A DNA stretch of 64,000 nucleotides from a virus. The translations under genes were made by a program, and so were the position numbers. The stretch lies in IMG/VR virus record IMGVR_UViG_3300045988_180880, positions 128,001 through 192,000 of that record, one strand, 5' to 3'. A model generated the notes under the pieces. That model was not told the DNA's origin. It saw only the letters and a program-made list of their open reading frames with translations, and did no database searches. This document shows positions 1 through 64,000 of this stretch, in pieces. Positions within the stretch are counted from its first letter, which is position 1, and each line of letters begins with the position of its first letter.

Positions 1-185
1 TCAGTTGTCTTTTTAGATAAACTGCTTTCCAATAAATCAATCAGAGTTTTCTTATCTACATATGTCATATTTTTAATAACTCTGATAGTAATTAAACCAG
101 ATTTACCCCAGTTTGTAATAGTTTGTGTACTTACTTTTGCTAACTTTGCAGCATCAGTTCTTGTAATCCATTTTTCTTTTTTCAT
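1..185 (-). CDS. helix-turn-helix DNA-binding protein, partial (continues past left edge)
   Basis: Minus-strand ATG at 185..183. Reads MKKEKWITRTDAAKLAKVSTQTITNWGKSGLITIRV..., a MerR/excisionase-like HTH pattern. Not in the ORF track because the window edge truncates it. Confidence 0.5.
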   Translation of the reverse strand, partial: MKKEKWITRTDAAKLAKVSTQTITNWGKSGLITIRVIKNMTYVDKKTLIDLLESSLSKKTT

Positions 186-240
186 CTTCTTTTAAATTTT
201 AATTTATACACTAATAAGGCTTTGAAGAAGAGCCTATTTT

Positions 241-251
241 CCTTATAAATG
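241..251 (+). promoter_or_regulatory. phage promoter motif (CCTTATAWATG family)
   Basis: ccttataaatg; motif ends 20 nt before ATG 271, at the head of the + block. Confidence 0.6.
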
Positions 252-270
252 ATTATGAAATATTTTTATT

Positions 271-1257
271 ATGAAAAGAATAAAACAAGTAATTAGAAAA
301 AATCTACCTGAGACTAATAGTAGTTCGTCTCACTCTGTAGTAATCTGTGTTGATCCTAATTCATTGGTTGATACACTTCCTATGGATTCAGAGGGAGTTA
401 TACATGTTCCTAGAAGATCTGAATCATTTGGTTGGGAGTATGAAAAATATAATGATCCAATGACTAAACTTCAGTATGTATGTGGTATAATTTGGAAATA
501 TAAGAGTAATCGGAAGAAAGTAAAACTCTTAAAAGAAATTGTCCTAGGATATACTGGAGCAAAGGATATAGTATTTGACTGGGAAGAAAACAGGTCAAGT
601 GATGATATTGTTGAAGAGGATGAGGATTATTACTGGGATTCTGGTGCTCCTGAGATAGATCATAATAGTTATGATATATTTCCTGAAATTATGGAATCAG
701 CTAGATCAATTAAGAATTTTATATTTAATTCAAGATCTTGGCTATATTTAGGAAATGATAATTCAGATGCTCCAGAGGGTTTCTATGAAGAAGAAACTGA
801 TGACCCAGAAATTATCGTTAGTGTTGATTATGGAGGAGATATAGGTAGAGTTGATTTTGAATATAATAAATCAGTAGGTTGTGATATAGAGAATTATCTG
901 AAAAACGAATCTTTAATTTCAGATATAGTTTATAATATCAAAACCAAAAAATTTGAAAAAAATCTTGGAATGGAAAAGTGGAGAGGATTTCATAGTGATA
1001 ATCAGCTTACTTTTAGACCTATTTCTCTTAGTGATAGAAAATTATATTGGATTAGTGAAAGTCTGGAAAAAGAGATTATAAATAAAACAATAATAAAAGG
1101 TGATGGTAAAAAACAAAAATCAACCTTACTATACTCACTTTCTACAAATGAAAATGAAATCTTTAAAGAGTTAATAAAAGATACTCAGACTTGGGGATCT
1201 CATTGGATTAGTTTACCGTATACAGTAATGACAAAAGAGTTCGGAAAAGTACTATGA
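271..1257 (+). CDS. hypothetical protein (acidic)
   Basis: 328-aa ORF directly downstream of the promoter motif. Its stop overlaps the next start (ATGA). Confidence 0.7.
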   Translation: MKRIKQVIRKNLPETNSSSSHSVVICVDPNSLVDTLPMDSEGVIHVPRRSESFGWEYEKYNDPMTKLQYVCGIIWKYKSNRKKVKLLKEIVLGYTGAKDIVFDWEENRSSDDIVEEDEDYYWDSGAPEIDHNSYDIFPEIMESARSIKNFIFNSRSWLYLGNDNSDAPEGFYEEETDDPEIIVSVDYGGDIGRVDFEYNKSVGCDIENYLKNESLISDIVYNIKTKKFEKNLGMEKWRGFHSDNQLTFRPISLSDRKLYWISESLEKEIINKTIIKGDGKKQKSTLLYSLSTNENEIFKELIKDTQTWGSHWISLPYTVMTKEFGKVL

Positions 1258-2198
1258 TAACAGATGAATATTCTTATATAAACGGAAATTATTATGTTAC
1301 TCTTAATAATTTATCAGGTACAAAAACTTATCGAGCATTAAGAAGAGGAGAGGAGCTTATTTCAAAGTTTCCTGATTCTATAGACTTGAAAATAACAAAT
1401 AAGTGTTCTATAGGATGTCCATTTTGTCATGAATCTAGTATCTCTGAAGGAAAGTCTTTTGACCTACAGAAAACTATTGATGTTTTATCTCAGCTTCCTA
1501 AAGTTGGAATAGAATTAGCTATTGGAGGTGGAGATGTAACTGAAGATTCTGTTATAGATGATTGTGCTGTTTTATGTAAGTGGGCAGATGATAATGGATT
1601 TGTTCCAAGACTTACCATAAATTTTAGGTCTCTAAATACTGAAGAGAAGCGTAAGAAATTTCATGATAAACTTGATATGGTAAAAGTATTTGGAGTAAGT
1701 ATTGATAGGTTTGATAAAAAGTTAATAAATACTTTAGAAGACGAATATACTACATATTTTAAAACAAAAGTATATCATATCATTGCCGGAATATTTCCCC
1801 CAGAAGATCTCCAAGAACTGATAACGTCTGGAAGACAAGTATTAATTCTTGGTTATAAAAATTGGGGAAGAGCTCTCGGCAATCCACCCAAGTATGATCT
1901 TAAGGAGTGGGAAAAGACTTTAAAGAGAATTTTGTATACTCGACAAAATAATCTATCAGCTACTATAGGATTTGATAATTTAGCGATAGAACAGCTTGGA
2001 GTACGTGATTGTATAACAGAGGCTGATTGGAAGAGAATGTATATGGGAGATGAATTTACTCATACTATGTACGTTGACGCAGTTTCAGAAATATTTGCAC
2101 CTACTTCTAGAGATTCATTTAGAGTTTCTTGGAATGATATGAAAATTTTAGAATTTTTTAATACTTATAAAAATGATAAAGTTAATAACAAAGAGTAG
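1254..2198 (+). CDS. radical SAM domain protein
   Basis: KITNKCSIGCPFCHESS contains the CxxxCxxC 4Fe-4S/SAM cluster motif near the N-terminus. Translationally coupled to the upstream ORF. Confidence 0.7.
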   Translation: MITDEYSYINGNYYVTLNNLSGTKTYRALRRGEELISKFPDSIDLKITNKCSIGCPFCHESSISEGKSFDLQKTIDVLSQLPKVGIELAIGGGDVTEDSVIDDCAVLCKWADDNGFVPRLTINFRSLNTEEKRKKFHDKLDMVKVFGVSIDRFDKKLINTLEDEYTTYFKTKVYHIIAGIFPPEDLQELITSGRQVLILGYKNWGRALGNPPKYDLKEWEKTLKRILYTRQNNLSATIGFDNLAIEQLGVRDCITEADWKRMYMGDEFTHTMYVDAVSEIFAPTSRDSFRVSWNDMKILEFFNTYKNDKVNNKE

Positions 2199-2808
2199 AT
2201 ATTATAAAATTCTTGGAAAGGAAATTTATAAAGACTATGTAAAATATTCTAAAGTAGTATTTCCTGAAGAGAGATGGAGTAAGTTTCTTAGTATCTCAGA
2301 GTCTTCATGTATATATTTTCTTTTGGAAGAGGAAAATAAAGTTTTTGTATATATTCCTTCCCTCGAAGTATTATTAATTCCAGGAATGTATAAAAATTCA
2401 GATGACTTATATAATAAAATTTTAGCTTCAGAAACAACATTAAGTAATTGGAAGGTAAGTTTAATAAAAGAACTGAAACCCTCTGAACATAAGCAAGATT
2501 ATATTTTGAATACTTTTAAAATAGGGAACTTTCAATGTCTTCTTGATAGAAGTACTTCTGAAATTGTGTATACTTCTGGGAAATATAGGTTGATTAATTC
2601 TGATTTTCCTGAAGATTCAATGGATTTTTCGTTAACTAATAATCTTGGAGATCCAGATGCTTATTGGAAAAGTACATATTTAGCATTTCCAGAGAAATCA
2701 GAGATAATGTTATCAGATAAACCTAAATTACAACTAATTGAAGATTTAATTGCAATTATATTAAATGAAAACGGAAGAAATTATCAAAGAACTGATAGCA
2801 AGAGTTAA
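2173..2808 (+). CDS. hypothetical protein
   Basis: 211-aa ORF tiling the + block; start uncertain because it overlaps the upstream ORF by 26 nt. Confidence 0.6.
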   Translation: MIKLITKSRYYKILGKEIYKDYVKYSKVVFPEERWSKFLSISESSCIYFLLEEENKVFVYIPSLEVLLIPGMYKNSDDLYNKILASETTLSNWKVSLIKELKPSEHKQDYILNTFKIGNFQCLLDRSTSEIVYTSGKYRLINSDFPEDSMDFSLTNNLGDPDAYWKSTYLAFPEKSEIMLSDKPKLQLIEDLIAIILNENGRNYQRTDSKS

Positions 2809-3178
2809 TAGTACTCTTAGTTATTATGAGAAAGATTATGTCAGTGTTAAGAGAACTCCATATGCTGAGCGAGAGAGATGTGTTAGCTTTGAACAATACA
2901 TAGAAGCTAGGTTTAATTATGAGTGTTCTAAGATTCCAGAATTATATGATGCAGTAATAGCAACAGACGGACATTTATTTTCTTGTACAGAATTAATTGA
3001 TCCTGATACAGCAAAAAGAAGGTTTACTACTGCATCAGTTGTTCTTGTAGATCCAAAAACGCTGATAGGAGCAAACGAAAATCTTATTAATGAGATATAC
3101 AGGATTCATGATTATCTTGGAGGATCTTGTATAAAATTCAATAATGTTAAGAAAAAAATTAAGTTTACAATTGAGTAA
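2765..3178 (+). CDS. hypothetical protein
   Basis: 137-aa ORF in the + block. Confidence 0.6.
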   Translation: MKTEEIIKELIARVNSTLSYYEKDYVSVKRTPYAERERCVSFEQYIEARFNYECSKIPELYDAVIATDGHLFSCTELIDPDTAKRRFTTASVVLVDPKTLIGANENLINEIYRIHDYLGGSCIKFNNVKKKIKFTIE

Positions 3179-3190
3179 AAGAGAAAAATT

Positions 3191-4786
3191 ATGAAGAAAA
3201 ATTCTTGGAGATTAACAAGTGATTTGATAGCTTATTTTCCGTGTGACTTATCAGTTTCAGCAGGGAAGCGTGTTTTTTTAGCCTCTCCTGAAAAAAAGTC
3301 TTATAAAGCGGCAGTACAAAAGAATATCGAATCTGCTTTTGATGAAGTGATTATTGAATCTAATTCATTTAAATTAAAAGTATCTAATGATCTTAGTGTT
3401 TATGTAAAGTGTGATGAATTTCCTGATCCAGAACAATATTACTTAGTTTGTAATATGTATCGGACAGCTTTTGGAGTTCCTATGATTGGCAATATAATTA
3501 CTCAGGTTAAGAGTGATAAAGCTAATTTTGGAGACACAGTATTTGAAGCAGTATTTTCAGAAGATTCTCAAGAAAGTGTTTATTTTATGACACCTGAAAT
3601 GGCGGAATATAAAAGTGCTTTCGAAGAGATGAAGCGTAGAATGAATTGTACTTTAAATAAAAAAGTAAAGAAGTGGATTCCTGGTGGAAGATATGATACA
3701 TTAACAAATACGTATTATTATCTTGGAGAATTTAAGAGTAGAAAAAAGAACGAGTTAAATTCTGATTTTCTTGGAGATTCTTCAATGGTTCCAGCGTATC
3801 TATATGTTTCTGAACTTGGAGATGAGAAAAAAATCTCTGACATTCTAAAAACCAGAAAAATTGGTTCTGGACCGGAAGATATTCAGATTATGTACTCTCT
3901 TCCAAGCGCTGTAGATTCTGGAAATGTTTTGGAGAATGATATAACTTGTCTGAAAGATTATCAAAAGTATATCTTTGATAATTCAATGAAGGAATATACA
4001 ATTACTTCAGATTATGGATTTTCTAGTTATTCAAATCCTAAATATATTCTTGATATTCTTTCATTGAAATCAAGTGAATCAGATTCTTATGCAGATCTTA
4101 TTCCTGAATCTGTTTCTGAAATGATTAAGAATATGTTACATGAAGTTGTATTATGTTCTTGGGATTTGAATAAGAATAGAGAAGACATTTATATTGGTGA
4201 AGGAAATAATAATGATAAGAATGCAGAAAACTTAGTAAGGAGATTTTATCAAGATTTTAAAGATGGAAATGCAATGAGAAATTTGTATTATAGAAAACTC
4301 TTTATAGATCTTGGAATAAATATAAATGAAATAGCAGTAGAGGTAGTAAGTCAAGGTAATCCAGAAAGTTTAATACTATCTGGAATTGAGAATTATGTAT
4401 CTTTAGGAAGTATTTATTTTAAAAATCACTTTACAGATGCTTCCAGAAAGATTAGTAGACAAAGAATTAAATCAACAAATTATACTCTAGAGGTAGTTAA
4501 ATTATCTGATTTATTCTCTGCTACACCTAATTTATTATTGGATATTAAAGATTTGATAGAAAACGCTAGAAATAATTTTGGATTAGGTGTAAGAACTTTT
4601 TATGATACTAATACCGGTACTAAAAAATCTCCGAAAATATATACAACAATTGAAGTAGATATCTTAGACTTGATTAAGTACTATGGAGGTATTAAAAATA
4701 TTCCAGAAGTTATTGTAAATGAAATTATATCAAGTAAATTTTGGAATCTTCAAGTGTTAATTGATAAAGAAGGAGTATTAGAGTGA
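3191..4786 (+). CDS. hypothetical protein
   Basis: 531-aa ORF; its stop is 1 nt from the infA-like start. Confidence 0.7.
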
Positions 4787-4787
4787 T

Positions 4788-5069
4788 ATGGCTAAGCAAG
4801 AGAATTTATCATTTACAGGAGAAGTTGTTGAAGAGCTCGGGAATTCTATGTTTTCAGTAGAATTAGATTCTATGGAGCATCAAGTATTATGTACTATATC
4901 AGGTAAAATTAGAAAAAATTATATAAGAATTCTAGCAGGAGATAAAGTGAAAATTGAAGTAAGTCCTTATGATTTAACAAAAGGACGGATTGTTACTAGA
5001 TTATCTCTTATAGAAAATAGTGATAACAAAAATAGTAGTAATAACAAAAAGAAATCAAAAAAGAAATGA
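4788..5069 (+). CDS. infA: translation initiation factor IF-1 homolog with Lys/Ser/Asn-rich C-terminal tail
   Basis: [27 protein letters not shown]...[33 protein letters not shown] aligns along its whole length with bacterial IF-1 ([28 protein letters not shown]). An extra ~20-aa basic tail follows. Confidence 0.9.
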
Positions 5070-5785
5070 TTAAGTACAACGTAACAAACAGTATGATCGG
5101 TAATATTTATCCGATTTTTTTGAGTAATAACAAACTAGTCGAAGATCCATCATACTATCTGTACAGAATTGTGAGTCCTAGTTTAAGTCCAGATCTTATT
5201 CCATATATATCATTGGAAAAGATTAGTGAAAGAACAAAAATTGGAAATCCAAAAGAATTCTGTGATAGTCAAAAGAAAAAAGCTATTCGTGAACATTTAG
5301 ATGTTATTTCTATGTGTCTTGGTAGTCGTGAAGGTCTTGAAGAAAAGGCAGTTGAGTTCTTGCAAGGAATTCTGTGGAGAGATAAACCAGTAATTGATAA
5401 TGGTTTTCCTGGATTTCCGTTGATTGAAATGGAGAATGGTAATAATATCCAGAAATCAGTAATTATTGGTCTTAGAGATACAATGAGATGGAAGTATTAT
5501 AAATTGTATCCTGGAAATTATGTTGATATTCTCTGGACTGCTAAGACTTATGCAGTATTTAAACTTTGTGGTGAAAAAGGAAAAGAGGAAGTTTGGATTG
5601 AACCGGTCGGATTATATAGTAATACAGATCCGAATATGAAAAATCCTCTTCCAGTAAATCTTGAATCTTTAGACTATCCTACCGATAGATGGTCTATTAC
5701 AAAGGGTAAACTTTCTGGATTGAATCGAGCATTGAAAAAGCTTGAATGGGAAAGTTTTAATAGAAAAGAAATTTGCGTAGATTAA
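5066..5785 (+). CDS. hypothetical protein
   Basis: 239-aa ORF; ATGA overlap with infA. Confidence 0.65.
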
Positions 5786-6198
5786 TTATCATAATAGTTC
5801 TAGTCCTTGGTTGGAGTGTTTATAGCCCCTCCAAGGACTTAGATTCTACTCCATTAGCTACATTTTATTATGCTAGATCGGGAAGCATTACAGCAGATGG
5901 AAGTAAAGTTCATCCTGAAAAAGTTAAAACAGGTGAACATAGATGGATTGCAGTCTCTAGAGATCTCAGAAGGAGTGGGAAATTTAACTTTGGAGATACA
6001 GTTCTAATCCAGTCTAAGAAATGTTCAGGTTTAAATGGTGAATGGATAGTAAAAGATCTTATGGGTTCTAAGCATACAAATAGAATTGATTTCTTACTGC
6101 ACCATGAAGAGATTGATTCTTTGAAATTTTGGATGCCACATAGAGTAGAAATAGTAAATAAAAAAGATAGTCTTAATCCTTTGGAAACATTGGATTGA
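5773..6198 (+). CDS. secreted 3D/DPBB-domain protein (MltA/RlpA-like cell-wall-binding fold)
   Basis: TTG start followed by a hydrophobic signal peptide ([11 protein letters not shown]). ATFYY..SGSITADGSKV...IAVSRDL...GDTVLI...VKDLMG...RIDFL resembles the 3D domain pattern aTaY..G..tAsG....iAvd...p.Gt.v.i...v.D.G..i.g.riDi. Confidence 0.55.
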   Translation: MRRLIIIIVLVLGWSVYSPSKDLDSTPLATFYYARSGSITADGSKVHPEKVKTGEHRWIAVSRDLRRSGKFNFGDTVLIQSKKCSGLNGEWIVKDLMGSKHTNRIDFLLHHEEIDSLKFWMPHRVEIVNKKDSLNPLETLD

Positions 6199-6222
6199 GG
6201 CTCTTTATTTTTCCCGTGAAAG

Positions 6223-6233
6223 CCTTATTAATG
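6223..6233 (+). promoter_or_regulatory. phage promoter motif
   Basis: ccttattaatg; ends 26 nt before ATG 6259. Confidence 0.6.
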
Positions 6234-6258
6234 AAAAGAATAAATAAAAATAAAGATT

Positions 6259-6693
6259 ATGAAAAAATTAACAAAAGAAGAAGCAGCAGAATTAAATGAA
6301 TTATTCGAAACTAGTAATTTTAAACCAGAAATGAGTGGTCTTAGTTTATATACAACACTAACTCAGATAAATTCAAAGACAATTAAACCAGGAGAAAATA
6401 ACCTTAGATTAATATCTATTCAAGGAACTGAGAAAATTTCGAAAATGATTGGTAGATTTATTACGAAGAAAAATAAAAAGCTAATTAAGATTACAGCTTA
6501 TTCAAAAAGTGGAAAAGTTCTTAAGGAGTTTGATTTTAATTGTTCTACCTTATATATAGAGAAAGGAAGACAGTCAAAAGATATAGATGAAATTACTGGA
6601 GAGATTGGATTTATACCTTTAGTAGGAGATGTATTTGTTCCAAGGTCTCATTATATTGGATTTAAAGTACTATATGATAAAGAGGGGATTTAA
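6259..6693 (+). CDS. hypothetical protein
   Basis: 144-aa ORF between a promoter motif and a hairpin terminator. Confidence 0.65.
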   Translation: MKKLTKEEAAELNELFETSNFKPEMSGLSLYTTLTQINSKTIKPGENNLRLISIQGTEKISKMIGRFITKKNKKLIKITAYSKSGKVLKEFDFNCSTLYIEKGRQSKDIDEITGEIGFIPLVGDVFVPRSHYIGFKVLYDKEGI

Positions 6694-6710
6694 TTTCCCT
6701 CTCTTTTTTC
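6681..6710 (+). terminator. rho-independent terminator
   Basis: Stem agagggga / tccctct followed by a T-run; the stop codon lies in the loop. Confidence 0.55.
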
Positions 6711-6725
6711 TTTCTCCCTTGAGAT

Positions 6726-6736
6726 TCTTATATATG
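6726..6736 (+). promoter_or_regulatory. phage promoter motif
   Basis: tcttatatatg; ends 26 nt before ATG 6762. Confidence 0.6.
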
Positions 6737-6761
6737 ATGTATAATATTAACAAAATAAATT

Positions 6762-7205
6762 ATGGTAACAAAACAAGTAACAGGAATAGTAGTGGATAAA
6801 TCTATTGAGGATATTGATAGCATAATCCATGAATGTACTGAGAAATTATCAACCAATGATATAATTTCTAAAAGTCAAGTAATTTCAATGCTTCGAAAAA
6901 TTAGATCTTTTGAAATTCCGGATGAAGTATTTGATAATCAATCTTCAGCTGAATATTATGCCAAAGAATTACTTAAGATTGGTTTTCTAGAGAATGTTAA
7001 ACAAATATTTAGAACAATTCTTAATAAACCTAATTTTTCTACTCTCGATCTTAGTAATATCCGAATGGAAATGGAATTCTCATGTTTTAAGATTAATTCA
7101 CTTGGAAAAATTTTGAAAGAACGAGGAATTAATATATGGGGTGGTTCTTATCCTGCCATAAAAATTGATTTTATTTCTGAAAATGGTGATTATATAGTTA
7201 AATAA
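6762..7205 (+). CDS. hypothetical protein
   Basis: 147-aa ORF after a promoter motif. Confidence 0.65.
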   Translation: MVTKQVTGIVVDKSIEDIDSIIHECTEKLSTNDIISKSQVISMLRKIRSFEIPDEVFDNQSSAEYYAKELLKIGFLENVKQIFRTILNKPNFSTLDLSNIRMEMEFSCFKINSLGKILKERGINIWGGSYPAIKIDFISENGDYIVK

Positions 7206-7217
7206 ATTTATTATATT

Positions 7218-7952
7218 ATGATTATTGAAGTATTAGCACAGAAATATCGCTGTGGTTGTGAGAAAGGAATGGCTGATTTAGTTATCCCTGGAATCTTGGT
7301 AAAACTTAATGCAGTAATAGAATGGGATTTTTGCAGATTTCCAGAAGAGATTAAACACGAGAAAAAAGATCCGGCCGACGAAAACTCAGAAGAAATTGAA
7401 GTAAGAACTGAGCTTAGAGATTTCTTAGGTGAAGATCCTGAATTAAAACCTGGAAATTATTTCTTATATAAAGGTCAAGTGATAGCAGTTGATTCGGCCG
7501 ATAGATTAATTCTCGTGGTTTCTGAAACTGGTTATGGAGCTCTTGATCGAATATATGAGGAAAACTTCAAGACGGAATTCGAAATGATCTTTAATGATTA
7601 TGAGATTGAAGATGTTAAATGGGAGGTAAATGATACAGGAGAAGTTCCAACTGAATATGATGAAACCTATAAAGTACCATACAACCTCTATAATATCTGG
7701 AAAGAGAGGTTTGTCTCAGGTAGAGGATTTCTTTCCCCAGGATTATGTTTGAAAGTAGTAATGAATTCAGACAGTTTCATTATGCCTCTTGAGTTTTATA
7801 TGCTTGATTGGTCGATAAGGTATAAATCATCTCAACTTGAACCGGATGAAGTAGAGTATGCAACAAAACAACTTTTATCCTGGTTTTATGATAATTATAA
7901 AAGAGTTAAACCATTAGAAAGGAGAAAAGATGAACAAGAAGAGATCAATTGA
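7218..7952 (+). CDS. hypothetical protein (acidic)
   Basis: 244-aa ORF; contains two CGGCCG sites. Confidence 0.65.
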   Translation: MIIEVLAQKYRCGCEKGMADLVIPGILVKLNAVIEWDFCRFPEEIKHEKKDPADENSEEIEVRTELRDFLGEDPELKPGNYFLYKGQVIAVDSADRLILVVSETGYGALDRIYEENFKTEFEMIFNDYEIEDVKWEVNDTGEVPTEYDETYKVPYNLYNIWKERFVSGRGFLSPGLCLKVVMNSDSFIMPLEFYMLDWSIRYKSSQLEPDEVEYATKQLLSWFYDNYKRVKPLERRKDEQEEIN

Positions 7953-8379
7953 TTTTATATTAATAATTTTCATCTTAGGATTATTATTGATTTTTGGAGG
8001 ATGTAGTAAATCTCCTGAGAGAAGAAAAACTTGGACAACTACTTCAGATTCACTTCCAAAGAAACCAACACAAGGACAAATTTTTCGTGATCGAGATAAT
8101 AATTCTTGGGCTTATAATGCAGCACTTGGAGCATGGGTATTGGGTTCTGGAGGATATAGATATTACCCTGAAACAAATTCTTATACAGATGGATCAGGAA
8201 AAACAGTGATTCCACCTAGATCTATAAGTTCAGGTATTTCAGAAGGAGTAAAAGCTAGAGTGTCTCCTAAAAAGAAAGTAGTTTTAACAAAAGAACCACA
8301 AATTAAAGAGACATCAAAAAAGAAGTATACTAGGAAGAAATCTAGAGCTCATAGGATACATAGAATGCGCAGAAGATAA
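7930..8379 (+). CDS. putative lipoprotein with basic C-terminus
   Basis: N-terminus MNKKRSIDFILIIFILGLLLIFGGCSK is a signal peptide plus a lipobox Cys. Confidence 0.6.
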   Translation: MNKKRSIDFILIIFILGLLLIFGGCSKSPERRKTWTTTSDSLPKKPTQGQIFRDRDNNSWAYNAALGAWVLGSGGYRYYPETNSYTDGSGKTVIPPRSISSGISEGVKARVSPKKKVVLTKEPQIKETSKKKYTRKKSRAHRIHRMRRR

Positions 8380-8435
8380 TAATAAAAAAGTCCTCAAGGA
8401 TAGTAAAATATTCTTGGGGATTTAATTTTACAAAG

Positions 8436-8906
8436 ATGAAAGTATATTTAGTACGTAAATTTTATTCTTTCGGACAACCTAAGTTCATTATTTACTTCTA
8501 TGCAAAATGTGGAGATCTAAAACATGTTAATCTAGATCTTATAAAAAATAATGAAGATATTGATAATTATTTCAAATCTTATTATGGAGAACTTAATGAT
8601 ACTATTCAGATTGCAATATCACTTATTTCCTCTCCTTATAAAAGACTTGGGAAATCTATTAGATTCTCGGAATCATATAATGTGAGGTCGGAACGAACAG
8701 GACAGCATTTTGAAGACTATAATAGTTCTTATGTTAAGGTTATAGATATTCCTTCTGAAATTCTTTTAGAGAAATTTAAAGCAAAGAATTTATCTCCAGA
8801 ACACATACAAATTTTTGCTAAGAAGAATCAATTTAAATTATTAAAATATATGAGATATAAATGGATAGAGAAGAATGGATTAGAAATTATGGATCCAAAG
8901 GATTGA
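8436..8906 (+). CDS. hypothetical protein
   Basis: 156-aa ORF. Confidence 0.6.
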   Translation: MKVYLVRKFYSFGQPKFIIYFYAKCGDLKHVNLDLIKNNEDIDNYFKSYYGELNDTIQIAISLISSPYKRLGKSIRFSESYNVRSERTGQHFEDYNSSYVKVIDIPSEILLEKFKAKNLSPEHIQIFAKKNQFKLLKYMRYKWIEKNGLEIMDPKD

Positions 8907-9436
8907 AAGGTGATATCTTAGTTAGAGTTTCTTATACTGACAATAATGAAGAATATTGGGTATCTAAATTTTTAGAAATCAAGAATCTTCCAGTTTATAA
9001 TTTAGCTCTTGTCGATAAAGAATTAATTTCTGAGAAAAATTTCAAGGATGAGCTGGAACTAAGAAATATTGACGATTATCTGAAGGAAAAGTATAAGGAT
9101 TGTCTAAAAACAGAATCTGTATATTTTCTAATTGATCCTGGAACAAAATTTCTGAAAAAGCGCACATCTGATAAAGGCTTGTGCTTATTCTATGAAGTTA
9201 AATTTGATTCTGAAATAAATTTGAGAGATCTTGACAATACTAGGATAATATCAGAAAATATTAGAATTTCTAAGAATAAACTCAAAGATTTTACAACGGA
9301 TTTAATGTTTGAGCTTGCGGGAGAGGCTGGTTTATTTTATGATAAGGATTATTCTCCAAGTTTATGCACTAAATTATGTTATTTTAATATTCTTAATATA
9401 TTTAGATGCTTAGAAGAAACTCTGGATCTAGTATAA
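8861..9436 (+). CDS. hypothetical protein
   Basis: 191-aa ORF; start overlaps the upstream ORF. Confidence 0.6.
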   Translation: MDREEWIRNYGSKGLKGDILVRVSYTDNNEEYWVSKFLEIKNLPVYNLALVDKELISEKNFKDELELRNIDDYLKEKYKDCLKTESVYFLIDPGTKFLKKRTSDKGLCLFYEVKFDSEINLRDLDNTRIISENIRISKNKLKDFTTDLMFELAGEAGLFYDKDYSPSLCTKLCYFNILNIFRCLEETLDLV

Positions 9437-9447
9437 AATTTTTAAGT

Positions 9448-9478
9448 AAAAGGGAATAAATTTTCCCTTTTATTTTTC
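9448..9478 (+). terminator. rho-independent terminator
   Basis: Stem aaaagggaa / ttccctttt plus a T-run. Confidence 0.55.
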
Positions 9479-9499
9479 TCCTTAAGATAACCGACAAAT

Positions 9500-9510
9500 C
9501 CTTATTAATG
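9500..9510 (+). promoter_or_regulatory. phage promoter motif
   Basis: ccttattaatg; ends 23 nt before ATG 9533. Confidence 0.6.
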
Positions 9511-9532
9511 TAACAATAAAACATTGATAATT

Positions 9533-10513
9533 ATGAAAACAAACATTTATGAAAGAAAATTAAATTATGGAGAACAAGAAGCCATATTTAATAAGATGGT
9601 TGAAAAGACCGAAAAATATGTGATAGATAATAATATAAGAGCATTAATTCTTGGTATCTCAGGAGGAGCAGATAGTACTCTTATGGCTGCTGTATGTAAT
9701 GAAGTTAGAAATAGATCTGGAATTCCTTTTTACGGATATTCACTTCCAATAAAGAATAAACCAGATGAACTTACTTCGTCTGATCTAACAGGAAATGCTT
9801 TTTGTGTTAAAACTTTTTATAGAGAAGTTGCACAGTATGATTTCTATAAAAGTTATATAGAAAATCTCTATAACTACGATTATTGTGATAATGATCGAGA
9901 TATTCTTTGTGATTTATCTGGAAAAAGTATATCCGAGATAGAGGGGATGATGCCAGAACAAACAAAAATAGCCAACGGAAATATTATGGCACGTCTTAGA
10001 ATGATGTACCTATATAATCAAGCTGGTATTAAGAAAGGTATTGTAATTGATACTGATAACTTAACTGAACATTATCTTGGATTTTGGACTATTCACGGAG
10101 ATGAAGGAGATTTTAATCCTATGGGTGGTCTCTGGAAAACAGAAGTATACTCTATTCTTAAGTGGTTACATGCGAAGTATTATTCAGAATCTTATTTAGA
10201 TACTGAAATCATAAATAAAAATTCGTACAATAAGATGGTAGCTCTAGAGAAAGCTATTAATATTACACCCACTGATGGTAATGGAATTTCTAGTTCTGAT
10301 CTTGAACAAATTGGAGGAAAGGATTATACTGAAGTAGATAAAATTTTGATTCCTTTGATTTGTAAAGGTTCGGGAGCTATTTCAGAATTATCTAAAATTC
10401 ATGGGATGGATACTGTAATGAAGATTTGGAATAGAGTTCAAGGATCAGAATTTAAAAGAAGAACTTCCAGAGTAATAAAAGTGTCACGAGAAGAATTATT
10501 TGAAGGATTATGA
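9533..10513 (+). CDS. nadE: NH3-dependent NAD+ synthetase
   Basis: PP-loop LILGISGGADSTL (SGGxDS), then NGNIMARLRMMYLYNQAG and TDNLTEHYLGFWTIHGDEGDFNPMGGLWKTEVY, matching the NadE pattern QaR.Rm..ly...T.n.sE...Gy.T.yGD...d..P...l.K..V. I prefer ATG 9533 to the TTG 9524 in the ORF track. Confidence 0.85.
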   Translation: MKTNIYERKLNYGEQEAIFNKMVEKTEKYVIDNNIRALILGISGGADSTLMAAVCNEVRNRSGIPFYGYSLPIKNKPDELTSSDLTGNAFCVKTFYREVAQYDFYKSYIENLYNYDYCDNDRDILCDLSGKSISEIEGMMPEQTKIANGNIMARLRMMYLYNQAGIKKGIVIDTDNLTEHYLGFWTIHGDEGDFNPMGGLWKTEVYSILKWLHAKYYSESYLDTEIINKNSYNKMVALEKAINITPTDGNGISSSDLEQIGGKDYTEVDKILIPLICKGSGAISELSKIHGMDTVMKIWNRVQGSEFKRRTSRVIKVSREELFEGL

Positions 10514-11031
10514 TAGAATTCAAAAGAGATCCAAGATTTTTCAGAGCAGTCATTAGAAGAGAAAAAGAAGATGAAGATCCAGCTTTTAGTTATTTTATGA
10601 TGGAAGATACTTTTACTAATATAAAAGATAAATATGATATTAGTAGGATTGAGAAATTTCAAATAACTAGAAAAAATTATGTAGTCTTTGGATTAATAAC
10701 TGATCTTGAAAATATTACAGAAGATGATCTAATTTCTGAAACAAAATGCACAATTAATAGTTCTTACATTCATTCGCTATACTTTAAAGAATATCAATAT
10801 ATTGAAAAAGATGATCTCAAGGAAATAACTATTAAGATTTCTGCCGAGTATATTGGAGATTTAATGTTTTCTGCTAATGATTATGTTAATGAATATCATT
10901 GGGAAATTTGTTTGAGAGATGAAAAGATATTTAGAGATAATGAAGATATAATAAGAACAATTTTAAAATCAGAATTAAATTATGGAAGAAAAAGAAAAAA
11001 GTCTATTACTGATAATAGACCCACAGTATGA
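10510..11031 (+). CDS. hypothetical protein (between nadE and pncA)
   Basis: 173-aa ORF; ATGA overlap with nadE. Confidence 0.6.
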   Translation: MIEFKRDPRFFRAVIRREKEDEDPAFSYFMMEDTFTNIKDKYDISRIEKFQITRKNYVVFGLITDLENITEDDLISETKCTINSSYIHSLYFKEYQYIEKDDLKEITIKISAEYIGDLMFSANDYVNEYHWEICLRDEKIFRDNEDIIRTILKSELNYGRKRKKSITDNRPTV

Positions 11032-11743
11032 TTTTTGTAACCCCAAAGGAACTCTCTATGTTCCTGGAGCAGAGAAAGCAACGAAAGAATTGTGTAAATG
11101 GATATCTGGGAAACGAAAAATCTTGGAAAAAATCATAGTTACACAAGATACTCATATGTCTTATCATATTGGGCATTCTATGTATTGGGAACAAACTCCT
11201 GAAGCATTTACAACTATTACTTCAGGGATGGTAAAATCGGGAAAATATACTCCAGCTTTTTATAATAAAGAAAATACTATCGCCTACCTTGAAGAATTAG
11301 AGAAGACAGGAAAAGTTCATACTATTTGGCCTGAACATTGTATCGCTGGTTCTTGGGGATGGAGTTTGCCCAAAAATCTAGTTGAGGAATTAAATTTATG
11401 GTCCCTCAGTAATCATGGCGCCGAATATGAGCTAATTCAGAAGGGAAGAAATCCACACTTAGAGATGTTTTCTGCCTTTTCTTATGCAAACGGCGCTAAA
11501 AAATCTGAGGGATATGAATTCCTAGATAAAATTGCTAGAGAAGATTATACCAAAGTTTATATAGCTGGTTTTGCAAAGGATTATTGTGTAGCAGAGTCGG
11601 TGAAAGATATGATGAAGGAACAAAGATTATCAGGAAAATTAGTGTTCCTAAATAAATGTATGGCTTCGATTGATAAAAATTCTGAATCTTTGAAAGTATA
11701 TGAAGATGCTGTTAAAGATTTCGGTGCGATAATCGAAGAATAA
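10982..11743 (+). CDS. pncA: nicotinamidase/pyrazinamidase (isochorismatase family)
   Basis: LLLIIDPQYDF (D of the triad), VTQDTHMSYHIGHS, WPEHCIAGSWG, IQKGRNP (K) and IAGFAKDYCVAES (catalytic C) follow the PncA layout. Confidence 0.8.
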   Translation: MEEKEKSLLLIIDPQYDFCNPKGTLYVPGAEKATKELCKWISGKRKILEKIIVTQDTHMSYHIGHSMYWEQTPEAFTTITSGMVKSGKYTPAFYNKENTIAYLEELEKTGKVHTIWPEHCIAGSWGWSLPKNLVEELNLWSLSNHGAEYELIQKGRNPHLEMFSAFSYANGAKKSEGYEFLDKIAREDYTKVYIAGFAKDYCVAESVKDMMKEQRLSGKLVFLNKCMASIDKNSESLKVYEDAVKDFGAIIEE

Positions 11744-11759
11744 AGGAAGAATAAAAAAA

Positions 11760-11801
11760 AGATAGGTCTTGACCAATTAAAAGTCAAGTTAAATCCTATC
11801 T
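11760..11801. terminator. conserved nested-hairpin bidirectional terminator (family copy 1)
   Basis: agatagg-tcttgac-caattaaaa-gtcaag-ttaaat-cctatct flanked by A-run and T-run; lies between convergent genes ending at 11743 (+) and 11814 (-). Confidence 0.7.
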
Positions 11802-11813
11802 TTTTATTTTTTT

Positions 11814-13976
11814 TTATTCGCCGATAATATCAAGTATTTTCACATAATTCTTTGATATATCTTCAAATAATATTTTTTCTTTTACTTCTATATCTGGATC
11901 ATCCGGTAATATTTCTACAACTTCAGCACCTCTAGATTCATAATGTTGCTTAATGATATCATAAGATGAGTATTTTTCTTGTTTAGAGAAAAAGTTAACT
12001 ATTGCTTTCTGTAAGGAATAATTATCTTTATTATTAACTGGAAGTCCGGAAGTCTCACAATCTAAGAGAATCATTTCTCTATTTTCGATATCAATCATCA
12101 TTGCTGCTATCGAATCAGTCTTAGATGTAACGGGAACTGTTAATTCAACCTTTTGCGGATGCCAAGTTTTATCACCTTCCTGTAATTTTTCTCTAGTACA
12201 ATACCCCAACCATACAGGAAGAGTATCCATTCCTCGACCTTTATAATTGCAAACATCCATCACCACATATTTATATCCATTCTTTTTGCACTTATCTAGA
12301 TCAACGTCTACATACTCTGCACAATCTCCTGGACGGTTTAATACATCACCAGAATGAACAGCAACATTAGAATTAAGTGAAGTATTCCATCCTATATTGC
12401 TAATATCATCATTAGACTTATATAAGAATGCATGAAGATCTAAGTCTTCATCTCTATCTTTCTGAATCCAATGAACAAAAAACCTAACAATATTTCCAGA
12501 GATTTTATATCTTGTTCCTTTGGGGATAGATACATTTTGATTTCTCATACCCTTCGGAATAGGTATTCTCTTAATTTCTGGATCGATATATACAATCTCG
12601 TTTACTAAATCTTTCTCAGTAATTCTAGAATCTATGTTGAGAAATATTTTTCGAATTATATTATCTTTTATAGTTTCTAAGAATCCAGGGTTAATTGGTT
12701 TTAATCCATCTAGTATATATAAACCTTTTCCAGGAATATTTACCACTCTAGGAGTACTTTCTGATTGATCTCTTATATCGTAGTAGCTAAGAATTTCTAA
12801 GAGTGTTTTATTTTTCATCCCTGAAGTATTTATAAAGATATCCATTATATCAGATTCTTTACCTTCTTCAAGAGCTCTTCTTAAGAGAGAATCAAATTTT
12901 CTAATAAATTCCCCTGGATGAGTAGAAATAAATTTAGCTATTTCTAGAATATCTTTACCAGTATCATACATATTCTGTACTTGAGAATTAAATGTACGAT
13001 ATTCTTTTGATAAACCCTTACTCTTAAGTTTTACAAAGAAATCAGCACACTCAGGATAATTTACTACATATTCCTTCGGATGTACACGTTCTGATAGTAA
13101 TATCCAATGTCCATAGAAAAGTTTTGCATCTCGTATACAGTTTTCTACTCCTTTAGCCTCAATTATTTTTTCTATTCTTCCACAAATTTCTCTACGTTTT
13201 GATCTAGGAAGAGTATCTAATTTTCTCCATTCAGAATTATCAGTTTTTTTATTAGACCAAGAGCTAACTTGTATTTTCTTTGGAACATGTGGAAGACTTG
13301 GATCAGCTCCCATTAAGTACAAACTATATCTCAGAACATCATTAATCTCGGCAATTTTATATTCCGGCCGATGTTTAGCTACTATACACATTGTTTCTTT
13401 AAATGGTATACGTTCTGGGATGCTAAGTTCTGGATAATTCTCTAAGAACCATGCCAACTCTTCCCTAGTTTCTCCTGTTAGTGAATTTCCGGCCGACATC
13501 ATTTGCCGAGGAATATCCATAAATTCAGAAGGAGTCATAATCTTAAGCTGTCGATCTGGCTCTTCATCAATTATTTCCTTCTCTTCTTTAGTTGTCCAAG
13601 GATTATCTCTTAGAAATCCTTCAAGATCACCAGAATAAACTCTTTTTTGATCTAACCACAATTCCGATTTATCCTTAGAAATTACTTGTTCTGGAAATCC
13701 TGGATACAAAGGTTTAAACTTTTCCCCAGAATGATACAATTCGTGGATGTATGGAAGTAGATTTGTATGGAGATTTTCCATATCACTAATCGTCATCCTA
13801 CATATTACTTCGGGAGAAAGAAAATATCTATATCTCTTTAATTCTTGAAGAAGTGAGATTAATACTCTCTTACTCTTTTCCTCCATGTTTCTAGGATCTA
13901 CTAACTCCTTGCTCTCTACTAATACGCATCCTCTATGAAATGCAATAATTTCCTTGTTTAATTTCATTTCTGCCAT
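11814..13976 (-). CDS. large hypothetical protein with C-terminal TerD-like segment
   Basis: 720-aa ORF. DLDLHAFLYKSNDDISNIGWNT..NVAVHSGDVLNRPGDCAEYVDVDL resembles the TerD pattern DlD.s..l......v.f.n.....i.HsGDn..G....E.i.vdL. The rest is unrecognised. Contains two CGGCCG sites. Confidence 0.6.
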   Translation of the reverse strand: MAEMKLNKEIIAFHRGCVLVESKELVDPRNMEEKSKRVLISLLQELKRYRYFLSPEVICRMTISDMENLHTNLLPYIHELYHSGEKFKPLYPGFPEQVISKDKSELWLDQKRVYSGDLEGFLRDNPWTTKEEKEIIDEEPDRQLKIMTPSEFMDIPRQMMSAGNSLTGETREELAWFLENYPELSIPERIPFKETMCIVAKHRPEYKIAEINDVLRYSLYLMGADPSLPHVPKKIQVSSWSNKKTDNSEWRKLDTLPRSKRREICGRIEKIIEAKGVENCIRDAKLFYGHWILLSERVHPKEYVVNYPECADFFVKLKSKGLSKEYRTFNSQVQNMYDTGKDILEIAKFISTHPGEFIRKFDSLLRRALEEGKESDIMDIFINTSGMKNKTLLEILSYYDIRDQSESTPRVVNIPGKGLYILDGLKPINPGFLETIKDNIIRKIFLNIDSRITEKDLVNEIVYIDPEIKRIPIPKGMRNQNVSIPKGTRYKISGNIVRFFVHWIQKDRDEDLDLHAFLYKSNDDISNIGWNTSLNSNVAVHSGDVLNRPGDCAEYVDVDLDKCKKNGYKYVVMDVCNYKGRGMDTLPVWLGYCTREKLQEGDKTWHPQKVELTVPVTSKTDSIAAMMIDIENREMILLDCETSGLPVNNKDNYSLQKAIVNFFSKQEKYSSYDIIKQHYESRGAEVVEILPDDPDIEVKEKILFEDISKNYVKILDIIGE

Positions 13977-13995
13977 ATTTTTTTTGGTTTATAAA

Positions 13996-14307
13996 TTAAA
14001 TTTTCATCCACTTTTTTGCTCTCTCGAATTGTTTTATGAGATCATCTATCCAAGTACTAGCCGTACAATCTTTCTCAACTAATATCCATGAACTTGGAAT
14101 GTCTGCTGAGTGATTCATAATAATAGAAAAACTAGTATCTTTTCTATCTTTCCCATCACCATCTAAGAAAAGTATTACCCCAAAAACACTCCCAAAGAAA
14201 TATATCCTTGGAAGATGAGGTTGTTTTGATAGGTCCAGTTTATCATAATGATTTTTCCATGATCTATCTTTCAAATCATTTTTAATTAATTCATTTATTT
14301 CATCCAT
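13996..14307 (-). CDS. hypothetical protein
   Basis: 103-aa ORF in the minus block. Confidence 0.6.
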   Translation of the reverse strand: MDEINELIKNDLKDRSWKNHYDKLDLSKQPHLPRIYFFGSVFGVILFLDGDGKDRKDTSFSIIMNHSADIPSSWILVEKDCTASTWIDDLIKQFERAKKWMKI

Positions 14308-14333
14308 TTTTCTATTTGTTTATTTTTCTACAC

Positions 14334-14738
14334 TTATAAGAGTTTCTCGCCTTCTACAGTTATGGTCCTATGTTTCTTTTGTAGTTCGTCAAGTAATTTT
14401 CTTTTTAGTGTTCCAGGGAGAGGAATTTGTGGAAACAGCAACGTCTCACTTCTATGTTTCCAAAGCCACTCATCTATCTCTTCGAAGGATTGCTCAAAGA
14501 CTTCAAAAACTGGTTGCTCATCATAAAACCATTCATCTAAGAATTCAACTTTAAAATCATATAGTCTAAGGTGAAGTCTAAGTTCGTCTAATTCTGAACC
14601 CTCTCGTGTAGATATTATTTCTCCAAGAGGATTATGAAGACGATATTGATTTTTTCGTTTTTCTAAGTCTCCGGTATATCCAATTTTTACAACCTTCCTT
14701 ATTCCTTTCCATGCGCCAGATCCAAATAAATATAACAT
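14334..14738 (-). CDS. GIY-YIG superfamily / T5orf172-like putative homing endonuclease
   Basis: VVKIGYTGDLEKRKNQYRLHNP matches the KiG.T....R...y core of the T5orf172/GIY-YIG-like family. Confidence 0.5.
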   Translation of the reverse strand: MLYLFGSGAWKGIRKVVKIGYTGDLEKRKNQYRLHNPLGEIISTREGSELDELRLHLRLYDFKVEFLDEWFYDEQPVFEVFEQSFEEIDEWLWKHRSETLLFPQIPLPGTLKRKLLDELQKKHRTITVEGEKLL

Positions 14739-14746
14739 TTTATAAT

Positions 14747-15013
14747 TTACTCCTTTTTCTTCTTACCTTTAATAATTCCAGCAACCCTATCTCCTGCCAC
14801 ATCCTCTATCTTATTCCGCTGCTTCTTAAGGTTATTTTGATATCCATAGGTTGCACCAAGAATAGCTCCTGCAATCGGAATGGCAGCTGCTGCAATTTCA
14901 TCATGGGATAAATATGTAAAATCATCAAGTGACCTATGTGTACCATAGGTAGTCAATGTTTCAGCACTTGCCATTCTTGCTTTCTTTGCAGCTTCTTCTA
15001 CTGTCTGTTTCAT
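14747..15013 (-). CDS. small protein with glycine-zipper-like hydrophobic segment
   Basis: AAAAIPIAGAILGATYG segment; 88-aa ORF coupled to the downstream gene. Confidence 0.55.
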   Translation of the reverse strand: MKQTVEEAAKKARMASAETLTTYGTHRSLDDFTYLSHDEIAAAAIPIAGAILGATYGYQNNLKKQRNKIEDVAGDRVAGIIKGKKKKE

Positions 15014-15348
15014 AACTTATTCGGATTTGTTTTACAATAATTTTCATTCTCTTTCAGTTTTAAAATATTATTCAAATGTTCGTCTGAAAGCAGATGCTTA
15101 TTACTAAAATTACCCAACATTATACGAGGTTCAATATTTTCATCTCTCATAAATTTCTGTAGTTCGTATATATGAAAAAGCAAACCTTCACAATCTACTG
15201 CGTAGTATTCAACGCCATCGTCATTGTTGGCAGATACTTCATAACCAATCCATCCACCGTTACCCATATAAGTATTTATCTCAATATTACGGCAAAAGCC
15301 ATAACTGATAAGTAATAGCCTTAGTACATCTTTCCCACTCATACACAT
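15010..15348 (-). CDS. hypothetical protein
   Basis: 112-aa ORF; its start overlaps the stop of the small upstream ORF. Confidence 0.55.
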   Translation of the reverse strand: MCMSGKDVLRLLLISYGFCRNIEINTYMGNGGWIGYEVSANNDDGVEYYAVDCEGLLFHIYELQKFMRDENIEPRIMLGNFSNKHLLSDEHLNNILKLKENENYCKTNPNKL

Positions 15349-15515
15349 TTCGATTTATCAATTTGTCCTATACGCTGTCTTTCAAATCCCTCTATCTGTG
15401 CGTCAGTAAGGTTGTTCAGCCATTCATCAGCATACTTTCTGTACTTGGCATGATTGCATTTATAAAACTCCAATCTAAGCCATTCAATAGTTATGTCCTT
15501 TTGTTCCATAATCAT
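15339..15515 (-). CDS. small hypothetical protein (58 aa)
   Basis: Hand-translated: MIMEQKDITIEWLRLEFYKCNHAKYRKYADEWLNNLTDAQIEGFERQRIGQIDKSKCV. ATGA overlap upstream and stop overlap downstream. Below the ORF-track size cutoff. Confidence 0.45.
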   Translation of the reverse strand: MIMEQKDITIEWLRLEFYKCNHAKYRKYADEWLNNLTDAQIEGFERQRIGQIDKSKCV

Positions 15516-15703
15516 CTGGTTATAGTAGTTCTTTTATTAAATAAAACCATAAGTATCAAGGCAAAGGCGACTTTCAATAATCGCTTTTTACCAACAATTA
15601 CAATGTTGTCTTTGGTTATTCCACTATCAGTTGTTATGCTGTACCATTTACTATATGGTGGTAAGCACCTATAAATATGAATTTTAGAAAATGTATATTT
15701 CAT
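15512..15703 (-). CDS. small hypothetical membrane protein
   Basis: 63-aa ORF preceded by AGGAGG; C-terminal hydrophobic stretch VAFALILMVLF; chained by ATGA overlap. Confidence 0.45.
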   Translation of the reverse strand: MKYTFSKIHIYRCLPPYSKWYSITTDSGITKDNIVIVGKKRLLKVAFALILMVLFNKRTTITR

Positions 15704-15721
15704 AATTACCTCCTATGTGTT

Positions 15722-15919
15722 TTATGGTTCTTGTTCATTCAACATAATTTTATCTCCTTCTCTTTTAAGGCTTATATCAATTGCCATAAATTCAGGAAAT
15801 TGAGATATATAAACATAAAACTCAGTCTTACGTTTATCCTTTAATTGTTTTTCTGTTGGTGGATTCTTATATTAATCCACACAAGATATTGCTTTAGAAA
15901 TTAATTTACCTAATTCCAT
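15722..15919 (-). pseudogene. small ORF with in-frame TAA (15 aa + stop + 49 aa)
   Basis: ATG at 15919, 2 nt after the helicase stop. Reads MELGKLISKAISCVD-TAA(15874..15872)-YKNPPTEKQLKDKRKTEFYVYISQFPEFMAIDISLKREGDKIMLNEQEP in one frame. Confidence 0.3.
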
Positions 15920-15921
15920 AA

Positions 15922-17964
15922 TTAACACACCTCCTTTCTACTTAATAGTTCATAACCCTTTGTTTGTTTCTTTTTTCCAGTAGTCTCATCTAAAATAGAT
16001 ATATAAATTAATTTAACCTCAAAATAACTTTCTAAATCTTTTGCTTTAGGGGTTTTATCATAATTAATACTAGAATACAAATATCCTAACTTATCTTTTA
16101 TTCCAGATAATATTAATTTATCCCCTACTTTAAATTCATTATAGATAGTAGCTTCTAATAATTCATCTGAAAAAGTAATTATTCCTAAAGCTTTTTTTAT
16201 TTTAGTAATATGATAACCCATACCCTTTAATCTTTGAGGACCCAATGTAATATAGTAAGATTTAACCTCATCTGAATCAGATATCTGCCCTAATACTATA
16301 TCAATAGCGTCTTCAGACAAACCATATTCACAAATAAGTTTTAATTTATCATACATAGTAGTTAAACTAGTATATACCTTTAAAAAATTTGATACCTCCT
16401 GATTCACTATATCATCTCTGGTTAACATATTATGTACCGTACTAAACACTGTAAATCTATCTTTATAGTCTATCTGTTGTATTTTAAAAGCTCTAATCTC
16501 ATTTACTAGTACTAGATTATTAGGAACTGGTTTAAGAATAATATTTCCTTCAGAAGTATGAATCTTATTTACTGCTACATAATCATCCTTATAATTAGAA
16601 GCTTTGGCATCTTTCTGATACTTCTTAGCTAATGCAAATTTATCTTTTATAGAAATAGCAATATTATAAGTTCTTAATAAACTTTCTGTCATTTCTTGTT
16701 TAGTTTTTATTATTTTCTGAAAATCTTCAGCCTTCATTTCTCTATAATTAGCAGTAGATCTATAATAAAAAGTGGCTGAATTTTTCCAAGGATTATCAAA
16801 TAATCTTTGCCTTCCTAATATCTGGGGCAAATCTTCTGATATATCTACAGCCAAGGAATCTATATTACTATCACTGAATATAAATGATCTAGCACATAAA
16901 CTATAAAAGTCAGCTCCAAGATATACAGTTCTTGTACAAAAAGTAAACATTTTAGGTTTTACTCCCTTTAACGGTACTTCACCTATCTTAAAAGACTTAC
17001 CTAACCTCCTTTGAATTTTCTTTAAATTATCTTCTGTGTATGAACATAAGATATTACATTGCTCTGAGGTAAGATTATTCTTTTTAATGATAGATGTAAT
17101 ATGATTAACACTATTAACATAGAATACAGCCTCATCTGATACTACTCTAGTAGGAATTCCATTTCTAAGAACTACTATACTTTCAAACTCTCCTGAAAGA
17201 TACTTTTGAATTACTTCAGAAGCTTTTTCACCAACAGATCTCATTACAAAGACATCTAAATCTGGTTGAATAACTCTACTAGGATCCGCAGATCCCCAAT
17301 CTAATTCATAATATGGGAGATCCTTAAATTCATCTAACATTTCTAAATATTCATCCATCATAGGAGTTGCACTAACAAAGTATGCTGTTGGAGATTGTTT
17401 AAGATATTCTAGAAATTTTAATTCAGTATCACTCTTAAATCTAGAATCATGAAGAATACTTTGAAATTCATCTACTATTGTATAAAATGTATAAAATCTA
17501 TCTAATTTCTCTAGGATATCTTTTACTATTCTATATGAATCATAAGTAACAAGGATTTTACAAGGTAATCCATTAATACTCCTAGATATACAGTATTCCT
17601 CTATTTCTCTATATAATCTTTTATAGATATCTGAATTATCTAATGATTCTGAATCAATTGATAAGTCTGCTAAAATATTTTTATCAATCTTAGATAAGTC
17701 TTTATCAATATTAGACTCCTTATCCATTTCATTTACGACCAGATAAACATCAAATTCATGTTGATCCTTTTTATTCTTAAGTAGCATCTTTCTGGGACTA
17801 CATAAAATAATATTTTCATTACTCCTAATACAATATTCAGTAAAACCACATCCAGGTAATTGTTTATTAATAATACATTTACTTGGAAATTTATTAAAAT
17901 TAAATTCATTCCATTCTGAAATAAATCTAATTCCAGATGGTACTATTATCTTCTCTCTAATCAT
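15922..17964 (-). CDS. superfamily 2 (DExD/H-like) helicase
   Basis: QLPGCGFTEY (degenerate motif I position), TIVDEFQSI (motif II DEFQ), YFVSATP (motif III SAT) and QILGRQR (motif VI). Confidence 0.7.
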   Translation of the reverse strand: MIREKIIVPSGIRFISEWNEFNFNKFPSKCIINKQLPGCGFTEYCIRSNENIILCSPRKMLLKNKKDQHEFDVYLVVNEMDKESNIDKDLSKIDKNILADLSIDSESLDNSDIYKRLYREIEEYCISRSINGLPCKILVTYDSYRIVKDILEKLDRFYTFYTIVDEFQSILHDSRFKSDTELKFLEYLKQSPTAYFVSATPMMDEYLEMLDEFKDLPYYELDWGSADPSRVIQPDLDVFVMRSVGEKASEVIQKYLSGEFESIVVLRNGIPTRVVSDEAVFYVNSVNHITSIIKKNNLTSEQCNILCSYTEDNLKKIQRRLGKSFKIGEVPLKGVKPKMFTFCTRTVYLGADFYSLCARSFIFSDSNIDSLAVDISEDLPQILGRQRLFDNPWKNSATFYYRSTANYREMKAEDFQKIIKTKQEMTESLLRTYNIAISIKDKFALAKKYQKDAKASNYKDDYVAVNKIHTSEGNIILKPVPNNLVLVNEIRAFKIQQIDYKDRFTVFSTVHNMLTRDDIVNQEVSNFLKVYTSLTTMYDKLKLICEYGLSEDAIDIVLGQISDSDEVKSYYITLGPQRLKGMGYHITKIKKALGIITFSDELLEATIYNEFKVGDKLILSGIKDKLGYLYSSINYDKTPKAKDLESYFEVKLIYISILDETTGKKKQTKGYELLSRKEVC

Positions 17965-18034
17965 ATTTAAATTATATTTTTATTGTTACAAAATAATATT
18001 TAAACTCAATACAGAGTTCAGTTAGTTAAAATTG

Positions 18035-18512
18035 AAGACTAAGGATACCCTTAACTTCATTAATTAGAATTTGAGGTTAATAGAAGAGCAAAATACAACT
18101 TTACTAATACATTTTCACCTACATGTAGTATATAAATTTAATTCGGATAGAAAAGTTGTAGTGGTTCTTCTATAAGAGCGAACATAGTGAGAGACTCACC
18201 TCCCGAAGGGAGGAGGTGATGTCGTCTCTTATAGGAGGTTCACGATAAATAGAAAATAATAGATTAATTATTATATATCTATTATATGGAAATGAACCTT
18301 AAAAGAGTACCGTCCACCCGCTCCCTGTAAGGGGAGCGAGGACTCTCACTAACGTTCGTACTTTTTAAGAACCATTAAATAATTATATTTTCTATTCAAT
18401 TCTAACTAATATTTATTTAATTCTTTTTTATTCTCTATATATCTTTTCAGTTTCTTGAAGGCCCGAATGAACATAGTGAATGAAGGATATAGATTCTGGT
18501 ATCCCTAGTCTT
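18035..18512 (-). ncRNA. large (~480 nt) highly structured non-coding element, class unknown
   Basis: No credible ORF. Nested long-range helices: 18035-18049/18498-18512, 18163-18169/18367-18373, 18179-18183/18354-18358, 18186-18193/18343-18350 and 18236-18242/18293-18299. GC hairpins at 18199-18213 and 18319-18338. In the outer helix the only non-Watson-Crick position is G.U in minus sense but A.C in plus sense, which sets the strand. Confidence 0.55.
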
Positions 18513-18538
18513 TGAAAAAATATTACAAAAAATATAAA

Positions 18539-18581
18539 AGATAGGTTTTGACTAATTTTAAAGTCAAATTAAATCCTATCT
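18539..18581. terminator. conserved nested-hairpin terminator (family copy 2)
   Basis: agatagg-ttttgac-taattttaaa-gtcaaa-ttaaat-cctatct; immediately 3' of the minus-strand gene ending at 18595. Confidence 0.6.
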
Positions 18582-18594
18582 TTTATATTTTTTA

Positions 18595-19443
18595 TTATAT
18601 GAAATTTAATCTTTTCTGATAAATATTAAATACAAGATTTGATACATTATCTAAATATAATTTCTCTAATGACATTTGTTTAAGTTTATTATATGGAGTA
18701 CCAGATATTTTATTAGAGAATTTATATAATTGTTTTAAATTTATAGTTAATGATCTTTTTAGAAAGAATTCATTAAGTCCAATAAAATTTATAATAATAT
18801 CTATAAATTCTAATACTTTTTTATTATCTCTTATAAAATTTCCAATAATTGTTTTTGAATAGTTTATTGGAATTTCTACCATAGGTAAATTATTAGTTCT
18901 AAAATAGTTTATTATATTATTAGTTATTTTATTAAACAAGTTTATATAAGGAATTGTGTGTTCATCATTACTTCCAAATTCATAATATCTATGAATAATT
19001 ATTCCATAAACACGCTCTACATAGATATCTCTTGCTTTATCATAGATTATTTTTGCTTTATGATATTTAGAATCTATTTCTACGGCTATTCCTAAATAAG
19101 GAAAGAAATAATCTAGTAAAAAGTATCTTGTATTTCTGATACTATCATCCAATCTAACAGAGAAAGAATTTAAAATATTATTCCATAAACTTGTATTCTC
19201 AATTATTATTGGAAATTCCTCAATATAATTATAATATCCTTTAATATTGTAATTATTATCAATAAGATTTTTAAAATTAATAGAATAACTACTCTTATCG
19301 TTTAAAATTGCTTTTTCACGATTAAATACTACATCTATTAATTTATTATTGATTTTTACTTTTCTTGGAACAAAATACATTCCTATATAAGCTGTATAAA
19401 ATTTATCTCTTATTACGTAATTTCTAATCAAATTTAAATCCAT
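18595..19443 (-). CDS. PD-(D/E)XK (DUF559/Vsr-like) homing-endonuclease-like protein, paralog 1
   Basis: YFLLDYFFPYLGIAVEIDSKYHKAKIIYDKARDIYVERVYGIIIHRY parallels the 25279 and 33619 proteins (LDFY.P...lAiE.D...H....D..rd..l...G..v.r). Free-standing with its own promoter. Confidence 0.55.
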   Translation of the reverse strand: MDLNLIRNYVIRDKFYTAYIGMYFVPRKVKINNKLIDVVFNREKAILNDKSSYSINFKNLIDNNYNIKGYYNYIEEFPIIIENTSLWNNILNSFSVRLDDSIRNTRYFLLDYFFPYLGIAVEIDSKYHKAKIIYDKARDIYVERVYGIIIHRYYEFGSNDEHTIPYINLFNKITNNIINYFRTNNLPMVEIPINYSKTIIGNFIRDNKKVLEFIDIIINFIGLNEFFLKRSLTINLKQLYKFSNKISGTPYNKLKQMSLEKLYLDNVSNLVFNIYQKRLNFI

Positions 19444-19679
19444 ATTACATATTTGTTATTTATGTCAAAAGGTTAAAAAAACAAAGTAGCAAGAGTCTCT
19501 CAACCTCCTACTACCTCTACCTAATATTGCCTTAAAGCCTTGTCCGAATACTCGACCCTTATCTTTATCGACTTCTTATCTGTTAACCATATACAACAAG
19601 GTAGCTACTTAGGATCTAGAATATTAGTAAGTAGCAATCTAATATTAATAAGATTCTGCAGTTAATCTTATATCCCTAT

Positions 19680-19690
19680 CATATATAAGA
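19680..19690 (-). promoter_or_regulatory. phage promoter motif (minus strand)
   Basis: Plus strand reads catatataaga, which is TCTTATATATG on minus. The extended upstream match aaccgtctgagaaactgggaaa is almost identical to 62303-62324. It precedes a 237-nt leader to ATG 19443. Confidence 0.55.
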
Positions 19691-19748
19691 ATTTCCCAGT
19701 TTCTCAGACGGTTAAAAATAAGTTTTTGCGTTTTCTATAGAGTAAAAA

Positions 19749-19759
19749 CCTTATATATG
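19749..19759 (+). promoter_or_regulatory. phage promoter motif
   Basis: ccttatatatg; divergent from the 19680 motif; ends 98 nt before ATG 19857. Confidence 0.55.
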
Positions 19760-19856
19760 CAAGAAAAATATTAGAAAAATTTTATAAAGTAAAATTTATG
19801 AATTGATTTTAATATTTTTCTTTTTGTTTATCCATTAATTTATATTAAAATCTATT

Positions 19857-20135
19857 ATGAGCAATAAAAAAGAAATTAAGGTAGTAGTACAAATTAAAAA
19901 AAGATTTGTCAGTGTTAACTCTCTGTATAAAGCAAGAATTATGTATGTAGGAGGTAGACCAGTCCCCAGTACTTATAAAAATCCGAGAGCAGTAGAAATT
20001 GAGAGAGAAATTAGAGATCAACTCAGGGCAATCGATTTTTCTGATTATCTAGAATGGCTCCGAACCACCCCCGGATTCAAACTTCATATTCAATTTATCT
20101 TTAAGAAAAATATAACTAACTCTGATACATCCAAT
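19857..20135 (+). CDS. rusA: RusA-family Holliday junction resolvase, exon 1
   Basis: VNSLYKARIMYVGGRPVPSTYKNPRAVEIEREIRDQLR...KLHIQFIFKKNITNSDTSN follows the RusA N-terminal layout. The ORF stops right after the D-x-x-N motif, where the family continues. Confidence 0.75.
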
Positions 20136-20371
20136 TAAAAAGTAGTTGCCTAAATGATACTATGTTGTTTAGGAAAATCTTATTAAAATGCTGGAAAATT
20201 ACATCACATATATTTTCCGCCCATAATATAAAGGGAGGTTATAAAAAGTGATGGAGAATAAATCAGCAGAAATTATACTAAGATATAATTTTTCAACGAC
20301 TAAATATAAGACTAAGGGGAAGTTCCTTAGATGATATAGTCTATTTTTATATTAAATATATAGATATTCAG
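20136..20371 (+). mobile_element. group I intron (ORF-less, 236 nt) in rusA
   Basis: Classical conserved elements are present: P aaaaTGCTGgaaaa (20189-93), Q aaatCAGCAg (20260-69), R tcaacGACTAaa (20293-20304), S gataTAGTC (20333-41). P pairs with Q (P4) and R pairs with S (P7). Guide sequence AGTA-GTTG (20141-48) pairs with 3' exon TACT (P10) and 5' exon CAAT (P1). The 5' splice site follows U and the intron ends in G. Confidence 0.8.
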
Positions 20372-20974
20372 TACTATAAGAATATAGAGGATATTTGGAC
20401 CAGATTTGTTAAAGAGGATCTGGGTATTGAGAGATATGACGACAATCTTCATGTTGAGATTTCTGCAGTTAAAAGTATTATCCCTAAATCTACTTCAGAA
20501 TATGCATGTTTATACTTAACTGAATCTACTTTTAACGTAAGACTTGATCAAGAAGACAAACCTAAACGTATTTTCTTGGGAGGTACTTGTGGTGGATCGG
20601 CCTGGAGAGATGAATTAATTCCAGAACTTGATAGACTCGGATTTGAATATTTTAATCCCGTTGTACCTGATTGGACTCCTGAATGTATAGAAAAAGAAAA
20701 CATCGAAAAATCCGAACTTTGTAATACACATCTCTATATCATAACCCCGGAGATGAGTGGTGTATATAGTATAGCAGAGATGGTTAATTCAGTTTGGGAA
20801 TGTTTATCAAAGGGATCTGGTTTTGTATGGATTGGAATTCTCGAAAGTGAATCTTGGGAACCTCATCAACTCAAATCACTTCAAGCAACTCTCGATCTAA
20901 TTAACAATATCGCCGATGGAAATAGTAGAATTAGAGCAAAGCTTATAAAAGAATCTAAAGAAATATTAACGTGA
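20372..20974 (+). CDS. rusA: RusA exon 2, continuous in frame with a nucleoside 2-deoxyribosyltransferase-like domain
   Basis: After splicing: ...SDTSN|YYKNIEDIWTRFVKEDLGIERYDDNLHVEISAVKSIIPKSTSEYACLYLTE (compare E. coli DNLQKAAFDAL....WLDDAQVVDYRVVK......LELTITE). With no stop it continues RIFLGGTCGGSAWRDELIPELDRLGFEYFNPVVPDW...LYIITPEMSGVYSIAEM (Nuc_deoxyri_tr2-like). Confidence 0.7.
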   Translation, partial: YYKNIEDIWTRFVKEDLGIERYDDNLHVEISAVKSIIPKSTSEYACLYLTESTFNVRLDQEDKPKRIFLGGTCGGSAWRDELIPELDRLGFEYFNPVVPDWTPECIEKENIEKSELCNTHLYIITPEMSGVYSIAEMVNSVWECLSKGSGFVWIGILESESWEPHQLKSLQATLDLINNIADGNSRIRAKLIKESKEILT

Positions 20975-21921
20975 TGAGAGTAAAAAGAAATAATATTGTA
21001 GCAGTAAGAGTTTTTACTGGCAGAGATTTAATTGAAAAACTATACTCTGAAGGTTGGGAAGTAGAACAACGAGAATATGGATTACTTTCTGGAGTAAAAA
21101 AGTTATCAAAAGGAGCAATTAATGCTATTAGTGATTTAGGAGATAATTTAATAGTAAAGCCGATTAGTAGGTCGAAAATGGGAAAGAAAATTATCGATAA
21201 AACGCAAGATTCTATTGAAGATTCGTTAGATAAAAGAATTAAATTGGATAGAGAGATTAAGGAATTAGATAAATCCATTAAAGATCTATCTTTATCTAAT
21301 GAAGATTCAGCAAAATCTATCAAAAATAATTTAAAAAATGAAGCTGCTAAAAATAAAGCATATATACTTGAAGATAAAAGCAATACTTCAGGAAAATCTT
21401 TTGAAAATGGAACTATTGATATAAGAAATCCAGAAATAAAGAAAGCTGTTAGAAAAAAGCTTAAATTCGATGGTCGAAAAGATATGGAACATTTTAATAA
21501 TAGTAATGATTTAATTTTATTTAAAGAATCTTCAGGTAATCCAGCTTTAGCTCATGAGATTGGACATGTAATAAATAGAAATTCTAAAGGAAAGGCCGCA
21601 AAAATAGATAGAGAGGCTGAAAATATAATAGAAGAATTTCATAAACCAGCAGATTCTCCAGGAGGAAGAGATAATTCTAAAGGTCTGTGGAAATCAGTAA
21701 AAAGATTTTTCAAAGGTAAGAAAGTAGTAAATAATGAAAAGAATGCCTCTGAAAATGCTATTAAGCTATTGAAGGAATCTGGAGCAAGTGAGAATGAACT
21801 GAAACTTGCAAAAGAGAGTTTAGATAAATCCCTGGAGAGTTACAAAGAAGAACATAAAATGTATTATAAGTCTCCATTTATTAATAAACTTCAATCATTT
21901 AGGAAAAATAAGGAGAAATAA
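20971..21921 (+). CDS. putative zinc metallopeptidase (HExxH) with coiled-coil N-terminal half
   Basis: NPALAHEIGHVINRN contains HEIGH. The Lys/Glu-rich N-terminal half looks like coiled coil. Confidence 0.55.
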   Translation: MMRVKRNNIVAVRVFTGRDLIEKLYSEGWEVEQREYGLLSGVKKLSKGAINAISDLGDNLIVKPISRSKMGKKIIDKTQDSIEDSLDKRIKLDREIKELDKSIKDLSLSNEDSAKSIKNNLKNEAAKNKAYILEDKSNTSGKSFENGTIDIRNPEIKKAVRKKLKFDGRKDMEHFNNSNDLILFKESSGNPALAHEIGHVINRNSKGKAAKIDREAENIIEEFHKPADSPGGRDNSKGLWKSVKRFFKGKKVVNNEKNASENAIKLLKESGASENELKLAKESLDKSLESYKEEHKMYYKSPFINKLQSFRKNKEK

Positions 21922-21923
21922 TC

Positions 21924-22538
21924 ATGTTTGGTTGGAAAAGAAAGAAGGAAAAGGATCTAATGTATCAATCTTTGGAAGAGGAAATTAGATTCATCGGAAA
22001 AGATCTTGGAATTTATAACTATGGAGACTATAAGGTAGAAACATCTTATAAAGAAGCTACTGAGTTTGAAGATTTATTAAAGGAAGTTAGACATAAATTT
22101 TTCTATCTTGAAGAAAAATATAAAAACTATGAATTAAGTATATCACTTAGATCTTATTCATCCGCTAATCTTGTAGATTTAGATGAAATAGAGAATCGAA
22201 TTTTGAAAGATCATGAAGCAAGAGATATTTTTCTAGACTATATTGGGAGATATAAAAATAATGAGTTAAAATTAATGGATATAAATTTTAACTTACTATA
22301 TGATTTATCTATGAGATATGCTTATGATGTATTAAGGGCGTTAAACAGAATTGCAGAATCTGATTCAGATAAACTAATATTGTCAGATTGGGAAGAAAAT
22401 TTATCTCGTGTTGTAAAAAAACCTTATTATTATTCAAGTAATTATAGTGCAGAGGATCTTATGCCATATCTAGGACCTTACTTCATTGATCAAGAAGCAA
22501 GAGATTCGTTATATGAGTTTATTAGATGTAGAAGATAA
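21924..22538 (+). CDS. hypothetical protein
   Basis: 204-aa ORF preceded by aggag. Confidence 0.65.
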   Translation: MFGWKRKKEKDLMYQSLEEEIRFIGKDLGIYNYGDYKVETSYKEATEFEDLLKEVRHKFFYLEEKYKNYELSISLRSYSSANLVDLDEIENRILKDHEARDIFLDYIGRYKNNELKLMDINFNLLYDLSMRYAYDVLRALNRIAESDSDKLILSDWEENLSRVVKKPYYYSSNYSAEDLMPYLGPYFIDQEARDSLYEFIRCRR

Positions 22539-22543
22539 TAATA

Positions 22544-22933
22544 ATGAGTAATTCTAGAAATTATACAATATCTTTAGAGAAAAAATTAGGGATATTTAAT
22601 CATAAGTTATTTTATTTAAAAGATTATGTAAAAAGACTTGAAAGATTAGTAGAGAATTTAGATAATGTAACTTTTCATACTATTCCGGAAACCGGTAGGG
22701 AAGTGGATGAAGTTGTTGAAAAAATTAAAAATGAAAATCTGAATAGAGATATTATATATTCTCATATAATTAATAATGATTTTAACTTCGATCAAGAAAC
22801 TCTGAATAAGTGTGGTTATAATTTTATTAGAAGTATAGAATATTTAATCGAATTAATTAATGAAAAAGATAATTTATTTCTATGTTGTAATAGAGATAAT
22901 AAATTTTATACTAATCATTATCTTTATAGATAA
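22544..22933 (+). CDS. hypothetical protein
   Basis: 129-aa ORF. Confidence 0.6.
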   Translation: MSNSRNYTISLEKKLGIFNHKLFYLKDYVKRLERLVENLDNVTFHTIPETGREVDEVVEKIKNENLNRDIIYSHIINNDFNFDQETLNKCGYNFIRSIEYLIELINEKDNLFLCCNRDNKFYTNHYLYR

Positions 22934-23132
22934 TCTTTCAGATATTATATATAATGAGGAATATCAAAAAGCTTTAAAACTAGAAAATATAGAGCCAAAT
23001 CTAAATCAATGGACTAAATTTTTATACAGAAATTAGTATGTTTTACGTGTCCCAGAAGCTGTAAGACTCGTACTCAGTCTAGGACATGGAACAGCAGGAG
23101 ATTTTAAACCAGAAGAATAAATAAAATAGATT

Positions 23133-23732
23133 ATGACAAAAATATTATTAATACCAGCGCATCATAAAACTACTCCAGGAAAAAGAAGTCCTGATGGGAT
23201 TTTACGAGAGTATTCTTATTCTCGAGAAATTATTAGTGAGATGATAGAAAGATTGGGAGGCTTAGGATATGAAGCTATTAATCCTATACCTGAAACAGAA
23301 AAAGAATTATCTCTTAGTGAACAATGTAGAATAATTAATAAAATCTACGATGAATGTTCTGGGGATTGCTTCTGTATTTCGCCTCACTTAAATGCAGCAG
23401 GAAATGGTTCTGAATGGATGAATGCTAAAGGATGGAGTGCGTTTATTTATAGAGGAGCTGGACAGAAAACAAAAGAACTTGCTGGATGTTTAACGAAAGC
23501 GGCTGAAAAAGAAGGGATTAGAGTGCGTTATGAGTATCCTGGAGTTCCTTATTGGACTAGTGGATTTTATATTTGTAAGAACACTAAACCAAGTACAGTT
23601 TTGACAGAAAATCTCTTCCAAGATAACCGCGAAGATGTGGATTTCTTGTTATCAACCGAAGGAAAAGAAGCAATAGTTAATCTTCATGTCCAAGGAATTT
23701 TAGATTATATAAGTAAAATAAAAGAACAATGA
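23133..23732 (+). CDS. N-acetylmuramoyl-L-alanine amidase (Amidase_3-type endolysin)
   Basis: ILLIPAHHKTTPGKRSPDG, REYSYSREI, FCISPHLNAAGNG and TENLFQDNREDVDFL follow the Amidase_3 zinc-ligand layout (H...E...H...E..f..N). Confidence 0.8.
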   Translation: MTKILLIPAHHKTTPGKRSPDGILREYSYSREIISEMIERLGGLGYEAINPIPETEKELSLSEQCRIINKIYDECSGDCFCISPHLNAAGNGSEWMNAKGWSAFIYRGAGQKTKELAGCLTKAAEKEGIRVRYEYPGVPYWTSGFYICKNTKPSTVLTENLFQDNREDVDFLLSTEGKEAIVNLHVQGILDYISKIKEQ

Positions 23733-24739
23733 AATTATATAGTAAAACAGATTACATTGAGTATAAAACAAATCCACAGCCAGGAGATTACTTGGGGAAA
23801 ATCTTATCTGAATGTTTTGAAAATTTTTTAGAATCAGATAAGGAAGTTAGAGTATCAATCTTAGAAAATATACTTAAATACAAACTAACCCTAGAAGATA
23901 TGACTGAGGATTATCAAGCATGTTCAGTAGTATTATCTAAAAATTTTGATGAGATAACATATTCTTGGATAGCTGAACAGTTTGGATATACTCTCATCTC
24001 AAATCCTAGAAAAATCACAACGCCTGGAACACTTCTTGGATTTGAACTAGATATTGCTCATGGAAATTTACTGCCTGAAGAGAGTTATACTGGGGAATAC
24101 CTAAGTTGTGCCTATGAATCTTTAAGACGTAGGTTAATTATGAACTCTATAGGATGGGGTTGTACAGTGAGCAAGGAATTAGAGGATGCTAAGAAATGTA
24201 TGGAAAAGCGAATGAAAGTTTTTGAGAGATATTTTAGTGGGAATATTAAGTTTCCAGTATTTTCTCAACCTTTTATGAACTCTTCTTGGGATCCTGACTT
24301 CTATGGATTTTGTTATGGAGATGGAACTTACGGCGAATGGAACTACTCTTGGGCCGGCTTTATCGGGAGAGAATATCATGATTGGACAAGAGAAGATCAG
24401 ATTTATTTCTCATGTCTCTACGAAGCCACTGATCAATATTTGGAACATCATTTAAATATGCTCCCGACAATGATACGGCCCGAACTTTTATACTTCGCCG
24501 ATCTAAGTCTCTATTGTGGATGTTCTGGAATATGGGCATTTATGAATAGAGATATTTCTGGAGATGAAAAGAACTCCGAATTAAATAAACTTTACACCAG
24601 ATTAACAGCTCTAGGAAAAATTGAAGGAGCTGGAATGGAAGTATATAAAGAAATGGCAGAATCTTTAGGAAAACATGCTGCCAATTATTATGACCTAGAT
24701 GAGATACAGGAAATAATAGGTTATAGAATTTATTTGTAA
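23729..24739 (+). CDS. hypothetical protein
   Basis: 336-aa ORF; ATGA overlap with the amidase gene. Confidence 0.65.
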   Translation: MKLYSKTDYIEYKTNPQPGDYLGKILSECFENFLESDKEVRVSILENILKYKLTLEDMTEDYQACSVVLSKNFDEITYSWIAEQFGYTLISNPRKITTPGTLLGFELDIAHGNLLPEESYTGEYLSCAYESLRRRLIMNSIGWGCTVSKELEDAKKCMEKRMKVFERYFSGNIKFPVFSQPFMNSSWDPDFYGFCYGDGTYGEWNYSWAGFIGREYHDWTREDQIYFSCLYEATDQYLEHHLNMLPTMIRPELLYFADLSLYCGCSGIWAFMNRDISGDEKNSELNKLYTRLTALGKIEGAGMEVYKEMAESLGKHAANYYDLDEIQEIIGYRIYL

Positions 24740-24761
24740 TAATTTAAAAACGTTTTTGATT

Positions 24762-25208
24762 ATGATTAATGATGCATTATTAAGTGGATCTGCCGCAGAT
24801 GGTGGACCCCAAGCTGGTCTTCCTGTTACGGAAGTAGTTAAAAGTCTTGATATTAAGAAGGATGCTACTATTCCTCAACCTCTTCCGACTGATGAAGAGA
24901 TTAATATCAAGGAATCAGAAAGTATTAAATTTGTAGTTGGTGAGTCTCTTGAAATGAAAATCGGGGAAGTTAAGTTTTTAGAACTTCGTCAGGAGCCATT
25001 TATTTCAAATCTCCCTTATGTAACTTATGAATCTAGTAATCTTAGGGTAGCTAGATTTATTGAAGATGGAGTTATTCTTGTTTGTTGTCCTGGAACAGTT
25101 AAAGTAACTGCAACAACTAGTGAAGATGTTAATAATCCACTAGTAGCTACTCTTACAATTACAGTAGTTGATCCTAATGCTCCTAAAGCAAGAAAGGGAA
25201 AAAAGTAA
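24762..25208 (+). CDS. protein with bacterial Ig-like (Big_2-like) C-terminal domain
   Basis: GTVKVTATTSEDVNNPLVATLTITVVD resembles the Big_2 C-terminal strand pattern. I prefer ATG 24762 to TTG 24756. Confidence 0.5.
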   Translation: MINDALLSGSAADGGPQAGLPVTEVVKSLDIKKDATIPQPLPTDEEINIKESESIKFVVGESLEMKIGEVKFLELRQEPFISNLPYVTYESSNLRVARFIEDGVILVCCPGTVKVTATTSEDVNNPLVATLTITVVDPNAPKARKGKK

Positions 25209-25221
25209 AGTAGAACGTTAT

Positions 25222-25270
25222 AACCAAGCAGGAGGACTTATAAATCTTCTTGTTTGGTTTTTGATTTTTG
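25222..25270 (+). terminator. rho-independent terminator
   Basis: 13-14 bp stem aaccaagcaggagg / cttcttgtttggtt (three G.U pairs in plus sense) plus a T-run. Confidence 0.55.
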
Positions 25271-25278
25271 TAGAATAG

Positions 25279-25881
25279 ATGGCAAAAAAGAAAGAAAATA
25301 ATATAAATCACTTAGAGACATTTTACTTCTCAGATATTCCAACTCAACCTTATCCGGTGTATTCAATATCAGAATCTGGAAACTTATACTCTCTGAAAAA
25401 TATAGTATATCCAGGAAAATCAGCTAAAAAATTTACTCGTGCAAAACAATTAAAATGGAGATCTCAACAAGCTAGATTAGTAGATTTCTTAATAAACATA
25501 GATTATTTTTATCCATTAACTGTTTATAGGGAATTTCTAGTACCTATTCAAAATTCTCTTAGACTTCCTGGCATTTCTGGAGGTTTTTTCTTATTGGATT
25601 TTTATTTTTATGAATTATCCTTAGCATTAGAGTTGGATTCTGACTATCATAATCTAGACGCCGATAACCTTAGGGACGAATACTTGGAACAGCTTGGAAT
25701 AGAAGTCTTCAGAATATATAACTTAGAGAAAATTACAACACAGAAGGGTAAGTTTAAAGAATTTATAGCTCTTCTCAAATCTAAAGTTCCTGTTCAAAAT
25801 CCACGTCCCTTTGATTTCCTCGGCGACTTAAGAAAAAGAGAACAGGGAGGAGATAGTTCAGGGTTATGGAAAATCGATTAA
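25279..25881 (+). CDS. PD-(D/E)XK (DUF559/Vsr-like) homing-endonuclease-like protein, paralog 2
   Basis: FFLLDFYFYELSLALELDSDYHNLDADNLRDEYLEQLGIEVFRIY; same core as 18595 and 33619. Confidence 0.55.
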   Translation: MAKKKENNINHLETFYFSDIPTQPYPVYSISESGNLYSLKNIVYPGKSAKKFTRAKQLKWRSQQARLVDFLINIDYFYPLTVYREFLVPIQNSLRLPGISGGFFLLDFYFYELSLALELDSDYHNLDADNLRDEYLEQLGIEVFRIYNLEKITTQKGKFKEFIALLKSKVPVQNPRPFDFLGDLRKREQGGDSSGLWKID

Positions 25882-25904
25882 ACGCTTCCTAGTACCCTCG
25901 AGAA

Positions 25905-25915
25905 TCTTATTATTG
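25905..25915 (+). promoter_or_regulatory. variant promoter motif
   Basis: tcttattattg (ATTG instead of AATG); ends 43 nt before ATG 25958. Confidence 0.35.
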
Positions 25916-25957
25916 ATAGTATATAATAAAATAGAAACTTTATTAAATTAACAGATC

Positions 25958-26539
25958 ATGAAAATTCAAAGAGGAGTAAACCCAGAAAGTAGAATGATAC
26001 AAATTACAGTTACTACACCATTATTAGCTGAATATTATAACAATTTTAGTGGTATGATTCGGAATAATAGTAGTAGTATTTCTGAGGGGGTTAATGTTGA
26101 AAGAGTAAACACCGATTCAGCTATGGTATCTTTTCCACTTCCATCAGATTCTCAAATGATAAATCATGGAGATAAAGCATTAGTTTCTATGCCTCCAGAG
26201 GTTGTAGATAAATTAAATGATGTAATAAATAAGTTTGTTAATTGTGGACTTCGGAAAACATTAAAAACAGTAGAATTCCTTCCACTTAACAACTATGAAT
26301 TATCAGGACTTCAGGAAGATATTAAATCTGCAATAGAGAATAAACGAAACTTTTGCATTCTCAGAGATTATAAAGAGTATCAAAAAATGTCGGAGGAGAG
26401 AAAGTATCAATTTACCCAAAAACTAATCAAATACGGTACCTCAGAATATGCAGATGTAGCTCTTCTAATTAATTCTGGAAAAATGGATGAACTTAGAAGA
26501 TGGTTAGATCCGCAGTTGAGTTATTGTGAATGGATTTAA
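25958..26539 (+). CDS. hypothetical protein
   Basis: 193-aa ORF. Confidence 0.65.
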   Translation: MKIQRGVNPESRMIQITVTTPLLAEYYNNFSGMIRNNSSSISEGVNVERVNTDSAMVSFPLPSDSQMINHGDKALVSMPPEVVDKLNDVINKFVNCGLRKTLKTVEFLPLNNYELSGLQEDIKSAIENKRNFCILRDYKEYQKMSEERKYQFTQKLIKYGTSEYADVALLINSGKMDELRRWLDPQLSYCEWI

Positions 26540-26618
26540 ATGATTATTAACTCTATAGTGTTTCCTCCAGGTTTTATATCAGAGGAACACTTTTTTATTT
26601 AATGATTTATTATAATAT

Positions 26619-27194
26619 ATGGAACAAATTAGTAATAATGTAATGGTACTGAATGTAGGAGATCAGATTCCTCCAGGTACCGAGGATGCACTAAAAATAC
26701 TATTGTTAGGTAGTATTGACTTAGGTCCTACAGGCGAGATGAATTGGCAGTCCAAATTTGTAGCTGGATTAGCTAATGCAGTAGATCCACAAAAAGGATT
26801 AATGAATCTATTTACAAAATATAATTACATAATTCTTAATAACTGGTATTCCCCACAAAACAAAGAAGCTAGTATTTTTAATCAAGAAATGGCTAATAAG
26901 TTTCAGTGGGAAAGAATGGCAATGGCTGCTGCAGACTGCATCTTTATAAACTTCTTGGGGAGATCTCAGAGTCCTATTCCTCTTTATCAGTTGGGATATT
27001 TAAATAATTCATCTAAACTTATCGTAAGATGTCCAGAGAATTATAAATACTATTCTTTAGTTAGAATGGCTTGTGATGCTAGTTCAGTTCCTCTAGTTGG
27101 TAGTAAGATGGGAACTGTAAATCAAATTCTTAGTCTTATGTTTAGTTTTATCCCTAAATTTCAAGAAGTAGGAAAAAATACATTACCAGAATAA
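26619..27194 (+). CDS. second nucleoside 2-deoxyribosyltransferase-like protein
   Basis: KILLLGSIDLGPTGEMNWQSKFVAGL...ILNNWYSP...AAADCIFINFLGRSQSPIPLYQLGY resembles the Nuc_deoxyri_tr2 pattern (ki.l.Gs....W......L....i.nP....d......sp.s..ElG). Weak by-eye match. Confidence 0.4.
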   Translation: MEQISNNVMVLNVGDQIPPGTEDALKILLLGSIDLGPTGEMNWQSKFVAGLANAVDPQKGLMNLFTKYNYIILNNWYSPQNKEASIFNQEMANKFQWERMAMAAADCIFINFLGRSQSPIPLYQLGYLNNSSKLIVRCPENYKYYSLVRMACDASSVPLVGSKMGTVNQILSLMFSFIPKFQEVGKNTLPE

Positions 27195-27200
27195 AAAAAA

Positions 27201-28421
27201 ATGAAAACACTTATTATTTTAAAGGGATTAGCAAAAAGTGAAAAGCTTGAATGGGTTAAATCTCAAGGTCTAGAAAATTTCTTTCTAGATTATTCTATTT
27301 TCAAGAGATTATATAGTATGCCTGAGTTAGATCGAGATAAAACAACTGATATCTTGGGAAGAACGAATATTAATCTCATCTTTAAGTCATGGTTTGAAGC
27401 AATTAATAATAAGCTCGAATCTGGATGTCTAGTTGTTATCGATTATGATCAGGAGAAAACAAAGATTTTGGAAGATATGGGTATGATTTATGGTTATACT
27501 TGTTTCTATAAAATCTTTAATATCCCTCACGACTATACATCAAATCCAGAAAAATATAGTCCAGTAGGGTTTAAAAAGAAGACGAAAGAAGAATTAGAGG
27601 CAGAAGTTATTACATTTTTAAATCTTCAGCTTGGATATACAAAGAAAATTGGAGGATACTCTGATGTTATGGATTACTGGAAGAAGAAAGAAGTAATTCT
27701 AGATATTCCAAGAAAAGAGACGATGTATTTTTTCTCTGATCTTCATTCCAATTATTCTCTCTATCAAAAAATTAATCTCCCTTCTGGAACAATAAGAGTA
27801 CATTTGGGAGATTATATTGATGGTCCAGAAGAAGGTGGATCTAGAAAACTTATAGAAATGATTTTTAAGAATGCATCATACTATAATATATTCTTAGAGG
27901 GAAATCATGAACGTAGACTTAGAAAATTTTTATTCTGGAGATGGGCTGCAAGTAGTAACTCAGGAGGAAGTAGAGCTATTATTGCCGAAATGCTTTATAA
28001 CTCACTTCCAACAGATTTTTTAACAACAACAGCTGACGAATTTAGATCTTTAACTCCAGGAGAAGCATTGACATGGTTAAATAGATTAAATGATATCTTG
28101 AAAACCCATATAATTATTAAAAAAGATGATACTGTTTTTTATTGTACACACGCTGGAATTAAATATCTTGAACAACTTAGTCCTAAATTTATAGGAAATG
28201 TTATCTATGGAAATCGAGATATGGATATTTATGATAAATGTTTCTCAAAAACTATATGGAAACCTACAGGAAGATGGTCGGTTCATGCTCATTGTAAGTA
28301 TCCAGATGGCGTTGATTTCCTTAAATATGATGGAGTAGTTAATCTAGATCCATCATGTGAAAAAGAAATAGTTTATATGGAAAATAACATTAAAAATTTT
28401 TTACCATGCATCGTACAGTAA
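27201..28421 (+). CDS. two-domain protein: degenerate P-loop kinase-like N-terminus plus calcineurin-like (lambda-phosphatase/ApaH-type) metallophosphatase
   Basis: C-terminal half carries YFFSDLHSN (DxH), VHLGDYIDGPEEG (GDxxDrG), LEGNHERRL (GNHE), YCTHAGI and VHAHC. The N-terminus IILKGLAKSEK sits at the Walker A position but is degenerate. Confidence 0.6.
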   Translation: MKTLIILKGLAKSEKLEWVKSQGLENFFLDYSIFKRLYSMPELDRDKTTDILGRTNINLIFKSWFEAINNKLESGCLVVIDYDQEKTKILEDMGMIYGYTCFYKIFNIPHDYTSNPEKYSPVGFKKKTKEELEAEVITFLNLQLGYTKKIGGYSDVMDYWKKKEVILDIPRKETMYFFSDLHSNYSLYQKINLPSGTIRVHLGDYIDGPEEGGSRKLIEMIFKNASYYNIFLEGNHERRLRKFLFWRWAASSNSGGSRAIIAEMLYNSLPTDFLTTTADEFRSLTPGEALTWLNRLNDILKTHIIIKKDDTVFYCTHAGIKYLEQLSPKFIGNVIYGNRDMDIYDKCFSKTIWKPTGRWSVHAHCKYPDGVDFLKYDGVVNLDPSCEKEIVYMENNIKNFLPCIVQ

Positions 28422-29116
28422 TATTAACAGTAAAAAGTAAAGACTTAGGAAAAGTATTAAGTTCTTTAGAGATGAATAAAGACTTCGAAGAGAATACTAC
28501 ATTAACTCTTAGTATTGATATTGAAGATACAAAGAAAAATTATCAAGTTCTTTGTGGATCTCCTGAAGTTTTGGAATGGGACTTTATTGAGGAAGATAAA
28601 TCAGAGGATGATGAAGTCGTACAGGAAACAAAAGATAATTACAAAAAGTCAGTAAATCCTGTAACTGATATAGAAGAAGCGATAAAAACTGTTAAGGAGA
28701 GTCTTAATAAGGAAAAGTCTTTATGGCCTGATAATATATATTCAGTTGCCGTAAATACAGGAAAAACTCTTGGGTATCTTGAAGAATATATTAAAACTTA
28801 TGACGACATAATTGAATTTATCTTAATATCTTGGAGATTATCAAAAAAATTTCCCAAGTATTCAGTAGATTTTGTTCAAGAATATATCCTCCCAGCAATT
28901 ATCCAAAATCAAACAGATATTTCAGAAGTATCAAGCTTAGATCGAAAAATTCCTCTCCTAATTACATCTTATTATTCTGGAGTTAAAACAACAAAAGAAG
29001 TACTTAAAGATGTGATTAGAAAAGTTCAAGAATCATGGGAGATTATGAAAGAAACTGAAGATGTAGTTTCTTTAGTTACATTATTGTTTAGTGGTAAAAA
29101 AATAGTAATGTCATGA
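28406..29116 (+). CDS. hypothetical protein
   Basis: 236-aa ORF. Confidence 0.6.
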   Translation: MHRTVILTVKSKDLGKVLSSLEMNKDFEENTTLTLSIDIEDTKKNYQVLCGSPEVLEWDFIEEDKSEDDEVVQETKDNYKKSVNPVTDIEEAIKTVKESLNKEKSLWPDNIYSVAVNTGKTLGYLEEYIKTYDDIIEFILISWRLSKKFPKYSVDFVQEYILPAIIQNQTDISEVSSLDRKIPLLITSYYSGVKTTKEVLKDVIRKVQESWEIMKETEDVVSLVTLLFSGKKIVMS

Positions 29117-29607
29117 CGGAAGAAATACTTAAAGATATAAAAACTAGTTTAGGTTTAGATGATGTTGATGAAGCTATTCCTTATATCAATCAATGTATTC
29201 AAGCTAGAGATAGGATTTTATCAGACGAATATTCTGATTTTAAACCAGGAAGCTTAGTTCTTGATACTAGAGATAATGAAATTGGTTTTGTAATTGGACC
29301 AATCAATATGTATGGAGATATTAATACGGATAGTTTTGTTAAATTATCACACAATGCTAAAGTAAGTAAAGAAAATACTACAATGTTAGTAGTAACTCGA
29401 GTAATTGGAGGTTTAGAGAATGAAAGGCGTTCTAATTTTAGAGTTAGATACGTTAAACGAAATTACCTAACACCATTAAAGATAGAGGAGAATAATCTCA
29501 ACTATTCAACTAATAGTGTATCAGATCTTGATACTTTTTGTGGAAGTCAGTGTATTATGGAATGTACATCTGAGTGTAAATTATATAAATATAGAAGGAA
29601 AAAGTAA
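29113..29607 (+). CDS. hypothetical protein with Cys-rich C-terminus
   Basis: 164-aa ORF ending FCGSQCIMECTSECKLYKYRRKK. Confidence 0.6.
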   Translation: MTEEILKDIKTSLGLDDVDEAIPYINQCIQARDRILSDEYSDFKPGSLVLDTRDNEIGFVIGPINMYGDINTDSFVKLSHNAKVSKENTTMLVVTRVIGGLENERRSNFRVRYVKRNYLTPLKIEENNLNYSTNSVSDLDTFCGSQCIMECTSECKLYKYRRKK

Positions 29608-29620
29608 TTAAAAAACAATG

Positions 29621-29652
29621 AATACTAGGAGGGAAACCTCTTAGTATTTTTT
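29621..29652 (+). terminator. rho-independent terminator
   Basis: 12-bp stem aatactaggagg / cctcttagtatt, GAAA loop, T-run. Confidence 0.6.
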
Positions 29653-29663
29653 ATCAAAGAATT

Positions 29664-30836
29664 ATGAGTAAAAAATGGTTACATGGAGCTATACCTGCTC
29701 TACTAATTCATGGCTGTATAGGAACTGTTTATTGTTGGTCCTTGTTGTATGATTATATAAAAGAATCTATTACTGGTAATTGTACTTGGGCATTTTCCTT
29801 AGCCATATTTTTCTTAGGGATTTCTGCAGCTTTTTTCGGTCCCTTAGTAGAAAAGAATGTAAAGAAAGCTGCAACTATAAGTTCTATCCTCTTTGGTTCG
29901 GGAATGATCTTATCTGGAGTAGCATGTTATATAAATTCTATGCCACTTCTTTATCTTAGTTATGGAGCAATTATGGGTACTGGAGTTGGAATTGGATATA
30001 TCACTCCAGTAAAAACTCTAATGATGTGGTTCAAGAATAATAAAGGTCTTGCTACTGGACTTGCTATTATGGGATTTGGATTAGCGAAAGTAATAGCAAC
30101 ACCTCTTCTTAATTGGAGTATAGAAAGATGTGGAATATACTGTACTTTCTTCTCTTTTGGGGTTTGGTATACTTTGATTATGTTACTTGCTGCAATACTT
30201 CTTAAAAAACCAATAGAAGAAGGAAAAATAGAGAATACATCAAGACCCAAATTTAAATCACTTAAGGAATGGTTTGATAGGAAAAAACAACTCCTAAATC
30301 TACCAGCAATTACTACTATATGGTTGATTTTTTATTTAAATATCTCTTCTGGATTAGCAATTATAAGTTATGAGAAATATTACTATGAAACAGCTGGAAT
30401 TGGAATAGTTCTAGGATTAGTATTTTCAGCTATTTTTAATTCTCTAGGTCGTTTTGGAGTTGCTTGGTGGTCTGATTATTTTAAAAATCGTGGAAAACTT
30501 TTTGGAATAATCTTAACATTCTCTGTTCTTTCGGGAATTACAGCTTTTATGGCTCCAGGTTTTATTCCAGTAGCTGTACTTTTATGTAATGCTGGGTATG
30601 GGGCAATGTTTTCAATAATGCCTTCTGTTCTAGCTGATAGGTATGGAATGAAAGACGTATCTGAGATTCATGGATTAATACTTAGTGCTTGGGCTTTTGC
30701 TGGTCTTTCTGGAAATCAGTTTGCTAATCTTTTAGTAGGTATTCCAGAGAGTTCATATAAAACATTAATTCTTGGAAGTGTTGGGTTATATTGTATTGCT
30801 CTATCTTTAAGTGCTAAATTGTGGAATAAAGACTAA
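29664..30836 (+). CDS. MFS transporter (oxalate/formate antiporter-like subfamily)
   Basis: 390 aa that is hydrophobic throughout, with roughly 12 predicted helices by eye. The N-terminal GAIPALLIHGCIGTVYCWSLL resembles the OFA-family G..YaWSvf signature. Confidence 0.7.
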   Translation: MSKKWLHGAIPALLIHGCIGTVYCWSLLYDYIKESITGNCTWAFSLAIFFLGISAAFFGPLVEKNVKKAATISSILFGSGMILSGVACYINSMPLLYLSYGAIMGTGVGIGYITPVKTLMMWFKNNKGLATGLAIMGFGLAKVIATPLLNWSIERCGIYCTFFSFGVWYTLIMLLAAILLKKPIEEGKIENTSRPKFKSLKEWFDRKKQLLNLPAITTIWLIFYLNISSGLAIISYEKYYYETAGIGIVLGLVFSAIFNSLGRFGVAWWSDYFKNRGKLFGIILTFSVLSGITAFMAPGFIPVAVLLCNAGYGAMFSIMPSVLADRYGMKDVSEIHGLILSAWAFAGLSGNQFANLLVGIPESSYKTLILGSVGLYCIALSLSAKLWNKD

Positions 30837-30839
30837 AAA

Positions 30840-30850
30840 CCTTATATATG
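30840..30850 (+). promoter_or_regulatory. phage promoter motif
   Basis: ccttatatatg; ends 20 nt before ATG 30870. Confidence 0.6.
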
Positions 30851-30869
30851 ATATAATAAATAAGAAGTT

Positions 30870-31109
30870 ATGAAAAGTAATAGAGCGTTTGAAATTTTAT
30901 CTACATTAAGCTATGAACCGTGTTATTGTGAAGTAGATGAATCTATAATTGATTATAGTAATGCAGTTAGAGCAGTAGAAGAGGCTGAAAATGAAGTAAT
31001 AGATCTGCTTAAGGAAAGTATATTAGCGAAATTTCAAAATGGGTCTACAAAAGATACTATAAAGATTATACTTGAAGAAACTATAAAAGAGTTTAAGGAT
31101 GAAAAGTAA
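30870..31109 (+). CDS. small acidic hypothetical protein
   Basis: 79-aa ORF. Confidence 0.55.
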   Translation: MKSNRAFEILSTLSYEPCYCEVDESIIDYSNAVRAVEEAENEVIDLLKESILAKFQNGSTKDTIKIILEETIKEFKDEK

Positions 31110-31767
31110 AGAAGGAGATAAATATTTAGGAAAACACCTGAATAGTATAAATGACTTATTAGAAGAAGGTCATGATCCGAAAGTTAGAGATTTGGTAGTT
31201 TATGAAGATGCAAAAATACTATCTGATATTTCTTATTTTGAGGGTTATGATGCTGGGGTGTCGGATGAAAGAAATAAGGAAGATTATGAAGTATGGATGG
31301 TCGAGTTATTCAAGAAAATCGCTGTAGATGGATTACCAAAAGAATATAAAGGCGGCCATTCTAAGATATGTGTTTGTTTTGTTCCGGCCGTTAATGGAGA
31401 ACTTGACAGATATGTTATTGGATACTATAATTATAAAAAGAAAGGTTGGATGACTTGTTTATGTGAAGGATGTCAAGAATGTTTCCGGCCGACTCATTAT
31501 CTAGAACTTCCGGCCGCTCATAAAATCAGAAAAGAATATGATGTAACTGGGCAAACTAGATCAACAAATTCATTTCCTGAAGTTCCTGATGGTGTATATC
31601 AAGGAAAATTCGGTGGACATGTTGGAATGATAGAGTATTTAGGAAAGGTCTATAACTTCACATTCTTAAAAGGTATCGTTCAAGAAAATATTCCAAAAAC
31701 AATAACAGTAATAGATGGATATGGATGGACTCTACTAAAAGATGGACCGATTGTACCAACCGTTTGA
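31099..31767 (+). CDS. DUF551-like domain protein
   Basis: VDGLPKEY...ICVCFVPAVNGELDRYVIGYYNYKKKGWMT....RPTHYLELPAA resembles DUF551 (lP....vlv....g....a.y....W......vTHWmplP). Carries three CGGCCG sites within 132 nt. Confidence 0.5.
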   Translation: MKSKEGDKYLGKHLNSINDLLEEGHDPKVRDLVVYEDAKILSDISYFEGYDAGVSDERNKEDYEVWMVELFKKIAVDGLPKEYKGGHSKICVCFVPAVNGELDRYVIGYYNYKKKGWMTCLCEGCQECFRPTHYLELPAAHKIRKEYDVTGQTRSTNSFPEVPDGVYQGKFGGHVGMIEYLGKVYNFTFLKGIVQENIPKTITVIDGYGWTLLKDGPIVPTV

Positions 31768-31795
31768 AACTATAACAAATTAAAAATAAAAAATT

Positions 31796-32725
31796 ATGAA
31801 GAAAGAAAAATCAGAAGAAAAAGAAACATTAGAAGTTAACAAATTAATAACTAAGAAAGAAAAAATCAAGGATAATATTGTAGATATTATCGATATTGAT
31901 GACGAAGAGACAGAGGAGTTTAAATTCTCTGGTGGAAAATTGGTAATAGATGACTCACTGAATGTAATTGGAAAGTGGGAATCTAAGAATTATACATCAT
32001 TAGGAGATGGTGTTTATATGGGGTTTGTAAATAGCGGAGAACATGAAATAACGCTAATGGAAAGTAAGAAAAAGCACTCCAACATATTTGATTTTGGATT
32101 AGAGAATGGATATATCGCTATAAATAGAACTACACTCAAAGTAATCGTAAAGAATAAAAAAGGTTATATCGACTGTAGACATCTAACTCTAATCTGTGAT
32201 TACCTGAAAAAATCTATCAATTCCAAAGAAAAAGAAATTAAATCTTTGGAAAATAGTATATCAAGAATTGAGTCACATCAAGCAACATTTTCTAGTGAAG
32301 AATCTAGGGGAACAGTATTAAAATCTCAGAAAGAGATATTATGTGAGCTCAATGAAAAATTACCCTCACAAAAGAAATTATATGAGGAACTTTCAATGAA
32401 GAGAGCCAAATTACTGCAAGAAGTTCAAGAAGAATATGAAAATTGCTTGAAATCTTCTAGTGAAATGGAAAAAGTCATGGAAGAACGGAAAAAATCTTAT
32501 GATGCAGAGTTAGTTAAGTGTTATGGAAAAGAACATCCTACATCAGAAGATAAGAAAAATAAACACAAATCAGAAGAACTCGCCCTTCTCGAAAAATTAT
32601 TGAAAGAAGGAAGAAAAACGATAGCTCTTATTAATTATAGAATTCCTAACTATGAAGATATGTTAGAAATTCTTAGCGGTAAGTCTATTAAAAGAAAATC
32701 AAAAAGAAAGGACGACGATGATTAA
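31796..32725 (+). CDS. hypothetical protein with coiled-coil C-terminal half
   Basis: 309-aa ORF. Confidence 0.6.
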   Translation: MKKEKSEEKETLEVNKLITKKEKIKDNIVDIIDIDDEETEEFKFSGGKLVIDDSLNVIGKWESKNYTSLGDGVYMGFVNSGEHEITLMESKKKHSNIFDFGLENGYIAINRTTLKVIVKNKKGYIDCRHLTLICDYLKKSINSKEKEIKSLENSISRIESHQATFSSEESRGTVLKSQKEILCELNEKLPSQKKLYEELSMKRAKLLQEVQEEYENCLKSSSEMEKVMEERKKSYDAELVKCYGKEHPTSEDKKNKHKSEELALLEKLLKEGRKTIALINYRIPNYEDMLEILSGKSIKRKSKRKDDDD

Positions 32726-32999
32726 ACTACTAAGATTACACAAGTTAATTTGGGGAATTCTAGTTATTATAGGAATTCTTCTTGAGATGGTAATTGTAGT
32801 ACCAATCGTGTTTTTAGTGTTTATTTATAATTTTAGATTTAATCCAAGAAAAGTATGGGAAGCAATACATAGCGCAGACCTAGATTTTCAGAATAATTGG
32901 GGAGGTTATGCCTATCGTGATCATACTCCTTGGGATACGTTCAAAAGAAGATATAAATATACATTTAATCATATAGAGAACGAATCTAAAAGACAATAA
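32718..32999 (+). CDS. small membrane protein
   Basis: Hydrophobic segment WGILVIIGILLEMVIVVPIVFLVFIY. Confidence 0.55.
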   Translation: MIKLLRLHKLIWGILVIIGILLEMVIVVPIVFLVFIYNFRFNPRKVWEAIHSADLDFQNNWGGYAYRDHTPWDTFKRRYKYTFNHIENESKRQ

Positions 33000-33007
33000 A
33001 AAAGATA

Positions 33008-33045
33008 AAGTAGTAAGACATCAAAGCTTACTACTTTTATTTTCT
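33008..33045 (+). terminator. rho-independent terminator
   Basis: 10-bp stem aagtagtaag / cttactactt plus a T-rich tail. Confidence 0.6.
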
Positions 33046-33079
33046 ATGTAAAAAAAGGGAATCTCAGAAACCCCGAAAT

Positions 33080-33090
33080 CCTTATTAATG
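33080..33090 (+). promoter_or_regulatory. phage promoter motif driving an ORF-less unit
   Basis: ccttattaatg, with upstream gggaatctcagaaaccccgaaat resembling the extended motif at 62303-62324. No ORF lies downstream before the terminator at 33338. Confidence 0.55.
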
Positions 33091-33144
33091 TATGAAAAAG
33101 AATTTTAAAGAAAAAGATGATTTTATATTTTTAAATAAAGAACG

Positions 33145-33219
33145 AGTTCGGCTTACAATGTTAGTTACTACTAATTATTATATGGAATGCAAGATTATTA
33201 CTGCATTGATCTCCGAACT
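33145..33219 (+). ncRNA. structured small RNA, tandem unit 1 (75 nt three-way junction)
   Basis: Closing stem agttcgg/ccgaact; conserved hairpin ttagt-tact-actaa (33161-74); second hairpin aatgca...tgcatt. Junction strands CGGCT..ATGTTA and GATC.CCG are shared with unit 2. Confidence 0.55.
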
Positions 33220-33231
33220 TTAAATTTAAAT

Positions 33232-33312
33232 ACGTGGCGGCTCATGTTATTAGTTACTACTAAATTATAGATTTGTAAACTATGCGATTTACTGTAACGA
33301 TCACCGCCACGT
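33232..33312 (+). ncRNA. structured small RNA, tandem unit 2 (81 nt)
   Basis: Closing stem acgtggcgg/ccgccacgt (fully compensatory relative to unit 1); identical hairpin ttagt-tact-actaa (33250-63); second hairpin gtaaa...tttac. Confidence 0.55.
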
Positions 33313-33337
33313 AATTTAAAAAATATAAATAATTCTA

Positions 33338-33370
33338 AACTACAAGAGAAATCCTGTAGTTTTATTTTTT
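33338..33370 (+). terminator. rho-independent terminator of the sRNA unit
   Basis: Stem aactaca / tgtagtt followed by tttatttttt. Confidence 0.55.
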
Positions 33371-33429
33371 CTTCTCTGATACAAATAAAAAAAAGAACCT
33401 AGATTTTACTCTAAGTTCTTATTATTTTT

Positions 33430-33585
33430 CTATTCATTTACAGGAGGAAAGTCATCATTAATAACTTCTTCATTATCAATTAAACCCGCCTCTTTGTAGC
33501 AATTTCTTTTATTCTCCTTCATCCAGGCTACTAAACATCCTATTAAACCGAGAATAATTGCGATAAATCCTAATATCTTTTTCAT
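33430..33585 (-). CDS. small putative lipoprotein (51 aa)
   Basis: Hand-translated MKKILGFIAIILGLIGCLVAWMKENKRNCYKEAGLIDNEEVINDDFPPVNE, a signal peptide plus lipobox LIGC. A promoter motif lies 20 nt upstream. Below the ORF-track cutoff. Confidence 0.45.
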   Translation of the reverse strand: MKKILGFIAIILGLIGCLVAWMKENKRNCYKEAGLIDNEEVINDDFPPVNE

Positions 33586-33604
33586 AGTTTTCTTATTTAT
33601 TTTT

Positions 33605-33615
33605 CATATATAAGA
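33605..33615 (-). promoter_or_regulatory. phage promoter motif (minus strand)
   Basis: Plus strand catatataaga; 20 nt upstream of ATG 33585. Confidence 0.55.
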
Positions 33616-33618
33616 TTT

Positions 33619-35106
33619 TTAAGCGGATTCTGTGTTATTTTTATCAATATATCTTTTTATTTCTGTTATTAAGTCTTCTTCGGTTGAAATTATTGGTGCA
33701 AAATAACTATCTAACATTTCTTCAATAGTTGAAAAATGTTTTGTTGAGTCTCTACCTTCTCTTTTTAATATTTTAGGAATTGCAAAATAAATTATATCAA
33801 CTCCATGTTCTTTACACAAATTATACTTTATTAAATCTCGTTGTCTATGATTTTTAAATCCTTTCTCTCCTCCCATATAATTTACAGGAACAAAATGTTG
33901 TACTCCATGACCTTCTATTGCTAAGTTTAATTCTGGAATATAAAAATCTAATTCTAAATTCCTTTTATAAACTAACCAATCTAATGTATGACATCTTGGA
34001 ATAAATTCTATTCCCAAAGATTCTAAAATTTTTCTAATAATAGTTTCTATGGCAGATTCTTTTCGTTCTGGATAAACTAATTTCGTTAAATACCCTTCAT
34101 TACTAGCTTTGTGATACTCCTGTGGAAAATTAATTAAAAATTCAGTAGGACTTTGAATATTGTTATTATCTATAAACTCTTGCATTTCTTCAGAAGTTTT
34201 GTACTTGTCACCCCAATTAGCAACACTTGCTTTATATCTTAATTGCGTTCTAATTCCTAAAGTCTTTGCTCTTCCATAAATTTTTGGATAAGTTCTTTCA
34301 AAAGACTTGGCAGAATATATTTCTGGATGTGTATCAATAAATTCTTGAATATCTTCTACTGTATTAAATTCATCCACCAAACTATAAAGTATTCTATTTG
34401 GATATATTACCTTACTTCTTAATCCTAGTTTAGATAATTTAGCATACCCACTTAAAAATCGATTACTAAAATCTTTTGGATTTTGAATATTATTATCATC
34501 TATAAATTTTTGAGCTGACTCTAAATTATATATAGAATCCCAGTTATCTATATTAGTATGTAATCTATTAGGATATACTACAGACCTAGCAAATTTATTT
34601 TTTAATAATTTTCGATAAATTCCACCAAATCTTTTCTTAAAATCAGTTGGGTTTTGTATTTCATTATCATTAATAAATTTTTGATAGTAATCAACAAATT
34701 CTTCTGGATTTGTTCTTTTTGGAAATATTAATTTAGAAATGATTCTTAAGTTATTTGCTCTATTATATATAATTGGATAGTTAATTTTTAAATCAGAGGA
34801 TGATATAATTTGATTATCTTTAATGAATTTATTAATCTTTTCCAGAGAGTTTATATCTCTGTATAATAAGCTAGTTCTTCTATTCGGATAATTTACTTTA
34901 TCGGCAAAATTCTTTCTAACTAGGCGATTATAAATACTTGGATATCCCTTTTTAAAATCTAATGGCCTAGTAATTTTATTGTTATCTATAAACTGTTGAA
35001 AATCCTCAACAGTATTAAAGTCTTTTAAATCTAAAGAATTACTATTGTTCATTCCCGATTTAGCGACAGACTTTTCTTCGCTTTGAGATTTAGGTAAGTT
35101 ATTCAT
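33619..35106 (-). CDS. PD-(D/E)XK (DUF559-like) homing-endonuclease-like protein, paralog 3, with about five N-terminal ~60-aa repeats
   Basis: C-terminus LELDFYIPELNLAIEGHGVQHF...RQRDLIKYNLCKEHGVDIIYF. The N-terminus repeats the module F..FIDdN.I..P.DF...YP.IY.R.......v.YPNR (e.g. VEDFQQFIDNNKITRPLDFKKGYPSIYNRL...NYPNR; AQKFIDDNNIQNPKDF...IYPNR). Confidence 0.6.
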   Translation of the reverse strand: MNNLPKSQSEEKSVAKSGMNNSNSLDLKDFNTVEDFQQFIDNNKITRPLDFKKGYPSIYNRLVRKNFADKVNYPNRRTSLLYRDINSLEKINKFIKDNQIISSSDLKINYPIIYNRANNLRIISKLIFPKRTNPEEFVDYYQKFINDNEIQNPTDFKKRFGGIYRKLLKNKFARSVVYPNRLHTNIDNWDSIYNLESAQKFIDDNNIQNPKDFSNRFLSGYAKLSKLGLRSKVIYPNRILYSLVDEFNTVEDIQEFIDTHPEIYSAKSFERTYPKIYGRAKTLGIRTQLRYKASVANWGDKYKTSEEMQEFIDNNNIQSPTEFLINFPQEYHKASNEGYLTKLVYPERKESAIETIIRKILESLGIEFIPRCHTLDWLVYKRNLELDFYIPELNLAIEGHGVQHFVPVNYMGGEKGFKNHRQRDLIKYNLCKEHGVDIIYFAIPKILKREGRDSTKHFSTIEEMLDSYFAPIISTEEDLITEIKRYIDKNNTESA

Positions 35107-35276
35107 TTTTTTATTATATTTTTATTATTCATTTTAGACATCAGAAAGGAATTTCGGAGATAATAAAGTTTCCGGATCTTTATTATTTCCTACTTTTCCC
35201 TAATCTAAAATGAATAACTAACGATAAAAGAACACTAGATCAATCTATTATTTTATAAATTTTTCTAATGTTCTTT

Positions 35277-35287
35277 CAGTTATAAGG
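35277..35287 (-). promoter_or_regulatory. variant promoter motif (minus strand)
   Basis: Plus strand cagttataagg, which is CCTTATAACTG on minus; 171 nt upstream of ATG 35106. Confidence 0.3.
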
Positions 35288-35306
35288 TTTTTGGATTCTC
35301 AGGAAA

Positions 35307-35341
35307 GTAAAATAAAGACTTAGGATATTTCACCTAAGTCT
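35307..35341 (-). terminator. rho-independent terminator after clpC
   Basis: Stem agacttagg / cctaagtct, with a T-run in minus sense. Confidence 0.55.
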
Positions 35342-35351
35342 TATATTATTT

Positions 35352-37058
35352 TTATTTATTTACTTTTTCTTTCTTAATATCTAACTCCATTATTATAGAA
35401 TCAGATACAATTACCTCAGAATTATCACCTAAATCTAAATTAATGATATTCCCAGAAACTTTTCCATTTACCATTGCAAGAGCTAATTTATCTTCTACAT
35501 ACTTTGAAATATTCTTTGATAAATCTCTAGCTCCGTATTTAGTATCTACTTGATCAATTATAAATTCTTTTAATTTTTCAGATATATTGATTTTATATCC
35601 TTTTTTTGATAAACGATCGCTAAGTTTTGCAATTTCAAGATCAAATATCTTTATCATTTCCGGTTTTCCAAGTTCATTAAAGATAACAATATTACTAAGT
35701 CGTCCAATAAATTCTGGTCTAAAGAATTTTTCCATGGCCTTCATTACTATAGACTTATTATCTTTATTTTTCTCATCTTGACTTTGTTTATTAAATCCGA
35801 GTCCATTTCCTTTTTCAGATAGTTGTTTCGAAGCTACGTTACTAGTCATCAAAATTACGCAGTTCTTAAAACTCACTTCGAGACCGTTACTTAGGTTAGC
35901 TTTTCCTGTGTCAAGAATTCCTAGGAGTAAGTCATAAATATCTTTATGAGCTTTTTCAATTTCATCAAATACAATAACCATATTTGGATTAGTTCTTACT
36001 TTTTCAAAAACTGCTGTATCTGAATCAGATCCTAAATATCCTGGAGCGCTTCCAAGTAATCGGGATACAGAATAACTCTCTGTATATTCTCCCATATTAA
36101 TAAGTAATAAGTTTTTCTCAGCGCTTTCAAAGAAAAGTTCAGCTATCTTCTTAGAAATCAGGCTTTTACCTACACCAGTCGGACCTAATAAAAATGCCGT
36201 ACAGATAGGTTTATTGGGATCCTGTATATCAAGAATTGATTTTTGAAGTGCAGTAACTACAGTATCAACTGCATCTTGTTGTCCTATAATTTCTTTTTCC
36301 AAGACTTTCTTCATGTTTCTAATTTTGATTGCTTCACTATCCTTCATCTTGTTTATAGGAACATTAGAAATCTTAGATACTACTGACATAACATCTTCTT
36401 CAGTTACTTCAGGCCAACCAGAAGGATCATTAAGTTCTCCAATTAACTTTAATCTCTCCTCCTCAAGTTCTTTTTTCAAAACCAATTCAGTATCTCTCCT
36501 CTTCTGAGCCTCATCGAAATCTTGTTCCTCTACTAACCTAATTTTTTCCTTAACAATATCATCAATCGCTTTTTCTAGGTTATCTACAGAACTAGTATCA
36601 ATATTTTTTCTAAGTTTTGCTGCACTAGCTGCAATATCAATACAGTCTATGGCTTTATCTGGGAAATGTCTATCATAGATATATCTTCCACTAAGTTCTA
36701 CACAAAGTTTTAAAATATCATCTGTATATCTTACTCTATGATAATCTTCATATCTTTCCCTAAGTGTCTTTAATATTTCCAAGGTTTCTTCTTTGGTTGG
36801 CTCAGACACCATTACCGTTTGAAATCTTCTTTTAAGAGCACTATCTTTTTCTATATATTTTTTAAATTCTGTAGTTGTTGTTGACCCGAGACATCTGAAT
36901 TTCCCTCTAGCTAATGGACCTTTAAGAATATTAGCTCCATCTCCTTTACCATCATTCGAACCATTACCTACTAGATTGTGTATTTCATCTATATAAATAA
37001 TTATTTCAAGATTATTTTCTACTTCTTTGATTATAGCATCTAAACGCTCTTCATATTG
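35352..37058 (-). CDS. clpC: ClpC-type AAA+ chaperone, exon 2 (rest of NBD1, UVR-like M-domain, NBD2)
   Basis: (Q)YEERLDAIIKEV..IIYIDEIHNLVG (Walker B), ALKRRFQTV, QDFDEAQKRRDTE (UVR-like), FLLGPTGVGKSL (Walker A2), VIVFDEIEKAH (Walker B2), GLGFNKQ (ClpP-docking LGF loop at the position of ClpC VGF), FRPEFIGRL. Confidence 0.85.
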   Translation of the reverse strand, partial: QYEERLDAIIKEVENNLEIIIYIDEIHNLVGNGSNDGKGDGANILKGPLARGKFRCLGSTTTTEFKKYIEKDSALKRRFQTVMVSEPTKEETLEILKTLRERYEDYHRVRYTDDILKLCVELSGRYIYDRHFPDKAIDCIDIAASAAKLRKNIDTSSVDNLEKAIDDIVKEKIRLVEEQDFDEAQKRRDTELVLKKELEEERLKLIGELNDPSGWPEVTEEDVMSVVSKISNVPINKMKDSEAIKIRNMKKVLEKEIIGQQDAVDTVVTALQKSILDIQDPNKPICTAFLLGPTGVGKSLISKKIAELFFESAEKNLLLINMGEYTESYSVSRLLGSAPGYLGSDSDTAVFEKVRTNPNMVIVFDEIEKAHKDIYDLLLGILDTGKANLSNGLEVSFKNCVILMTSNVASKQLSEKGNGLGFNKQSQDEKNKDNKSIVMKAMEKFFRPEFIGRLSNIVIFNELGKPEMIKIFDLEIAKLSDRLSKKGYKINISEKLKEFIIDQVDTKYGARDLSKNISKYVEDKLALAMVNGKVSGNIINLDLGDNSEVIVSDSIIMELDIKKEKVNK

Positions 37059-37280
37059 CATTACGTTAACTATATGAAAATATTTTCATATAGATCAGTA
37101 TATGATTTCAAGTTTAAATATTTAAACTTGGCCAGTCTTTATACGTTACACTAAAGAATATTATCTTTAGTTCGGCATTAAATTACTTAACTAAAGCGTA
37201 AGATAGTTAAGGTTATTCGCCGAATTTACTAGCTTATAATCTAAAGAATCACTTCTTTAAACGGCCATTTTATAATCACA
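37059..37280 (-). mobile_element. probable group I intron (ORF-less, ~222 nt) splitting clpC
   Basis: It interrupts the conserved LVAG..(Y/F)RG-E-(F/Y)EERL motif between FRG and YEERL. Minus-sense order of helices fits P3 (tggcc/ggcca), P4 (ttcggc/gccgaa, with P- and Q-like aaattcggcgaa / aatgccgaac), P5, P6, P7 (gtata/tatac), P8 and P9 hairpins. It shares AACG..UAUAAAGACU with the rusA intron R region. The model splices after U and the intron ends in G. Boundaries are good to a few nt only. Confidence 0.65.
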
Positions 37281-38276
37281 ACCTCTAAATTGGCAACCAG
37301 CCACTAAAGCGTTTAAATCTAATGAGAAGATCCTTTTATCTATCAATTCTCTAGGAACTTCTTTATTTACTATTTTCTGACACAATCCTTCAATAATTGC
37401 GGTCTTTCCACAACCAGCTTCAGCTAATAAAATTCCATTGTTCTTCTTCCTACATGATAGGATTTCAATAATCTGTGAAATTTCTTTATCTCTACCTACA
37501 ATTGGATCATATTCTCCATTTTTTGCAGCTAAAGTCATATCTGTAGAAAATTTATCAAGGAAAGGGGTTCTAGAATTTGGATCTAGGTTTTCGGGCTCAT
37601 TACTTCCTTGTCCAGCCATTTCAAATTCTCGATCTTCCTCTTCGCGACGTTTTTCTGAGTCTTCGTCGCCTTGGTTATAATCGAGAGTTTTTTCTTTAAG
37701 TTCGCCGCCGTTATTTTCCTCACGGTTATCTTCTTGGTCTTTTATTCCAAGTTTCGTATCGAAGTCATTTATCTTCCAAAATAAACTCGTGAGGTCTCTT
37801 GCATCGGCGCCTAATTCATCTACAAGATACTCTGCAATCTTACTAAATTCTGTTTCTGGAAGTGAACACATAAGAAAAGCTAGTGTATCAATATCATCAG
37901 TCATCTCAGATTTTAAATTTATATCTGTCAGTTTATCCAAGATATAATTAATGGCTGGAGACAAGACAATTGAATCAGCGCCAGTATACAATTCAGAAGG
38001 CGCTGTAAATTTATTGTCTTCTCTAATTTCGGCCACTACATCCATTATAAATTCTCTAAGATCTTCCTCTGTACTAGGTTTTCCGATAAACAGATCTTTT
38101 AGATAATCTCTTAGTTCTGGAATATCACCTTCATTATCTAGATAAGTTATAACTATCTGAGAAACTATATGATCTAATGATATTTCTTTTCCCATAAACG
38201 AGACTACTTCTTCATGAGCTTTCTCGAAAAACTTTTTTAATTCTTGAGATAATTCAAATTTTGATGAATCTTTCAT
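37281..38276 (-). CDS. clpC: ClpC-type AAA+ chaperone, exon 1 (Clp_N-like N-domain, acidic insert, NBD1 Walker A)
   Basis: PIVGRDKEISQIIEILSCRKKNNGILLAEAGCGKTAIIEGLCQKIVNKEVPREL..RIFSLDLNALVAGCQFRG matches ClpA/B/C NBD1 up to the RG. The ORF-track tail CDYKMAV is intron read-through. Confidence 0.8.
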
Positions 38277-38313
38277 TTTTCTATTTGTTTAATTTTTATT
38301 ATGTTTATCATCA

Positions 38314-38324
38314 CATTATTAAGG
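38314..38324 (-). promoter_or_regulatory. promoter motif variant upstream of clpC
   Basis: Plus strand cattattaagg, which is CCTTAATAATG on minus; 38 nt upstream of ATG 38276. Confidence 0.4.
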
Positions 38325-38327
38325 AAA

Positions 38328-39101
38328 TCATCGGTAAATTTTATATCTATTTTTTGCTTCAGAGATATAATCATTAATATCTTCTTGAGTAATAGTTATA
38401 TCTTTTATGTTTTTAAATTTGTTAGCCCAATTACTACACCAACTCCTCCAACTAGTATCACCTTCAAGTTCTTTTATGTACTCAAGAATTTCTCCTTCTC
38501 CTTTAATATTTCTTTTTGGGACCCACCCCGAACAATTCTCAAAGGATTCATTTCGATCATATATTGATTTTACTTTTATCGAAATTTTCTTTTTCTTTTT
38601 CAACCATTTAAAGAAATCTTTTATAGGATTTGGATACATTAACTTCGGAAACTTATAAATCTCATAATCTTCAGTTACAACTATATAAATCCTTGATTCT
38701 TTTCCTAAGGTCGGTGTCTTAAGAAATGGAAGATCGACTCGTTTGGCATCTATATAAACCTTAGTATTCCACCATCTAAAAGTATCTGGTTTATTTGTAT
38801 CTTTTACTTGATATAACATAAAATCTCCAGAAATATCAATAGCATCTACAGCTAAACCTGTTTTTCCAGTAGAATCATCTATGACTACTTGAGAGTTTCC
38901 TTCTTCAAAGAGATCCATAACTTGAGATGCACCATGTTCTACTATATAAAGTGTTTTCCCTGTTAGATTATCAATAGTTTCTAAGTCTTTTTTATCTCCT
39001 TCTGAAAGTTCTACAAACATATACCCATCTGTACGCGTTACAGATCTAGTTCCAGTAATTCGGTCTAATTTTGTTTTCTTTACTAATTCTTCTGGTTTCA
39101 T
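38328..39101 (-). CDS. hypothetical protein (immediately upstream of clpC)
   Basis: 257-aa ORF. Confidence 0.65.
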   Translation of the reverse strand: MKPEELVKKTKLDRITGTRSVTRTDGYMFVELSEGDKKDLETIDNLTGKTLYIVEHGASQVMDLFEEGNSQVVIDDSTGKTGLAVDAIDISGDFMLYQVKDTNKPDTFRWWNTKVYIDAKRVDLPFLKTPTLGKESRIYIVVTEDYEIYKFPKLMYPNPIKDFFKWLKKKKKISIKVKSIYDRNESFENCSGWVPKRNIKGEGEILEYIKELEGDTSWRSWCSNWANKFKNIKDITITQEDINDYISEAKNRYKIYR

Positions 39102-39102
39102 G

Positions 39103-39642
39103 TTAAATTATTCTCGGTTCATTAATAATTCCTTTATCAATTAGATAGTTTCGATAGAGAAGATTTATAACAAATTCAGGTGATTTACAACAAAATTCTC
39201 TATCTACTACCTTTAGATTTTTCAATAGTTCAAATAAAGAAACTTCAGGTAAATATTCTTTCCTACAACAAATGCTATTATTTCTATTTACAATATCTAA
39301 TCTTGAATCTGTATAGATTAATTTTTTCTCTCGATTTAGTATATTTATTATTTTTCTATTAGAAAGTTTTTTACAGATATACCCTTCTGTAACAAAATAT
39401 AAAAATACCTCAGATAAAGAAGCTAGACGTACATCCTTTTCTAATTGAATTCCTTCAAAAAATTTTAACACATAAGTTTTATCAAAAAGATTTTTATAAT
39501 TATTCCTAGATAAAATATATCTTGAGTGTAAAAATGGAAAAGTATATAATAAATCTTCTTTATTTGAAGAAGAAATTTCTAAGTAAGTGTATTTTGCTCC
39601 TTTAAAATTTATATAACTTAATAACATACTTACTTTCCCCAT
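39103..39642 (-). CDS. hypothetical protein, tandem paralog A
   Basis: C-terminus LLYRNYLIDKGIINEPRII parallels the neighbour's IIFRNYLIDTGKITGEPKI. Confidence 0.6.
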   Translation of the reverse strand: MGKVSMLLSYINFKGAKYTYLEISSSNKEDLLYTFPFLHSRYILSRNNYKNLFDKTYVLKFFEGIQLEKDVRLASLSEVFLYFVTEGYICKKLSNRKIINILNREKKLIYTDSRLDIVNRNNSICCRKEYLPEVSLFELLKNLKVVDREFCCKSPEFVINLLYRNYLIDKGIINEPRII

Positions 39643-40196
39643 TTTAAATTTATTTTTGGTTCTCCAGTAATTTTTCCAGTATCTATAAGATAATTTCGAA
39701 AGATTATAGTTTTTAGAAATCCTGTTACAGTTTTAAATTTCTTTTCAGGGATAGGAACCACAGAAGTCAGAATATCCTTTCTAGTAAATGAGTTTAATTC
39801 GTACTCCCTGATTAATCGGGTTCCTGGTTGTTTATTCAACGATTCTACTTCCATTATAAATGAAAGTTGTATCATTGGATCTTTATAAAGTCTTTTTGAC
39901 ATAGAATTAAGATTTGAAATTTTTGGACGGTCAATTGAGGATGCTAAAACTAATCCTACTTTAGAGAAATCCATTAATTGTATTGGTCTTTCTTTTTCGA
40001 ATTTTTCTAAGTATGGTTTTAATTTTACTTCGTCCTGTACAATTTCAAAACTAAATCCAGGTTCTGCAAACACTTCGAATCTACCATAATCTACATAAGG
40101 TATTGTAATTTTTTCTGTAGAATTTGATTCTGTAAGTACTGTATAATATACTGTGAATACATTTTGTATAACACATTGATAAACTTTTACATCCAT
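39630..40196 (-). CDS. hypothetical protein, tandem paralog B
   Basis: See 39103..39642. Confidence 0.6.
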   Translation of the reverse strand: MDVKVYQCVIQNVFTVYYTVLTESNSTEKITIPYVDYGRFEVFAEPGFSFEIVQDEVKLKPYLEKFEKERPIQLMDFSKVGLVLASSIDRPKISNLNSMSKRLYKDPMIQLSFIMEVESLNKQPGTRLIREYELNSFTRKDILTSVVPIPEKKFKTVTGFLKTIIFRNYLIDTGKITGEPKINLKWGK

Positions 40197-41974
40197 TCTT
40201 CTATAGTATTATCGTTCCACTTCACCCTAGCATATACATCTGGGGCATTATCTAATCTCAATTCTAAGTTTTTAAAATCTTCTCTGAATTCTTGAGGTAG
40301 TTCGAATACTTTATTTATTACCTCCTTCATAATTTCTCGAGCCTTTAATTGTCTGGCTTTCTTTCTCCATACTCTGGGACAAAATACGGCCGGAACATAT
40401 ATAAAGTGATCAGAAGCGGCGGATATATCTGTTATAACTACCTCAGAAGGATCTATCTCAAGTTTTTCATACTCTGGGGTGTTCCAGTATCCATATTCAT
40501 TTTTCTTTGGTTCCTTAGAAAAACATAAATACTTATCTCCTTCTTTAACAAACCATAAACTTCCGCCGCTAAACTCCTCTTTATATTTTTCTAATAAATC
40601 AGCCGGTGTTGATAGTCCCGGATCTTCATCGAAATAATCTTGAAGAATTTGTTTTATCTCTCCAACTATTTTTCCAGGAGCTAATCTAAATTCTGTCATT
40701 ATACACTCTCCTGTAACTGGAACTGTGAAATTTGCAGTAGGTTGAAGATTTTTTATTCTTTCAACTTCGGAGAGAAATGATTCAGTTTGACCTGGCATAT
40801 TCCAACAAGGTTTATGGTTCATATTATCAGCTTCAATTAACTTCATTTCATCCGTCAAGTTATCTCCAAGAAGTCTGATAAGTTGACGAGTTTTCTTTGG
40901 TTTTCCTGTATATAATCCCCGAGAATAGTCATATAGCTGTTTAATACACATATGATTTTCAACTAAGAAAACGACTTTATCAATTACTTCCCCCGGATAT
41001 TTAAGATTAGTTAGGATTTTTCTTGTTTCTTTTGCTGACTCTTTATCATGTTCATGAAATGAAAATGATCCATCTTCTTTTACTTGATAACATATTGGTT
41101 TAGAAACATCATGAAAGAGGGCTGCTAACCTAAGTTCAAGATTTGCTCCGCCTTGAATTACATGACCCAATACAGCAAGAGAATGTTCACCCCAAGTCTT
41201 ATCATGATATTTATTATTCTGTACGAAACCAATATTTAATTGAAAAATCTTAGAAATTCTCCACATAAGACATCTTCCAATTAGTTCTCGAATTCCCCAT
41301 ACTGCATTTTTTGACATTAAAATCTTAGTAAACTCATCTCTAATCCTTTCCATACTAAGAGATGAATATTCTGGAATATTATCAATCTTAGAGTATGTTT
41401 CCTCAGAAATAGTAAACATTTTAGTACAGGCAAATCTGATTGCTCTTAACATTCTAAGAGGATCATCTTTAAAAGTCTGTTCAGGATCAAGAGGCGTTCT
41501 TAAGATTCTATTCTTACAATCATCTAAACCTTTCCCCGTTGGATCTAATACCTCTCCAGTTAATAGGTTTTTATATAATGCATTACAACAAAAATCACGT
41601 CTAAAAGCATCCTCTGTGATATTAGTTTGTTGTACTGTATCTGGTTTTCTCGGTCCTTGATTATAAGTTTCAACTCTAGGTACAACACACTCTATATCTA
41701 TCTTTTCATTGGCTCCTATGTCTAATGAAAATTTCCCAGTTTTAAATCTATTATAAGTAACGAAACCAGAACATTCAGGCTTTGTTTTTAGGAAATCTAT
41801 AAAGAGATCTGTTCCTTCTGGATAATCAATACAAAGATCTATATCTTTTGGAGTTTTTCCTAAAACTAAATCCCTAACACATCCACCAACTAGATAGATT
41901 TTTTCTTTGAATTTACAATCTTGAACTACTTCTTTTAATAATTCGACTGCTTTTTCGTAATCAATTTTCTTCAT
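40187..41974 (-). CDS. cca: CCA-adding enzyme / tRNA nucleotidyltransferase with HD domain and extra C-terminal domain
   Basis: KIYLVGGCVRDLVLGKTPKDIDLCID (GGxVRD...DxD), DPLRMLRAIRFA, HD region HDKTWGEHSL...LRLAALFHDVSKP. About 150 extra C-terminal residues. Confidence 0.8.
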   Translation of the reverse strand: MKKIDYEKAVELLKEVVQDCKFKEKIYLVGGCVRDLVLGKTPKDIDLCIDYPEGTDLFIDFLKTKPECSGFVTYNRFKTGKFSLDIGANEKIDIECVVPRVETYNQGPRKPDTVQQTNITEDAFRRDFCCNALYKNLLTGEVLDPTGKGLDDCKNRILRTPLDPEQTFKDDPLRMLRAIRFACTKMFTISEETYSKIDNIPEYSSLSMERIRDEFTKILMSKNAVWGIRELIGRCLMWRISKIFQLNIGFVQNNKYHDKTWGEHSLAVLGHVIQGGANLELRLAALFHDVSKPICYQVKEDGSFSFHEHDKESAKETRKILTNLKYPGEVIDKVVFLVENHMCIKQLYDYSRGLYTGKPKKTRQLIRLLGDNLTDEMKLIEADNMNHKPCWNMPGQTESFLSEVERIKNLQPTANFTVPVTGECIMTEFRLAPGKIVGEIKQILQDYFDEDPGLSTPADLLEKYKEEFSGGSLWFVKEGDKYLCFSKEPKKNEYGYWNTPEYEKLEIDPSEVVITDISAASDHFIYVPAVFCPRVWRKKARQLKAREIMKEVINKVFELPQEFREDFKNLELRLDNAPDVYARVKWNDNTIEEWM

Positions 41975-41993
41975 AATTGTTTATTGTTTTTAT

Positions 41994-42004
41994 CACATAT
42001 AAGG
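41994..42004 (-). promoter_or_regulatory. promoter motif variant (minus strand)
   Basis: Plus strand cacatataagg, which is CCTTATATGTG on minus; 20 nt upstream of ATG 41974. The same variant occurs at 62270. Confidence 0.45.
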
Positions 42005-42051
42005 AAAATAAACTACCCTGGAAGATTTATTTTCTCCAAGGTAGTAATATT

Positions 42052-43137
42052 TTATTGTTGTTCAGCTTTTTTATATACTTTTATAATAGTTGCTAGATTA
42101 AGAATTACTATAAATCCAGATATAATTATAGTAATTAAATTTATAAAAGGTATTTGAATGAAATTATAAGAATCCAATTCAATATGATTCCAATAATTTT
42201 TTTGATATCCACTAAGTAAACAATCTGAATAATTTTCTATGTTTAACTTTGTTCCAGGCTTAAGAGATTTTTCCAAAATATATTTTTCAAACTTTTTATC
42301 TCTATCCCAACTAAAAGATCCAGACCAAGTTATAGTATCATTTTCATCAATACCTATACAAAATATTGCTTCATTTTCTTTTCCTCCAGACCAGAATGAT
42401 CTTTGAAGTTCTGTTTTATTCTTATAGCTATTTTGCCAAACTAAAAGAATAGGTCTGAACATAGGATCAAGGGAACATATATAACCAATTTTTCTTTCTA
42501 GAGAATCAGGAATATTGATACCATATACGAAATTTTGTCTAGGTTCTAAAATATTATCTGAATTTACAACTCTACCAATACTATATCTCACAAATAATCT
42601 TTTCTTCAAAGCTTCTGATATATCTACATCATATAACTTATAGATCGGTAAGATATTATTCATGTAGTTATAGTAATTAACTGGTTTTGAGAATATTAAT
42701 GCAGTTTCAGGATTACTATTCCACTTAGATCTACACATATGCCAACTCTTATTCTGTGGATGTATGATATCTTCCTTGTTTTTCCATAATCCTTGAAAAT
42801 ACATAAAAGTATTTTTCGAAATTTCAATCTCTACTTCTTCACCAGTATCAAAATCATCATAAACTAGGTAATAAACATCTTCATGAGTAACATCTTTTCC
42901 ATCTACTTTTTCTATCCAATTACTGTAATGTTTTATATACCTAGCTGAGTATTCAACTAGTTTTGTATCTACTGGCTTATTTAAAGTAAATGTAAAAAAT
43001 ACAATAAATATAGCCATAATCGAAGGTAAGACGAAAAATATATTCGGCTTATCTTTTTTCAATCGTCTTTTAACTTTAATAAATATAAATACTGATATTA
43101 ATAACAGTATTACAACAGTCATAAATAAATATTCCAT
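42052..43137 (-). CDS. membrane protein (two N-terminal and one C-terminal hydrophobic helices)
   Basis: MEYLFMTVVILLLISVFIFI, FFVLPSIMAIFIVFFTF and C-terminal LITIIISGFIVILNLATII. Confidence 0.65.
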   Translation of the reverse strand: MEYLFMTVVILLLISVFIFIKVKRRLKKDKPNIFFVLPSIMAIFIVFFTFTLNKPVDTKLVEYSARYIKHYSNWIEKVDGKDVTHEDVYYLVYDDFDTGEEVEIEISKNTFMYFQGLWKNKEDIIHPQNKSWHMCRSKWNSNPETALIFSKPVNYYNYMNNILPIYKLYDVDISEALKKRLFVRYSIGRVVNSDNILEPRQNFVYGINIPDSLERKIGYICSLDPMFRPILLVWQNSYKNKTELQRSFWSGGKENEAIFCIGIDENDTITWSGSFSWDRDKKFEKYILEKSLKPGTKLNIENYSDCLLSGYQKNYWNHIELDSYNFIQIPFINLITIIISGFIVILNLATIIKVYKKAEQQ

Positions 43138-43144
43138 AGGCTTT

Positions 43145-43888
43145 TTAAAAACTTATTAATTTTCTTTTTCTAAGCAAATCTCCAACTACTGAGTTCCATT
43201 CTATCGCATCTTTAATAGTTTTCTCTGGATAAGTATAAGTGATAAAATTATTTTCTGCAAAAATGGTTTCTGTAATAATTATTTTTCCATAATCACCCAT
43301 ATCAGATTCATAAAATATATTTAAAGAGTTTCTGAATATTCCATCATCTCCTGGGGTTAAATAAAGATTATCAGTATCTTTTTCAATAGATCCTAAGAAA
43401 ATAAGATCTTCCCGAGGTTTCTTAACTCCCATTAAGGAATAATCTGCGTACCAAAGATAATGTTCATACTTCCATGAATGAACACTATATTCTCTAAGAT
43501 CTCTTGGAAAACCACTTAACTCTGGGGTCCCTTCACTTCCATAAATTACACAAGGTTTCCACCCTCCATTAATATATTGAAGTTCAAAAAGACATTTTGG
43601 ATAATCTTCATGGATTAAAATATCACCTTCATAAATTCCGTTAGTTATAAATTCTCCAACAGATTTATGTGAAACCCTACTCCAAGTAAAAGATCTCTTT
43701 TCTTCATCGACTCGACTATCACTAGTTATAATTAAACAAGAACTGTCATAAGTAGATATTCTAAGGGATCCATACACGAAATTCAATGAATCATATAGAC
43801 TCATTCCAATAGGTATTCCTCTAAAACTCTTGTCAATACTACTTCCATGTTTTTCTGCAAAGTATTTTTCAAGTAATCTACAACTCAT
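43145..43888 (-). CDS. hypothetical protein
   Basis: 247-aa ORF. Confidence 0.65.
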   Translation of the reverse strand: MSCRLLEKYFAEKHGSSIDKSFRGIPIGMSLYDSLNFVYGSLRISTYDSSCLIITSDSRVDEEKRSFTWSRVSHKSVGEFITNGIYEGDILIHEDYPKCLFELQYINGGWKPCVIYGSEGTPELSGFPRDLREYSVHSWKYEHYLWYADYSLMGVKKPREDLIFLGSIEKDTDNLYLTPGDDGIFRNSLNIFYESDMGDYGKIIITETIFAENNFITYTYPEKTIKDAIEWNSVVGDLLRKRKLISF

Positions 43889-45317
43889 TTTTTCTCTTTT
43901 CTTGTTTTAATCTTAATAACTCTTTTGACAAAGTAGGATCATTATGAGAGATGCCATCCAAGATATCATAATAAATACCCCAAATGGATCTTACAAATGC
44001 TAATCGTTTCGACACAAGCATATAAGTTCCATTCATTAAGGGCAGTTTAGATTCTTTCATAGAACTGTAAAGAGCACTAAGACGTAAGTATCTCTTATGC
44101 CACTTCAAAAGTTCTGGCATAGCTGTCTTTTCAGATAAACCCATTTCTCCAAGAACTTCTTTAACATCCTCTGGAAGTTCATCAAAAAACATATTATAAC
44201 TTTTCTGCAAAGATTCTTTATCTTCACTTAATTTCTCTACTACTTGATCCCATGTTAAATCACAAAGATCATCTATCCAGGAATCAATATAATATAATTT
44301 ATCCGAATCTTTAATAACACCAAATAGAATTGGATCCTTTTTAATTCTCTCCTCTTCAGCTTTTTCATATTCTGTTAAACTGAATGATTTTCCGGTAGGA
44401 TCATAGTACAGAATTACGTAGTTATCAAATACTTGTAAATTATCTGCCAGTACTTTCTTTTCAGCAACTGAATCTGGAATTACTCTTGTGAAATTCTTAA
44501 TATAATCAATATCAAGTTGTTTTTCACATTTTTTCTGAAGAGTTACTAGATCCGACATTGTAATATAATGATTAATTCCAGAAACTGCTAGAACTGATTC
44601 ATAAATATGTATAACTAATTCTGAAATTAATTTTTCGAGTTGAGCTTGTTGATTTAATACAGTAGCTTTATGAATTAAGCTCATATAAGCTTCAGTACGT
44701 TCTTTAAACTCTTTTTCTTTTCCAGCTAATATCTTAACTTGATCAAACAATTCTATTACATTTATTTCATACAGCTTTTTCGGTTCCTCTATCTTATCCT
44801 CAGTAATTGTCTTTTTTCTCTTTCCAAATAATTTTTCTAAGAAACCTTTCTTCTCTTTCTTATTCCCCGAAGAATTCATATTAGTATTAACATATTTAAC
44901 AGAATCATCATTATTATTTACGAAAATTTGATTCCGAATTCTACCTGAGATTAAAGAATTATTTTCCTTCAGAATTTTTAATAGCTTTTCTGAAATTGAT
45001 ATATTAAATTTCCTAGCATTTGAGTCTCCAAGAAATTCCTTAACTCTAGATAAACCTTTTAGAATTTTATCTGTAGCTTCTATTTCTTTCTCACCTTCTA
45101 AGAAAAGAAATTGTCCTGGAGTTATTGAATCAGGATCTGTATTTACTATTCTATTAAAATTTATATTTACTTCAGATTCCTTAAGGTCTTCCTTTGAACT
45201 TAAAGTTACTTTTTCGGTTGTATCTTTTACTAGATTTTTATATTTTAATAAATTTTCATCTACTACAATACCACCTTCAAACAATGTAATTCTGTTTCCT
45301 TTTTCTAATAATTTCAT
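43878..45317 (-). CDS. hypothetical protein
   Basis: 479-aa ORF; ATGA overlap with the upstream gene. Confidence 0.65.
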   Translation of the reverse strand: MKLLEKGNRITLFEGGIVVDENLLKYKNLVKDTTEKVTLSSKEDLKESEVNINFNRIVNTDPDSITPGQFLFLEGEKEIEATDKILKGLSRVKEFLGDSNARKFNISISEKLLKILKENNSLISGRIRNQIFVNNNDDSVKYVNTNMNSSGNKKEKKGFLEKLFGKRKKTITEDKIEEPKKLYEINVIELFDQVKILAGKEKEFKERTEAYMSLIHKATVLNQQAQLEKLISELVIHIYESVLAVSGINHYITMSDLVTLQKKCEKQLDIDYIKNFTRVIPDSVAEKKVLADNLQVFDNYVILYYDPTGKSFSLTEYEKAEEERIKKDPILFGVIKDSDKLYYIDSWIDDLCDLTWDQVVEKLSEDKESLQKSYNMFFDELPEDVKEVLGEMGLSEKTAMPELLKWHKRYLRLSALYSSMKESKLPLMNGTYMLVSKRLAFVRSIWGIYYDILDGISHNDPTLSKELLRLKQEKRKNEL

Positions 45318-46210
45318 AATCTATATAATATTTGTGAGTTTTTATTTCCTAGTTCACATCTAATATTTTCTATCAAACCCCTTTTAAGAGTTGGATGAAG
45401 ACCCGACATTGATGTTATAAATAAACACCTTTCTTCAGGATCCTCTATAATACTAAATATTATAGGAAGCATATACATAAGAATTCTAAATCCTGATCCA
45501 TGATCAATTATACTTAATAATCCAGTTGGATCATGATCTGTTATTATCCTCCAGTCTTCAGTTATTTTATTTATTCCAAAACCTAAATCAGGAATAATAT
45601 TTCTTACTTTCTCTTGAACTGATTCAGGATATTTCATGAGTTTTTCAATAAATGGATCAATACCCCATTTAAGTCCTTCACCTGAATCAGCTATTATTAA
45701 ATCTTTTTCAAAAAACTTACCTATTCCATAAGATATATTAGGATAGTCATAGGATAAATTAGAAATAAAAGAAGTAATAAATTTTGTTGATTTATAAACT
45801 TCATATAAATTTAATAAAATTTCTTCATCCTCCCCAGTTCCTTTAAATCCTGCTCCTATACTTATTTCATATTGATCTACATATACAGCTAATTTTTGAT
45901 CTACAACAAGGGATTCAGATATAAACTCATCTAACGTAAAGATAACACTATATCCTATATCATAATCTTCAGAACAAAGAGTTATAGACATCTCAATAGG
46001 TTCTATAGGATCATATGGTCTAAAATCTACTTTACTAACTTTTTTCAGTAAAAATTTACCAATTCCTTTGAGAAATTCATCTAAGGATATATCTACTTTG
46101 TAATCAACATCACTGCTTATTAACTCTGTAAGTCCAGTCGGAGAAAATCCTATTGATATTTCTTCTTTACATGCGAAAAAATTTTTTAATCTTAAATTTT
46201 TTATTCTCAT
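45314..46210 (-). CDS. ABC/SMC-type (AAA_15/21-like) ATPase fold with missing Walker A and Walker B
   Basis: MRIKNLRLKNFFACKEEISIGF mimics the i..l.l.NFrsf....i.f N-terminal strand but is followed by SPTGLTEL instead of G.NgsGKS. The C-terminal LFITSMSGLHPTLKRGLIENI mimics liDEpe.sLHP.l but has no DE. Confidence 0.5.
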   Translation of the reverse strand: MRIKNLRLKNFFACKEEISIGFSPTGLTELISSDVDYKVDISLDEFLKGIGKFLLKKVSKVDFRPYDPIEPIEMSITLCSEDYDIGYSVIFTLDEFISESLVVDQKLAVYVDQYEISIGAGFKGTGEDEEILLNLYEVYKSTKFITSFISNLSYDYPNISYGIGKFFEKDLIIADSGEGLKWGIDPFIEKLMKYPESVQEKVRNIIPDLGFGINKITEDWRIITDHDPTGLLSIIDHGSGFRILMYMLPIIFSIIEDPEERCLFITSMSGLHPTLKRGLIENIRCELGNKNSQILYRL

Positions 46211-46226
46211 TTTAATTTTCTTTGAT

Positions 46227-46237
46227 CATAGTTAAGG
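46227..46237 (-). promoter_or_regulatory. variant promoter motif (minus strand)
   Basis: Plus strand catagttaagg, which is CCTTAACTATG on minus; 17 nt upstream of ATG 46210. Confidence 0.3.
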
Positions 46238-46281
46238 CTATTAGAGTTTTATATCTTTCTTATGTACATTTCCCTTAAAAA

Positions 46282-46292
46282 CCTTATATATG
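46282..46292 (+). promoter_or_regulatory. phage promoter motif
   Basis: ccttatatatg; followed after ~35 nt by a terminator hairpin, not by a gene. Confidence 0.55.
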
Positions 46293-46326
46293 GAAATTAT
46301 TGTTAATGAAAATTGCTTTAGTCAAT

Positions 46327-46362
46327 AAGTCTGGTCTGCGAAGATCGGGCTTATTTTTTTTT
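46327..46362 (+). terminator. rho-independent terminator / attenuator
   Basis: 10-bp stem aagtctggtc / gatcgggctt (three G.U pairs, valid only in plus sense), loop tgcgaa, then a T9 run. Confidence 0.55.
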
Positions 46363-46372
46363 GGCCTGAGAA

Positions 46373-46383
46373 TCTTATACTTG
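46373..46383 (+). promoter_or_regulatory. variant promoter motif
   Basis: tcttatacttg, preceded by cctgagaa as at 25897; ends 19 nt before ATG 46402. Confidence 0.35.
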
Positions 46384-46401
46384 AAATAAAAACCTAAAAG
46401 A

Positions 46402-47073
46402 ATGGAAAGATTAGAACAAATTTTCGAAAATGAAGTATTAAAAAATCTAAAAGAAGGTAAAATTAGTGGGAAATCTATCAAAGAACTTCCAGTATTATTT
46501 GAGAAGAGGAAAAGAAATGATAAATACACCCACTCTGAGTTATCATATATTATGAAACTTAATGACCTAGGAATACCTTATGGATTAATCGCTAAATCTA
46601 TATCTAGAACTGAAACATCCGTTAGAAATAGATGTGTTAAGTTTAGAACAGAAAATGGAACTTATAATAAGGGTCATATAGAAGAAAAATATAATCTTAA
46701 CGATAAATTCTTAAAATATCTTGAAAAAGAAGATAGAGTAATGACTATCTTAGACGCTTATTCGGGGAGTAAGCCATTTTGGACAAAGTATGAAAAAAGA
46801 AGAGTAGTATTAACAAATGATATAAATAAAGATTATCCAGCTAAATTACATTTTCCTGCTGAAGATCTTGTTAAGGTATTATATGAGAAAGAATATGAAT
46901 TTGACGTTGTAGATCTAGATCCATTTAATACTCCAATGAAATGTTTTGATAATGCAATTAAGATTTGTAATAGAGGATTAATCATGACTTTCGGGGATAA
47001 ACGAGGAATAATAAGTAATAAAAACTTAGCAAAAGAACGTTATGGATGTAGGGTCTATGATGAAAGAAAATAA
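46402..47073 (+). CDS. HTH plus Trm1-like (N2-guanine) SAM-dependent methyltransferase, frame-disrupted near the 3' end
   Basis: HTH-like SELSYIMKLNDLGIPYGLIAKSISRTETSVRNRC; ILDAYSGS (motif I); LTNDIN; FDVVDLDPFNTP matches the Trm1 DLDPFGsP motif; GLIMTFGD parallels gGlL.vTaTD. Confidence 0.55.
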   Translation: MERLEQIFENEVLKNLKEGKISGKSIKELPVLFEKRKRNDKYTHSELSYIMKLNDLGIPYGLIAKSISRTETSVRNRCVKFRTENGTYNKGHIEEKYNLNDKFLKYLEKEDRVMTILDAYSGSKPFWTKYEKRRVVLTNDINKDYPAKLHFPAEDLVKVLYEKEYEFDVVDLDPFNTPMKCFDNAIKICNRGLIMTFGDKRGIISNKNLAKERYGCRVYDERK

Positions 47074-47192
47074 TACAACATTATATCAGAAGAGCTAAGA
47101 AATTTGGAGTGAAACTTAGAGTATGGAAATTTGTAAAATGGAAAATGACATGGAGAGTTTACTTTAAAGTACTAACCCCGAGTTCCTTATAA
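47064..47192 (+). CDS. probable C-terminal continuation of the methyltransferase in the -1 frame
   Basis: The frame opened at the A-rich gaaagaaaataat reads KKIIQHYIRRAKKFGVKLRVWKFVKWKMTWRVYFKVLTPSSL. This is protein-like and reminiscent of the Trm1 ..i.r.Aak....i.Pl......y.Rvf.kv segment. Confidence 0.4.
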   Translation, partial: KKIIQHYIRRAKKFGVKLRVWKFVKWKMTWRVYFKVLTPSSL

Positions 47193-47195
47193 ATG
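47185..47195 (+). promoter_or_regulatory. phage promoter motif
   Basis: ccttataaatg; ends 26 nt before ATG 47221. Confidence 0.6.
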
Positions 47196-47220
47196 TATTA
47201 ATAAAAAAAATTAAACAATT

Positions 47221-47604
47221 ATGAAAGTAAGATTTTTATCTACAAAGTTTTATGTGAGCGAAAAAAGAAGAACAGTAACTTGTGTTATGACTGCAAAATT
47301 AGACGATAGAAAGTCTGGTCAAAACAATTTCCGATTTACATGGGAAGGGGAAGAGAGATTCTTAGAACCTTTCGAAGTTATAACAGTTGCCCGTTGTCAC
47401 AAAGATGATAAATTCGATGAGACAAAAGGAAGACGTATCGCTGAATCTAAAGCTAAACGTTTAGTTTATTCAGAAGGAATTCAACGAGGAAGAATGATAC
47501 TAAAAGCAGAAAATGCTTATCGGAAAGAGTTGGAAACATTTGTAGAAAATACAGTAAAGTATAAAGAAAAAGAAGTAGCTCATACATCTATTGTAATGGG
47601 ATAA
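47221..47604 (+). CDS. hypothetical protein
   Basis: 127-aa ORF with ARCHKDDKFDETKGRRIAESKAKR. I recognise the pattern from phage hypothetical proteins but cannot name a family. Confidence 0.65.
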   Translation: MKVRFLSTKFYVSEKRRTVTCVMTAKLDDRKSGQNNFRFTWEGEERFLEPFEVITVARCHKDDKFDETKGRRIAESKAKRLVYSEGIQRGRMILKAENAYRKELETFVENTVKYKEKEVAHTSIVMG

Positions 47605-47615
47605 AAAAGAAAATA

Positions 47616-47657
47616 AGAGAGGATTTAACTTGACTTTTAATTAGTCAAGACCTCTCT
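47616..47657. terminator. conserved nested-hairpin bidirectional terminator (family copy 3, inverted orientation)
   Basis: agagagg-atttaa-cttgac-ttttaatta-gtcaaga-cctctct between convergent genes ending at 47604 (+) and 47666 (-). Confidence 0.7.
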
Positions 47658-47665
47658 TATTATTT

Positions 47666-47926
47666 TTATAGTCCTTCAGCAACTGAATTAAGAATCGAAT
47701 CTAGGATCACCTTTTCAGTTGTTGTTTTTATTTTCTCCATTTTATATTCACCAGTACCTAAATAAATTATAGTATATTCGATAATATCTGAAGATTCTCT
47801 TTTCAGTTCAAATAAAACCATAGATGAATATACTAAAGTTATTTGATCAGGATAATCATTAGCAACGTACAAAGGATCTCCAAAAACATCTGATATTTCT
47901 TTAACTATATTCTTCAGATTTATCAT
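47666..47926 (-). CDS. hypothetical protein
   Basis: 86-aa ORF; first (most 3') gene of a long minus-strand operon with overlapping stops and starts. Confidence 0.6.
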   Translation of the reverse strand: MINLKNIVKEISDVFGDPLYVANDYPDQITLVYSSMVLFELKRESSDIIEYTIIYLGTGEYKMEKIKTTTEKVILDSILNSVAEGL

Positions 47927-48213
47927 AATGCTGCTAAGTAACGATATATATAATTCTCAATATCTTCATAGGATATAGTGATAAGTTCTTCAGTTGGAAG
48001 TTCACCTTCTGGTTCAGTTCTAATTATATACATAGGTACTTTAGAAGCATCAGGTCCTATCTCATCAGAATGAATTAAGAATACTGTTGGAATTCTTACT
48101 CCAGTTAGTTGTAGATAATGAGTCTTAACAACTGTAGAATAATATTGAAATGACCCTTTCCCTAGCTCTTTACATATATTTTCGAAAATCTTAGTAATTC
48201 TTTTATTTTCCAT
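47923..48213 (-). CDS. hypothetical protein
   Basis: 96-aa ORF; ATGA-type coupling. Confidence 0.6.
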   Translation of the reverse strand: MENKRITKIFENICKELGKGSFQYYSTVVKTHYLQLTGVRIPTVFLIHSDEIGPDASKVPMYIIRTEPEGELPTEELITISYEDIENYIYRYLAAL

Positions 48214-48668
48214 TAGTATCTAAAATCTCGATAAGATTTGTAAAAATAGTAATACCCTGGACCTCCATTTAAAGTTGGTCTTGGATCTACTCTAAATACT
48301 AAAAATTCCGGTGGAAGTGGTGGAAGCTGAATTGTATCTCTCCATCTAAACTTTATACGTTCTGGATCTCTTTGACTATCTAAACCAACTCCAATACCTT
48401 CTATATAACACAATCCATTATCTAAAATCTTTAACATCAAAGGAGCTTCATCTCCAATTGCACCTGATTCTACATAAGGATCATATATAAATATCTCACC
48501 AGGTTTTAGATTTTGATATTCCATAAGACTAAGATGATCATTTCCTATTCCTGGAAATCCAAGTTTCATTTCTGTCATTCTGGACTTCATTTTATTAACT
48601 TGATCTGGCCAAGTCTTAGAAAAACCTCTTTTTCTGGCGAATTTTATAAGAATATCATCATTTACCAT
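48213..48668 (-). CDS. hypothetical protein
   Basis: 151-aa ORF. Confidence 0.6.
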   Translation of the reverse strand: MVNDDILIKFARKRGFSKTWPDQVNKMKSRMTEMKLGFPGIGNDHLSLMEYQNLKPGEIFIYDPYVESGAIGDEAPLMLKILDNGLCYIEGIGVGLDSQRDPERIKFRWRDTIQLPPLPPEFLVFRVDPRPTLNGGPGYYYFYKSYRDFRY

Positions 48669-49248
48669 TTCTTATATAATTTTTAATATATTTATAAACA
48701 TCTGTAATTAACCCTGTAGTCTCTTTATCTTGAAATAATTCATCAGATATTAAATTATCATCTACTAAATCTTTCAAAAGCTTTGTTATATCATCACTGT
48801 TACTAAATGAAACTATATTTGTTATATGATAATATTGAGACTTATCTCCGATATATGTAAAAGTTAATTTGACATATGGAAGTCTTACTAAATCATATGA
48901 ACCATCCTGATTTTGAGACTCTGAAATCAAACATTCTCCTGAAATATTAGTATAACTGTAAAGATCAAGAATTGTTTTTCCTGGAATACATTTAAGATAA
49001 TTAAAATTCTTTACTATTTCGGTGTCCGAACTTCCTCCAGTAACCACTACATTATTATGCATCTTAGAATGTGTTTCTGTTTTCTTAAAGAATCCAAAAA
49101 CTTTTTTCTCTGTTGTGTACTTTTCTTCATAAACAAAGTAGAACTTATGATCTTCAAGTTTTAATGATTCTGGATTTATTTCTATCTTTGTAACTCTATA
49201 ATCTTTAATTGAGGGTAAGTCGTTAAATAATCTTCCTATTTTCATCAT
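48658..49248 (-). CDS. hypothetical protein, tandem paralog
   Basis: DGSYDLVRLPYVKLTF...LLKDLVDDNLISDELFQDKETTGLI parallels the neighbour's DGSYKVYRLPYIIIYY...LLYEKGLLTDKDLFYDRTSSKLI. Confidence 0.6.
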   Translation of the reverse strand: MMKIGRLFNDLPSIKDYRVTKIEINPESLKLEDHKFYFVYEEKYTTEKKVFGFFKKTETHSKMHNNVVVTGGSSDTEIVKNFNYLKCIPGKTILDLYSYTNISGECLISESQNQDGSYDLVRLPYVKLTFTYIGDKSQYYHITNIVSFSNSDDITKLLKDLVDDNLISDELFQDKETTGLITDVYKYIKNYIRNGK

Positions 49249-49742
49249 AATTTAACATTTTTTATTAATTTACTTGAAGTTCTATCATAAAATAAATCCT
49301 TATCAGTAAGTAGACCCTTTTCATATAATAGATTAAGAAACTCATTTAATTCTTTTTCTGTTTTAAATGTATATTCTTTTCTTCTTATATTATTCCCATA
49401 CATATCGATTTTATAGTAAATTATAATATATGGAAGTCTATATACTTTATAAGATCCATCAGAATACATATCTTCTCCTATTATTCCATCCTTAACACCA
49501 CAATAAAATACTGAATTTGGAAGTCTTATAGATTGTCCCGGTTCAATATTTTCATATTTTCTAGATTCTTGTGAGTAAATCATATCTCTCATATAATTCT
49601 TTTGACGACATTTGATAAACCCAAGGAACTTTTTTGTATATTCTGGATAAAATCGATATCTTTCTTCTAAAACAATTGATTTTTCAATTGATACTGAGAT
49701 AATCAATTCTTTTGTAAAAATTAATTTTTCTAATGTTATCAT
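49245..49742 (-). CDS. hypothetical protein, tandem paralog
   Basis: See 48658. I prefer the start MITLEKL at 49742 (ATGA overlap with the upstream stop) to the longer 49775 start. Confidence 0.6.
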   Translation of the reverse strand: MITLEKLIFTKELIISVSIEKSIVLEERYRFYPEYTKKFLGFIKCRQKNYMRDMIYSQESRKYENIEPGQSIRLPNSVFYCGVKDGIIGEDMYSDGSYKVYRLPYIIIYYKIDMYGNNIRRKEYTFKTEKELNEFLNLLYEKGLLTDKDLFYDRTSSKLIKNVKL

Positions 49743-50134
49743 AATAGTAAAAGTAGTTTTTCTGGTCGATCCCAATAAGCTTCTATTGCTGATTTCAAAT
49801 ATTCATATGCATTAGTCTTTGGGATGTCAGGATTGTAATGTAAAATGAAATCTCGAATTTTCATTCTATACATTCTAAATTTCTTCAACATAAAATCATT
49901 ATCTCCACCTGGACACTCTGGATTTTGATAAGCTTGTTCCTTGTAAGACTGAATAATATTATACAATCTATCTCCAAGTTCAATACTATAACCAGCAGAA
50001 TATGGTCCTTGGTTATGATTTTCTTCAATTAATTTTCCAGATTCCCAAGCTTCTTTTTTATACTCTACTTCTTTTCTAACGTTTCTAAGATATCTTTGAT
50101 GACGTCTTTCTTTTTTTCTTTTACTACTAGTCAT
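49739..50134 (-). CDS. hypothetical protein
   Basis: 131-aa ORF with a basic N-terminus. Confidence 0.6.
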   Translation of the reverse strand: MTSSKRKKERRHQRYLRNVRKEVEYKKEAWESGKLIEENHNQGPYSAGYSIELGDRLYNIIQSYKEQAYQNPECPGGDNDFMLKKFRMYRMKIRDFILHYNPDIPKTNAYEYLKSAIEAYWDRPEKLLLLL

Positions 50135-50691
50135 ACTGTTCTTTTATATATGAATAATTTATCTTTATTACCATCTATTACAAACTTCCAATCTTTCCGA
50201 AATATTACTTTAAGGAAATCAATATAATCAGAAAAACCGATCCCAAGTTGAGGTTTCATCCCATTTAAGAATATTTTATCAACTGAAGATATTCTTATAG
50301 TTCCATAATAACCTTGTAAATTTTCACGAGGGTCTTTTAATACAGGATTAACGGAAGCAACAATATTACTAATTTTATAGTCAGTTACTATAACTTCAAT
50401 ACATTTCCGTATAGATTTAACATATTCCTTATACTCTTTTGACCCTAAAGTTCTCTTAAGATCATAGGCTGCATATAAAACATCATAATTAATGCTTCTA
50501 CACAACTCTTCTCCATACTGATAAAAAATATCTATAAAACTAGAATAAGGTGAATCATCAATAATATCTAAGATCTCAGATTTTCTAGGATAACCAATAA
50601 AAGCTTCGAATTTAGTTTGAATACACCAACCCTCATTATTTAAAATCGAGAGTAAAGTTTTAAGTTGTTCAATATTAGTACTTTCACTCAT
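50131..50691 (-). CDS. hypothetical protein
   Basis: 186-aa ORF. Confidence 0.6.
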   Translation of the reverse strand: MSESTNIEQLKTLLSILNNEGWCIQTKFEAFIGYPRKSEILDIIDDSPYSSFIDIFYQYGEELCRSINYDVLYAAYDLKRTLGSKEYKEYVKSIRKCIEVIVTDYKISNIVASVNPVLKDPRENLQGYYGTIRISSVDKIFLNGMKPQLGIGFSDYIDFLKVIFRKDWKFVIDGNKDKLFIYKRTV

Positions 50692-51028
50692 CGAAAACTT
50701 GTTCTTCTGAAATTGGTAATACTGGAAGTTGCTGAATTTCTTCGGGAGTCATAAGGATCTCTGCTACCTTCATAATAACCTCCTCACACTCTTCCGATTT
50801 TACTTTTGGAGGAATTGTTCTTACTATCCTTCCAAATAATTCCTTAATATCTTTATATTTTTCAGTATCAGGAAGACTTAGAGATAAAGTTCTAGTATCT
50901 TGTCTAAGTCCTCGTACTGTGTGAATATATTGACATCTAGGACGATTATCAATTCTTCTATAATAAATTATGTTTCTAGCTCTAGCTAAAATACAATTTA
51001 TTCTAAAGTCCATTTCTTGTTCGTTCAT
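50684..51028 (-). CDS. hypothetical protein
   Basis: 114-aa ORF. Confidence 0.6.
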   Translation of the reverse strand: MNEQEMDFRINCILARARNIIYYRRIDNRPRCQYIHTVRGLRQDTRTLSLSLPDTEKYKDIKELFGRIVRTIPPKVKSEECEEVIMKVAEILMTPEEIQQLPVLPISEEQVFDE

Positions 51029-51034
51029 AATTTT

Positions 51035-51562
51035 TTATATATTTTTAATTACATTATTAAGGGATTCAAATCTTTTCGGATCACTATTTATAAATCTTCT
51101 ATAAAATATTTCTTTTTCTACAGCGTAACCTAATTCAAAATAATTTATTAAAGAATAACCCATAACGATACCAGTACCAATATCACTGAAACGAATAGAA
51201 AAAACATCTCTTAATCTATTATTTCCATCAAAAAACCAAAACTCATTCTGTTGATTTACTCCAATAAAATTACCTAAGAGATCAAAATACTTAGATTTAT
51301 ATAATCCTTCCATTGCTTTAGAAGATAAAATTTCTAATTTCTGATCTGTCTCCCATAAATACTCTTTAATTTCAAGAGACCTAAGTTCTCCGAGAGTTGG
51401 AAAAAGAATATTAGTATAATTATTCCAATCAGCCCAAGGAATTAAAATTTCTAGGTCTTTTCCATACAAAGGTGGTTTTTCTGGATTTACTTTCAAACAT
51501 TTTTCATACAACTGTAATCCTTTTTTTACATCCGAAGTATAAATTGAAATATAACTAATCAT
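51035..51562 (-). CDS. hypothetical protein
   Basis: 175-aa ORF. Confidence 0.6.
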   Translation of the reverse strand: MISYISIYTSDVKKGLQLYEKCLKVNPEKPPLYGKDLEILIPWADWNNYTNILFPTLGELRSLEIKEYLWETDQKLEILSSKAMEGLYKSKYFDLLGNFIGVNQQNEFWFFDGNNRLRDVFSIRFSDIGTGIVMGYSLINYFELGYAVEKEIFYRRFINSDPKRFESLNNVIKNI

Positions 51563-52094
51563 AATTACTACTAACTGCTATATATCTATTATTATCTAGA
51601 TCTACTAATACTAAACATATTTTACCACCTGACATATAAAATAAATCACCTTCCCAAAATTCATTCCTATTAACTCCAACTTCTTTCCAAGCTTTTCTAA
51701 AGGATGTTATTAAATAATCTTTAGTATAAAAGTTAGTTATTGTAGATGATTTAGATATATTAACAATCTCTATAAACTTTTTAGAAATCGAACTTCCTGA
51801 AATAAATCCAAAAGGCATAACTAATTCTTCTAGGTCTTTCTTTAATGATAGCATCCTCGAAACATTAAGATATTTCTCATTAATTGGATGTGTCGGTTCT
51901 TTTACTTCTCCTAAACTAAAGAAATAATCATATAGCTCAGAAAATTCAGGATAAAACTCTTCAATTATCTTAGGATCCGCTGTTATAAGTTCGGCCGTAT
52001 TATTTTCCCATCTAACCTTACAATACTGTCTGAATTTCTTATTTAAATCTAATCCAGAACATAATACTCCCAATAAAAATCTACTATCTCTCAT
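51555..52094 (-). CDS. hypothetical protein, paralog of the frame-disrupted 52084-52684 gene
   Basis: LDLNKKFRQYCK...IIEEFYPEFSELYDYFFSL parallels VSLDQKFYEYCK...AVQEFYPEFHIF/ELFFCL. Confidence 0.6.
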   Translation of the reverse strand: MRDSRFLLGVLCSGLDLNKKFRQYCKVRWENNTAELITADPKIIEEFYPEFSELYDYFFSLGEVKEPTHPINEKYLNVSRMLSLKKDLEELVMPFGFISGSSISKKFIEIVNISKSSTITNFYTKDYLITSFRKAWKEVGVNRNEFWEGDLFYMSGGKICLVLVDLDNNRYIAVSSNYD

Positions 52095-52548
52095 TGTCGT
52101 GTATGATATAATTTGTTAAATATGGAGTAATTACAAAACGGCCGGAAGAAAACAGCGAAATATCTAAAACCTTGATCCTCCAATCTCTCTCAGGTGGTAA
52201 AGGAAATTCATCATTATTTTCAAAAGTAGTGTAATTATGTCCATAAGGTAGACTTTCTTTATAAAAGCTATCTAACCCGGAGATATTTACTCTTGCATCA
52301 TTCCCATCACTTATAAAAGGATTACTCAAAAGAGTTTTAAAACTCTTTTCTAGGTTTCTTGTAAAATCATGTTTGAATGTTTTGACCTCCGTTTCTATTT
52401 CTCTACCACCAAAAGAATATTTACTTGAAAAATATCTATATATCTCCTTAAGTCTGGTGAAAGAGATCTTATAATCAAACTTTCCTCCCGTTAAACAAAA
52501 AAACAGTTCGAAAAATATGAAACTCTGGATAAAATTCCTGAACTGCAT
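52084..52548 (-). CDS. C-terminal part of a frame-disrupted paralog
   Basis: The frame reads ..FIFFELFFCLTGGKFDYKISF.... Homology to the 51555 paralog begins at ELFFCL, so the annotated Met is probably not the true start. Confidence 0.5.
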   Translation of the reverse strand: MQFRNFIQSFIFFELFFCLTGGKFDYKISFTRLKEIYRYFSSKYSFGGREIETEVKTFKHDFTRNLEKSFKTLLSNPFISDGNDARVNISGLDSFYKESLPYGHNYTTFENNDEFPLPPERDWRIKVLDISLFSSGRFVITPYLTNYIIHDNER

Positions 52549-52684
52549 CAGAAACTACAGGCTCAAGAGAATCATTAAAAGGTGTTGTAATATACTCTTG
52601 ATAGAACTTACAGTATTCATAAAATTTTTGATCCAATGAAACCTCAGGATCTGATAGGATATTTATTATATTATTCTCTTCCAT
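52475..52684 (-). CDS. N-terminal part of a frame-disrupted paralog
   Basis: MEENNIINILSDPEVSLDQKFYEYCKFYQEY...AVQEFYPEFHIF. The frame then diverges at a T5 run (plus-strand A5 at 52511-52515). Confidence 0.5.
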   Translation of the reverse strand: MEENNIINILSDPEVSLDQKFYEYCKFYQEYITTPFNDSLEPVVSDAVQEFYPEFHIFRTVFLFNGRKV

Positions 52685-52741
52685 AATAAAAAATAAAAAG
52701 AGCTGCCTGGAAATTCCAAACAACTCTCTTGATTACTATTT

Positions 52742-53431
52742 CTATTTCTTTCTGATAACTTCGTCAATAATTCCAAAATCTAATGCTTCTTGTGCAGTCA
52801 TCCAATTATCTCTCTCACAAGCATCTGCAACAGTTTCATAGGTTTGACCTGTCTGCTCTACAATAGTTTCATAAAGTTCTTTTCTTAGACGTTCCATCTC
52901 CTTAGCTTCAATAATAATATCTGTAGTTTGCCCAGATAGTTGACCTATGAGTGGTTGATGAATCATTGTTCTAGATCTTCTAAGTGCTGAACGTTTACCT
53001 TTAGTTCCACACATTAGAATCATAGCACCATAAGACGCACATAATCCAGTATTTATTGTTCTAACATCAGAATCAATAAATTCCATAGAATCAATAATTC
53101 CCGCACCAGAACTACAACTACCCCCAGGACTATTCACATACATAGTAATATCTGCATTTTCTACAGAATCTAGATATAATAATTGAGAAACTACTATATT
53201 TGCACTATCTGAATTTACATCTGTACCAAAGAAAATTTGACGTTTACTCATAAGCTTAGAAAAAATATCTAGCTGAGACATATTTCTTTCAGACTCCTCA
53301 AGAATATATGGATTGATATAACCTCCTCTAGCTTCTGACATTTTATGAAGTTTATCATCAAAACTAGTCATCTTAAAAGGATTCTGAGATTTATAAAAAC
53401 TTCTAAAATCTTTAATTGTTTTATTTTCCAT
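52742..53431 (-). CDS. clpP: ATP-dependent Clp protease proteolytic subunit
   Basis: ITMYVNSPGGSCSSG, TGLCASYGAMIL (catalytic Ser), RTMIHQPL (His) and CERDNWMTAQEALDFGIID (Asp) are collinear with bacterial ClpP. Confidence 0.9.
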   Translation of the reverse strand: MENKTIKDFRSFYKSQNPFKMTSFDDKLHKMSEARGGYINPYILEESERNMSQLDIFSKLMSKRQIFFGTDVNSDSANIVVSQLLYLDSVENADITMYVNSPGGSCSSGAGIIDSMEFIDSDVRTINTGLCASYGAMILMCGTKGKRSALRRSRTMIHQPLIGQLSGQTTDIIIEAKEMERLRKELYETIVEQTGQTYETVADACERDNWMTAQEALDFGIIDEVIRKK

Positions 53432-53458
53432 AATTTATAATAATTAAATGTTTTTATT

Positions 53459-53469
53459 CAATTATAAGA
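53459..53469 (-). promoter_or_regulatory. promoter motif variant upstream of clpP
   Basis: Plus strand caattataaga, which is TCTTATAATTG on minus; 28 nt upstream of ATG 53431. Confidence 0.4.
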
Positions 53470-53603
53470 TTTTGAAGCCTAGAAAAAGAAAAATCCCCAA
53501 TCTTCACAGACTAGGGACTTCTATTAAACTTTAAAAACTAATACTAACAAACAAAACACATCTATATGTTTACCATTAATTAAGATTCTGAATCGCTGTA
53601 AAG

Positions 53604-53641
53604 AGCAAAAAGAAGAAGACCGGATTTCTCACAGTCTTCTT
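53604..53641 (-). terminator. rho-independent terminator
   Basis: Stem aagaagac / gtcttctt, with a T-run in minus sense. Confidence 0.55.
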
Positions 53642-53647
53642 TTGGTT

Positions 53648-54178
53648 TTAACCTGGAAATTTATAAACATAAACAGGCTCTTTTTCGAATTCTAAGTCTT
53701 CAACGATACAAGGAAATGAATATTCTGAATGTAATCGTCGGATGATTCTAGGAAATAATTCTTGATCTCCTCGATTTTGTAAGTTATTTACAAACTTATA
53801 CATCTTAGGTCTTCCATCAGCTGCTACAATCTCTAAGTTATCTATCCACGTATTCCAGATTCTTTGAGCTTGTTCTTCAGAGAGTGCTAAGATGTAATAT
53901 CCTTTCCATCTATAAACATTGAAATTTGTTGGGACAATTGAAAAAATTCCATCTGTATATACTCTTTCACCTAACCCATCAAGAGTTATGTAATAAATTG
54001 GCTTAGGAGAATCCAATTTTATAACTTTTTCAACATTAGTAACTTTGTACTCCTTTTCTCTTTCAATTTCAGGAAAACCGATAATTTCTGGAGATATTAC
54101 AAGTTTAACCCCAATTCTTAAGATTCCATCTTCTCTGACATAATTAATTCCTTGTTTTTGTTTTAATTCTTTTTCCAT
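53648..54178 (-). CDS. hypothetical protein
   Basis: 176-aa ORF. Confidence 0.65.
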   Translation of the reverse strand: MEKELKQKQGINYVREDGILRIGVKLVISPEIIGFPEIEREKEYKVTNVEKVIKLDSPKPIYYITLDGLGERVYTDGIFSIVPTNFNVYRWKGYYILALSEEQAQRIWNTWIDNLEIVAADGRPKMYKFVNNLQNRGDQELFPRIIRRLHSEYSFPCIVEDLEFEKEPVYVYKFPG

Positions 54179-54217
54179 GATTCTTGGATTTTATTGGTTT
54201 ATCTCAAAAGTAAGGTT

Positions 54218-54499
54218 TTAAGACTTTTTCCAAGAAAAGGATCTATCAGTTAAATCAACTTTTATTCCTTCTATCTTTGACGATGAAGTTATTCCAGGGA
54301 GTCTTATTAACTTTCCAAATTTCTTTAGGAAGGCTCTATATTCCCCAAGTTTTAGAATATCAGTACCTTGCGCCGGTAATATAATAAATTTTGAATATTC
54401 TTCATAAATTTTAATAGCTGATTCCTTAGATTTAGCAAATATAAAATACCAACAAAAATCAATATCCGGCGCCTCTATTTCTACTTTATAAACTTCCAT
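54218..54499 (-). CDS. hypothetical protein
   Basis: 93-aa ORF. Confidence 0.6.
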   Translation of the reverse strand: MEVYKVEIEAPDIDFCWYFIFAKSKESAIKIYEEYSKFIILPAQGTDILKLGEYRAFLKKFGKLIRLPGITSSSKIEGIKVDLTDRSFSWKKS

Positions 54500-54504
54500 A
54501 ACTC

Positions 54505-54972
54505 CTATAACATTCCCATTCTTTCTAAAATTGTTTCAATAGCCTCCCAATCAACACAAGAGGTATATATAGTTTTTATTTCTCCAGTATCGAAATTTAC
54601 ATACTCGGCTTCACCCCATCTAAGAGGTATTCCAAGAGCTGTATCATCTATCAAGAAATCTCCTAAAACTTTTCTTGCATATCCTATTACACCTTCTTCC
54701 TCTGGATTATCATTTACACAATACAGTGGAATTTCTCTTTCTCGAAACCATCTCTCAGCTTCTTCTAATGATGTTTCAGTTCTAAATTTTCCTCCAATAT
54801 AATTATATGGATTATTTCTAGAATTATTCCGACAAGTCCAAAGAATCAATCTATGTCCAGCAGAAACTATCCTTTTTAAAACCCTTTCAGCTCCTGTATC
54901 AACCTCTGAAAAACCGGGTTCAGGAAGATTAGGAACACAAGTGCCATCGAAGTCTATCAAAAAAGTTGCCAT
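54505..54972 (-). CDS. HAD-superfamily phosphatase-like protein
   Basis: MATFLIDFDGTCV carries the DxDGT motif I; LILWTCRN sits at the motif II (T/S) position. Confidence 0.55.
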   Translation of the reverse strand: MATFLIDFDGTCVPNLPEPGFSEVDTGAERVLKRIVSAGHRLILWTCRNNSRNNPYNYIGGKFRTETSLEEAERWFREREIPLYCVNDNPEEEGVIGYARKVLGDFLIDDTALGIPLRWGEAEYVNFDTGEIKTIYTSCVDWEAIETILERMGML

Positions 54973-55337
54973 AAATTTTCTATAGGTTTTGAGTTAATAA
55001 AAATCTTTTCAATCTCAGGAGAAATTGGTTTATTATGATAAAAATAATCAATCCAATTAGATATAACTATTTCTGCTGTAACTCCCCAAGGAACATAAAA
55101 CACTCGAGATTCAGATATAGTATTCCTAAGTTCTTTGATAAAATCTTTTTGTTTTAAAATAGGTGGATATTTATATTTCCATCTACATAGAAAAAATTCT
55201 TTAATCTCCTTAAGTTTTTCATCTGTAATCTCTCCAGAATTATTAAGTGTTATTGGAAACCAATCGCTCATTTCACTCGTAAAAATAAGTATATCCAATT
55301 TTAATATTAAAATATATCTTCCTCTGTTATTTTCCAT
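54957..55337 (-). CDS. hypothetical protein
   Basis: 126-aa ORF. Confidence 0.55.
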   Translation of the reverse strand: MENNRGRYILILKLDILIFTSEMSDWFPITLNNSGEITDEKLKEIKEFFLCRWKYKYPPILKQKDFIKELRNTISESRVFYVPWGVTAEIVISNWIDYFYHNKPISPEIEKIFINSKPIENLWQLF

Positions 55338-55516
55338 CTTTTGAATTCTTGTTCATAATTCTTTCTTTTCGGAGATCTAGGTCTTAGTTGTTCTTCAAAT
55401 TTTTCCCAAGCTTCATTCTCGGAGGATGCAATAATTGTCATAAATTCTCTGAAAAATATAGGATTTCCTAATTTATCAAAATCAGATATTTCTTTTACAA
55501 AAAGATATGTCTTCAT
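55307..55516 (-). CDS. hypothetical protein
   Basis: 69-aa ORF; ATGA coupling upstream. Confidence 0.55.
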   Translation of the reverse strand: MKTYLFVKEISDFDKLGNPIFFREFMTIIASSENEAWEKFEEQLRPRSPKRKNYEQEFKRWKITEEDIF

Positions 55517-55947
55517 TTAACAAAGTGAGTTAGGTCATCAAACTTAACAGGCATACACTCCTTTCTGTAAAATTCCCACATATCTCCAGGCATAATACCT
55601 CTTCTTCCACAATGAGATATCAATTCGATAATATTTAATTCAGATGCAGTATAAATTCTACGTCCTTTAAAGAAATAAAACTCAACTGATTCTTTAATAG
55701 TTTTTATAAGTTGTGCTTCTTTGTAAATTATCTTAGGAGGATTAAGGAGATTATCTTGAAAGTATTTATTATTCATCCAAATAATTTGTTCTTTAAGATC
55801 AGTATAAAAATCATTCCAATCATCCCAATTATAACTTACTAACGAATATTTTTCAAGAATTCGAATAGCTACTATCGGAACTGGAGAACCTAATTTCAAA
55901 TATTCTCCCCATACATCTTTATCTATTTTCTCTTCACCTGAACTCAT
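55513..55947 (-). CDS. hypothetical protein
   Basis: 144-aa ORF. Confidence 0.6.
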   Translation of the reverse strand: MSSGEEKIDKDVWGEYLKLGSPVPIVAIRILEKYSLVSYNWDDWNDFYTDLKEQIIWMNNKYFQDNLLNPPKIIYKEAQLIKTIKESVEFYFFKGRRIYTASELNIIELISHCGRRGIMPGDMWEFYRKECMPVKFDDLTHFVK

Positions 55948-57053
55948 CTTACTCTAATAACTAAAGTATTATCTCTAAATTCCTTCCAAGACTTAGCGTT
56001 TGACATCATAAATCCATAATTAATACACTCCTTTAGACCCTGTATCCAATCCTTTAAAGTAGTTCCAATCTCTACCCAAGTCCATTCCGAATCTGATACT
56101 TTTACTCTGGGCTTTTCTCCTGACGATCTCCAAGAATTTACATCTGAATAACCTGCTCGAAGTGCTTGCATCTCAGGGGTAGTATTTCCGAAGTATTGTC
56201 TAACTAAATCTAACTCAGATAATTCGATAGGAGACATATTAACTAAACCTCCTAACTCCTGAACTTCTTCGATAATATCCTGATCTGACTTTACTGTTCT
56301 TTTATAAATTGTTCCAGATGCTTCCAAGATCTTAGCAAACTCACGACCAATCATTACATAATCAGCACCAAGGGCAATAGCTTTTAGGATATCCGAGTGA
56401 CAAGTAATACCACCATCTGCAATAACTTTAACATCCCGAAGTCTACCTTTTCCTGATTTTCGAAGTGAATTAATTGCGCCGAGAATAGATGCCATAGGAT
56501 AATGAAACCCATACTTATCTTGATCAACTAAAGATCCAGATGATATTCCGACACGTACATAATCAAATCCGGCGCCACTATACACTTCGTAAGTCTTAGG
56601 GTTAGCTATATTTCCACCCATCAAGATAACCTGTTTTCCGTAGAGCTGTTTTAATCTCTGTCCAATTTCCATAAGAGCTACATCATGACCATTTCCAGAG
56701 TCGATGCAGATATGAAATTGTTGAGTTGAACCTCTTTGATCTATATTTATAAAATTTTCTCTTACCTCCTGAAGACTAAACGCACAGAAGATAAATCCAC
56801 ACGCTTCAAGTCTAGTTCCAAGTTCAACAGTTCTAGGGAGGATAGGCTTAATTCCAGAATCTTGCCATACTTTCCAATTATCAACTCCAACAATAGCTTC
56901 CATCGGACTTGTAAAAATAGGTAAACTCTTTGGGACCCCTGTAACTTCCTGATCATCTAGAACAAAATAATCAAGTTTCCCAGAGTTAGTCCATCCTAAA
57001 TTAAGATTATCAGGAACTAACATAACATCTGATAATTCTAAGTACTTTTCCAT
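55944..57053 (-). CDS. IMPDH/GMP-reductase-family TIM-barrel protein (catalytic Cys apparently absent)
   Basis: LSDVMLVPD.., LPIFTSPMEAIVG, VRVGISSGSLVDQD (compare GMPR VGIGPGSVCTTR) and KVIADGGITCHSDILKAIALGADYVMIG. Confidence 0.65.
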   Translation of the reverse strand: MEKYLELSDVMLVPDNLNLGWTNSGKLDYFVLDDQEVTGVPKSLPIFTSPMEAIVGVDNWKVWQDSGIKPILPRTVELGTRLEACGFIFCAFSLQEVRENFINIDQRGSTQQFHICIDSGNGHDVALMEIGQRLKQLYGKQVILMGGNIANPKTYEVYSGAGFDYVRVGISSGSLVDQDKYGFHYPMASILGAINSLRKSGKGRLRDVKVIADGGITCHSDILKAIALGADYVMIGREFAKILEASGTIYKRTVKSDQDIIEEVQELGGLVNMSPIELSELDLVRQYFGNTTPEMQALRAGYSDVNSWRSSGEKPRVKVSDSEWTWVEIGTTLKDWIQGLKECINYGFMMSNAKSWKEFRDNTLVIRVR

Positions 57054-57062
57054 ATTCTTTTA

Positions 57063-57875
57063 TTATAATTTAAATAATTCATTCAACCTTTCCTCTTCGT
57101 AGAAAAACTTCTCTAAGAGCTCATCTTTACTCTTATTAAGCTCCTCTAATCTTTTTTCTATGGACTTTATATTATTTTCCATTTTTGTAATTCTATTTGA
57201 CATATTTCTAATTCCAATACGTTTAAAAACATTAAATTGTTCTTCTAGCATCTTCTCTGAAAACGCTACACAATTACTACAATTTAGTATTATACGTTTT
57301 CCTTTAGAATCTTTAAATTCTCTATTATAGTGATCCTTATATACTTCCCTAACAATTGGCTTATTATTAAAAATATTAAAAGAAGGAAGATAATATATGT
57401 ATATCTTCTGGGTTCTCATATAATCATCATAATATTTTTTATATTTATTACGAACTTCACAATTATAGATAACTTTATAATAAGGTACAGAGCGATCTAT
57501 CGTATACTCCCACTCATACTCACCAATTTTCTGTTTATAAGTATAAGTATCTGGATTATTTTCGATAACTTCAGAAAATATTAATTTCCCTAAATCTTCA
57601 GTAATTTCTAATTCTCGTGTAAGAAAAACAGGTGGATAATCCACAATAGAAAAATCAAACCTATCAATGGGAATAATTGGTATTCCCGGTTTATATAATT
57701 TCTTAAGTTCTTGTTTATTAATTAAAGGATTATTAATTACAGTATTTATATATTCTGCTGAAAGAAATTCCTCACTTTTTGGAGAAAAATCGTTAAATAA
57801 TTTTTCTATTATTGGATCGTCTTCTATACGATCCATTGTTAAATACTTATTATAAATTTCTTCTAATGTTAACAT
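57063..57875 (-). CDS. hypothetical protein
   Basis: 270-aa ORF; promoter motif 24 nt upstream. Confidence 0.65.
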   Translation of the reverse strand: MLTLEEIYNKYLTMDRIEDDPIIEKLFNDFSPKSEEFLSAEYINTVINNPLINKQELKKLYKPGIPIIPIDRFDFSIVDYPPVFLTRELEITEDLGKLIFSEVIENNPDTYTYKQKIGEYEWEYTIDRSVPYYKVIYNCEVRNKYKKYYDDYMRTQKIYIYYLPSFNIFNNKPIVREVYKDHYNREFKDSKGKRIILNCSNCVAFSEKMLEEQFNVFKRIGIRNMSNRITKMENNIKSIEKRLEELNKSKDELLEKFFYEEERLNELFKL

Positions 57876-57898
57876 TTATAATTTTATTTTTATTACTA

Positions 57899-57909
57899 CA
57901 TATATAAGA
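57899..57909 (-). promoter_or_regulatory. phage promoter motif (minus strand)
   Basis: Plus strand catatataaga; 24 nt upstream of ATG 57875. Confidence 0.55.
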
Positions 57910-57955
57910 AAATTAAAGATTTAGTAGTTTCATCACCACTAAACCTATTCCAAAT

Positions 57956-58093
57956 TCAATCTAAAAAAGCAAATTCATCACTTAACTGACAAAGCCACTC
58001 TTGATATTCTTCATCACTCATAGTCCTTTGCTTCTCTTTTGCTACTTCTACAATTGTTTCTCCGAAGTTAAACGATTCTTCATATTCTTCCAT
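57956..58093 (-). CDS. small acidic protein (45 aa)
   Basis: Hand-translated MEEYEESFNFGETIVEVAKEKQRTMSDEEYQEWLCQLSDEFAFLD. Promoter motif 23 nt upstream. Below the ORF-track cutoff. Confidence 0.4.
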   Translation of the reverse strand: MEEYEESFNFGETIVEVAKEKQRTMSDEEYQEWLCQLSDEFAFLD

Positions 58094-58115
58094 AATTTCT
58101 TTTTTAAGTTTATTA

Positions 58116-58126
58116 CATATATAAGG
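58116..58126 (-). promoter_or_regulatory. phage promoter motif (minus strand)
   Basis: Plus strand catatataagg; 23 nt upstream of ATG 58093. Confidence 0.55.
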
Positions 58127-58231
58127 CTTTAAGGAAATTATATACGGAAAATAAAAAAAATTTACTTATCACAAAAAATAAATTATATTTTTATTTCATA
58201 TATAATATTTTAAGAAAAAAAAGAAGGGAAA

Positions 58232-58972
58232 TTAATCCCCTCTATTAAAAATATTCACATTTACTTCTTTAAAACCTCCTGCTGATAAAACAGCATTACT
58301 ACAAGCAAATCTATCCTCCTGTTTTAATTTTTGATACATTTGAAGTATTTGTCCTGTTGGAGAATCATCAGTTAAGTGTATCTGATTTTCCCTTAACATT
58401 TCATTACTAACATATGTAATAAAACGGAAAAATTTTGTATCTTTCTGAAAAATTCCTAAGGCAACTCCATCATTCAATTTTCCTTCTAAATTCCATTCTC
58501 CCTCTTTTTGAACTTCAGGAATTATTGTTGTAATCATTGCAGAATTAGATCTTAGATAAATATCTACAATCTTTTCAAAGTCAATATTATCTATTTTTAG
58601 ATATCTTTCGCGATACCTTCTCATAAAATGTGCTTCGAATATTACAATATTCCTCAAATTAACATCAAGTGATGGGAATAATATAGCATTCTTTTTTCCA
58701 GTTATTCCATTATTTACGATAGTATAAATGGTAGTCCCTTTTGAAAATTCTCTTTTATTAGGCCATGCTTCAATAATTGCTCGATATTGATTTCTTGATA
58801 CATTAATAATCTTCGTCTCCTTAAACGGAACTGGAGACTTCGTTTGTTGATAAATCTTTAATATTTTATGTTTATTTTTATCTATTTCTCTATTAACTAC
58901 ATCTAGTATAGTCTGATAATCTCTTTTCAATTCTTTAAAGATCTCATCACTGTTCATGTTCATTGTAATCAT
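58232..58972 (-). CDS. hypothetical protein
   Basis: 246-aa ORF. Confidence 0.65.
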   Translation of the reverse strand: MITMNMNSDEIFKELKRDYQTILDVVNREIDKNKHKILKIYQQTKSPVPFKETKIINVSRNQYRAIIEAWPNKREFSKGTTIYTIVNNGITGKKNAILFPSLDVNLRNIVIFEAHFMRRYRERYLKIDNIDFEKIVDIYLRSNSAMITTIIPEVQKEGEWNLEGKLNDGVALGIFQKDTKFFRFITYVSNEMLRENQIHLTDDSPTGQILQMYQKLKQEDRFACSNAVLSAGGFKEVNVNIFNRGD

Positions 58973-59020
58973 AATTTTATTCCTTTCTTTTAAATTGTTA
59001 ATAAATCTCTTTTGATTGGT

Positions 59021-59051
59021 TTAAAAAAGCCGGAGACTTTATATCCCCGGC
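59021..59051 (-). terminator. rho-independent terminator
   Basis: GC stem gccgg / ccggc, with T6 in minus sense. Confidence 0.5.
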
Positions 59052-59068
59052 CAAGAATGGAAAAAGAA

Positions 59069-59506
59069 TTACACTAAACAAGAAAACCCTGATAAAACAC
59101 TTTTCCAGGATCTTATATTCTTCATTTCGGTTGATGTGCATTCAAACATATCCACCCCAAGTCTTTTCTTTCTCTTTGGATCTGGACCTCCTGTCTGTAA
59201 TGTAAACCGAAATTTGTCACTATCTCTAAGGTGTTCAATTTTCACCATATAATAAGTTTCGTAATTTCCCTCTTCATTCTTTTCTGTAATTCGAACGAAA
59301 GATCTAACTGTATAATCTTTATCGTTCTCTGATACATAAAGCTCTTTAAGCGAGCCTTGTATGAATTCAAGATCAGCATCTTCAAGTTTTACTGCTAATC
59401 TAGTCATTCCGTGAACTCCTATACCTAAGAGTTCTGCATTGTAATTTTGTTTGATCAATTCTGCATCTAAACGAATTCCTGACCAAATTTCTTTTAAGTT
59501 TTTCAT
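59069..59506 (-). CDS. hypothetical protein
   Basis: 145-aa ORF. Confidence 0.65.
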   Translation of the reverse strand: MKNLKEIWSGIRLDAELIKQNYNAELLGIGVHGMTRLAVKLEDADLEFIQGSLKELYVSENDKDYTVRSFVRITEKNEEGNYETYYMVKIEHLRDSDKFRFTLQTGGPDPKRKKRLGVDMFECTSTEMKNIRSWKSVLSGFSCLV

Positions 59507-59613
59507 TTTCTTAATTGTTTTCTATCCTCTAATTGCTTCGGACGTTGCACTTTTGTTAATTTAATTGTCTCTAAGGCTTCTCTATGAAGCCCTTTTGGTT
59601 GTTTATTCTTTTA

Positions 59614-59901
59614 TTATTTTTTAAAGATTATACACTCTGGTTCCCACCAATCCATTATCGCTTTTTCAGATTTCCATTCTAGTCCTCTATTTGAATTTAA
59701 CCATCTTGAGATCTTTATTTTTGTCTCTATACTTTTATCAGATATTACAAACCTCCTGGCTGCTGTCTCTGTTAGAAAAACATGTTCATCTCTATAGACG
59801 GGTAATTGTTCAAAAAGTACTAAAGGTAGGGTGTATGCTCCTGTAAGACGATCATAACCTAATAAACGAACACCAAATACTACTACATATCTTTTTTTCA
59901 T
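59614..59901 (-). CDS. hypothetical protein
   Basis: 95-aa ORF. Confidence 0.6.
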   Translation of the reverse strand: MKKRYVVVFGVRLLGYDRLTGAYTLPLVLFEQLPVYRDEHVFLTETAARRFVISDKSIETKIKISRWLNSNRGLEWKSEKAIMDWWEPECIIFKK

Positions 59902-60001
59902 AATATTTATTTTGTTAATTATTGTCTCTAAAAATCAAAGAGAATTAACTGACATTGTTATATATCAATTAATTCTCTCTAGTAAGATATCTATTTATCT
60001 T

Positions 60002-60012
60002 CATATATAAGG
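60002..60012 (-). promoter_or_regulatory. phage promoter motif (minus strand)
   Basis: Plus strand catatataagg. It precedes a 101-nt leader containing the 10-bp hairpin agagaattaa...ttaattctct. Divergent from the 60055 motif. Confidence 0.55.
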
Positions 60013-60054
60013 CCTTTAAGGATTTTGAAATGGAGTAATTTTTGACTCTATTTT

Positions 60055-60065
60055 CCTTATTAATG
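60055..60065 (+). promoter_or_regulatory. phage promoter motif
   Basis: ccttattaatg; ends 23 nt before ATG 60088. Confidence 0.6.
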
Positions 60066-60087
60066 TATAATAAAAATATAAAAAATT

Positions 60088-60633
60088 ATGATAGAAAATG
60101 ACAATTTACTATTTTTAGGTTTTGTTGGTGTTATAGTAATAATATGGTATATATTATTTTATGTATGGCTAGTAAAACGAAGAAAAGATTTAATTTTTGT
60201 TCGTGATGTTTGGATAGATGAAGTTTCTGAAGTTGATATCATCTTACAATCTATGAAGGTATATAAACTTTCAGAATGTGTTACTCGCCAAGAAAAATAT
60301 TATCAAGAATTAATCAAATATAAGAACGACAAAAGAGATTATTTATTTTTCCACCCTATTGGAGATAAGAAAGGTCAAGAAGAATTTTACAAGAATATGA
60401 TAATAGCAACAGAATTAGTCCTAGATATTGATTCTTTAGAACCAGGTGATCAAGTTGTTATCAGTATCTCTGGAAAATTTTACTTAAGGAAAGTATATAA
60501 ACTTGACTTCGAAAATAATATTATATATTATAAAGAACCGAACAATACAGTAGTATCTGAAGCGAAATTATATAGTGTAGTATCTAAAGTTAAATTAATA
60601 TTTGGTAAAGATTTATTAAAAGAAATATTATGA
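60088..60633 (+). CDS. membrane-anchored hypothetical protein
   Basis: N-terminal helix LLFLGFVGVIVIIWYILFYVWLV. Confidence 0.65.
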   Translation: MIENDNLLFLGFVGVIVIIWYILFYVWLVKRRKDLIFVRDVWIDEVSEVDIILQSMKVYKLSECVTRQEKYYQELIKYKNDKRDYLFFHPIGDKKGQEEFYKNMIIATELVLDIDSLEPGDQVVISISGKFYLRKVYKLDFENNIIYYKEPNNTVVSEAKLYSVVSKVKLIFGKDLLKEIL

Positions 60634-60977
60634 AAGATTTAATTAAAGAAACATTCAAAGTAATGTATGTAAAAGAAGGAATGAATCAGACTAAAAACTT
60701 AATCTCACAAGAAGATTATGAAGAAAAAGTTAAACCAATTCTAAAAGAGATTCAAGAACTAGAGTCAAAACAATCTGAGTATAACAAGAAAAATAAAAAG
60801 TATCAAGAACTCGAAAAGGAGATTAGAACACTCAAGGGAAAACTTAAACCCCTGGGAGAATGGTTTACTTCTAGATCACCTCTTGGAAAAGCCTTAGAGA
60901 ATGGTGGACTCTTAATATTACCTTCACAACAAGGAGGTACTCATAAAGTAGAATTTATAAAAGAAGAGGTGGTATGA
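60630..60977 (+). CDS. hypothetical protein (coiled-coil segment)
   Basis: 115-aa ORF; ATGA coupling. Confidence 0.6.
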   Translation: MKDLIKETFKVMYVKEGMNQTKNLISQEDYEEKVKPILKEIQELESKQSEYNKKNKKYQELEKEIRTLKGKLKPLGEWFTSRSPLGKALENGGLLILPSQQGGTHKVEFIKEEVV

Positions 60978-61246
60978 GAATTCGAGAATCATTACTTAGA
61001 AAATCTGCTATATATGGAGTAGTATTTCAACGTTCAGAACCAAAGAAGTCATTTTTTAATCCTGGAAGACCCTGTAAAGTAATATTATATGTAACAGGAG
61101 AAATCAGACCAGTTGAATTTAATTATGGAGATGATGATACTATGGGATATGATGTATATAAACGCTTGAAAGATGAACTGAATATAACCACTGGAGATGA
61201 TGTTATAGAAATTATGAAGTTTATGTTGGAGGAAAAGAAAGAATGA
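60974..61246 (+). CDS. hypothetical protein
   Basis: 90-aa ORF; ATGA coupling. Confidence 0.6.
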   Translation: MRIRESLLRKSAIYGVVFQRSEPKKSFFNPGRPCKVILYVTGEIRPVEFNYGDDDTMGYDVYKRLKDELNITTGDDVIEIMKFMLEEKKE

Positions 61247-61941
61247 TAAAAATAGGTTGTTTATCGGATATTCATGGTTATGTTTATGATTTACAAACAA
61301 AATGTTACCCAGAGATTGAACTTCTAATTATTGCTGGAGATCTGTGTCCCACTGATGAAGTTATGTATCAAGAAGAGTGGCTTGAATATAATTATCAGAA
61401 TATATTCATGAATAAGAAAATATTTCCGGATCTTCAAGAAATTATAATAGTTCCCGGAAATCATGACTACTGGATTGAGAGACACTATGATGACTTCCTC
61501 ACACTTAGAAAGATATTTGGATACTCTACTAAAGTTCTGGTTGATGAAGAGTATGAATATATTTCTGGAATTACTGGAGAATCAGTAAAGATATATGGAA
61601 ATCCTAGAACTTCTTTATGGTTACACGCTTTCCCACATAAACCTGGAAATATTGATATCTTAGAAATTCCAGGAGGAATAGATATTTTAGTAACTCATGA
61701 AGCCCCTAGAATATATCAACTTGAATGTATAAAACAATCTCAGAGGTGGTATGGAAAAGATGAACCTGGGAATCTAGCATTATCACAAAGAGTATTAGAG
61801 ATCAATCCAAGGTATCACGTGTTTGGTCACATACATTACCCGGAAAGAGGTGAAGTATCTGGAATAAAATTTATGAATGTATCTCAACAAACTAGAGAAA
61901 ATTATACTCCTAAGATACATATAATAGAATATACAGAATAA
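61243..61941 (+). CDS. calcineurin-like metallophosphoesterase
   Basis: IGCLSDIHGY (DxH), LLIIAGDL (GD), VPGNHD (GNH[DE]), VTHEAP and VFGHIH. Confidence 0.75.
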   Translation: MIKIGCLSDIHGYVYDLQTKCYPEIELLIIAGDLCPTDEVMYQEEWLEYNYQNIFMNKKIFPDLQEIIIVPGNHDYWIERHYDDFLTLRKIFGYSTKVLVDEEYEYISGITGESVKIYGNPRTSLWLHAFPHKPGNIDILEIPGGIDILVTHEAPRIYQLECIKQSQRWYGKDEPGNLALSQRVLEINPRYHVFGHIHYPERGEVSGIKFMNVSQQTRENYTPKIHIIEYTE

Positions 61942-61948
61942 AAAATAA

Positions 61949-61989
61949 AGAGAGGTCTTGACTAATTAAAAGTCAAGTTAAACCTCTCT
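61949..61989. terminator. conserved nested-hairpin bidirectional terminator (family copy 4)
   Basis: agagagg-tcttgac-taattaaaa-gtcaag-ttaaa-cctctct between convergent genes ending at 61941 (+) and 61999 (-). Confidence 0.7.
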
Positions 61990-61998
61990 TTTTATTTC

Positions 61999-62244
61999 TT
62001 AAAGATATTTTTCTAGAAATTCTTTTAGTTCTTCCTCTGTACTATTTACAAAGGAAAATATTTTTTGTTTGGGTACATATTTTCCTTTAACTTTTTCTAC
62101 ACAAAACACTACTAGGTTAGTTCCAAAAAGTTCTAGTTGATCCATTCCATCATATCCTCCAAAGAAACTTCCTTTTTTAGTTTCATACAGATCTATATCT
62201 GGATAATTCTTTTCAAAATAATTGTAAACTTCTTTCTGTGTCAT
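61999..62244 (-). CDS. hypothetical protein
   Basis: 81-aa ORF; promoter variant 26 nt upstream. Confidence 0.6.
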   Translation of the reverse strand: MTQKEVYNYFEKNYPDIDLYETKKGSFFGGYDGMDQLELFGTNLVVFCVEKVKGKYVPKQKIFSFVNSTEEELKEFLEKYL

Positions 62245-62269
62245 TTTTCTTAATTTATTTTACTATTTA

Positions 62270-62280
62270 CACATATAAGG
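62270..62280 (-). promoter_or_regulatory. promoter motif variant (minus strand)
   Basis: Plus strand cacatataagg, which is CCTTATATGTG on minus. Confidence 0.45.
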
Positions 62281-62324
62281 AAATCAACCGTCCAAAAATT
62301 CGACCGTCTGAGAAACCGGGAAAA

Positions 62325-62335
62325 TCTTATAAATG
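62325..62335 (+). promoter_or_regulatory. phage promoter motif driving an ORF-less unit
   Basis: tcttataaatg, with the extended upstream accgtctgagaaaccgggaaaa nearly identical to the 19691-19712 reverse complement. No ORF longer than about 8 codons lies before the stem/T-run at 62627-62658. Confidence 0.55.
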
Positions 62336-62545
62336 TATTAAAAGACACAATAACAAAAAAAAGACATCATAGGCGTCTCAAGAAATGCGTAATGTATAGC
62401 TTGAGCTTGTGAAGAACTGAAAAATCATGTAAGGTTTAAATCTCACTAATCTCTTCAGAACTTCTACGTTTATGAGGTGCAAAATTAAACAACTTTAAAC
62501 GACACAACAACAAAATTAAAATTAAAATAATTAACTGAATCTATA

Positions 62546-62623
62546 GACAAGATAGTTTAGCGGGTCAAAACACTAAGATAATTGTTTATCTTAGAATCTC
62601 AGGTTAGAATCCTGATCAAGTTC
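62546..62623 (+). ncRNA. tRNA-like element (non-canonical; not confidently a functional tRNA)
   Basis: TA at positions 8-9; D-arm gttt-agcgggtca-aaac with A14, GG and A21; T-arm tcagg-ttagaat-cctga. However, the acceptor gacaaga/tcaagtt has 2 mismatches, the T-loop has A where C56 should be, and the anticodon arm is ctaagat-aattgttt-atcttag (7 bp/8 nt, or 8 bp/6 nt). No encoded CCA. Confidence 0.35.
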
Positions 62624-62708
62624 TCTAGATTTATAATAGTTAATTATTTTATTTTTTCCAACTGGATTCTGTATTAAAAATATTTTCCATCTCAAAAAAT
62701 GCTAAAAG

Positions 62709-62719
62709 CCTTATATATG
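62709..62719 (+). promoter_or_regulatory. phage promoter motif
   Basis: ccttatatatg; ends 33 nt before ATG 62752. Confidence 0.55.
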
Positions 62720-62751
62720 AGATAATAAAAGTAAATAAATACTCCTTAAGC

Positions 62752-63066
62752 ATGACAAAAAGCTTAAAGGAGTTTAATTTTTTAAAAATAAAGATTATGA
62801 AAAGAATTAACAAAATGAATGAGTTGAATGTAGTAAACAGTAAAGTAACGGCAGAATTAGTTAAACCAGAAATTACAGGACATGCTACATCAAATTTTGA
62901 AACAACCTTCCCTATTCCAAAGGTAGGAGAAGTGAAAATGAAGATTGACGTGACAAGTACAGTAACGTCATCAATAGCCGCTCAAGAAAAATTGGATGAG
63001 TTGGCAGAAAAAAAGAGCAAACCGAACCTTAGAAAACATTGGAAAATTTGTGGGTTTGGTACTTGA
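62752..63066 (+). CDS. hypothetical protein, 5' part of a probably frame-disrupted gene
   Basis: The ORF may really start at ATG 62797, whose upstream 17-mer aaaaataaagattatgaaaa is identical to the one at the 6259 start. The frame is lost at the A7 run 63008-63014. Confidence 0.5.
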   Translation: MTKSLKEFNFLKIKIMKRINKMNELNVVNSKVTAELVKPEITGHATSNFETTFPIPKVGEVKMKIDVTSTVTSSIAAQEKLDELAEKKSKPNLRKHWKICGFGT

Positions 63067-63376
63067 GAAATCTCCGGAAATATTTGATATGTTCCAGAGT
63101 TTCGCAGAAAAGAATGAACAATACAAAGAAAAGTTCAGAGAAAAACAAAGCTTGGAAGAATGGGATGAAAAAGTAAATAATCTCATCTTCCTGCTAAGAC
63201 AAAAACCTAGTTCAATGACGAATCTAGAGTTTTTAGAAGAGACGTTAGAGAATGGGGATTATGAATCTCAAAAAATCTCTAAATGGGCGATCTTACAGTT
63301 TAATAAAAATAACCTTGGATTGCTGAATGAAAGACAAAGAGATTCATTAGCTAGTATAGGTTTTATTGGCTATTGA
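62996..63376 (+). CDS. hypothetical protein, 3' part (+1 frame) of the same gene
   Basis: The +1 frame after the A7 run reads ..KKRANRTLENIGKFVGLVLEKSPEIFDMFQSFAEKNEQ..., which looks more protein-like than the frame-1 tail SKPNLRKHWKICGFGT. Confidence 0.5.
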   Translation: MSWQKKRANRTLENIGKFVGLVLEKSPEIFDMFQSFAEKNEQYKEKFREKQSLEEWDEKVNNLIFLLRQKPSSMTNLEFLEETLENGDYESQKISKWAILQFNKNNLGLLNERQRDSLASIGFIGY

Positions 63377-63436
63377 AATTTAAAAAAGGTAGAAGGACGA
63401 TAAAAAGTTCTTCTACTTCTTTTTCTCCCTTGACTT

Positions 63437-63447
63437 TCTTATATATG
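63437..63447 (+). promoter_or_regulatory. phage promoter motif
   Basis: tcttatatatg; ends 21 nt before ATG 63468. Confidence 0.6.
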
Positions 63448-63467
63448 TATTATTAATAAAATATATT

Positions 63468-63947
63468 ATGGGAACAAATTTCTATGCAGTAATCCCAGTG
63501 AAAAAAAGGGATAAAGAAAAAGCAAAAAAATTAATTGACGAAAACAAATTTAGTGAAGCAGCCGATCTTTTAAAGGATATAACAAAAGAAATACACCTAG
63601 GTAAAAGATCGGCCGGGTGGAAGTTTTTATTCAACGCCAATCTCGGAAAATATTATGAACTTACTCGCGAAGGTATAAATAAGTTCTTCGCGAAAAATAA
63701 TGTTATAATAAAAGACGAATATGGCGTTGAGTATACGGCCGAGGAATTTTGGGAGAGTGAATTAAAAGAGTTCTTGGATAAAGGATATGACTTAGAGAGC
63801 TACTATAATGACAATCCAGATGAAGTTAGTCCATATTTTAGCTACTCTCGATCAATACCTTCCGAACTAAAAAAATATAACCCAAATAAATACGGGGAAT
63901 TTTATAGTGATGGTCTAAGATTCACCATCACTGAAGATTTTTGTTAA
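63468..63947 (+). CDS. hypothetical protein
   Basis: 159-aa ORF; contains two CGGCCG sites. Confidence 0.65.
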   Translation: MGTNFYAVIPVKKRDKEKAKKLIDENKFSEAADLLKDITKEIHLGKRSAGWKFLFNANLGKYYELTREGINKFFAKNNVIIKDEYGVEYTAEEFWESELKEFLDKGYDLESYYNDNPDEVSPYFSYSRSIPSELKKYNPNKYGEFYSDGLRFTITEDFC

Positions 63948-64000
63948 CGCCATAAAAATAAAGGATATAAGTGTAATAAAAGCTTGTATCCTTTTTATTT

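Follow-up and report, generated by a model that had tools for sequence, protein, structure and literature searches.

Regulation in the large uncultured phages of the gut is almost unexplored, and one non-coding interval in such a genome raises the question of what a stretch of about 480 nt that lies between two complete ORFs and is dense in inverted repeats might do. The interval occupies 18,035-18,512 of the window, as we call the whole 64,000-nt stretch of viral DNA analysed here, which contains a single copy of the element. A sequence-only reading had described it as a dense set of nested helices without a credible ORF. Both observations hold: the helices are conserved and tied to a helicase-like gene, and a 34-aa ORF starting with TTG is the sole ORF inside the gap. 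The listed repeats are likewise present, namely a 15-nt inverted repeat taken to be a closing helix (P1; arms 93% complementary), the pairs ggttctt/aagaacc, agtgagag/ctctcact and aggttca/tgaacct, two GC hairpins, and exact copies of the 11-nt direct repeat GAACATAGTGA at 18180 and 18469. With a minimum free energy (MFE) of -146.7 kcal/mol for the minus strand (z -9.36) and -141.6 kcal/mol for the plus strand (z -7.56), the region folds far more stably than its dinucleotide shuffles, of which none in 100 was as low on either strand. A conserved leader peptide or a decayed gene was rejected, since no ORF is common to the 70 homologous variants considered below (median longest ATG ORF 23 aa). Comparison of the gap with 50,697 phage records by blastn gave no match, and no description of the element was found in the literature.

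Nothing in Rfam matches the interval, neither the families that had been suggested for it (group I, ROOL, GOLLD, HEARO, OLE and raiA) nor any other. There was no match in the element when the window was searched at gathering threshold, none to Intron_gpI, GIR1 (RF00028, RF01807) or another ribozyme in 17900-18700 at E<=10, and none in six relatives at E<=1; the best match in the region was SraC_RyeA (E=2.7; 17 bits, the gathering score being 37). It had also been proposed that the interval is a group I-like ribozyme, either degenerate or free-standing, that goes with the endonuclease-like gene beside it; this is already contradicted and has next to no chance of being right. The one point in its favour is a resemblance, noted in the sequence-only reading, of GTGAGAGACTCAC to the group I R element. 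Against it stand the missing ribozyme matches, the absence of flanking exons, and the position of GTGAGAG in an internal loop; like the agtgagag/ctctcact motif, GTGAGAG is replaced in type 2 of module A (see Table 1) and absent in type 3. The supposed partner is a 282-aa ORF upstream that had been called homing-endonuclease-like. Its sole match, to PvuRts1I-like_N, reaches 19.8 bits where the cut-off is 27, PHROG and NCBIfam gave no match, and in relatives the gene is not tied to the element, the upstream neighbour genes differing among loci.

Homologous versions of the element, at least 70 of them distinct, define a new conserved non-coding family with its own anatomy. They measure 280-530 nt and precede, by 64-106 nt, an ORF for a deviant SF2-helicase-like protein. 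The element stands before every copy of this fast-evolving gene, which occurs in human-gut phages of ~400 kb and in up to ~7 copies per contig of ~300-400 kb. Linkage was seen from both sides. A DNA pattern independent of the helicase found a same-strand ORF 269-315 nt downstream in all 50 elements that had enough downstream sequence, and a protein-based search found both arms, 64-106 nt ahead of the ORF, in all 69 loci with enough upstream sequence. The module was never found apart from the helicase-like gene; a variant taken to be gene-less (L117) does have the gene, in frameshifted form. A search for the 3' arm in 185,579 reference genomes, made in view of possible hosts, returned 63 matches, all judged to be chance because none is accompanied by the helicase or the downstream motif. 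With respect to the gene, the motifs have a fixed order and orientation, and all paralogs, down to 63% protein identity, keep the arrangement of the scaffold, its motifs and the positions of its helices. The outer scaffold is conserved, the central domain is variable, and arm type tracks helicase clade. Variants also show mosaic shuffling of segments, and cassettes can be only 70-84% identical beside identical flanking genes.

The protein family to which the element is linked is highly diversified and unannotated. The 680-aa ORF contains LPGCGFTE, VDEFQ, SAT and QILGRQR, all invariant across paralogs, and has motifs II (DEFQ), III (SAT) and VI (QxxGRxR) together with a motif I, GCGFT, that is missing the usual Lys. 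Among 8,000 scored candidates, the limit of the database search, homologues number at least 4,587 at E<=1e-5. The ORF has no sequence match in Pfam, PHROG, NCBIfam or PDB and none to a known initiator or DNA-binding family, and a profile of 15 sequences found nothing significant in PDB; the best match overall was a weak one to DEAD (E=0.17). An AlphaFold2 model was of too low quality for use (mean pLDDT 42.8), its alignment being shallow, with 17 sequences that share 81-88% identity with the query. In some helicase matches an apparent 1-kb insertion or intron was rejected, as it corresponds to an ORF of its own that lies downstream and resembles the C-terminal ~165 aa of the helicase-like protein by homology. 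In phages D'Alembert and Phab24, too, the distant homologues are preceded by AT-rich gaps without coding sequence, which are 0.9-1.35 kb long.

Table 1. Features of the element and its flanks in the window, in 5' to 3' order on the minus strand.
Feature	Position	Strand	Remark
5' flank TTGTAATATTTTTTC	18515-18529	-	conserved in all paralogs
-7-like box TATTTTTT	18515-18522	-	within 5' flank; possible upstream promoter P_up
P1 5' arm AAGACUAGGGAUACC	18498-18512	-	long-range inverted repeat; present in all variants
5' domain	18380-18497	-	variable hairpins, conserved motif, RAYTGAAWR repeat, A-rich spacer (from alignments)
Conserved motif AACUGAAAAGAUAUAUAG	18435-18452	-	5' domain
Second RAYTGAAWR repeat	18393-18401	-	5' domain
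Central domain	18162-18374	-	pseudo-symmetric four-way junction
Junction stem UGGUU / AACCA	18370-18374 / 18162-18166	-	central domain
Module A, P2	18358-18369 / 18298-18310	-	
Module A, GUCC/GGAC	18340-18343 / 18312-18315	-	
Module A, GC hairpin	18319-18338	-	
P4	18293-18297 / 18238-18242	-	encloses AT-rich spacer
Module B, P5	18226-18238 / 18167-18178	-	
Module B, GC hairpin	18197-18218	-	
Helix Hx	18094-18160	-	41-nt AU-rich loop; inverted repeat and RNAalifold consensus
Hx 5' arm UACAACUUUUCUA	18148-18160	-	
Hx 3' arm UAGUAAAGUUGUA	18094-18106	-	
Promoter-like block P_hel	18058-18093	-	TTTTGC at 18088-18093 and -7-like box
-7-like box TCTAATTAATG	18058-18068	-	matches phage-wide motif
P1 3' arm GGUAUCCUUAGUCUU	18035-18049	-	7-8 nt after -7-like box
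5'UTR hairpin AACUGAACUCUGUAUUGAGUU	18003-18023	-	conserved; loop UGUAU(U)
680-aa SF2-helicase-like ORF	15922-17964	-	deviant motif I

Several parts of this architecture are exchangeable. The hairpins of the 5' domain interchange among variants (e.g., AUGC-UUAC-GCAU and GCUAU-UUAC-AUAGC), and short-form relatives have one GC hairpin in the central domain. Modules A and B fold independently, in 18 and 15 variants respectively, and the four-way junction of the window may have arisen by inverted duplication of a hairpin module of ~80 nt. The RAYTGAAWR motif reaches a density of 4.1 per kb on the sense strand, compared with 0.17 on the antisense strand and 0.48 in the background, and is present as 1-3 direct repeats of the same orientation within an A/T-rich stretch. 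A second copy of the 5'UTR hairpin motif is found at position 62660 of the window.

Covariation among the homologues bears out the local stems of the central domain. In its alignment 93.4% of cells are paired and 14 pairs have changed on both sides; the covariation score is 0.178, against 0.067 in shuffled alignments (0 of 500 as high) and at most 0.064 with the partners slid, while the junction stems are invariant. Helix Hx, newly found here, covaries as well. Its 30 distinct arm pairs differ in sequence and together form 267 Watson-Crick, 9 G.U, 6 A.C and 10 other pairs, with cognate arms scoring 8.1 and non-cognate arms 6.2; Hx thus lacks a conserved sequence and retains complementarity alone. 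The P1 arms occur in three sequence types whose mutual complementarity is kept (e.g., GACU/AGUC versus GACA/UGUC), and the 5'UTR stem also covaries (GAACUC/GAGUU, GGAUUC/GAAUC, ACUGGAUU/AAUCCAGU). The central domain and Hx therefore display compensatory base-pair changes, a pattern that single-stranded DNA hairpins would give equally, and covariation in perfect palindromes cannot by itself separate RNA from DNA structure. The P1 arms are about 250-500 nt apart among variants (448 nt in the window) and the Hx arms 41 nt, too far for cruciform extrusion, so that pairing needs a single strand, most simply RNA.

The long-range pairings proposed from the single sequence fared worse. For the interrupted helix of ~25 bp and the switch built on the 11-nt repeat, with its mutually exclusive folds, there are 0 double changes and a covariation of 0.041, against 0.039 in shuffled alignments, and it is the competing local stems that covary instead. 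Their pairs, among them cgaac/gttcg and agtgagag/ctctcact, are broken in 5-10 of 23 variants. An exclusive, conserved pairing of the P1 3' strand, as in a riboswitch or attenuator, was not observed. About a quarter of the variants (L004-7, L009, L022, L064, L071, L059, L075) have a third arm copy, i.e. a downstream copy of the 5' arm able to pair with the 3' arm, which is absent from the window.

Strand was the other point argued from the single sequence, where the only non-Watson-Crick position of P1 had suggested a minus-sense RNA. That position is indeed G.U when read as the minus strand, but it is A.C in many relatives, which makes the argument uncertain; P1 position 9 is A.C in many variants and G-C in none. 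Overall, 1x1 mismatches in symmetric folds without G.U pairs comprise 10 G.U and 16 A.C, and tolerance of G.U with avoidance of A.C is seen neither in Hx nor in the total. Only 40 of 70 variants fold with a lower MFE as the sense strand than as the antisense strand, and in two pairs of alignment columns, 2:249 of the junction stem and 170:241 of P5, the sense strand shows A.C as its non-canonical pair where the antisense strand would show G.U. The arms are almost perfect DNA palindromes. Hairpin loops are inverted among relatives, and in one variant (L057) the whole central domain of ~210 bp is inverted, without apparent cost, which fits DNA-level palindromes better than a strand-specific RNA. 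Together, the balanced G.U and A.C counts, the near-perfect palindromes and these inversions favour neither strand as the RNA.

Transcription signals divide the element. The motif AAAn-CCTTAT(A/T)(A/T)ATG, newly defined here and likely a phage promoter motif, is found upstream of most ORFs in the window, and a box within the element matches it. All variants but one (69 of 70) keep this internal box in the same place, 24-25 nt before the 3' end of the element; it is the sole match of at least 4 bits to the position weight matrix within the element, and the layout of its block resembles that of the promoter at 19712-19759. Because the box lies inside the element and just before the 3' arm, that arm is probably the very 5' end of the helicase mRNA, the start site being placed by the position of the box. 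At the other end, 13 of the 31 different flanks have a box TATTTATG or TATTTTTG whose end falls precisely on nucleotide 1 of the 5' arm, and P_up might function as a promoter, to judge from its sequence; a good -7 box is missing from over half of the 5' flanks. Many loci have a strong divergent promoter at a fixed -38/-39 from the 5' arm. Helix Hx precedes the -7 box by 26 nt, compared with ~22 nt for the terminator hairpins in ordinary intergenic regions of this phage. No canonical intrinsic terminator was detected, including after the 3' arm; a U-run behind the central domain had been considered as a terminator tail, an idea that was dropped since this run forms the 5' arm of Hx.

The reading that we prefer, and hold tentatively, is that of a regulatory leader of the helicase, one of three candidates named at the outset: an upstream structured ncRNA or long leader whose 5' end would pair with the 5' end of the helicase mRNA and confer cassette-specific control. 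The interval is probably not one closed RNA of 480 nt. For transcription, RNA strand, transcript ends and regulatory outcome we infer the following scheme. The interval would be a non-coding control cassette of a multi-copy, rapidly diversifying SF2-helicase-like family in human-gut jumbo phages of ~400 kb. Its upstream structured module (18094-18512, minus strand) would probably be transcribed from the -7-like box abutting the 5' arm and would contain the 5' hairpins, the RAYTGAAWR repeats in their A-rich spacer, the variable central domain and Hx, the last in the place taken by a terminator hairpin in other intergenic regions of the phage. P_hel would then be the promoter-like block of the helicase-like gene itself, followed by a 5'UTR that starts with the P1 3' arm and carries the conserved hairpin. 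The 5'-terminal 15-27 nt of the upstream transcript could pair with the ~20 nt that begin the helicase mRNA, in cis on transcriptional read-through (the former closing helix) and in trans otherwise. The outcome might be cassette-specific post-transcriptional control, e.g. duplex-dependent processing, stability or translation. If transcribed, the element would be among the larger phage regulatory RNAs, with an unusual layout of pairing from 5' end to 5' end.

The main rival, an element acting as DNA, is unlikely in our view, with a chance that nonetheless has to be reckoned with. The arms would be operators for a cassette-specific protein, each beside a promoter: the 3' arm directly after the internal box, the 5' arm by the possible upstream and divergent promoters. 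Together with the RAYTGAAWR repeats, the A/T-rich spacer and the palindromes they would make up a region for transcription control or one resembling a replication origin, served by the adjacent SF2 protein. If so, its copies would mark several operator or origin-like regions within one jumbo phage. This agrees with helices that are near-perfect Watson-Crick inverted repeats without a bias for G.U over A.C, with the inversion of loops and of the whole 210-bp domain of L057, with the 1-3 same-orientation repeats in an A/T-rich stretch, with the place of the 3' arm just after the internal box, and with the fixed distance of the divergent promoter from the 5' arm in many loci. The tracking of helicase clade by arm type and the AT-rich gaps before the D'Alembert and Phab24 homologues point the same way. 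However, Hx offers a protein no conserved sequence, only complementarity in 30 versions, and arms 41-450 nt apart cannot extrude as cruciforms. Repeats, an A/T-rich stretch and an adjacent SF2-like gene would suit an iteron origin, but up to ~7 copies per contig, each with its own paralog, are unusual for one, and the 680-aa protein matches no known initiator or DNA-binding family.

There is a small chance that the element is, much as the sequence-only reading drew it, a large ornate ncRNA that stands on its own and belongs to a new class: a minus-strand RNA of ~480 nt closed by P1, working in trans or forming an RNP together with its cognate SF2 protein. The very strong folding z-score, an outer scaffold that is conserved while the central domain varies, P1 complementarity across three arm types, strict co-occurrence with the SF2-like gene and the lack of an Rfam match would all be expected of such an RNA. 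On the other hand, a promoter-like block separates Hx from the 3' arm in 69 of 70 variants, so the most conserved part of the supposed 3' strand looks like a promoter and mRNA start; no terminator follows the 3' arm, A.C mismatches are frequent in P1, and neither wobble counts nor MFE show a strand bias. The chance is slimmer that it forms, with the deviant SF2 ATPase, a phage RNA-protein pair of a new kind, in which a structured RNA of 280-530 nt would be the specific substrate that its cognate ATPase binds or remodels. A ~400-kb genome would then have up to about seven such diversified pairs, evolving as hypervariable cassettes; in conflicts with the host or with other phages they might serve, e.g., as decoys, sensors or guides. 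Equally slim is the chance that there is no specific function, and that terminator and promoter sequences were inflated by inverted duplication, palindrome-generating replication errors or MITE-like insertion, their copies kept similar by recombination among paralogous cassettes. Mosaic shuffling, divergent cassettes beside identical flanking genes, inversions, and central content that varies from one hairpin to two inverted modules speak for this; yet the scaffold is retained in all paralogs down to the most divergent, Hx has been replaced many times by new complementary sequence in the same place, the module is always upstream of one gene family, and the arms are not flanked by the target-site duplication that a MITE would have.

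Returning to the leader reading, a close known arrangement is that of the c4 antisense RNA and its icd-ant target in phages P1 and P7, where a small ncRNA lies directly upstream of its target on the same strand and base-pairs with the leader of the downstream message, and where RNA and target co-vary between related phages to give specificity. An upstream, same-strand non-coding RNA pairing with a downstream leader is what is proposed here. However, c4, an RNA of ~77 nt, is released by processing of the transcript that it shares with its target and uses loops for pairing, whereas the upstream module here is 230-440 nt, the complementarity runs from 5' end to 5' end, an internal promoter would part the two, and there are ~7 systems per genome. 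Riboswitch and attenuator leaders, where a closing P1 helix and an expression platform compete, resemble the element in the 3' closing arm, which can pair with a downstream 5'-arm copy in some variants; by contrast, the element has no conserved core resembling a ligand pocket, its central domain is freely exchangeable, and no terminator was detected. ROOL, GOLLD, OLE, HEARO and raiA are similar in size (280-530 nt here), number of helices, phage association and unknown biochemical role. They have many covarying long-range pairs and a clear strand, while the present family has no covariance-model match, no strand signature, invariant junction stems and an internal promoter-like box.

Among DNA elements, the herpesvirus origins oriS and oriL are served by UL9, an SF2 protein, and iteron origins adjoin the initiator gene. 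The likeness lies in inverted sites around an A/T-rich region, direct repeats and a large palindrome, promoters close by, which in many loci are divergent, and a neighbouring gene for an SF2 protein. Unlike UL9 or Rep origins, the element is present in ~7 copies per genome, its protein has no detectable similarity to UL9 or Rep, and its helix sequence is variable and unreadable by a binding protein. The PeSL cassettes of T4-like phages, in which a promoter and stem-loop are repeated and mediate gene shuffling, are comparable in that repeated promoter-plus-hairpin blocks, mosaic and recombinant, flank hypervariable genes. In contrast to these, the element described here is much larger, has a fixed multi-helix scaffold and accompanies one gene family only.

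The 630-nt gap between the 680-aa SF2-helicase-like ORF and the 282-aa ORF has a single 34-aa TTG ORF as its entire coding content. Every helix proposed for it in the sequence-only reading was recovered by a repeat finder, and the 11-nt direct repeat described there is exact. The 478-nt stretch enclosed by the closing helix, P1, has a minimum free energy (MFE) of -146.7 kcal/mol (z -9.36) on the minus strand, the sense strand of the helicase-like gene, and of -141.6 kcal/mol (z -7.56) on the plus strand; no shuffled sequence equals either value. The observation of dense helices in this gap holds. The 282-aa ORF has a long leader of its own (~235 nt), which follows a promoter-like box and contains several inverted repeats, and long structured leaders may be frequent in this phage.

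Features of the helicase-like locus and related features, in window coordinates
Feature	Position	Strand	Remarks
680-aa SF2-helicase-like ORF	15922-17964	minus	
282-aa ORF	18595-19443	minus	
Leader of 282-aa ORF	19444-19690	minus	promoter-like box at 19690
P1 arms	18035-18049 / 18498-18512		15 nt, 93% complementary; repeat finder
Inverted pair tagtggttctt / aagaaccatta			repeat finder
Inverted pair agtgagag / ctctcact			repeat finder
11-nt direct repeat	18180, 18469		repeat finder
Helix Hx, 5' arm / 3' arm	18148-18160 / 18094-18106	minus	RNAalifold on 48 sequences
TTGACT/AGTCAA hairpin copies	18520-18600, 11757-11812, 47602-47667, 61940-62001		four gene ends
Promoter-like motif, examples	241, 6223, 9500, 19749, 47185, 60055, 62709	plus	
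Promoter-like motif, examples	19690, 35287, 58126, 60012	minus	
720-aa ORF	11814-13976	minus	

The gap was found by blastn at 70-99% identity upstream of ~32 copies of the helicase-like gene, and its 3' ~90 nt upstream of nearly all copies. When anchored on both P1 arms, 52 distinct versions were obtained, which fall into size classes of 277-345 nt and 449-526 nt and always end 64-106 nt before the start codon. A DNA pattern of the central domain, independent of the protein, matched 31 viral and 29 metagenomic stretches; where at least ~400 nt of downstream sequence was present, a helicase-like ORF followed on the same strand at 269-315 nt in 50/50 cases. In locus L117 the ORF is present with a frameshift. 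No conserved ORF was found within the element among its variants. A blastn search of the gap against 50,697 phage records gave zero matches. With gathering thresholds, Rfam 15 gave no match in the element region; relaxing the limit to E<=10 added none of note (top match SraC_RyeA, E=2.7), and the homologous region of six relatives had no match at E<=1. Group I, GIR1, ROOL, GOLLD, HEARO, OLE and raiA, all listed earlier for an Rfam scan, each lacked an Rfam signal. The element is a new family of conserved, structured non-coding sequence, tied to one diversified family of SF2-like genes in gut jumbo phages. In the related locus L008, at 9108-9166 (+), there is a Pistol ribozyme match below threshold (28.8 bits, gathering score 34.5, E=0.27).

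The 680-aa protein displays SF2 motifs II (VDEFQ), III (SAT) and VI (QILGRQR), while its motif I, LPGCGFTE, is without the usual lysine and is invariant in all paralogs. Across the family (the window copy and loci L001-L076) the deviant NKQLPGCGFTE is invariant, with Phe at the normal Walker-A Lys site, as is K34 just upstream of it; no curated family is matched by this one. The protein has no Pfam, PHROG, NCBIfam or PDB sequence match, its top match being a weak DEAD hit (E=0.17), and the AlphaFold model is unusable (pLDDT 42.8). At least 4,587 homologues were found at E<=1e-5, with scoring covering only the 8,000 candidates that share most words, on contigs of up to ~405 kb; one is labelled 'ATP-dependent RNA helicase [Bacteriophage sp.]' in one source. 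The DNA matches originate from human-gut metagenomes. The gene is multi-copy, with 4-7 copies per independent 290-375 kb assembly that are 63-83% identical to the window copy, the only one in these 64 kb; a single 371,686-bp SPAdes contig carries three long-form elements. In L004 (6560-7048), L015 (6568-7035) and L038 (6571-7056) a separate ORF ~550 nt downstream of the helicase-like gene is homologous to the C-terminal ~165 aa of its product (51-61% identity). Distant homologues (23-24% identity) occur in Psychrobacter phage D'Alembert (L137) and Acinetobacter phage Phab24 (L138), each downstream of a repeat-containing, AT-rich non-coding gap of 0.9-1.35 kb (1078-2425 and 1453-2383); the D'Alembert gap adjoins the long terminal repeat. 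The 720-aa ORF of the window matches NCBIfam NF041916 (MXAN_6230/SCO0854 RING-domain family; E=1.3e-44, far below the 600-bit cut-off) and phrog_33734, function unknown.

In helicase sense all variants share one order. A conserved 5' flank, TTGTAAC-N-T-rich, is followed by the 5' arm of P1, variable hairpin(s), the motif RAYTGAAUAAGAUAUAUAGG, 0-2 further RAYTGAAWR repeats within an A-rich spacer, the variable central domain, helix Hx, the block UUUUGC...CUCUAAUUAAUGAAG, the 3' arm of P1, and a hairpin AACUGRAYUCUGUAUU. Hx, a newly found helix, occupies one position with thirty different arm pairs (e.g., ACAACUUU/AAAGUUGU, AUGCAUAUUU/AAAUAUGCAU, GAGAACUU/AAGUUCUC, GAUACAUU/AAUGUAUC), which total 267 Watson-Crick, 9 G.U, 6 A.C and 10 other pairs. 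Cognate arms score 8.1 and non-cognate ones 6.2; in this AT-rich sequence the difference is real, though modest. A terminator U-run was considered for the Hx 5' arm and discarded, as the U-run pairs with the 3' arm abutting the UUUUGC block. The P1 arms are of three types, GACUAGGGAUACC / GGUAUCCUUAGUC, GACUAAGGA-ACCC(UUUAU) / (AUAAA)GGGUAUCCCUAGUC and GACAAAGGAGCUUCCC / GGGAGACUCCUAUGUC; complementarity is kept in each, which amounts to a few evolutionary events only. At position 9 the variants show A-U, G.U or A.C, and none has G-C; at position 3 about half of them have G.U. About one quarter of variants, the window excluded, have an extra, third copy of the 5' arm farther downstream, a possible competitor for pairing with the 3' arm.

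Short forms of the central domain consist of one GC hairpin, long forms of two inverted ~80-nt hairpin modules flanking an AT-rich spacer. UGGUU/AACCA, GUUCA/UGAAC and the two modules form a four-way junction with zero unpaired junction nucleotides. Across 23 aligned sequences, 93.4% of this fold is paired, 14 pairs have changed on both sides (74 cells), and the covariation is 0.178, vs 0.067 in shuffles (0/500 as high) and <=0.064 with partners slid. Neither the junction stems nor the outer part (half) of stem P2 varies, so that covariation neither supports nor refutes them. The long-range helix proposed earlier, which pairs two big internal loops, shows 0 double changes and a covariation of 0.041 vs 0.039 in shuffles, and is broken in 5-10 of the 23 sequences; module-A type 2 has another sequence in place of the loop motif and type 3 lacks the motif, with its supposed partner unchanged. 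Of the 11-nt repeat on which the switch was built, the 5'-domain copy varies among relatives without consistent compensation. Long-range helix and switch are thus by-products of the inverted duplication and not conserved structure, and comparison of relatives does not support one closed, ornate RNA with a switch. Nor does it support a group I relic; there was no group I or GIR1 signal in Rfam.

Most ORFs of the window are preceded, in gene orientation, by a motif AAAn-CCTTAT(A/T)(A/T)ATG, usually 14-35 nt and at times 100-250 nt from the start codon. With a weight matrix trained on 23 sites, 128 kb contains just 32 places of >=8 bits (~26 sites >=14 bits). The motif probably serves the phage as its main promoter -7/-10 element, and bears a loose likeness to the Bacteroidota TAnnTTTG box. 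Within the element the matrix gives a single match of >=4 bits (4-11 bits; background 0.39 per kb per strand), where the UUUUGC...AAUGAAG block ends. Its distance from the element's 3' end is constant in 69/70 variants, and the whole block is similar to the promoter region 19712-19759. Given this fixed box and likeness, the simplest reading of the most conserved part of the 3' strand is the promoter of the helicase-like gene. The 3' arm begins 7-8 nt past the box and would most simply lie at about the 5' end of the helicase mRNA. In 13/31 distinct 5' flanks, TATTTATG or TATTTTTG is present and its last position is precisely nucleotide 1 of the 5' arm; the others have weaker T-rich boxes (TATTTTTT at 18515-18522 in the window). 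Many loci also have, at a constant -38/-39 from the 5' arm, a strong box of a divergent promoter. Hx precedes the internal box by 26 nt; in the phage's ordinary intergenic regions, terminator hairpins precede the box by ~22 nt. A repeated ~60-75-nt hairpin, AAAAGATAGG..TTGACT..AGTCAA..CCTATCTTTT, with A-/T-runs on its flanks and 81-90% identity between copies, looks like a bidirectional terminator; L002, L003, L006 and L007 also have copies.

At the same locus, between flanking genes that are 97-100% identical, strains carry helicase and element alleles, short forms included, that are only 70-84% identical, and element segments are shuffled among variants; the cassette is thus hypervariable and recombining. 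The downstream genes at 11814-15703 are 97-100% identical to those of L002-L009, L030, L031, L045 and L061, the helicase-like ORF and element only 70-84%. By these identities the cassette is a hot spot of recombination or diversification. Close relatives carry hairpin loops that are reverse complements of each other (UUCG vs CGAA; L023 vs L025), and in L057 (~3540-3770) the central domain, ~210 bp, is inverted as a whole compared with every other long form. Both observations point to palindrome-mediated DNA inversions.

Our tentative preference is for an upstream structured transcript or long leader that base-pairs with the helicase mRNA at its 5' end. Such a transcript would begin at the 5' arm and continue past the junction domain as far as Hx, and its 5' end would pair with that of an mRNA transcribed from the internal promoter. 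This would occur in cis where transcription reads through, in trans in other cases, a logic similar to c4/ant of P1 and P7. Pairing of arms 41-450 nt apart is possible only in a single strand. The main rival, a DNA-level operator or origin-like region, seems somewhat less likely to us, but the palindrome behaviour strengthens it. Symmetric scoring gives balanced counts of G.U and A.C (9 vs 6 in Hx; 10 vs 16 for 1x1 mismatches in no-GU folds), and MFE is lower for the sense strand in just 40/70 variants. The central domain has two positions that are often non-canonical, with A.C in sense, which would be G.U in antisense; the P1 mismatch of the window is G.U in sense. The balanced mismatches, the near-even MFE comparison and the inverted loops and domain bear the mark of DNA palindromes, or of hairpins that have to work on both strands. 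A DNA-level role is also favoured by the long AT-rich gaps that precede the distant homologues, 1,348 nt in D'Alembert and 931 nt in Phab24; as a counterpoint, Hx has no sequence readable by a protein. The RAYTGAAWR repeats are strongly sense-specific (4.1 per kb vs 0.17 in antisense and 0.48 in background) and could be protein sites on RNA or DNA.

The motif of the helicase 5'UTR has a second copy, AACTGGATTCTGTATTA, at 62660, following a tRNA-like gene and a T-run. It lies in a non-coding region (62325-62720) with a promoter-like box at 62325 and, after ~200 nt, the tRNA-like gene at 62546-62623 (Rfam 39.8 bits, without an ARAGORN call), which is preceded by AACTGAATCTATAG.

Follow-up and report, generated by a model that had tools for sequence, protein, structure and literature searches.

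The interrupted RusA-like gene and its uninterrupted alleles

The window, by which we mean the whole 64,000-nucleotide stretch of viral DNA analyzed here, has a GC content of 29.6%, uses the standard code, and is densely packed with genes, among them those for a ClpC-like ATPase, a tRNA nucleotidyltransferase, and HNH endonucleases. On its plus strand, an open reading frame (ORF) at 19857 to 20138 contains 93 codons ending in N-S-D-T-S-N and is closed by a TAA stop codon at 20136 to 20138. Translation from position 20372 gives YYKNIEDIW... (YYKNIEDIWTRFVKEDLGIERYDD...) and continues to a stop codon at 20972 to 20974. As the intervening 236 nt are not divisible by 3, this second part lies in a different frame from the first. 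These observations bear out the preliminary description of this DNA, in which a RusA ORF was said to end directly after its D-x-x-N motif and its C-terminal half to resume 236 nt downstream in another frame, and extend it in that the ORF reaching to 20974 holds a second, non-RusA domain. No ORF of at least 30 aa is present on the plus strand of the intervening sequence. The interrupted gene is composed as follows.

19857 to 20135, plus strand: exon 1, 93 codons of the RusA-like domain; its last base, U20135, is the predicted 5' splice site
20136 to 20371, plus strand: proposed group I intron, 236 nt, ORF-less, 26% GC, preceded by U and ending in G20371 (omega-G)
20372 to 20974, plus strand: exon 2, the remainder of the RusA-like domain at approximately 20372 to 20566 (Y-Y-K-N-I-E-D...Y-D-D), followed by an NDT-like domain (PF15891); stop codon at 20972 to 20974

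An ORF at 18595 to 19443, located 414 bp upstream of the RusA-like gene, forms a variable cassette whose resemblance to PD-(D/E)XK nucleases is weak (E = 9e-4, which misses the threshold). In L090, the same slot holds an unrelated 230-aa ORF without a Pfam match.

Uninterrupted forms of the gene are common. With the N-terminal part of the spliced RusA-like protein as the query, 5.8 billion proteins yielded uninterrupted homologues of 258 to 279 aa (53 to 76% identity) that read ...SDTSN-Y-x-KNIEDIW... over the junction, and approximately 60 clusters of uninterrupted homologues (250 to 280 aa) obtained in a profile search likewise read straight through it. Insertion-free alleles with 91 to 93% aa identity (L080, L096, and L097) were found in viral and metagenome contigs. 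Their DNA consists of TCTGATACATCTAAT joined directly to TATCTAAAAAAT, and that of the window consists of TCTGATACATCCAAT, the 236 nt, and TACTATAAGAAT; the insertion is exact relative to these three intron-less alleles. Close relatives without the insertion read TCTGATACATCTAAT followed by TATCTAAAA over the junction, the intron-less target sequence in L080 and L096 is TCTGATACATCTAATTATCTAAAAAAT, and the spliced junction 20135/20372 of the window is predicted to read ...ACAUCCAAU followed by UACUAUAAG.... The earlier proposal that splicing joins SDTSN to YYKNIEDIW agrees with the junction read by the uninterrupted homologues, and intron-less rusA alleles, which the preliminary description had suggested looking for among relatives, exist in the form of L080, L096, and L097.

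At least 20 independent gut assemblies, including IMG/VR contigs of 250 to 378 kb and a 371,686-bp scaffold among other human-gut contigs, carry the interrupted allele in nearly invariant form. Among the GenBank phages in INPHARED, neither near-identical DNA nor a protein homologue was found, and matches to the intron consisted of only two weak core similarities in Staphylococcus jumbo phages. The N terminus of P0019 ("MSRGLGDVYKRQ...") was considered as an intron ORF and dropped; it mismatches the intron sequence of the window and is presumed to be a sequencing-adaptor artefact.

The spliced product comprises 293 aa. Its residues 158 to 229 matched Pfam PF15891 (nucleoside 2-deoxyribosyltransferase-like) with 35.8 bits against a cut-off of 30. 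For the RusA-like part, neither the exons nor the spliced product matched Pfam RusA (PF05866) at an E value of ≤1, a PHROG RusA-like match was marginal (E = 0.025), and the PDB returned no match by sequence (phmmer and profile). As these direct sequence searches failed, the RusA assignment rests on structure and on transitive profile matches. An AF2 model of the spliced 293-aa protein was confident, with a pLDDT of 89.9. In Foldseek searches, the best PDB match of the N-terminal domain (approximately residues 1 to 155) was E. coli RusA (2H8E/2H8C; E = 4e-5, probability 1.00, TM 0.60 to 0.74 normalised on the target), and the C-terminal domain matched the NDTs 8QC0, 2A0K, and 7O62 and also TIR domains. 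Among 1.84 billion representatives, a profile of the N-terminal domain reached approximately 26 stand-alone proteins of 134 to 160 aa, 19 of the 26 matching PF05866.

The catalytic set of RusA comprises the acidic triad D70/D72/D91 plus K76 (E. coli numbering). Y40, D90, N93, K96, D100, D117, K127, and P157 of the spliced product are invariant in 49 homologues. In the sole register obtained by hhalign against E. coli RusA (sequence checked against 1Q8R), D90/N93/K96/D100/D117 align with D70/N73/K76/D80/D91 at an E value of 0.18, which is not significant alone. The position of D72 is occupied by Ser in at least 90% of homologues, stand-alone members included, and the consensus of this RusA subfamily reads R-D-x-S-N-x-I-K-x-x-E-D. 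The preliminary description had regarded the D-T-S-N motif as an oddity; the Ser at the second acidic position is indeed there, but D-x-S-N is the norm of the subfamily. Likewise, its gene name rusA is appropriate at the fold and superfamily level, given the Foldseek match and the profile relatives matching PF05866, but too narrow for a protein that lacks a direct Pfam RusA match and carries an NDT-like fusion. On the combined sequence and structure-model data, the host protein is a RusA-superfamily (Holliday-junction-resolvase-like) domain fused to an NDT-like domain, and the gene no plain rusA.

Secondary structure and probable group I identity of the insertion

The 236-nt insertion and its flanks contain P1 to P10 in canonical order, including the P3/P7 pseudoknot. 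The elements are listed below in RNA notation.

20132 to 20148, plus strand: P1 hairpin, CAAU-UA at 20132 to 20137 (hyphen at the splice site) with UAGUUG at 20143 to 20148; U20135.G20145 at the splice site; from sequence and MFE fold
20141 to 20148, plus strand: internal guide sequence, AGTAGTTG (RNA, AGUAGUUG)
20141 to 20144, plus strand: P10 strand AGUA, pairing with the 3' exon UACU at 20372 to 20375; covaries in L002 and L136
20149 to 20173, plus strand: P2 hairpin, 20149 to 20159 with 20163 to 20173; single-sequence fold
20178 to 20183, plus strand: P3 5' strand UCUUAU, with AUAAGA at 20306 to 20311; pseudoknot with P7
20189 to 20194, plus strand: P4 5' strand UGCUGG ("P" element), with UCAGCA at 20263 to 20268
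20202 to 20253, plus strand: P5 and P5a; P5 CAUCAC at 20202 to 20207 with GUGAUG at 20248 to 20253, P5a CCGCCC at 20217 to 20222 with GGGAGG at 20233 to 20238
20263 to 20268, plus strand: P4 3' strand UCAGCA ("Q" element); RNAalifold and pair counts
20270 to 20291, plus strand: P6 hairpin, AAAUUAUA at 20270 to 20277 with UAUAAUUU at 20284 to 20291
20298 to 20302, plus strand: P7 5' strand GACUA ("R" element), preceded by CAAC; with UAGUC at 20337 to 20341
20306 to 20311, plus strand: P3 3' strand AUAAGA; covariation counts
20312 to 20330, plus strand: P8 hairpin, CUAAGG at 20312 to 20317 with CCUUAG at 20325 to 20330
20337 to 20341, plus strand: P7 3' strand UAGUC ("S" element); RNAalifold and pair counts
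20346 to 20364, plus strand: P9 hairpin, UUUAUAU at 20346 to 20352 with AUAUAGA at 20358 to 20364; single-sequence fold only

The P, Q, R, and S elements thus occur in the order given in the preliminary description, with P:Q and R:S complementary. Its internal guide, AGUA-GUUG, was also recovered: GUUG pairs with the exon end CAAU, placing U20135.G20145 at the splice site, AGUA pairs with UACU, and the intron ends in a G, G20371. Through P1 and P10, the two exon ends lie on neighboring nucleotides of the guide, as is canonical. P7 would be the guanosine-binding helix of the intron.

Several helices differ in sequence among relatives while the pairing is preserved. P2 changes from CCUAAA/UUUAGG to CCUAGA/UCUAGG in L002, and P7 reads GACUG/CAGUC in L002 and L021. 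Double-sided changes were detected in 5 of the 6 pairs of P3, and all counted pairs covary in P6 (6/6) and P8 (5/5). P1 varies with exon context in the other intron variants of the RusA-like gene. P5a, an internal extension hairpin of P5, is absent from shorter relatives; L104 retains a P5-extension hairpin of differing sequence (GCCCA/UGGGC).

Covariation was quantified in an alignment of 30 related introns. On the plain MAFFT alignment, RNAalifold recovered P4, P6, P7, and P8 de novo. With P3 included as a pseudoknot, 90.2% of positions were paired, compared to 72.1% after shuffling and 32 to 47% when the partners were slid by 1 to 3 columns. Double-sided changes numbered 144 against 43 expected, and the observed covariation was reached in 0 of 500 shuffles. 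It resides in P3, P6, and P8, the helices unconstrained by the search pattern, while the invariance of P4 and P7 in the alignment is partly by construction, as the pattern was used to collect the sequences. The Q..R..S pattern itself occurs once in the window, compared to 0.00 occurrences expected from 100 shuffles. The single-sequence fold recovered P1, P2, P6, P7, P8, and P9 and was moderately better than those of shuffled sequences (z = -2.96).

A covariance model, R2, was built with the window and its nearest relative left out and with the structure derived automatically. R2 matches 20140 to 20377 at 90.5 bits (E ~6e-14), with no other match in 64 kb. Every split allele was matched as well (64 to 105 bits), and no intron-less allele was.

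An Rfam scan had been named beforehand as a test, and its outcome was divided. The alignment to Intron_gpI (RF00028) spans the full model length with P3, P4, P6, P7, P8, and P9 correctly placed, but its score of 23.4 bits (E = 0.0013 in a 901-nt scan) lies below the gathering score of 50, and whole-window scans with this model gave no match. The Rfam gathering threshold is a cut-off set by curators rather than a biological property of such introns. The core pattern recurs at more than 76 viral loci, often on jumbo-phage contigs, and reaches a density of five per 1.5 kb. Rfam gives 62 to 102 bits to introns of other phages that share this core and are richer in GC, whereas AT-rich jumbo-phage members remain below threshold. 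The shortfall is therefore attributable to model, composition, and compactness, and the core is genuine group I. With a complete core, the comparison with relatives, and the R2 score in its support, as the preliminary reading had it, the sequence at 20136 to 20371 is very probably a compact, ORF-less group I intron in a RusA-like/NDT-like fusion gene of a Jug-type jumbo gut phage. It would be a clear case of a bona fide group I intron falling under the curated Rfam threshold because it is AT-rich and compact. As Rfam misses such AT-rich introns, counts based on its gathering score, the only threshold to which this statement applies, are underestimates in AT-rich phage genomes.

The ClpC-like gene on the minus strand of the window is split as well, by a 222-nt sequence at 37059 to 37280 with a very stable fold (z = -5.7). 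This insertion follows a U, ends in a G, and is absent from the relatives L137 and L138, and the spliced ClpC-like protein aligns to ClpC without gaps. On visual inspection, its topology is that of group I, P7 is compensated (GUAUA/UAUAC), and the core is a different one. Rfam missed this second intron even at an E value of ≤1, and the idea that this gap in the ClpC-like (ClpB-like) gene is a copy of the RusA-site intron family was rejected by the models R1 and R2 and by Rfam.

Predicted splicing and the sister introns

The exon 2 frame is last closed by a stop codon within the intron, at 20279, and thereafter offers no start codon before TTG at 20576. The 68 codons between 20372 and 20575 contain no start codon and are therefore translatable only after splicing. 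Their dN/dS ratio is 0.16 to 0.20 among interrupted alleles at the site used in the window and 0.01 to 0.07 in a second clade, in comparisons with almost saturated synonymous sites, and the catalytic K, D, and DD residues that they encode are retained. As these start-less codons are under purifying selection, splicing must occur, and they provide strong, if indirect, sequence-based evidence that the intron at 20136 to 20371 is removed in vivo.

The same codons bear on the possibility that the insertion is a dead intron relic and the locus either a pseudogene or two genes, one for a 93-aa peptide and one for an NDT-like domain translated from TTG 20576. Public gene callers do annotate separate ORFs (P0016 and a 132-aa ORF), and an Rfam score below threshold could be read in the same way. 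However, a relic is hard to reconcile with selection on start-less codons and with their retained catalytic residues. Furthermore, all eight intron variants of the gene have an intact ribozyme core, U.G pair, and omega-G, and the helices are maintained by compensatory changes. We consider loss of splicing very unlikely. Translational bypass of the kind found in T4 gene 60, by ribosome hopping or frameshifting instead of RNA removal, is less probable still, to the point of being negligible: the stop codon right behind the junction codon superficially resembles a take-off site, but a 236-nt gap far exceeds known bypasses, it contains a complete covarying group I core, and the gaps of 142 to 244 nt in relatives all keep ribozyme features and show no hop signals.

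Removal of the intron as RNA would follow steps that rest on established group I chemistry. The pre-mRNA would fold, and an external guanosine in P7 would attack the bond after U20135, held in P1 by GUUG. G20371 would next occupy the guanosine site, while P10 (AGUA/UACU) would align the 3' exon. Attack of the free 3'-OH of U20135 after G20371 would then join ...AAU to UAC..., restoring the ...SDTSN-YYKNIEDIW... frame through the catalytic motif D-x-S-N-x-x-K-x-x-x-D.

Seven other intron variants, all of which follow a U and end in a G, are present in the RusA-like gene (L104, 244 nt; L002, 182 nt; L136, 152 nt; L003, 142 nt; L128, 169 nt; L131, 160 nt; L135, 164 nt). At the site used in the window, P10 covaries with the exon, reading AGUA/UACU in the window, AGAA/UUCU in L002, and AAUA/UAUU in L136. 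The introns of L003 and of the L128 clade are inserted one codon (3 nt) downstream, and the guide of each fits its own exon (AACUAU/GUAGUU and CCUU/GAGG). Occupation of two neighboring sites in catalytic-motif codons by different introns fits the usual group I pattern of insertion into conserved active-site sequence. As the intron is present or absent among alleles of 91 to 93% identity, and different introns lie 3 nt apart, repeated gain or loss is indicated.

P8 is normally counted within the conserved group I core. In the 142- to 169-nt sister introns it is reduced to only 1 to 3 nt, and the 142-nt intron of L003 has also lost P2 and P5. A P8-less form recurs in other genes of the same phages; the searchable literature held nothing relevant on P8-less or smallest group I introns. 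As the exons of the small forms are under very strong purifying selection, the P8-reduced introns must still splice. Tentatively, and with more doubt than belief, the RusA-site introns might be seen as a radiation whittled down from a complete 236-nt form to forms of 142 to 169 nt that are still spliced. If this is true, the P8-less introns are among the smallest natural group I introns, P8 is dispensable in vivo, and a phage or host protein perhaps substitutes for it. The window intron and its shorter sisters would offer a natural deletion series for the minimal group I core in vivo.

Protein dependence may be asked of the window intron itself, which could be group I-derived and spliced in vivo only with the help of a phage or host maturase or chaperone-like cofactor. 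Self-splicing in vitro is common among small group I introns of bacteria and phages, whereas many mitochondrial group I introns need proteins. The bI3 intron with Mrs1 is an example of such dependence (PMC2813881). A GC content of 26% and a modest thermodynamic signal (z = -2.96) are compatible with a cofactor, as are sisters that lack P2, P5, and/or P8 next to strongly selected exons, which suggests that loss of structure is tolerated in this lineage as it is in cofactor-dependent introns. However, the copy in the window retains every core helix plus the P5 extension, and no candidate cofactor was identified. A requirement for a protein therefore seems unlikely here, although it is a more serious prospect than a relic or bypass.

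As the intron contains no endonuclease, any spread would have to rely on an endonuclease provided in trans or on co-infecting phages recombining with each other. The upstream ORF at 18595 to 19443 may act as such a trans homing nuclease for the ORF-less intron; this is the weaker, companion idea. The ORF is present in approximately two thirds of intron-bearing genomes and is absent with 3 of 3 intron-less alleles.

Because of the intron, gene callers annotate a 93-aa fragment and, separately, an orphan ORF starting within exon 2. This split annotation hides a conserved RusA-fold/NDT-like fusion of jumbo gut and rumen phages. The locus also adds one more case of phage group I introns in catalytic-site codons of DNA-metabolism genes.

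Comparison with Jug phages and known systems

In its human gut origin, GC content of approximately 30%, and standard code, and in the 250- to 378-kb contigs that bear near-identical alleles, the window matches the Jug (jumbo gut) phages. The description of these phages gives genomes of 360 to 402 kb with approximately 30% GC and Bacteroides/Phocaeicola as predicted hosts, and reports 2513 group I introns, spread over 136 of 139 genomes, approximately 18 per genome, with a mean length of approximately 206 nt (PMC12880540, Sci Adv 2026). According to the same paper, the introns split essential genes, stand-alone endonuclease genes are many, and approximately half of the tested introns are read-supported, 37 of 76 predicted group I introns in this phage clade having metatranscriptome read support for splicing (PMC12880540). 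The text and supplements, as far as accessible, name terL, nrdD, and DNA polymerase and do not mention a RusA-like gene (PMC12880540), and the RusA-site intron may or may not be listed among the Jug-phage introns. A literature search returned no paper pairing RusA with a group I intron in the sense of an interrupted gene. The RusA-site case is well supported and useful for annotation but, as group I introns have already been reported as frequent in Jug phages, unsurprising to a specialist.

The psbA intron of cyanophage S-PM2 and the free-standing endonuclease F-CphI reportedly take part in "collaborative homing." An ORF-less intron and a separate, possibly nuclease-like gene nearby (18595 to 19443) are shared with that system, the link between the two in the window being circumstantial.

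The host protein has the fold of E. coli RusA (1Q8R, 2H8C, 2H8E; PF05866), and its distant stand-alone relatives match PF05866. It differs from E. coli RusA in the Ser at the position of D72, in a 6-residue insertion before the last Asp, and in its C-terminal NDT-like domain.

The T4 introns in td, nrdB, and nrdD (sunY), of subgroup IA2, are well established and share with the window intron the location in conserved catalytic-site codons of phage DNA-metabolism genes, the U.G pair, omega-G, and very similar R and S core sequences. However, they are 600 to 1000 nt long and possess homing-endonuclease ORFs and the extra helices P7.1 and P7.2, whereas the window intron is ORF-less. As only 3 nt separate its P7 from P3', which itself abuts P8 (GACUA-AAU-AUAAGA-CUAAGG), it has no room for P7.1/P7.2, and a T4-type IA2 architecture is excluded.

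In size, the lack of an ORF, and the minimal P1 to P9 architecture, the window intron resembles the compact bacterial introns of Azoarcus tRNA-Ile and Anabaena tRNA-Leu (approximately 200 to 250 nt). Those introns are GC-rich and reside in tRNA anticodon loops, whereas that of the window has 26% GC, carries a P5 extension, and interrupts a protein-coding gene.

An interrupted ClpC-like gene in the window

The first ATPase domain of a ClpC/ClpB-like AAA+ gene is broken by a 222-nt insertion, and an endonuclease-like reading frame lies directly downstream of the interrupted gene:

37059-37280, minus: 222-nt insertion, preceded by U and with G as its last base
38276..37257 and 37061..35352, minus: ORFs on either side of the insertion
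33619-35106, minus: ORF of 495 aa that carries an HNH/homing-endonuclease domain (phrog_559, E 5e-23)

When the two coding parts are joined, the product (...VAGCQFRG/QYEERLDA..., the slash marking the junction) matches ClpC (6EM8) without gaps (E 7.5e-82). The related contigs L137 and L138 (94% identity) carry the gene without the insertion, with CAGTTTAGAGGT running directly into CAGTATGAAGAG, and in other relatives the insertion measures 225-226 nt. The fold of the 222-nt RNA was very stable (z = -5.68), and by-eye inspection showed a group I topology in which P7 is compensated (GUAUA/UAUAC). Neither Rfam (E<=1) nor R1 and R2, the two family models for the intron in the RusA-like gene, matched the insertion.

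PD-(D/E)XK-type reading frames and other coding features

Two further ORFs show similarity to PD-(D/E)XK-type nucleases, the first of them located 414 bp upstream of the interrupted RusA-like gene:

18595-19443, minus: 282-aa ORF with weak PD-(D/E)XK-type similarity
25279-25881, plus: 200-aa ORF, DUF559 (PF04480), 25.5 bits, above the cut-off

Matches of the 282-aa ORF were weak (PvuRts1I-like N, E 9e-4; DUF559, E 0.06) and included the motif AVEIDSKYH. This ORF behaves as a presence/absence cassette that is carried by about 13 of the 20 intron-bearing loci, where it occurs in two allele classes and in one frameshifted copy (L087). An unrelated ORF takes its place in L090 and L104, and both the cassette and the intron are cleanly missing from L096, one of the contigs with an intron-less RusA-like allele. 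The 282-aa ORF could be a free-standing homing endonuclease. The 200-aa ORF is its weak paralogue (36% over 70 aa) and thus a second stand-alone PD-(D/E)XK-type gene of the window.

Two coding features of other kinds were also recorded:

20567-20971, plus: nucleoside 2-deoxyribosyltransferase (NDT)-like domain (PF15891), the C-terminal half of the spliced protein
29664-30836, plus: Major Facilitator Superfamily ORF of 390 aa (PF07690, full-length match, E 4e-25)

The NDT-like domain, for which Foldseek returned NDTs and TIR domains, is joined to the RusA-like domain in one protein. Most homologues have a C-terminal domain of comparable length that is too diverged for Pfam recognition. The Major Facilitator Superfamily ORF is unusual as cargo of a phage genome.

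Variant, clustered and very small group I introns in related contigs

Related contigs carry a longer variant of the window's intron, intron arrays, and much smaller introns:

L104:1480-1723, also in L106 and L107 (human-gut contigs): 244-nt variant
L010:4955-6547, L044:2172-3573, L071, L073, L026, L031 (jumbo-phage contigs): intron arrays
L003:604-745, L136:1325-1476, L128:1783-1951, L131:1780-1939, L135:1476-1639: small introns in the RusA-like gene
L033:11272-11441, L021:730-891, L020:1492-1654, L017:1470-1637: further small introns with reduced P8

The L104 variant differs from the window's intron only in the P5 extension, where a GCCCA...UGGGC hairpin replaces CCGCCC...GGGAGG. As a hairpin is retained with other sequence, this suggests that structure, rather than sequence, constrains this peripheral element. 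Single regions of related jumbo-phage contigs contain at least 5 group I introns within 1.5-2 kb, and Rfam-significant group I introns numbered eight in L055 and six in L043.

In the small introns (142-169 nt), P8 is only 1-3 nt long, and that of L003 additionally lacks P2 and P5. No description of natural group I introns without P8 was found in the searchable literature. As strong purifying selection acts on the surrounding exons (dN/dS 0.01-0.07), these P8-reduced introns are presumably still spliced.

Follow-up and report, generated by a model that had tools for sequence, protein, structure and literature searches.

A candidate stand-alone RNA gene with two paralogous structured modules in jumbo phages of the human gut

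What use could a large phage make of some 270 nt of DNA that appear to begin with a promoter, end with a terminator and hold two versions of the same structure in between? The question is raised by a locus in the window analysed here, i.e. the 64,000 nucleotides at positions 128,001 to 192,000 of IMG/VR record IMGVR_UViG_3300045988_180880, in which ~33100-33372 (+) reads as a stand-alone non-coding RNA gene, roughly 270 nt long, of a human-gut jumbo phage. Judged by its sequence, 33081-33372 (+) is a self-contained promoter-to-terminator transcription unit, with predicted transcript and ends, in which a promoter motif is followed by a leader of ~50 nt, two paralogous units and an intrinsic terminator. 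Both its own promoter and its own intrinsic terminator are conserved together with the RNA, as would be expected of an independent unit. The locus in the window sits where + and - gene blocks converge, at the peak of the cumulative GC skew, and hairpin-plus-T-run sites flank it on both strands.

The first-pass annotation of this DNA had already placed the locus between a promoter and a terminator, and both ends stand up to scrutiny: the promoter motif CTTATWAATGTAT is found in 8 copies in the window for 1.06 expected, a number reached in 0/100 shuffles, and the terminator covaries in three lineages. The core CTTATTAATGTAT (33081..33093, +) is present in all orthologous loci. As five of the other seven copies of the motif sit ~17-22 nt upstream of a same-strand ATG, and one copy lies ~200 nt upstream of a tRNA-like gene, this would be an ordinary phage promoter whose motif is common to protein genes; the copy at 58798-58810 (-) falls outside the start-codon comparison. 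The spacing at these other copies would put the transcription start near 33099-33102. Immediately upstream, a promoter-proximal element AAAAAAGGGAATCTCAGAAACCCCGAAATC (33051..33080, +) is conserved in the W, L137 and L145 lineages, though the context of the L145 locus differs, and includes a CC(C) box that is also found 6-8 nt upstream of other promoter-core copies. Read on the - strand, the same stretch is a weak hairpin followed by a U-run, and a terminator-like site on that strand was scanned at 33081-33059.

Downstream of the core, the leader (33094..33144, +) opens with 17 nt (GAAAAAGAATTTTAAAG) that are conserved in all lineages, as seen in an alignment of three of them, and a scan for this string gave no matches outside this RNA family. 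The two units are separated by an AU-rich spacer, TTAAATTTAAAT (33220..33231, +), which is poorly conserved (58% identity between W and L137) and may be a candidate entry site for an endonuclease. They are followed by a trailer (33313..33336, +; 62% identity between W and L137), of which 33316-33329 forms one strand of the P0 helix discussed below, and by the intrinsic terminator (33337..33372, +), which consists of a hairpin (33337-33362; -8.5 kcal/mol, z = -2.6) and a T-run. The terminator stem, with compensatory changes, and the U-run are kept in three lineages and also in L189, while the length of the T-run is polymorphic among W-type loci.

What lies between these signals is best described as two paralogous modules of ~75-81 nt, derived from an old tandem duplication. 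Unit 1 (33145-33219, +) and unit 2 (33232-33312, +), delimited exactly as originally annotated, share a 35-nt block with 74% identity that includes an identical 14-mer (TTAGTTACTACTAA). A covariance model built from the two units, an approach that the first-pass annotation had proposed, scores them at 93 and 77 bits, the next best match in the window (128 kb of sequence, both strands) reaching 20 bits, and its matches are on the + strand only. Their closing stems (AGTTCGG/CCGAACT in unit 1, ACGTGGCGG/CCGCCACGT in unit 2) are perfectly complementary and yet unrelated in sequence, as had also been remarked at the outset.

The comparative data support a conserved fold for each unit that is predicted to be an interrupted rod rather than a three-way junction. 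From base to tip, it comprises P1, a basal helix of 7-13 bp in which the sequence varies freely, then a pyrimidine-rich 4x4 internal loop (CUYA opposite AUYW) clamped by invariant CGG/CCG pairs, and a 9-bp upper helix (P2 of 5 bp and P2b of 4 bp) in which both a bulged U and a U·G pair are invariant. The apical region above, AU-rich and ~35-40 nt long, begins with the conserved UACUNCUA. An alignment of 24 distinct units shows the invariant columns of this apical region to be T22, A23, C24, T25, C27, T28 and A29.

In unit 1, the 5' strand of P1 (AGTTCGG, 33145..33151, +) pairs with CCGAACT (33213..33219, +), and G33144 can extend the helix by a G·U pair with T33220. In P1, a G-C pair is replaced by A-U in the L145-type lineage, a compensatory change, strain L014 has a G·U, and a 33214 C>T polymorphism also gives a G·U, on the + strand only. 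Above it, CTTA (33152..33155, +), in which the C, U and A of the consensus CUYA are invariant in the 24 distinct units, faces ATCT (33209..33212, +), in which the A and U of the consensus AUYW are invariant. The 5' strand of the upper helix (33156..33165, +) is made of CAATG (P2), the bulged T33161 and TAGT (P2b), and pairs with ACTG (P2b) and CATTG (P2) at 33200..33208 (+). Pairing is 100% in this helix, in which P2 covaries with unit 2 and with the L145 type, and P2b undergoes an A-U to G-C change in the L145-type unit 1. The apical region (33166..33199, +) starts with TACTACTA (UACUNCUA) and is polymorphic in its distal part (33191-33199).

The same elements recur in unit 2, where P1 is formed by ACGTGGCGG (33232..33240, +) and CCGCCACGT (33304..33312, +). 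Its counterparts in the orthologues (AUGUGGCGG/CCGUCACAU, ACAUAACGG/CCGUUAUGU and AUAAAUAACGG/CCGUUAUUUAU) are each fully paired. The internal loop opposes CTCA (33241..33244, +), which a C/T polymorphism at 33243 turns into CTTA, to ATCA (33300..33303, +). The upper helix brings together TGTTA (P2), the bulged T33250 and TAGT (P2b) at 33245..33254 (+) with ACTG (P2b) and TAACG (P2) at 33291..33299 (+); the basal U·G of P2 is replaced by U-A in L137, L187 and L189, and the L145 type has CAUUA/UAAUG. The apical region (33255..33290, +), which also starts with TACTACTA, contains a small hairpin between ATAG (33267-33270) and CTAT (33280-33283) that is AUGA/UCAU in L137 (two compensatory pairs) and AUGG/CUAU in L162 and L156 (a G·U), and has a different register in the L145 type.

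Taken over 24 distinct unit sequences from about five lineages, 384/384 base-pair cells of the rod pair, and compensatory double changes are seen in 9/16 pairs, while slid controls pair at 25-52%. Much of this covariation is between the two paralogues, so that independent compensatory events number roughly ten, not dozens. RNAalifold independently returns the same rod, with a covariation term of -4.1 kcal/mol. The pairs are therefore kept by compensatory substitutions across homologues, as in other structured RNAs, and the selection on RNA structure postulated from the window sequence is borne out by orthologues that combine complete pairing, double changes and wobbles confined to the + strand. 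The first-pass annotation had made its reading depend on the stems being preserved in homologous loci, and P1, P2 and P2b pairs do form in all relatives.

The same comparison disfavours the three-way junction that had been drawn for each unit. Although the rod and the junction are near-isoenergetic for the window's own sequence, the rod is more stable in 10/11 representative units. The ‘identical hairpin’ TTAGT/ACTAA on which the junction relied loses one pair in 8/24 sequences with zero compensatory changes, and the L145-type lineage, with TTTTTG as the 5' arm, lacks the second hairpin of unit 1 (AATGCA/TGCATT). As for ‘ATGTTA’ and ‘GATC’, singled out as conserved junction motifs, they are not conserved in their own right and turn out to be parts of P2 and of the 3' strand of the internal loop, the latter being AUYW in relatives.

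Wobble pairs reveal on which strand this structure is selected. On the + strand all of them are G·U, whether the invariant one of P2b, the basal one of P2 in unit 2 or those of L014, L137 and L187, and all would be A·C mismatches on the - strand, which points to a single-stranded + strand transcript. A - strand transcript, which folds slightly better when the window sequence is considered alone, was rejected because all homologue wobbles are G·U on the + strand. This asymmetry also bears on the idea that the locus acts as DNA, its imperfect palindromes serving as cruciforms, single-strand hairpins or protein-binding sites in replication, recombination or packaging, or insulating convergent gene blocks from each other's transcription. 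DNA sites of this kind typically consist of inverted repeats with a conserved core, and the position at the convergence of gene blocks and at the skew peak, with hairpin-plus-T-run sites on both flanks and strands, would suit one. However, a DNA element would not lead one to expect G·U pairs, one of them invariant, to be tolerated on a single strand. The cassette moreover brings its promoter and terminator with it and, in the L145 type, occurs among co-directional genes, all of which makes a role at the DNA level very improbable.

How the two rods are arranged relative to each other is suggested by P0, a leader-trailer helix between 33122..33135 (+) and 33316-33329 (+) that would enclose both units. 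It corresponds to inverted repeat I5 (14 nt, 93% complementary) and appears in the minimum-energy folds predicted for three lineages, each folded on its own, its sequence in L145 being a different one. Set against composition-matched shuffles, its duplex energy (18, 71 and 54 of 2000 trials) is marginally better than chance. P0 probably ties both rods into a Y shape, a proposal made with moderate confidence because the sequence is AU-rich. Complementarity or kissing between the two arms is no better than in shuffles.

Orthologous loci were found in about five diverged lineages, on human-gut phage contigs of 250-377 kb, and each carries exactly two units that share the invariant positions. The whole cassette, from promoter element to terminator, is kept in two unrelated gene neighbourhoods: in one it follows a 93-aa gene, while in the other (L145 type), whose genes are co-directional, it lies between a 133-aa gene and a glutathionylspermidine-synthase gene. 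Conservation of the units equals or exceeds that of neighbouring protein genes: their identity is 97-99% as against 85-90% for the adjacent 133-aa gene and, between W and L137, 83-89% as against 57-86% for neighbouring genes and 58-62% for the spacer and trailer. Among 43 W-type loci, the nine polymorphic sites within units are all either apical, within the internal loop or such that a G·U results; in unit 1 of W-type strains, six of seven such sites are apical and the seventh is the G·U at 33214 in P1.

Inspection of neighbour domains showed no gene to be a conserved neighbour of the locus, and no partner protein was found in that way. A link to the adjacent HNH endonuclease gene was discarded since this gene is absent at L137-type and L145-type loci. 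An IS110 bridge RNA, a TnpB/IscB guide RNA, a retron or a CRISPR-repeat mimic were set aside for the same kind of reason, a recombinase, nuclease or reverse transcriptase never being a conserved neighbour. Pattern scans of IMG/VR, metagenomes and genomes, together with blastn against GenBank phages, recovered homologues in this clade only (a Lak-phage blastn match is a chance match in a coding region). The family is thus narrow as far as these sequences indicate, being restricted to a single clade of jumbo phages from the gut. The contigs would fit the ‘Jug’ clade, which infects Bacteroides/Phocaeicola, by their size, GC content and habitat, and two of them appear in the huge-phage collection of the authors of the Jug study.

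Could part of this locus simply encode a protein? The region had been called ORF-less, which is not accurate: a 43-codon ORF (33092-33223) overlaps unit 1, and gene callers annotate part of the locus as a 38-43 aa protein in public assemblies. Unit 1 might then be the coding sequence of a 43-aa protein (MKKNFKEKDDFIFLNKERVRLTMLVTTNYYMECKIITALISEL), RNA structure being secondary, and it is true that the ORF is kept in L137 with an in-frame 6-nt indel, is intact in L187, and makes the TTA to TTG change of the L145 type synonymous. However, its ATG is part of the promoter core, and so probably upstream of the transcription start. Neither the frame nor the start codon is conserved, the ORF having 43, 43, 43, 38 and 38 codons in W-side loci of three lineages and 10-13 codons in L189 and in all L145-type loci, the units of the latter being 97-99% conserved all the same. 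Unit 2 has the same conserved features but lacks a usable ORF and, in the L145 type, any start codon; coding was consequently rejected as the feature common to both units. As it also cannot account for perfectly compensated stems, we give this possibility very little credence.

Nor do the units match a curated RNA family: the first-pass annotation could assign them to none, and a search with Rfam 15 (4227 models) bears this out. It gave zero matches on the units at gathering thresholds, and nothing on them at E up to 10 with permissive filters, the weak matches nearby covering flanking terminator hairpins. The models included C4, pRNA, Y RNA, 6S, hammerhead, twister, hairpin, nadA, glycine and Bacteroides sRNAs, and the orthologous loci likewise gave zero matches. 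This is a new RNA family, albeit of a familiar general kind.

Two adjacent similar domains, in stems interrupted by a conserved internal loop, recall the tandem riboswitches (class I NAD+ nadA, glycine), and a ligand- or condition-sensing RNA of that sort, or a pair of self-cleaving ribozymes processing the transcript, would explain the conserved internal-loop nucleotides. The near-equal energies of rod and junction in the window even hint at a switch. However, the clear preference of 10/11 units for the rod shows that this bistability is not conserved, and there is no Rfam riboswitch or ribozyme match even at E up to 10. No expression platform for a downstream gene is present either: the window has no + strand gene after the unit, the terminator has a constitutive form, and at L145-type loci the next gene has its own promoter-like copy after the terminator. 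By eye, the units have neither the CUGANGA nor the GAAA of a hammerhead core, and the family is too narrow for typical ribozyme classes. Sensing or self-cleavage is accordingly a highly unlikely function.

The resemblance to tRNA is one of size. The units are 75-81 nt long with a terminal stem of 7-9 bp, the phage encodes a CCA-adding enzyme (40187-41974) and an RNA-ligase/phosphoesterase-like protein (27201-28421), and the small hairpin of unit 2 has a UUUGUAA loop resembling an anticodon loop, all of which could suggest a tRNA-like pair acting as anticodon-nuclease decoys or as substrates of the phage CCA-adding or RNA-repair enzymes. On the other side, cloverleaf, D, T and anticodon arms, D- and T-loops and 3' CCA are all absent, and neither unit 1 nor the L145 type keeps the anticodon-like loop. 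ARAGORN at default thresholds found 0 genes in the window and 0 in the module in bacterial and mitochondrial modes (thresholds of 50-70% on the module gave meaningless matches only), and the sole match of the Rfam tRNA model in the window is at 62546-62623. A tRNA or mitochondrial-type tRNA on either strand was therefore rejected, as their description as tRNA-sized but devoid of D/T-loop features had implied, and a tRNA-like pair is scarcely credible. A type III toxin-antitoxin RNA fares no better. No toxN-like domain was detected in neighbours, and whereas ToxI-like direct repeats are near-identical, about 35-45 nt long and followed by a toxin endoribonuclease gene on the same strand, the units are 75-81 nt long with ~74% identity in their best block, and the terminator is followed by opposite-strand genes or the glutathionylspermidine synthase gene.

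What, then, might this RNA do, for which the first-pass annotation had put forward decoy, sponge, ribozyme or guide as possible roles? Its stems accept any sequence that pairs, while every lineage keeps the sequence of both copies constant in the internal loop, around the bulge and U·G and in the nucleotides that open the apical region, which is why we suppose that it acts in trans. Tentatively, and with somewhat less than even confidence, we favour a trans-acting RNA that presents the same recognition surface twice to a protein. In the corresponding scenario, transcription would start at the phage promoter and stop at the intrinsic terminator, the two modules would fold as rods, probably joined by P0 as a Y, and each rod would display its internal loop, bulge/U·G region and UACUNCUA strand. 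Its partner would most likely be an RNA-binding protein or a nuclease, of phage or host origin and perhaps dimeric, which the RNA would hold on a scaffold, lure away as a decoy or titrate, being active either intact or after an endonuclease cut in the AU-rich spacer frees two hairpins. A more specific version, in which a Y-shaped phage decoy captures a dimeric Bacteroides RNA-binding factor or RNA-sensing defence nuclease, or else recruits a phage RNA-repair or CCA-adding enzyme, is distinctly unlikely as it stands.

The conserved single-stranded motifs could equally be base-pairing seeds rather than protein-binding sites. The locus might then produce a base-pairing sRNA, or a pair processed from one transcript, with UACUNCUA plus the AU-rich AUUAURGAAU at the start of the apical region as the seed. 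Start regions in Bacteroidetes are typically A-rich and Shine-Dalgarno-less, and prophage anti-sRNAs such as AgvB and AsxR sponge host sRNAs; phage or host mRNAs, e.g. through such start regions, or a host sRNA could thus be targets. An apical motif that is invariant while stems vary is what a seed would look like, stand-alone promoter-terminator genes are in keeping with this idea, and tandem paralogous sRNAs are common in bacteria (OmrA/B, PrrF1/2). Among 86 start regions searched in the window, one strong match was found (13 nt, in the gene beginning at 51562 (-)), but this site is altered in 6/17 W-type genomes in which the units are unchanged, so that it was dismissed as not conserved among strains, and start regions in the window overall pair no better than background. 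An 8-nt complementarity between the units and the terminator of the upstream gene (AGTAGTAA, 33009-33016) shows no covariation and was rejected because L137 keeps the terminator sequence while its units have changed. Moreover, in both units of L137 and L189 the putative seed carries an A to U change at its centre, and a seed leaves the invariant internal loop and its CGG/CCG clamp unexplained. Base pairing as the main function is unlikely on balance, although less so than the coding, DNA-level, sensing and tRNA-like readings.

Among known systems, several phage RNAs offer the closest comparisons. The C4 antisense RNA of phages P1/P7 (RF01695) is also a phage RNA, of ~77 nt, cut from a longer ORF-less transcript, with a terminal stem made of its 5' and 3' ends and conserved unpaired segments on display. 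However, two C4 loops pair with defined sites upstream of ant in the same operon, whereas the present locus has no downstream target gene, forms a rod with an internal loop, always occurs as two paralogous copies and gives no match to the C4 model. The pRNA of the phi29 family (RF00044) is likewise the product of a stand-alone, promoter-to-terminator, ORF-less gene for a structured phage RNA, and works as an oligomeric protein-binding scaffold. It differs in that complementary loops link pRNA copies into a ring, while the arms here have no above-chance complementarity; its model gives no match, and it comes from a small podovirus rather than a jumbo phage.

In shape, each rod comes close to the RNase III hairpins of T7-like phages (R1.1), with two helical segments totalling ~20 bp and a small internal loop between them. 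The predicted geometry (P1 of 7-13 bp, 4x4 loop, upper helix of 9 bp) matches in size as well and would be compatible with an R1.1-type RNase III substrate. The T7 signals, however, lie between protein genes and serve mRNA maturation, while here there would be only the hairpins themselves to mature, and the loop sequence is conserved far beyond the needs of RNase III. Prophage sRNAs such as AgvB, AsxR, DicF and IpeX are small non-coding genes with their own promoter and terminator, located between phage genes and acting in trans on host regulators, but they are single short Hfq-dependent hairpin RNAs with identified targets rather than duplicated structured rods. To our knowledge, Bacteroidetes have no Hfq.

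The RNA biology of Bacteroides and Phocaeicola, the hosts of the Jug clade, is poorly known. An RNA gene that is conserved more tightly than the protein genes around it, has a covarying fold and matches nothing in Rfam offers an entry point to how jumbo phages use RNA. It is also a cautionary case, since a 38-43 aa protein is what gene callers make of part of it. Orphan structured RNAs predicted in phage metagenomes already number in the thousands, 8495 candidates being reported in PMC10690425. If the Jug assignment is right, the phages concerned are among the most abundant viruses of the human gut, since the clade is reported in PMC12880540 to account for about 1% of gut metagenome reads and to be transcriptionally active. 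Should the decoy or recruitment reading prove true, this RNA would be an RNA-based takeover or anti-defence tool in a highly abundant clade of gut phages.

The cassette lies, in an AT-rich window (GC ~29-30%), between the ends of a plus-strand gene block (stop at 32999) and a minus-strand block (stop at 33430). The upstream gene's terminator hairpin (33007-33037) and T-run are followed on the plus strand by a conserved element ending in the promoter motif CTTATTAATGTAT (motif at 33081-33093), a leader of ~50 nt, unit 1 (33145-33219), a 12-nt AU spacer, unit 2 (33232-33312), a 24-nt trailer and the cassette terminator (33337-33372), a hairpin and T-run that had been called from sequence and was found to covary among homologues. 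The terminator of the minus-strand genes is at 33393-33420. The promoter assignment of the first-pass annotation is supported, as that of a phage promoter common to protein genes, by enrichment of the motif and by its placement before ATGs. With one mismatch permitted, CTTATWAATGTAT occurs eight times in the window against 1.06 expected, a count attained by 0/100 shuffles (other copies at 206-218 (-), 9501-9513, 47186-47198, 58798-58810 (-), 60056-60068, 62326-62338 and 63438-63450; a weaker one at 51049-51061 (-)). Five of seven other copies (in a start-codon comparison that omitted 58798-58810 (-)) lie 17-22 nt 5' of a same-strand ATG, frequently preceded by a CC(C) box at a distance of 6-8 nt, and the start codons after most copies have an A-rich leader without a Shine-Dalgarno sequence. 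This arrangement agrees with a Bacteroidetes host and a promoter class specific to the phage. Judging from the other copies, transcription would start near 33100 and the RNA would therefore be ~270 nt long. Read on the minus strand, the conserved element at 33059-33081 is a weak hairpin followed by a U-run, here and at orthologous loci, and it accompanies the cassette into its other gene neighbourhood; protection of the RNA gene against antisense read-through is one possible role, and action as an upstream promoter element is another.

The two units are indeed paralogous, sharing a 35-nt block (74% identity, with an identical 14-mer), and a covariance model built from them scores 93 and 77 bits on units 1 and 2, with no match above 20 bits elsewhere in the window on either strand with filters off. 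Exact-pattern scans recovered the locus in 17 IMG/VR contigs near-identical to the window (25-378 kb), in a second lineage (L137/L143) whose neighbours are at 61% identity and in a third (L145) where the cassette occupies a different gene neighbourhood. All three types are present in ENA human-gut metagenome assemblies, a further source being a 371-kb contig binned as 'Mycoplasmatota'. Tracing neighbour genes through the protein database added two window-side lineages (L187 and L189, neighbour protein 74-75% identical) and five variants on the L145 side (79-86%). Every locus has exactly two units, and looser scans, a conserved-leader scan and blastn against GenBank phages returned none outside this clade. 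The 'Jug phage' study has two of the contigs in its collection of huge phages (human gut, 363-378 kb, 30-31% GC; PMC12880540) and gives Bacteroides/Phocaeicola as hosts of the Jug clade; in size, GC content and habitat the contigs fit this clade, to which they may belong. In L137 (IMGVR_UViG_3300045988_180056), a GC-rich insert of ~160 nt (5460-5620), missing from the window, lies immediately 3' of the module terminator. A long G·U-rich hairpin, GGACACCCC...GGGGTGGTGTC, forms part of this insert, which has no match in Rfam and may be a further structured RNA or what is left of a mobile element.

An alignment of 24 distinct unit sequences, gap-free in its first 29 and last 20 columns, gave an RNAalifold consensus (first 16 sequences) that is a rod rather than the three-way junction originally drawn. 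The basal stem P1, counted as 7 bp but reaching 13 bp in L145 unit 2, leads into a 4x4 internal loop, CUYA opposite AUYW, with an invariant CGG/CCG clamp; above the loop are the 5-bp P2, a bulged U that never varies and the 4-bp P2b, in which one U·G is likewise invariant. Standard pairs fill 384/384 pair cells of this model and 9/16 pairs have changed on both sides, while the same pairs shifted by 1-3 columns give pairing of only 25-52%. The changes are compensatory in P1 of unit 2, which reads ACGUGGCGG/CCGCCACGU, AUGUGGCGG/CCGUCACAU, ACAUAACGG/CCGUUAUGU and AUAAAUAACGG/CCGUUAUUUAU in four lineages, and in P2 (CAAUG/CAUUG, UGUUA/UAACG, UGUUA/UAACA, CAUUA/UAAUG); in P2b, UAGU/ACUG has become UGGU/ACCG in L145-type unit 1. 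Selection on RNA structure, first suspected from the divergent closing stems, is thus confirmed by homologues, but the junction is not. Its shared hairpin, TTAGT-TACT-ACTAA, has no compensatory change, loses one pair (U·U) in 8/24 sequences and competes for the 5' nucleotides of P2b; the second hairpin of unit 1, AATGCA/TGCATT, occupies the P2 3' strand and has no L145-type counterpart. When the two folds were imposed separately on 11 representative units, the rod came out as the more stable in 10, and the slight preference of the remaining one, the window's own unit 2, for the junction explains why that fold was proposed. The 35-40 nt apical region begins with a conserved UACUNCUA and is then AU-rich, and in unit 2 of window-side lineages it contains a small hairpin (33267-33270/33280-33283) with a compensatory change in L137 and, in two strains, a change to G·U. 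A leader-trailer helix, P0 (33122-33135/33316-33329), was predicted separately in three lineages, differing in sequence in L145, and is better than shuffles at about the 1-4% level; since the region is AU-rich, this is suggestive only. The junction should be replaced by a two-rod model in which the whole RNA, if P0 is real, would perhaps be Y-shaped.

From the window sequence alone the minus strand folds slightly better, and a minus-strand transcript was accordingly considered. However, every non-Watson-Crick pair in all homologues is G·U on the plus strand, where the minus strand would have A·C, and the promoter and covarying terminator are likewise on the plus strand, which makes the RNA a plus-strand transcript. 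Between the window and L137, identity is 89% for unit 1, 83% for unit 2 and 90% for the promoter; it is 57-86% for five upstream protein genes and 58-62% for spacer and trailer. On the L145 side, the units are 97-99% identical against 85-90% for an adjacent 133-aa gene. Among 43 window-type loci, none of the nine polymorphic sites within the units breaks a helix: they fall in the apical region or at the internal-loop Y position, or turn a pair into G·U. The locus is a gene with this fold and strand, under purifying selection.

The locus had been described as free of ORFs, which is not strictly so. A 43-codon ORF from 33092, whose ATG belongs to the promoter core and which gene callers annotate in public assemblies, spans unit 1 and stays open in three lineages on the window side (43, 43 and 38 codons). 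It ends, however, after 10-13 codons in L189 and all L145-type loci, and L145-type unit 2 has no start codon whatever, so that coding is not the conserved function, although a lineage-specific peptide is conceivable. The units are not tRNAs according to ARAGORN and have no match in Rfam 15, either at gathering thresholds or with E relaxed to 10; the orthologous loci have no Rfam 15 match either. A type III antitoxin array, a riboswitch leader and a tRNA were rejected, their defining features being absent, and likeness to P1 C4 RNA, phi29 pRNA, T7 RNase III hairpins, prophage anti-sRNAs and tandem-domain riboswitches is in general form only. The cassette is very probably a stand-alone structured non-coding RNA.

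The motif copy at 62326-62338 is followed by ~200 nt without an ORF and by a degenerate tRNA-like gene (62546-62623 (+)), missed by ARAGORN at default, which scores 39.8 bits with the Rfam tRNA model; its acceptor stem contains two A·A mismatches and its anticodon loop is 12 nt long. Possible readings are a non-canonical tRNA, a decoy and a segment of a second non-coding transcript. On its 3' side, ORFs 62752-63066 and 62996-63376 (+) overlap by ~70 nt in different frames, which may reflect a frameshift, recoding or an assembly error. Two products of the RNA-repair type, an RNA-ligase/metallophosphoesterase-like protein (27201-28421 (+)) and a CCA-adding enzyme of 595 aa that carries an HD domain (40187-41974 (-)), suggest that the phage counters tRNA or other RNA damage. 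A ClpB-like AAA+ gene is seemingly split into ORFs 35352-37061 (-) and 37257-38276 (-), ~195 nt apart, which match consecutive stretches (139-267 and 268-756) of one PHROG profile, near a 495-aa HNH/homing-endonuclease ORF (33619-35106 (-)). Jug phages are reported to have genes fragmented by introns and inteins, which this split would fit; no group I intron scored above the Rfam threshold.

How the RNA acts is a more tentative matter. Across the 24 units the helices take any pairing sequence. Both paralogues, in every lineage, keep unchanged the internal loop and the CGG/CCG pairs that clamp it, the bulged U, the U·G and the nucleotides that open the apical region. Such fixed motifs amid free helices, together with a duplication that is always retained, fit a surface presented twice and recognised sequence-specifically, and protein binding is thus a possible, if somewhat doubtful, mode of action. 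The RNA would scaffold or titrate its partner, which might be dimeric, and the AU-rich, poorly conserved spacer would be a plausible endonuclease entry site. The main rival, a base-pairing seed within the apical strand, seems unlikely. A search of start regions in the window did reveal 13-nt complementarity between the units' UAGUUACUACUAA and 51561-51574, at the start codon of ORF 51035-51562 (-), where the site overlaps the stop codon of the gene upstream; however, it is altered in 6/17 closely related genomes whose units are unaltered, suggesting that the pairing is probably due to chance. The two arms have no complementarity to each other. Genomic context gives no clue to a partner because no neighbouring gene is conserved alongside the cassette at the compared loci.

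The RNA gene is real and well supported, and unmatched among the described families tested, a comparison to which the motifs of PMC10690425 are external. Its general kind, the promoter-to-terminator phage sRNA 'moron', is already familiar, bulk prediction (as in PMC10690425) has yielded many orphan RNA motifs of phages, and the distribution of the cassette is narrow. If it turned out to work as a decoy or scaffold RNA in this abundant clade of gut phages, it would be of high interest.
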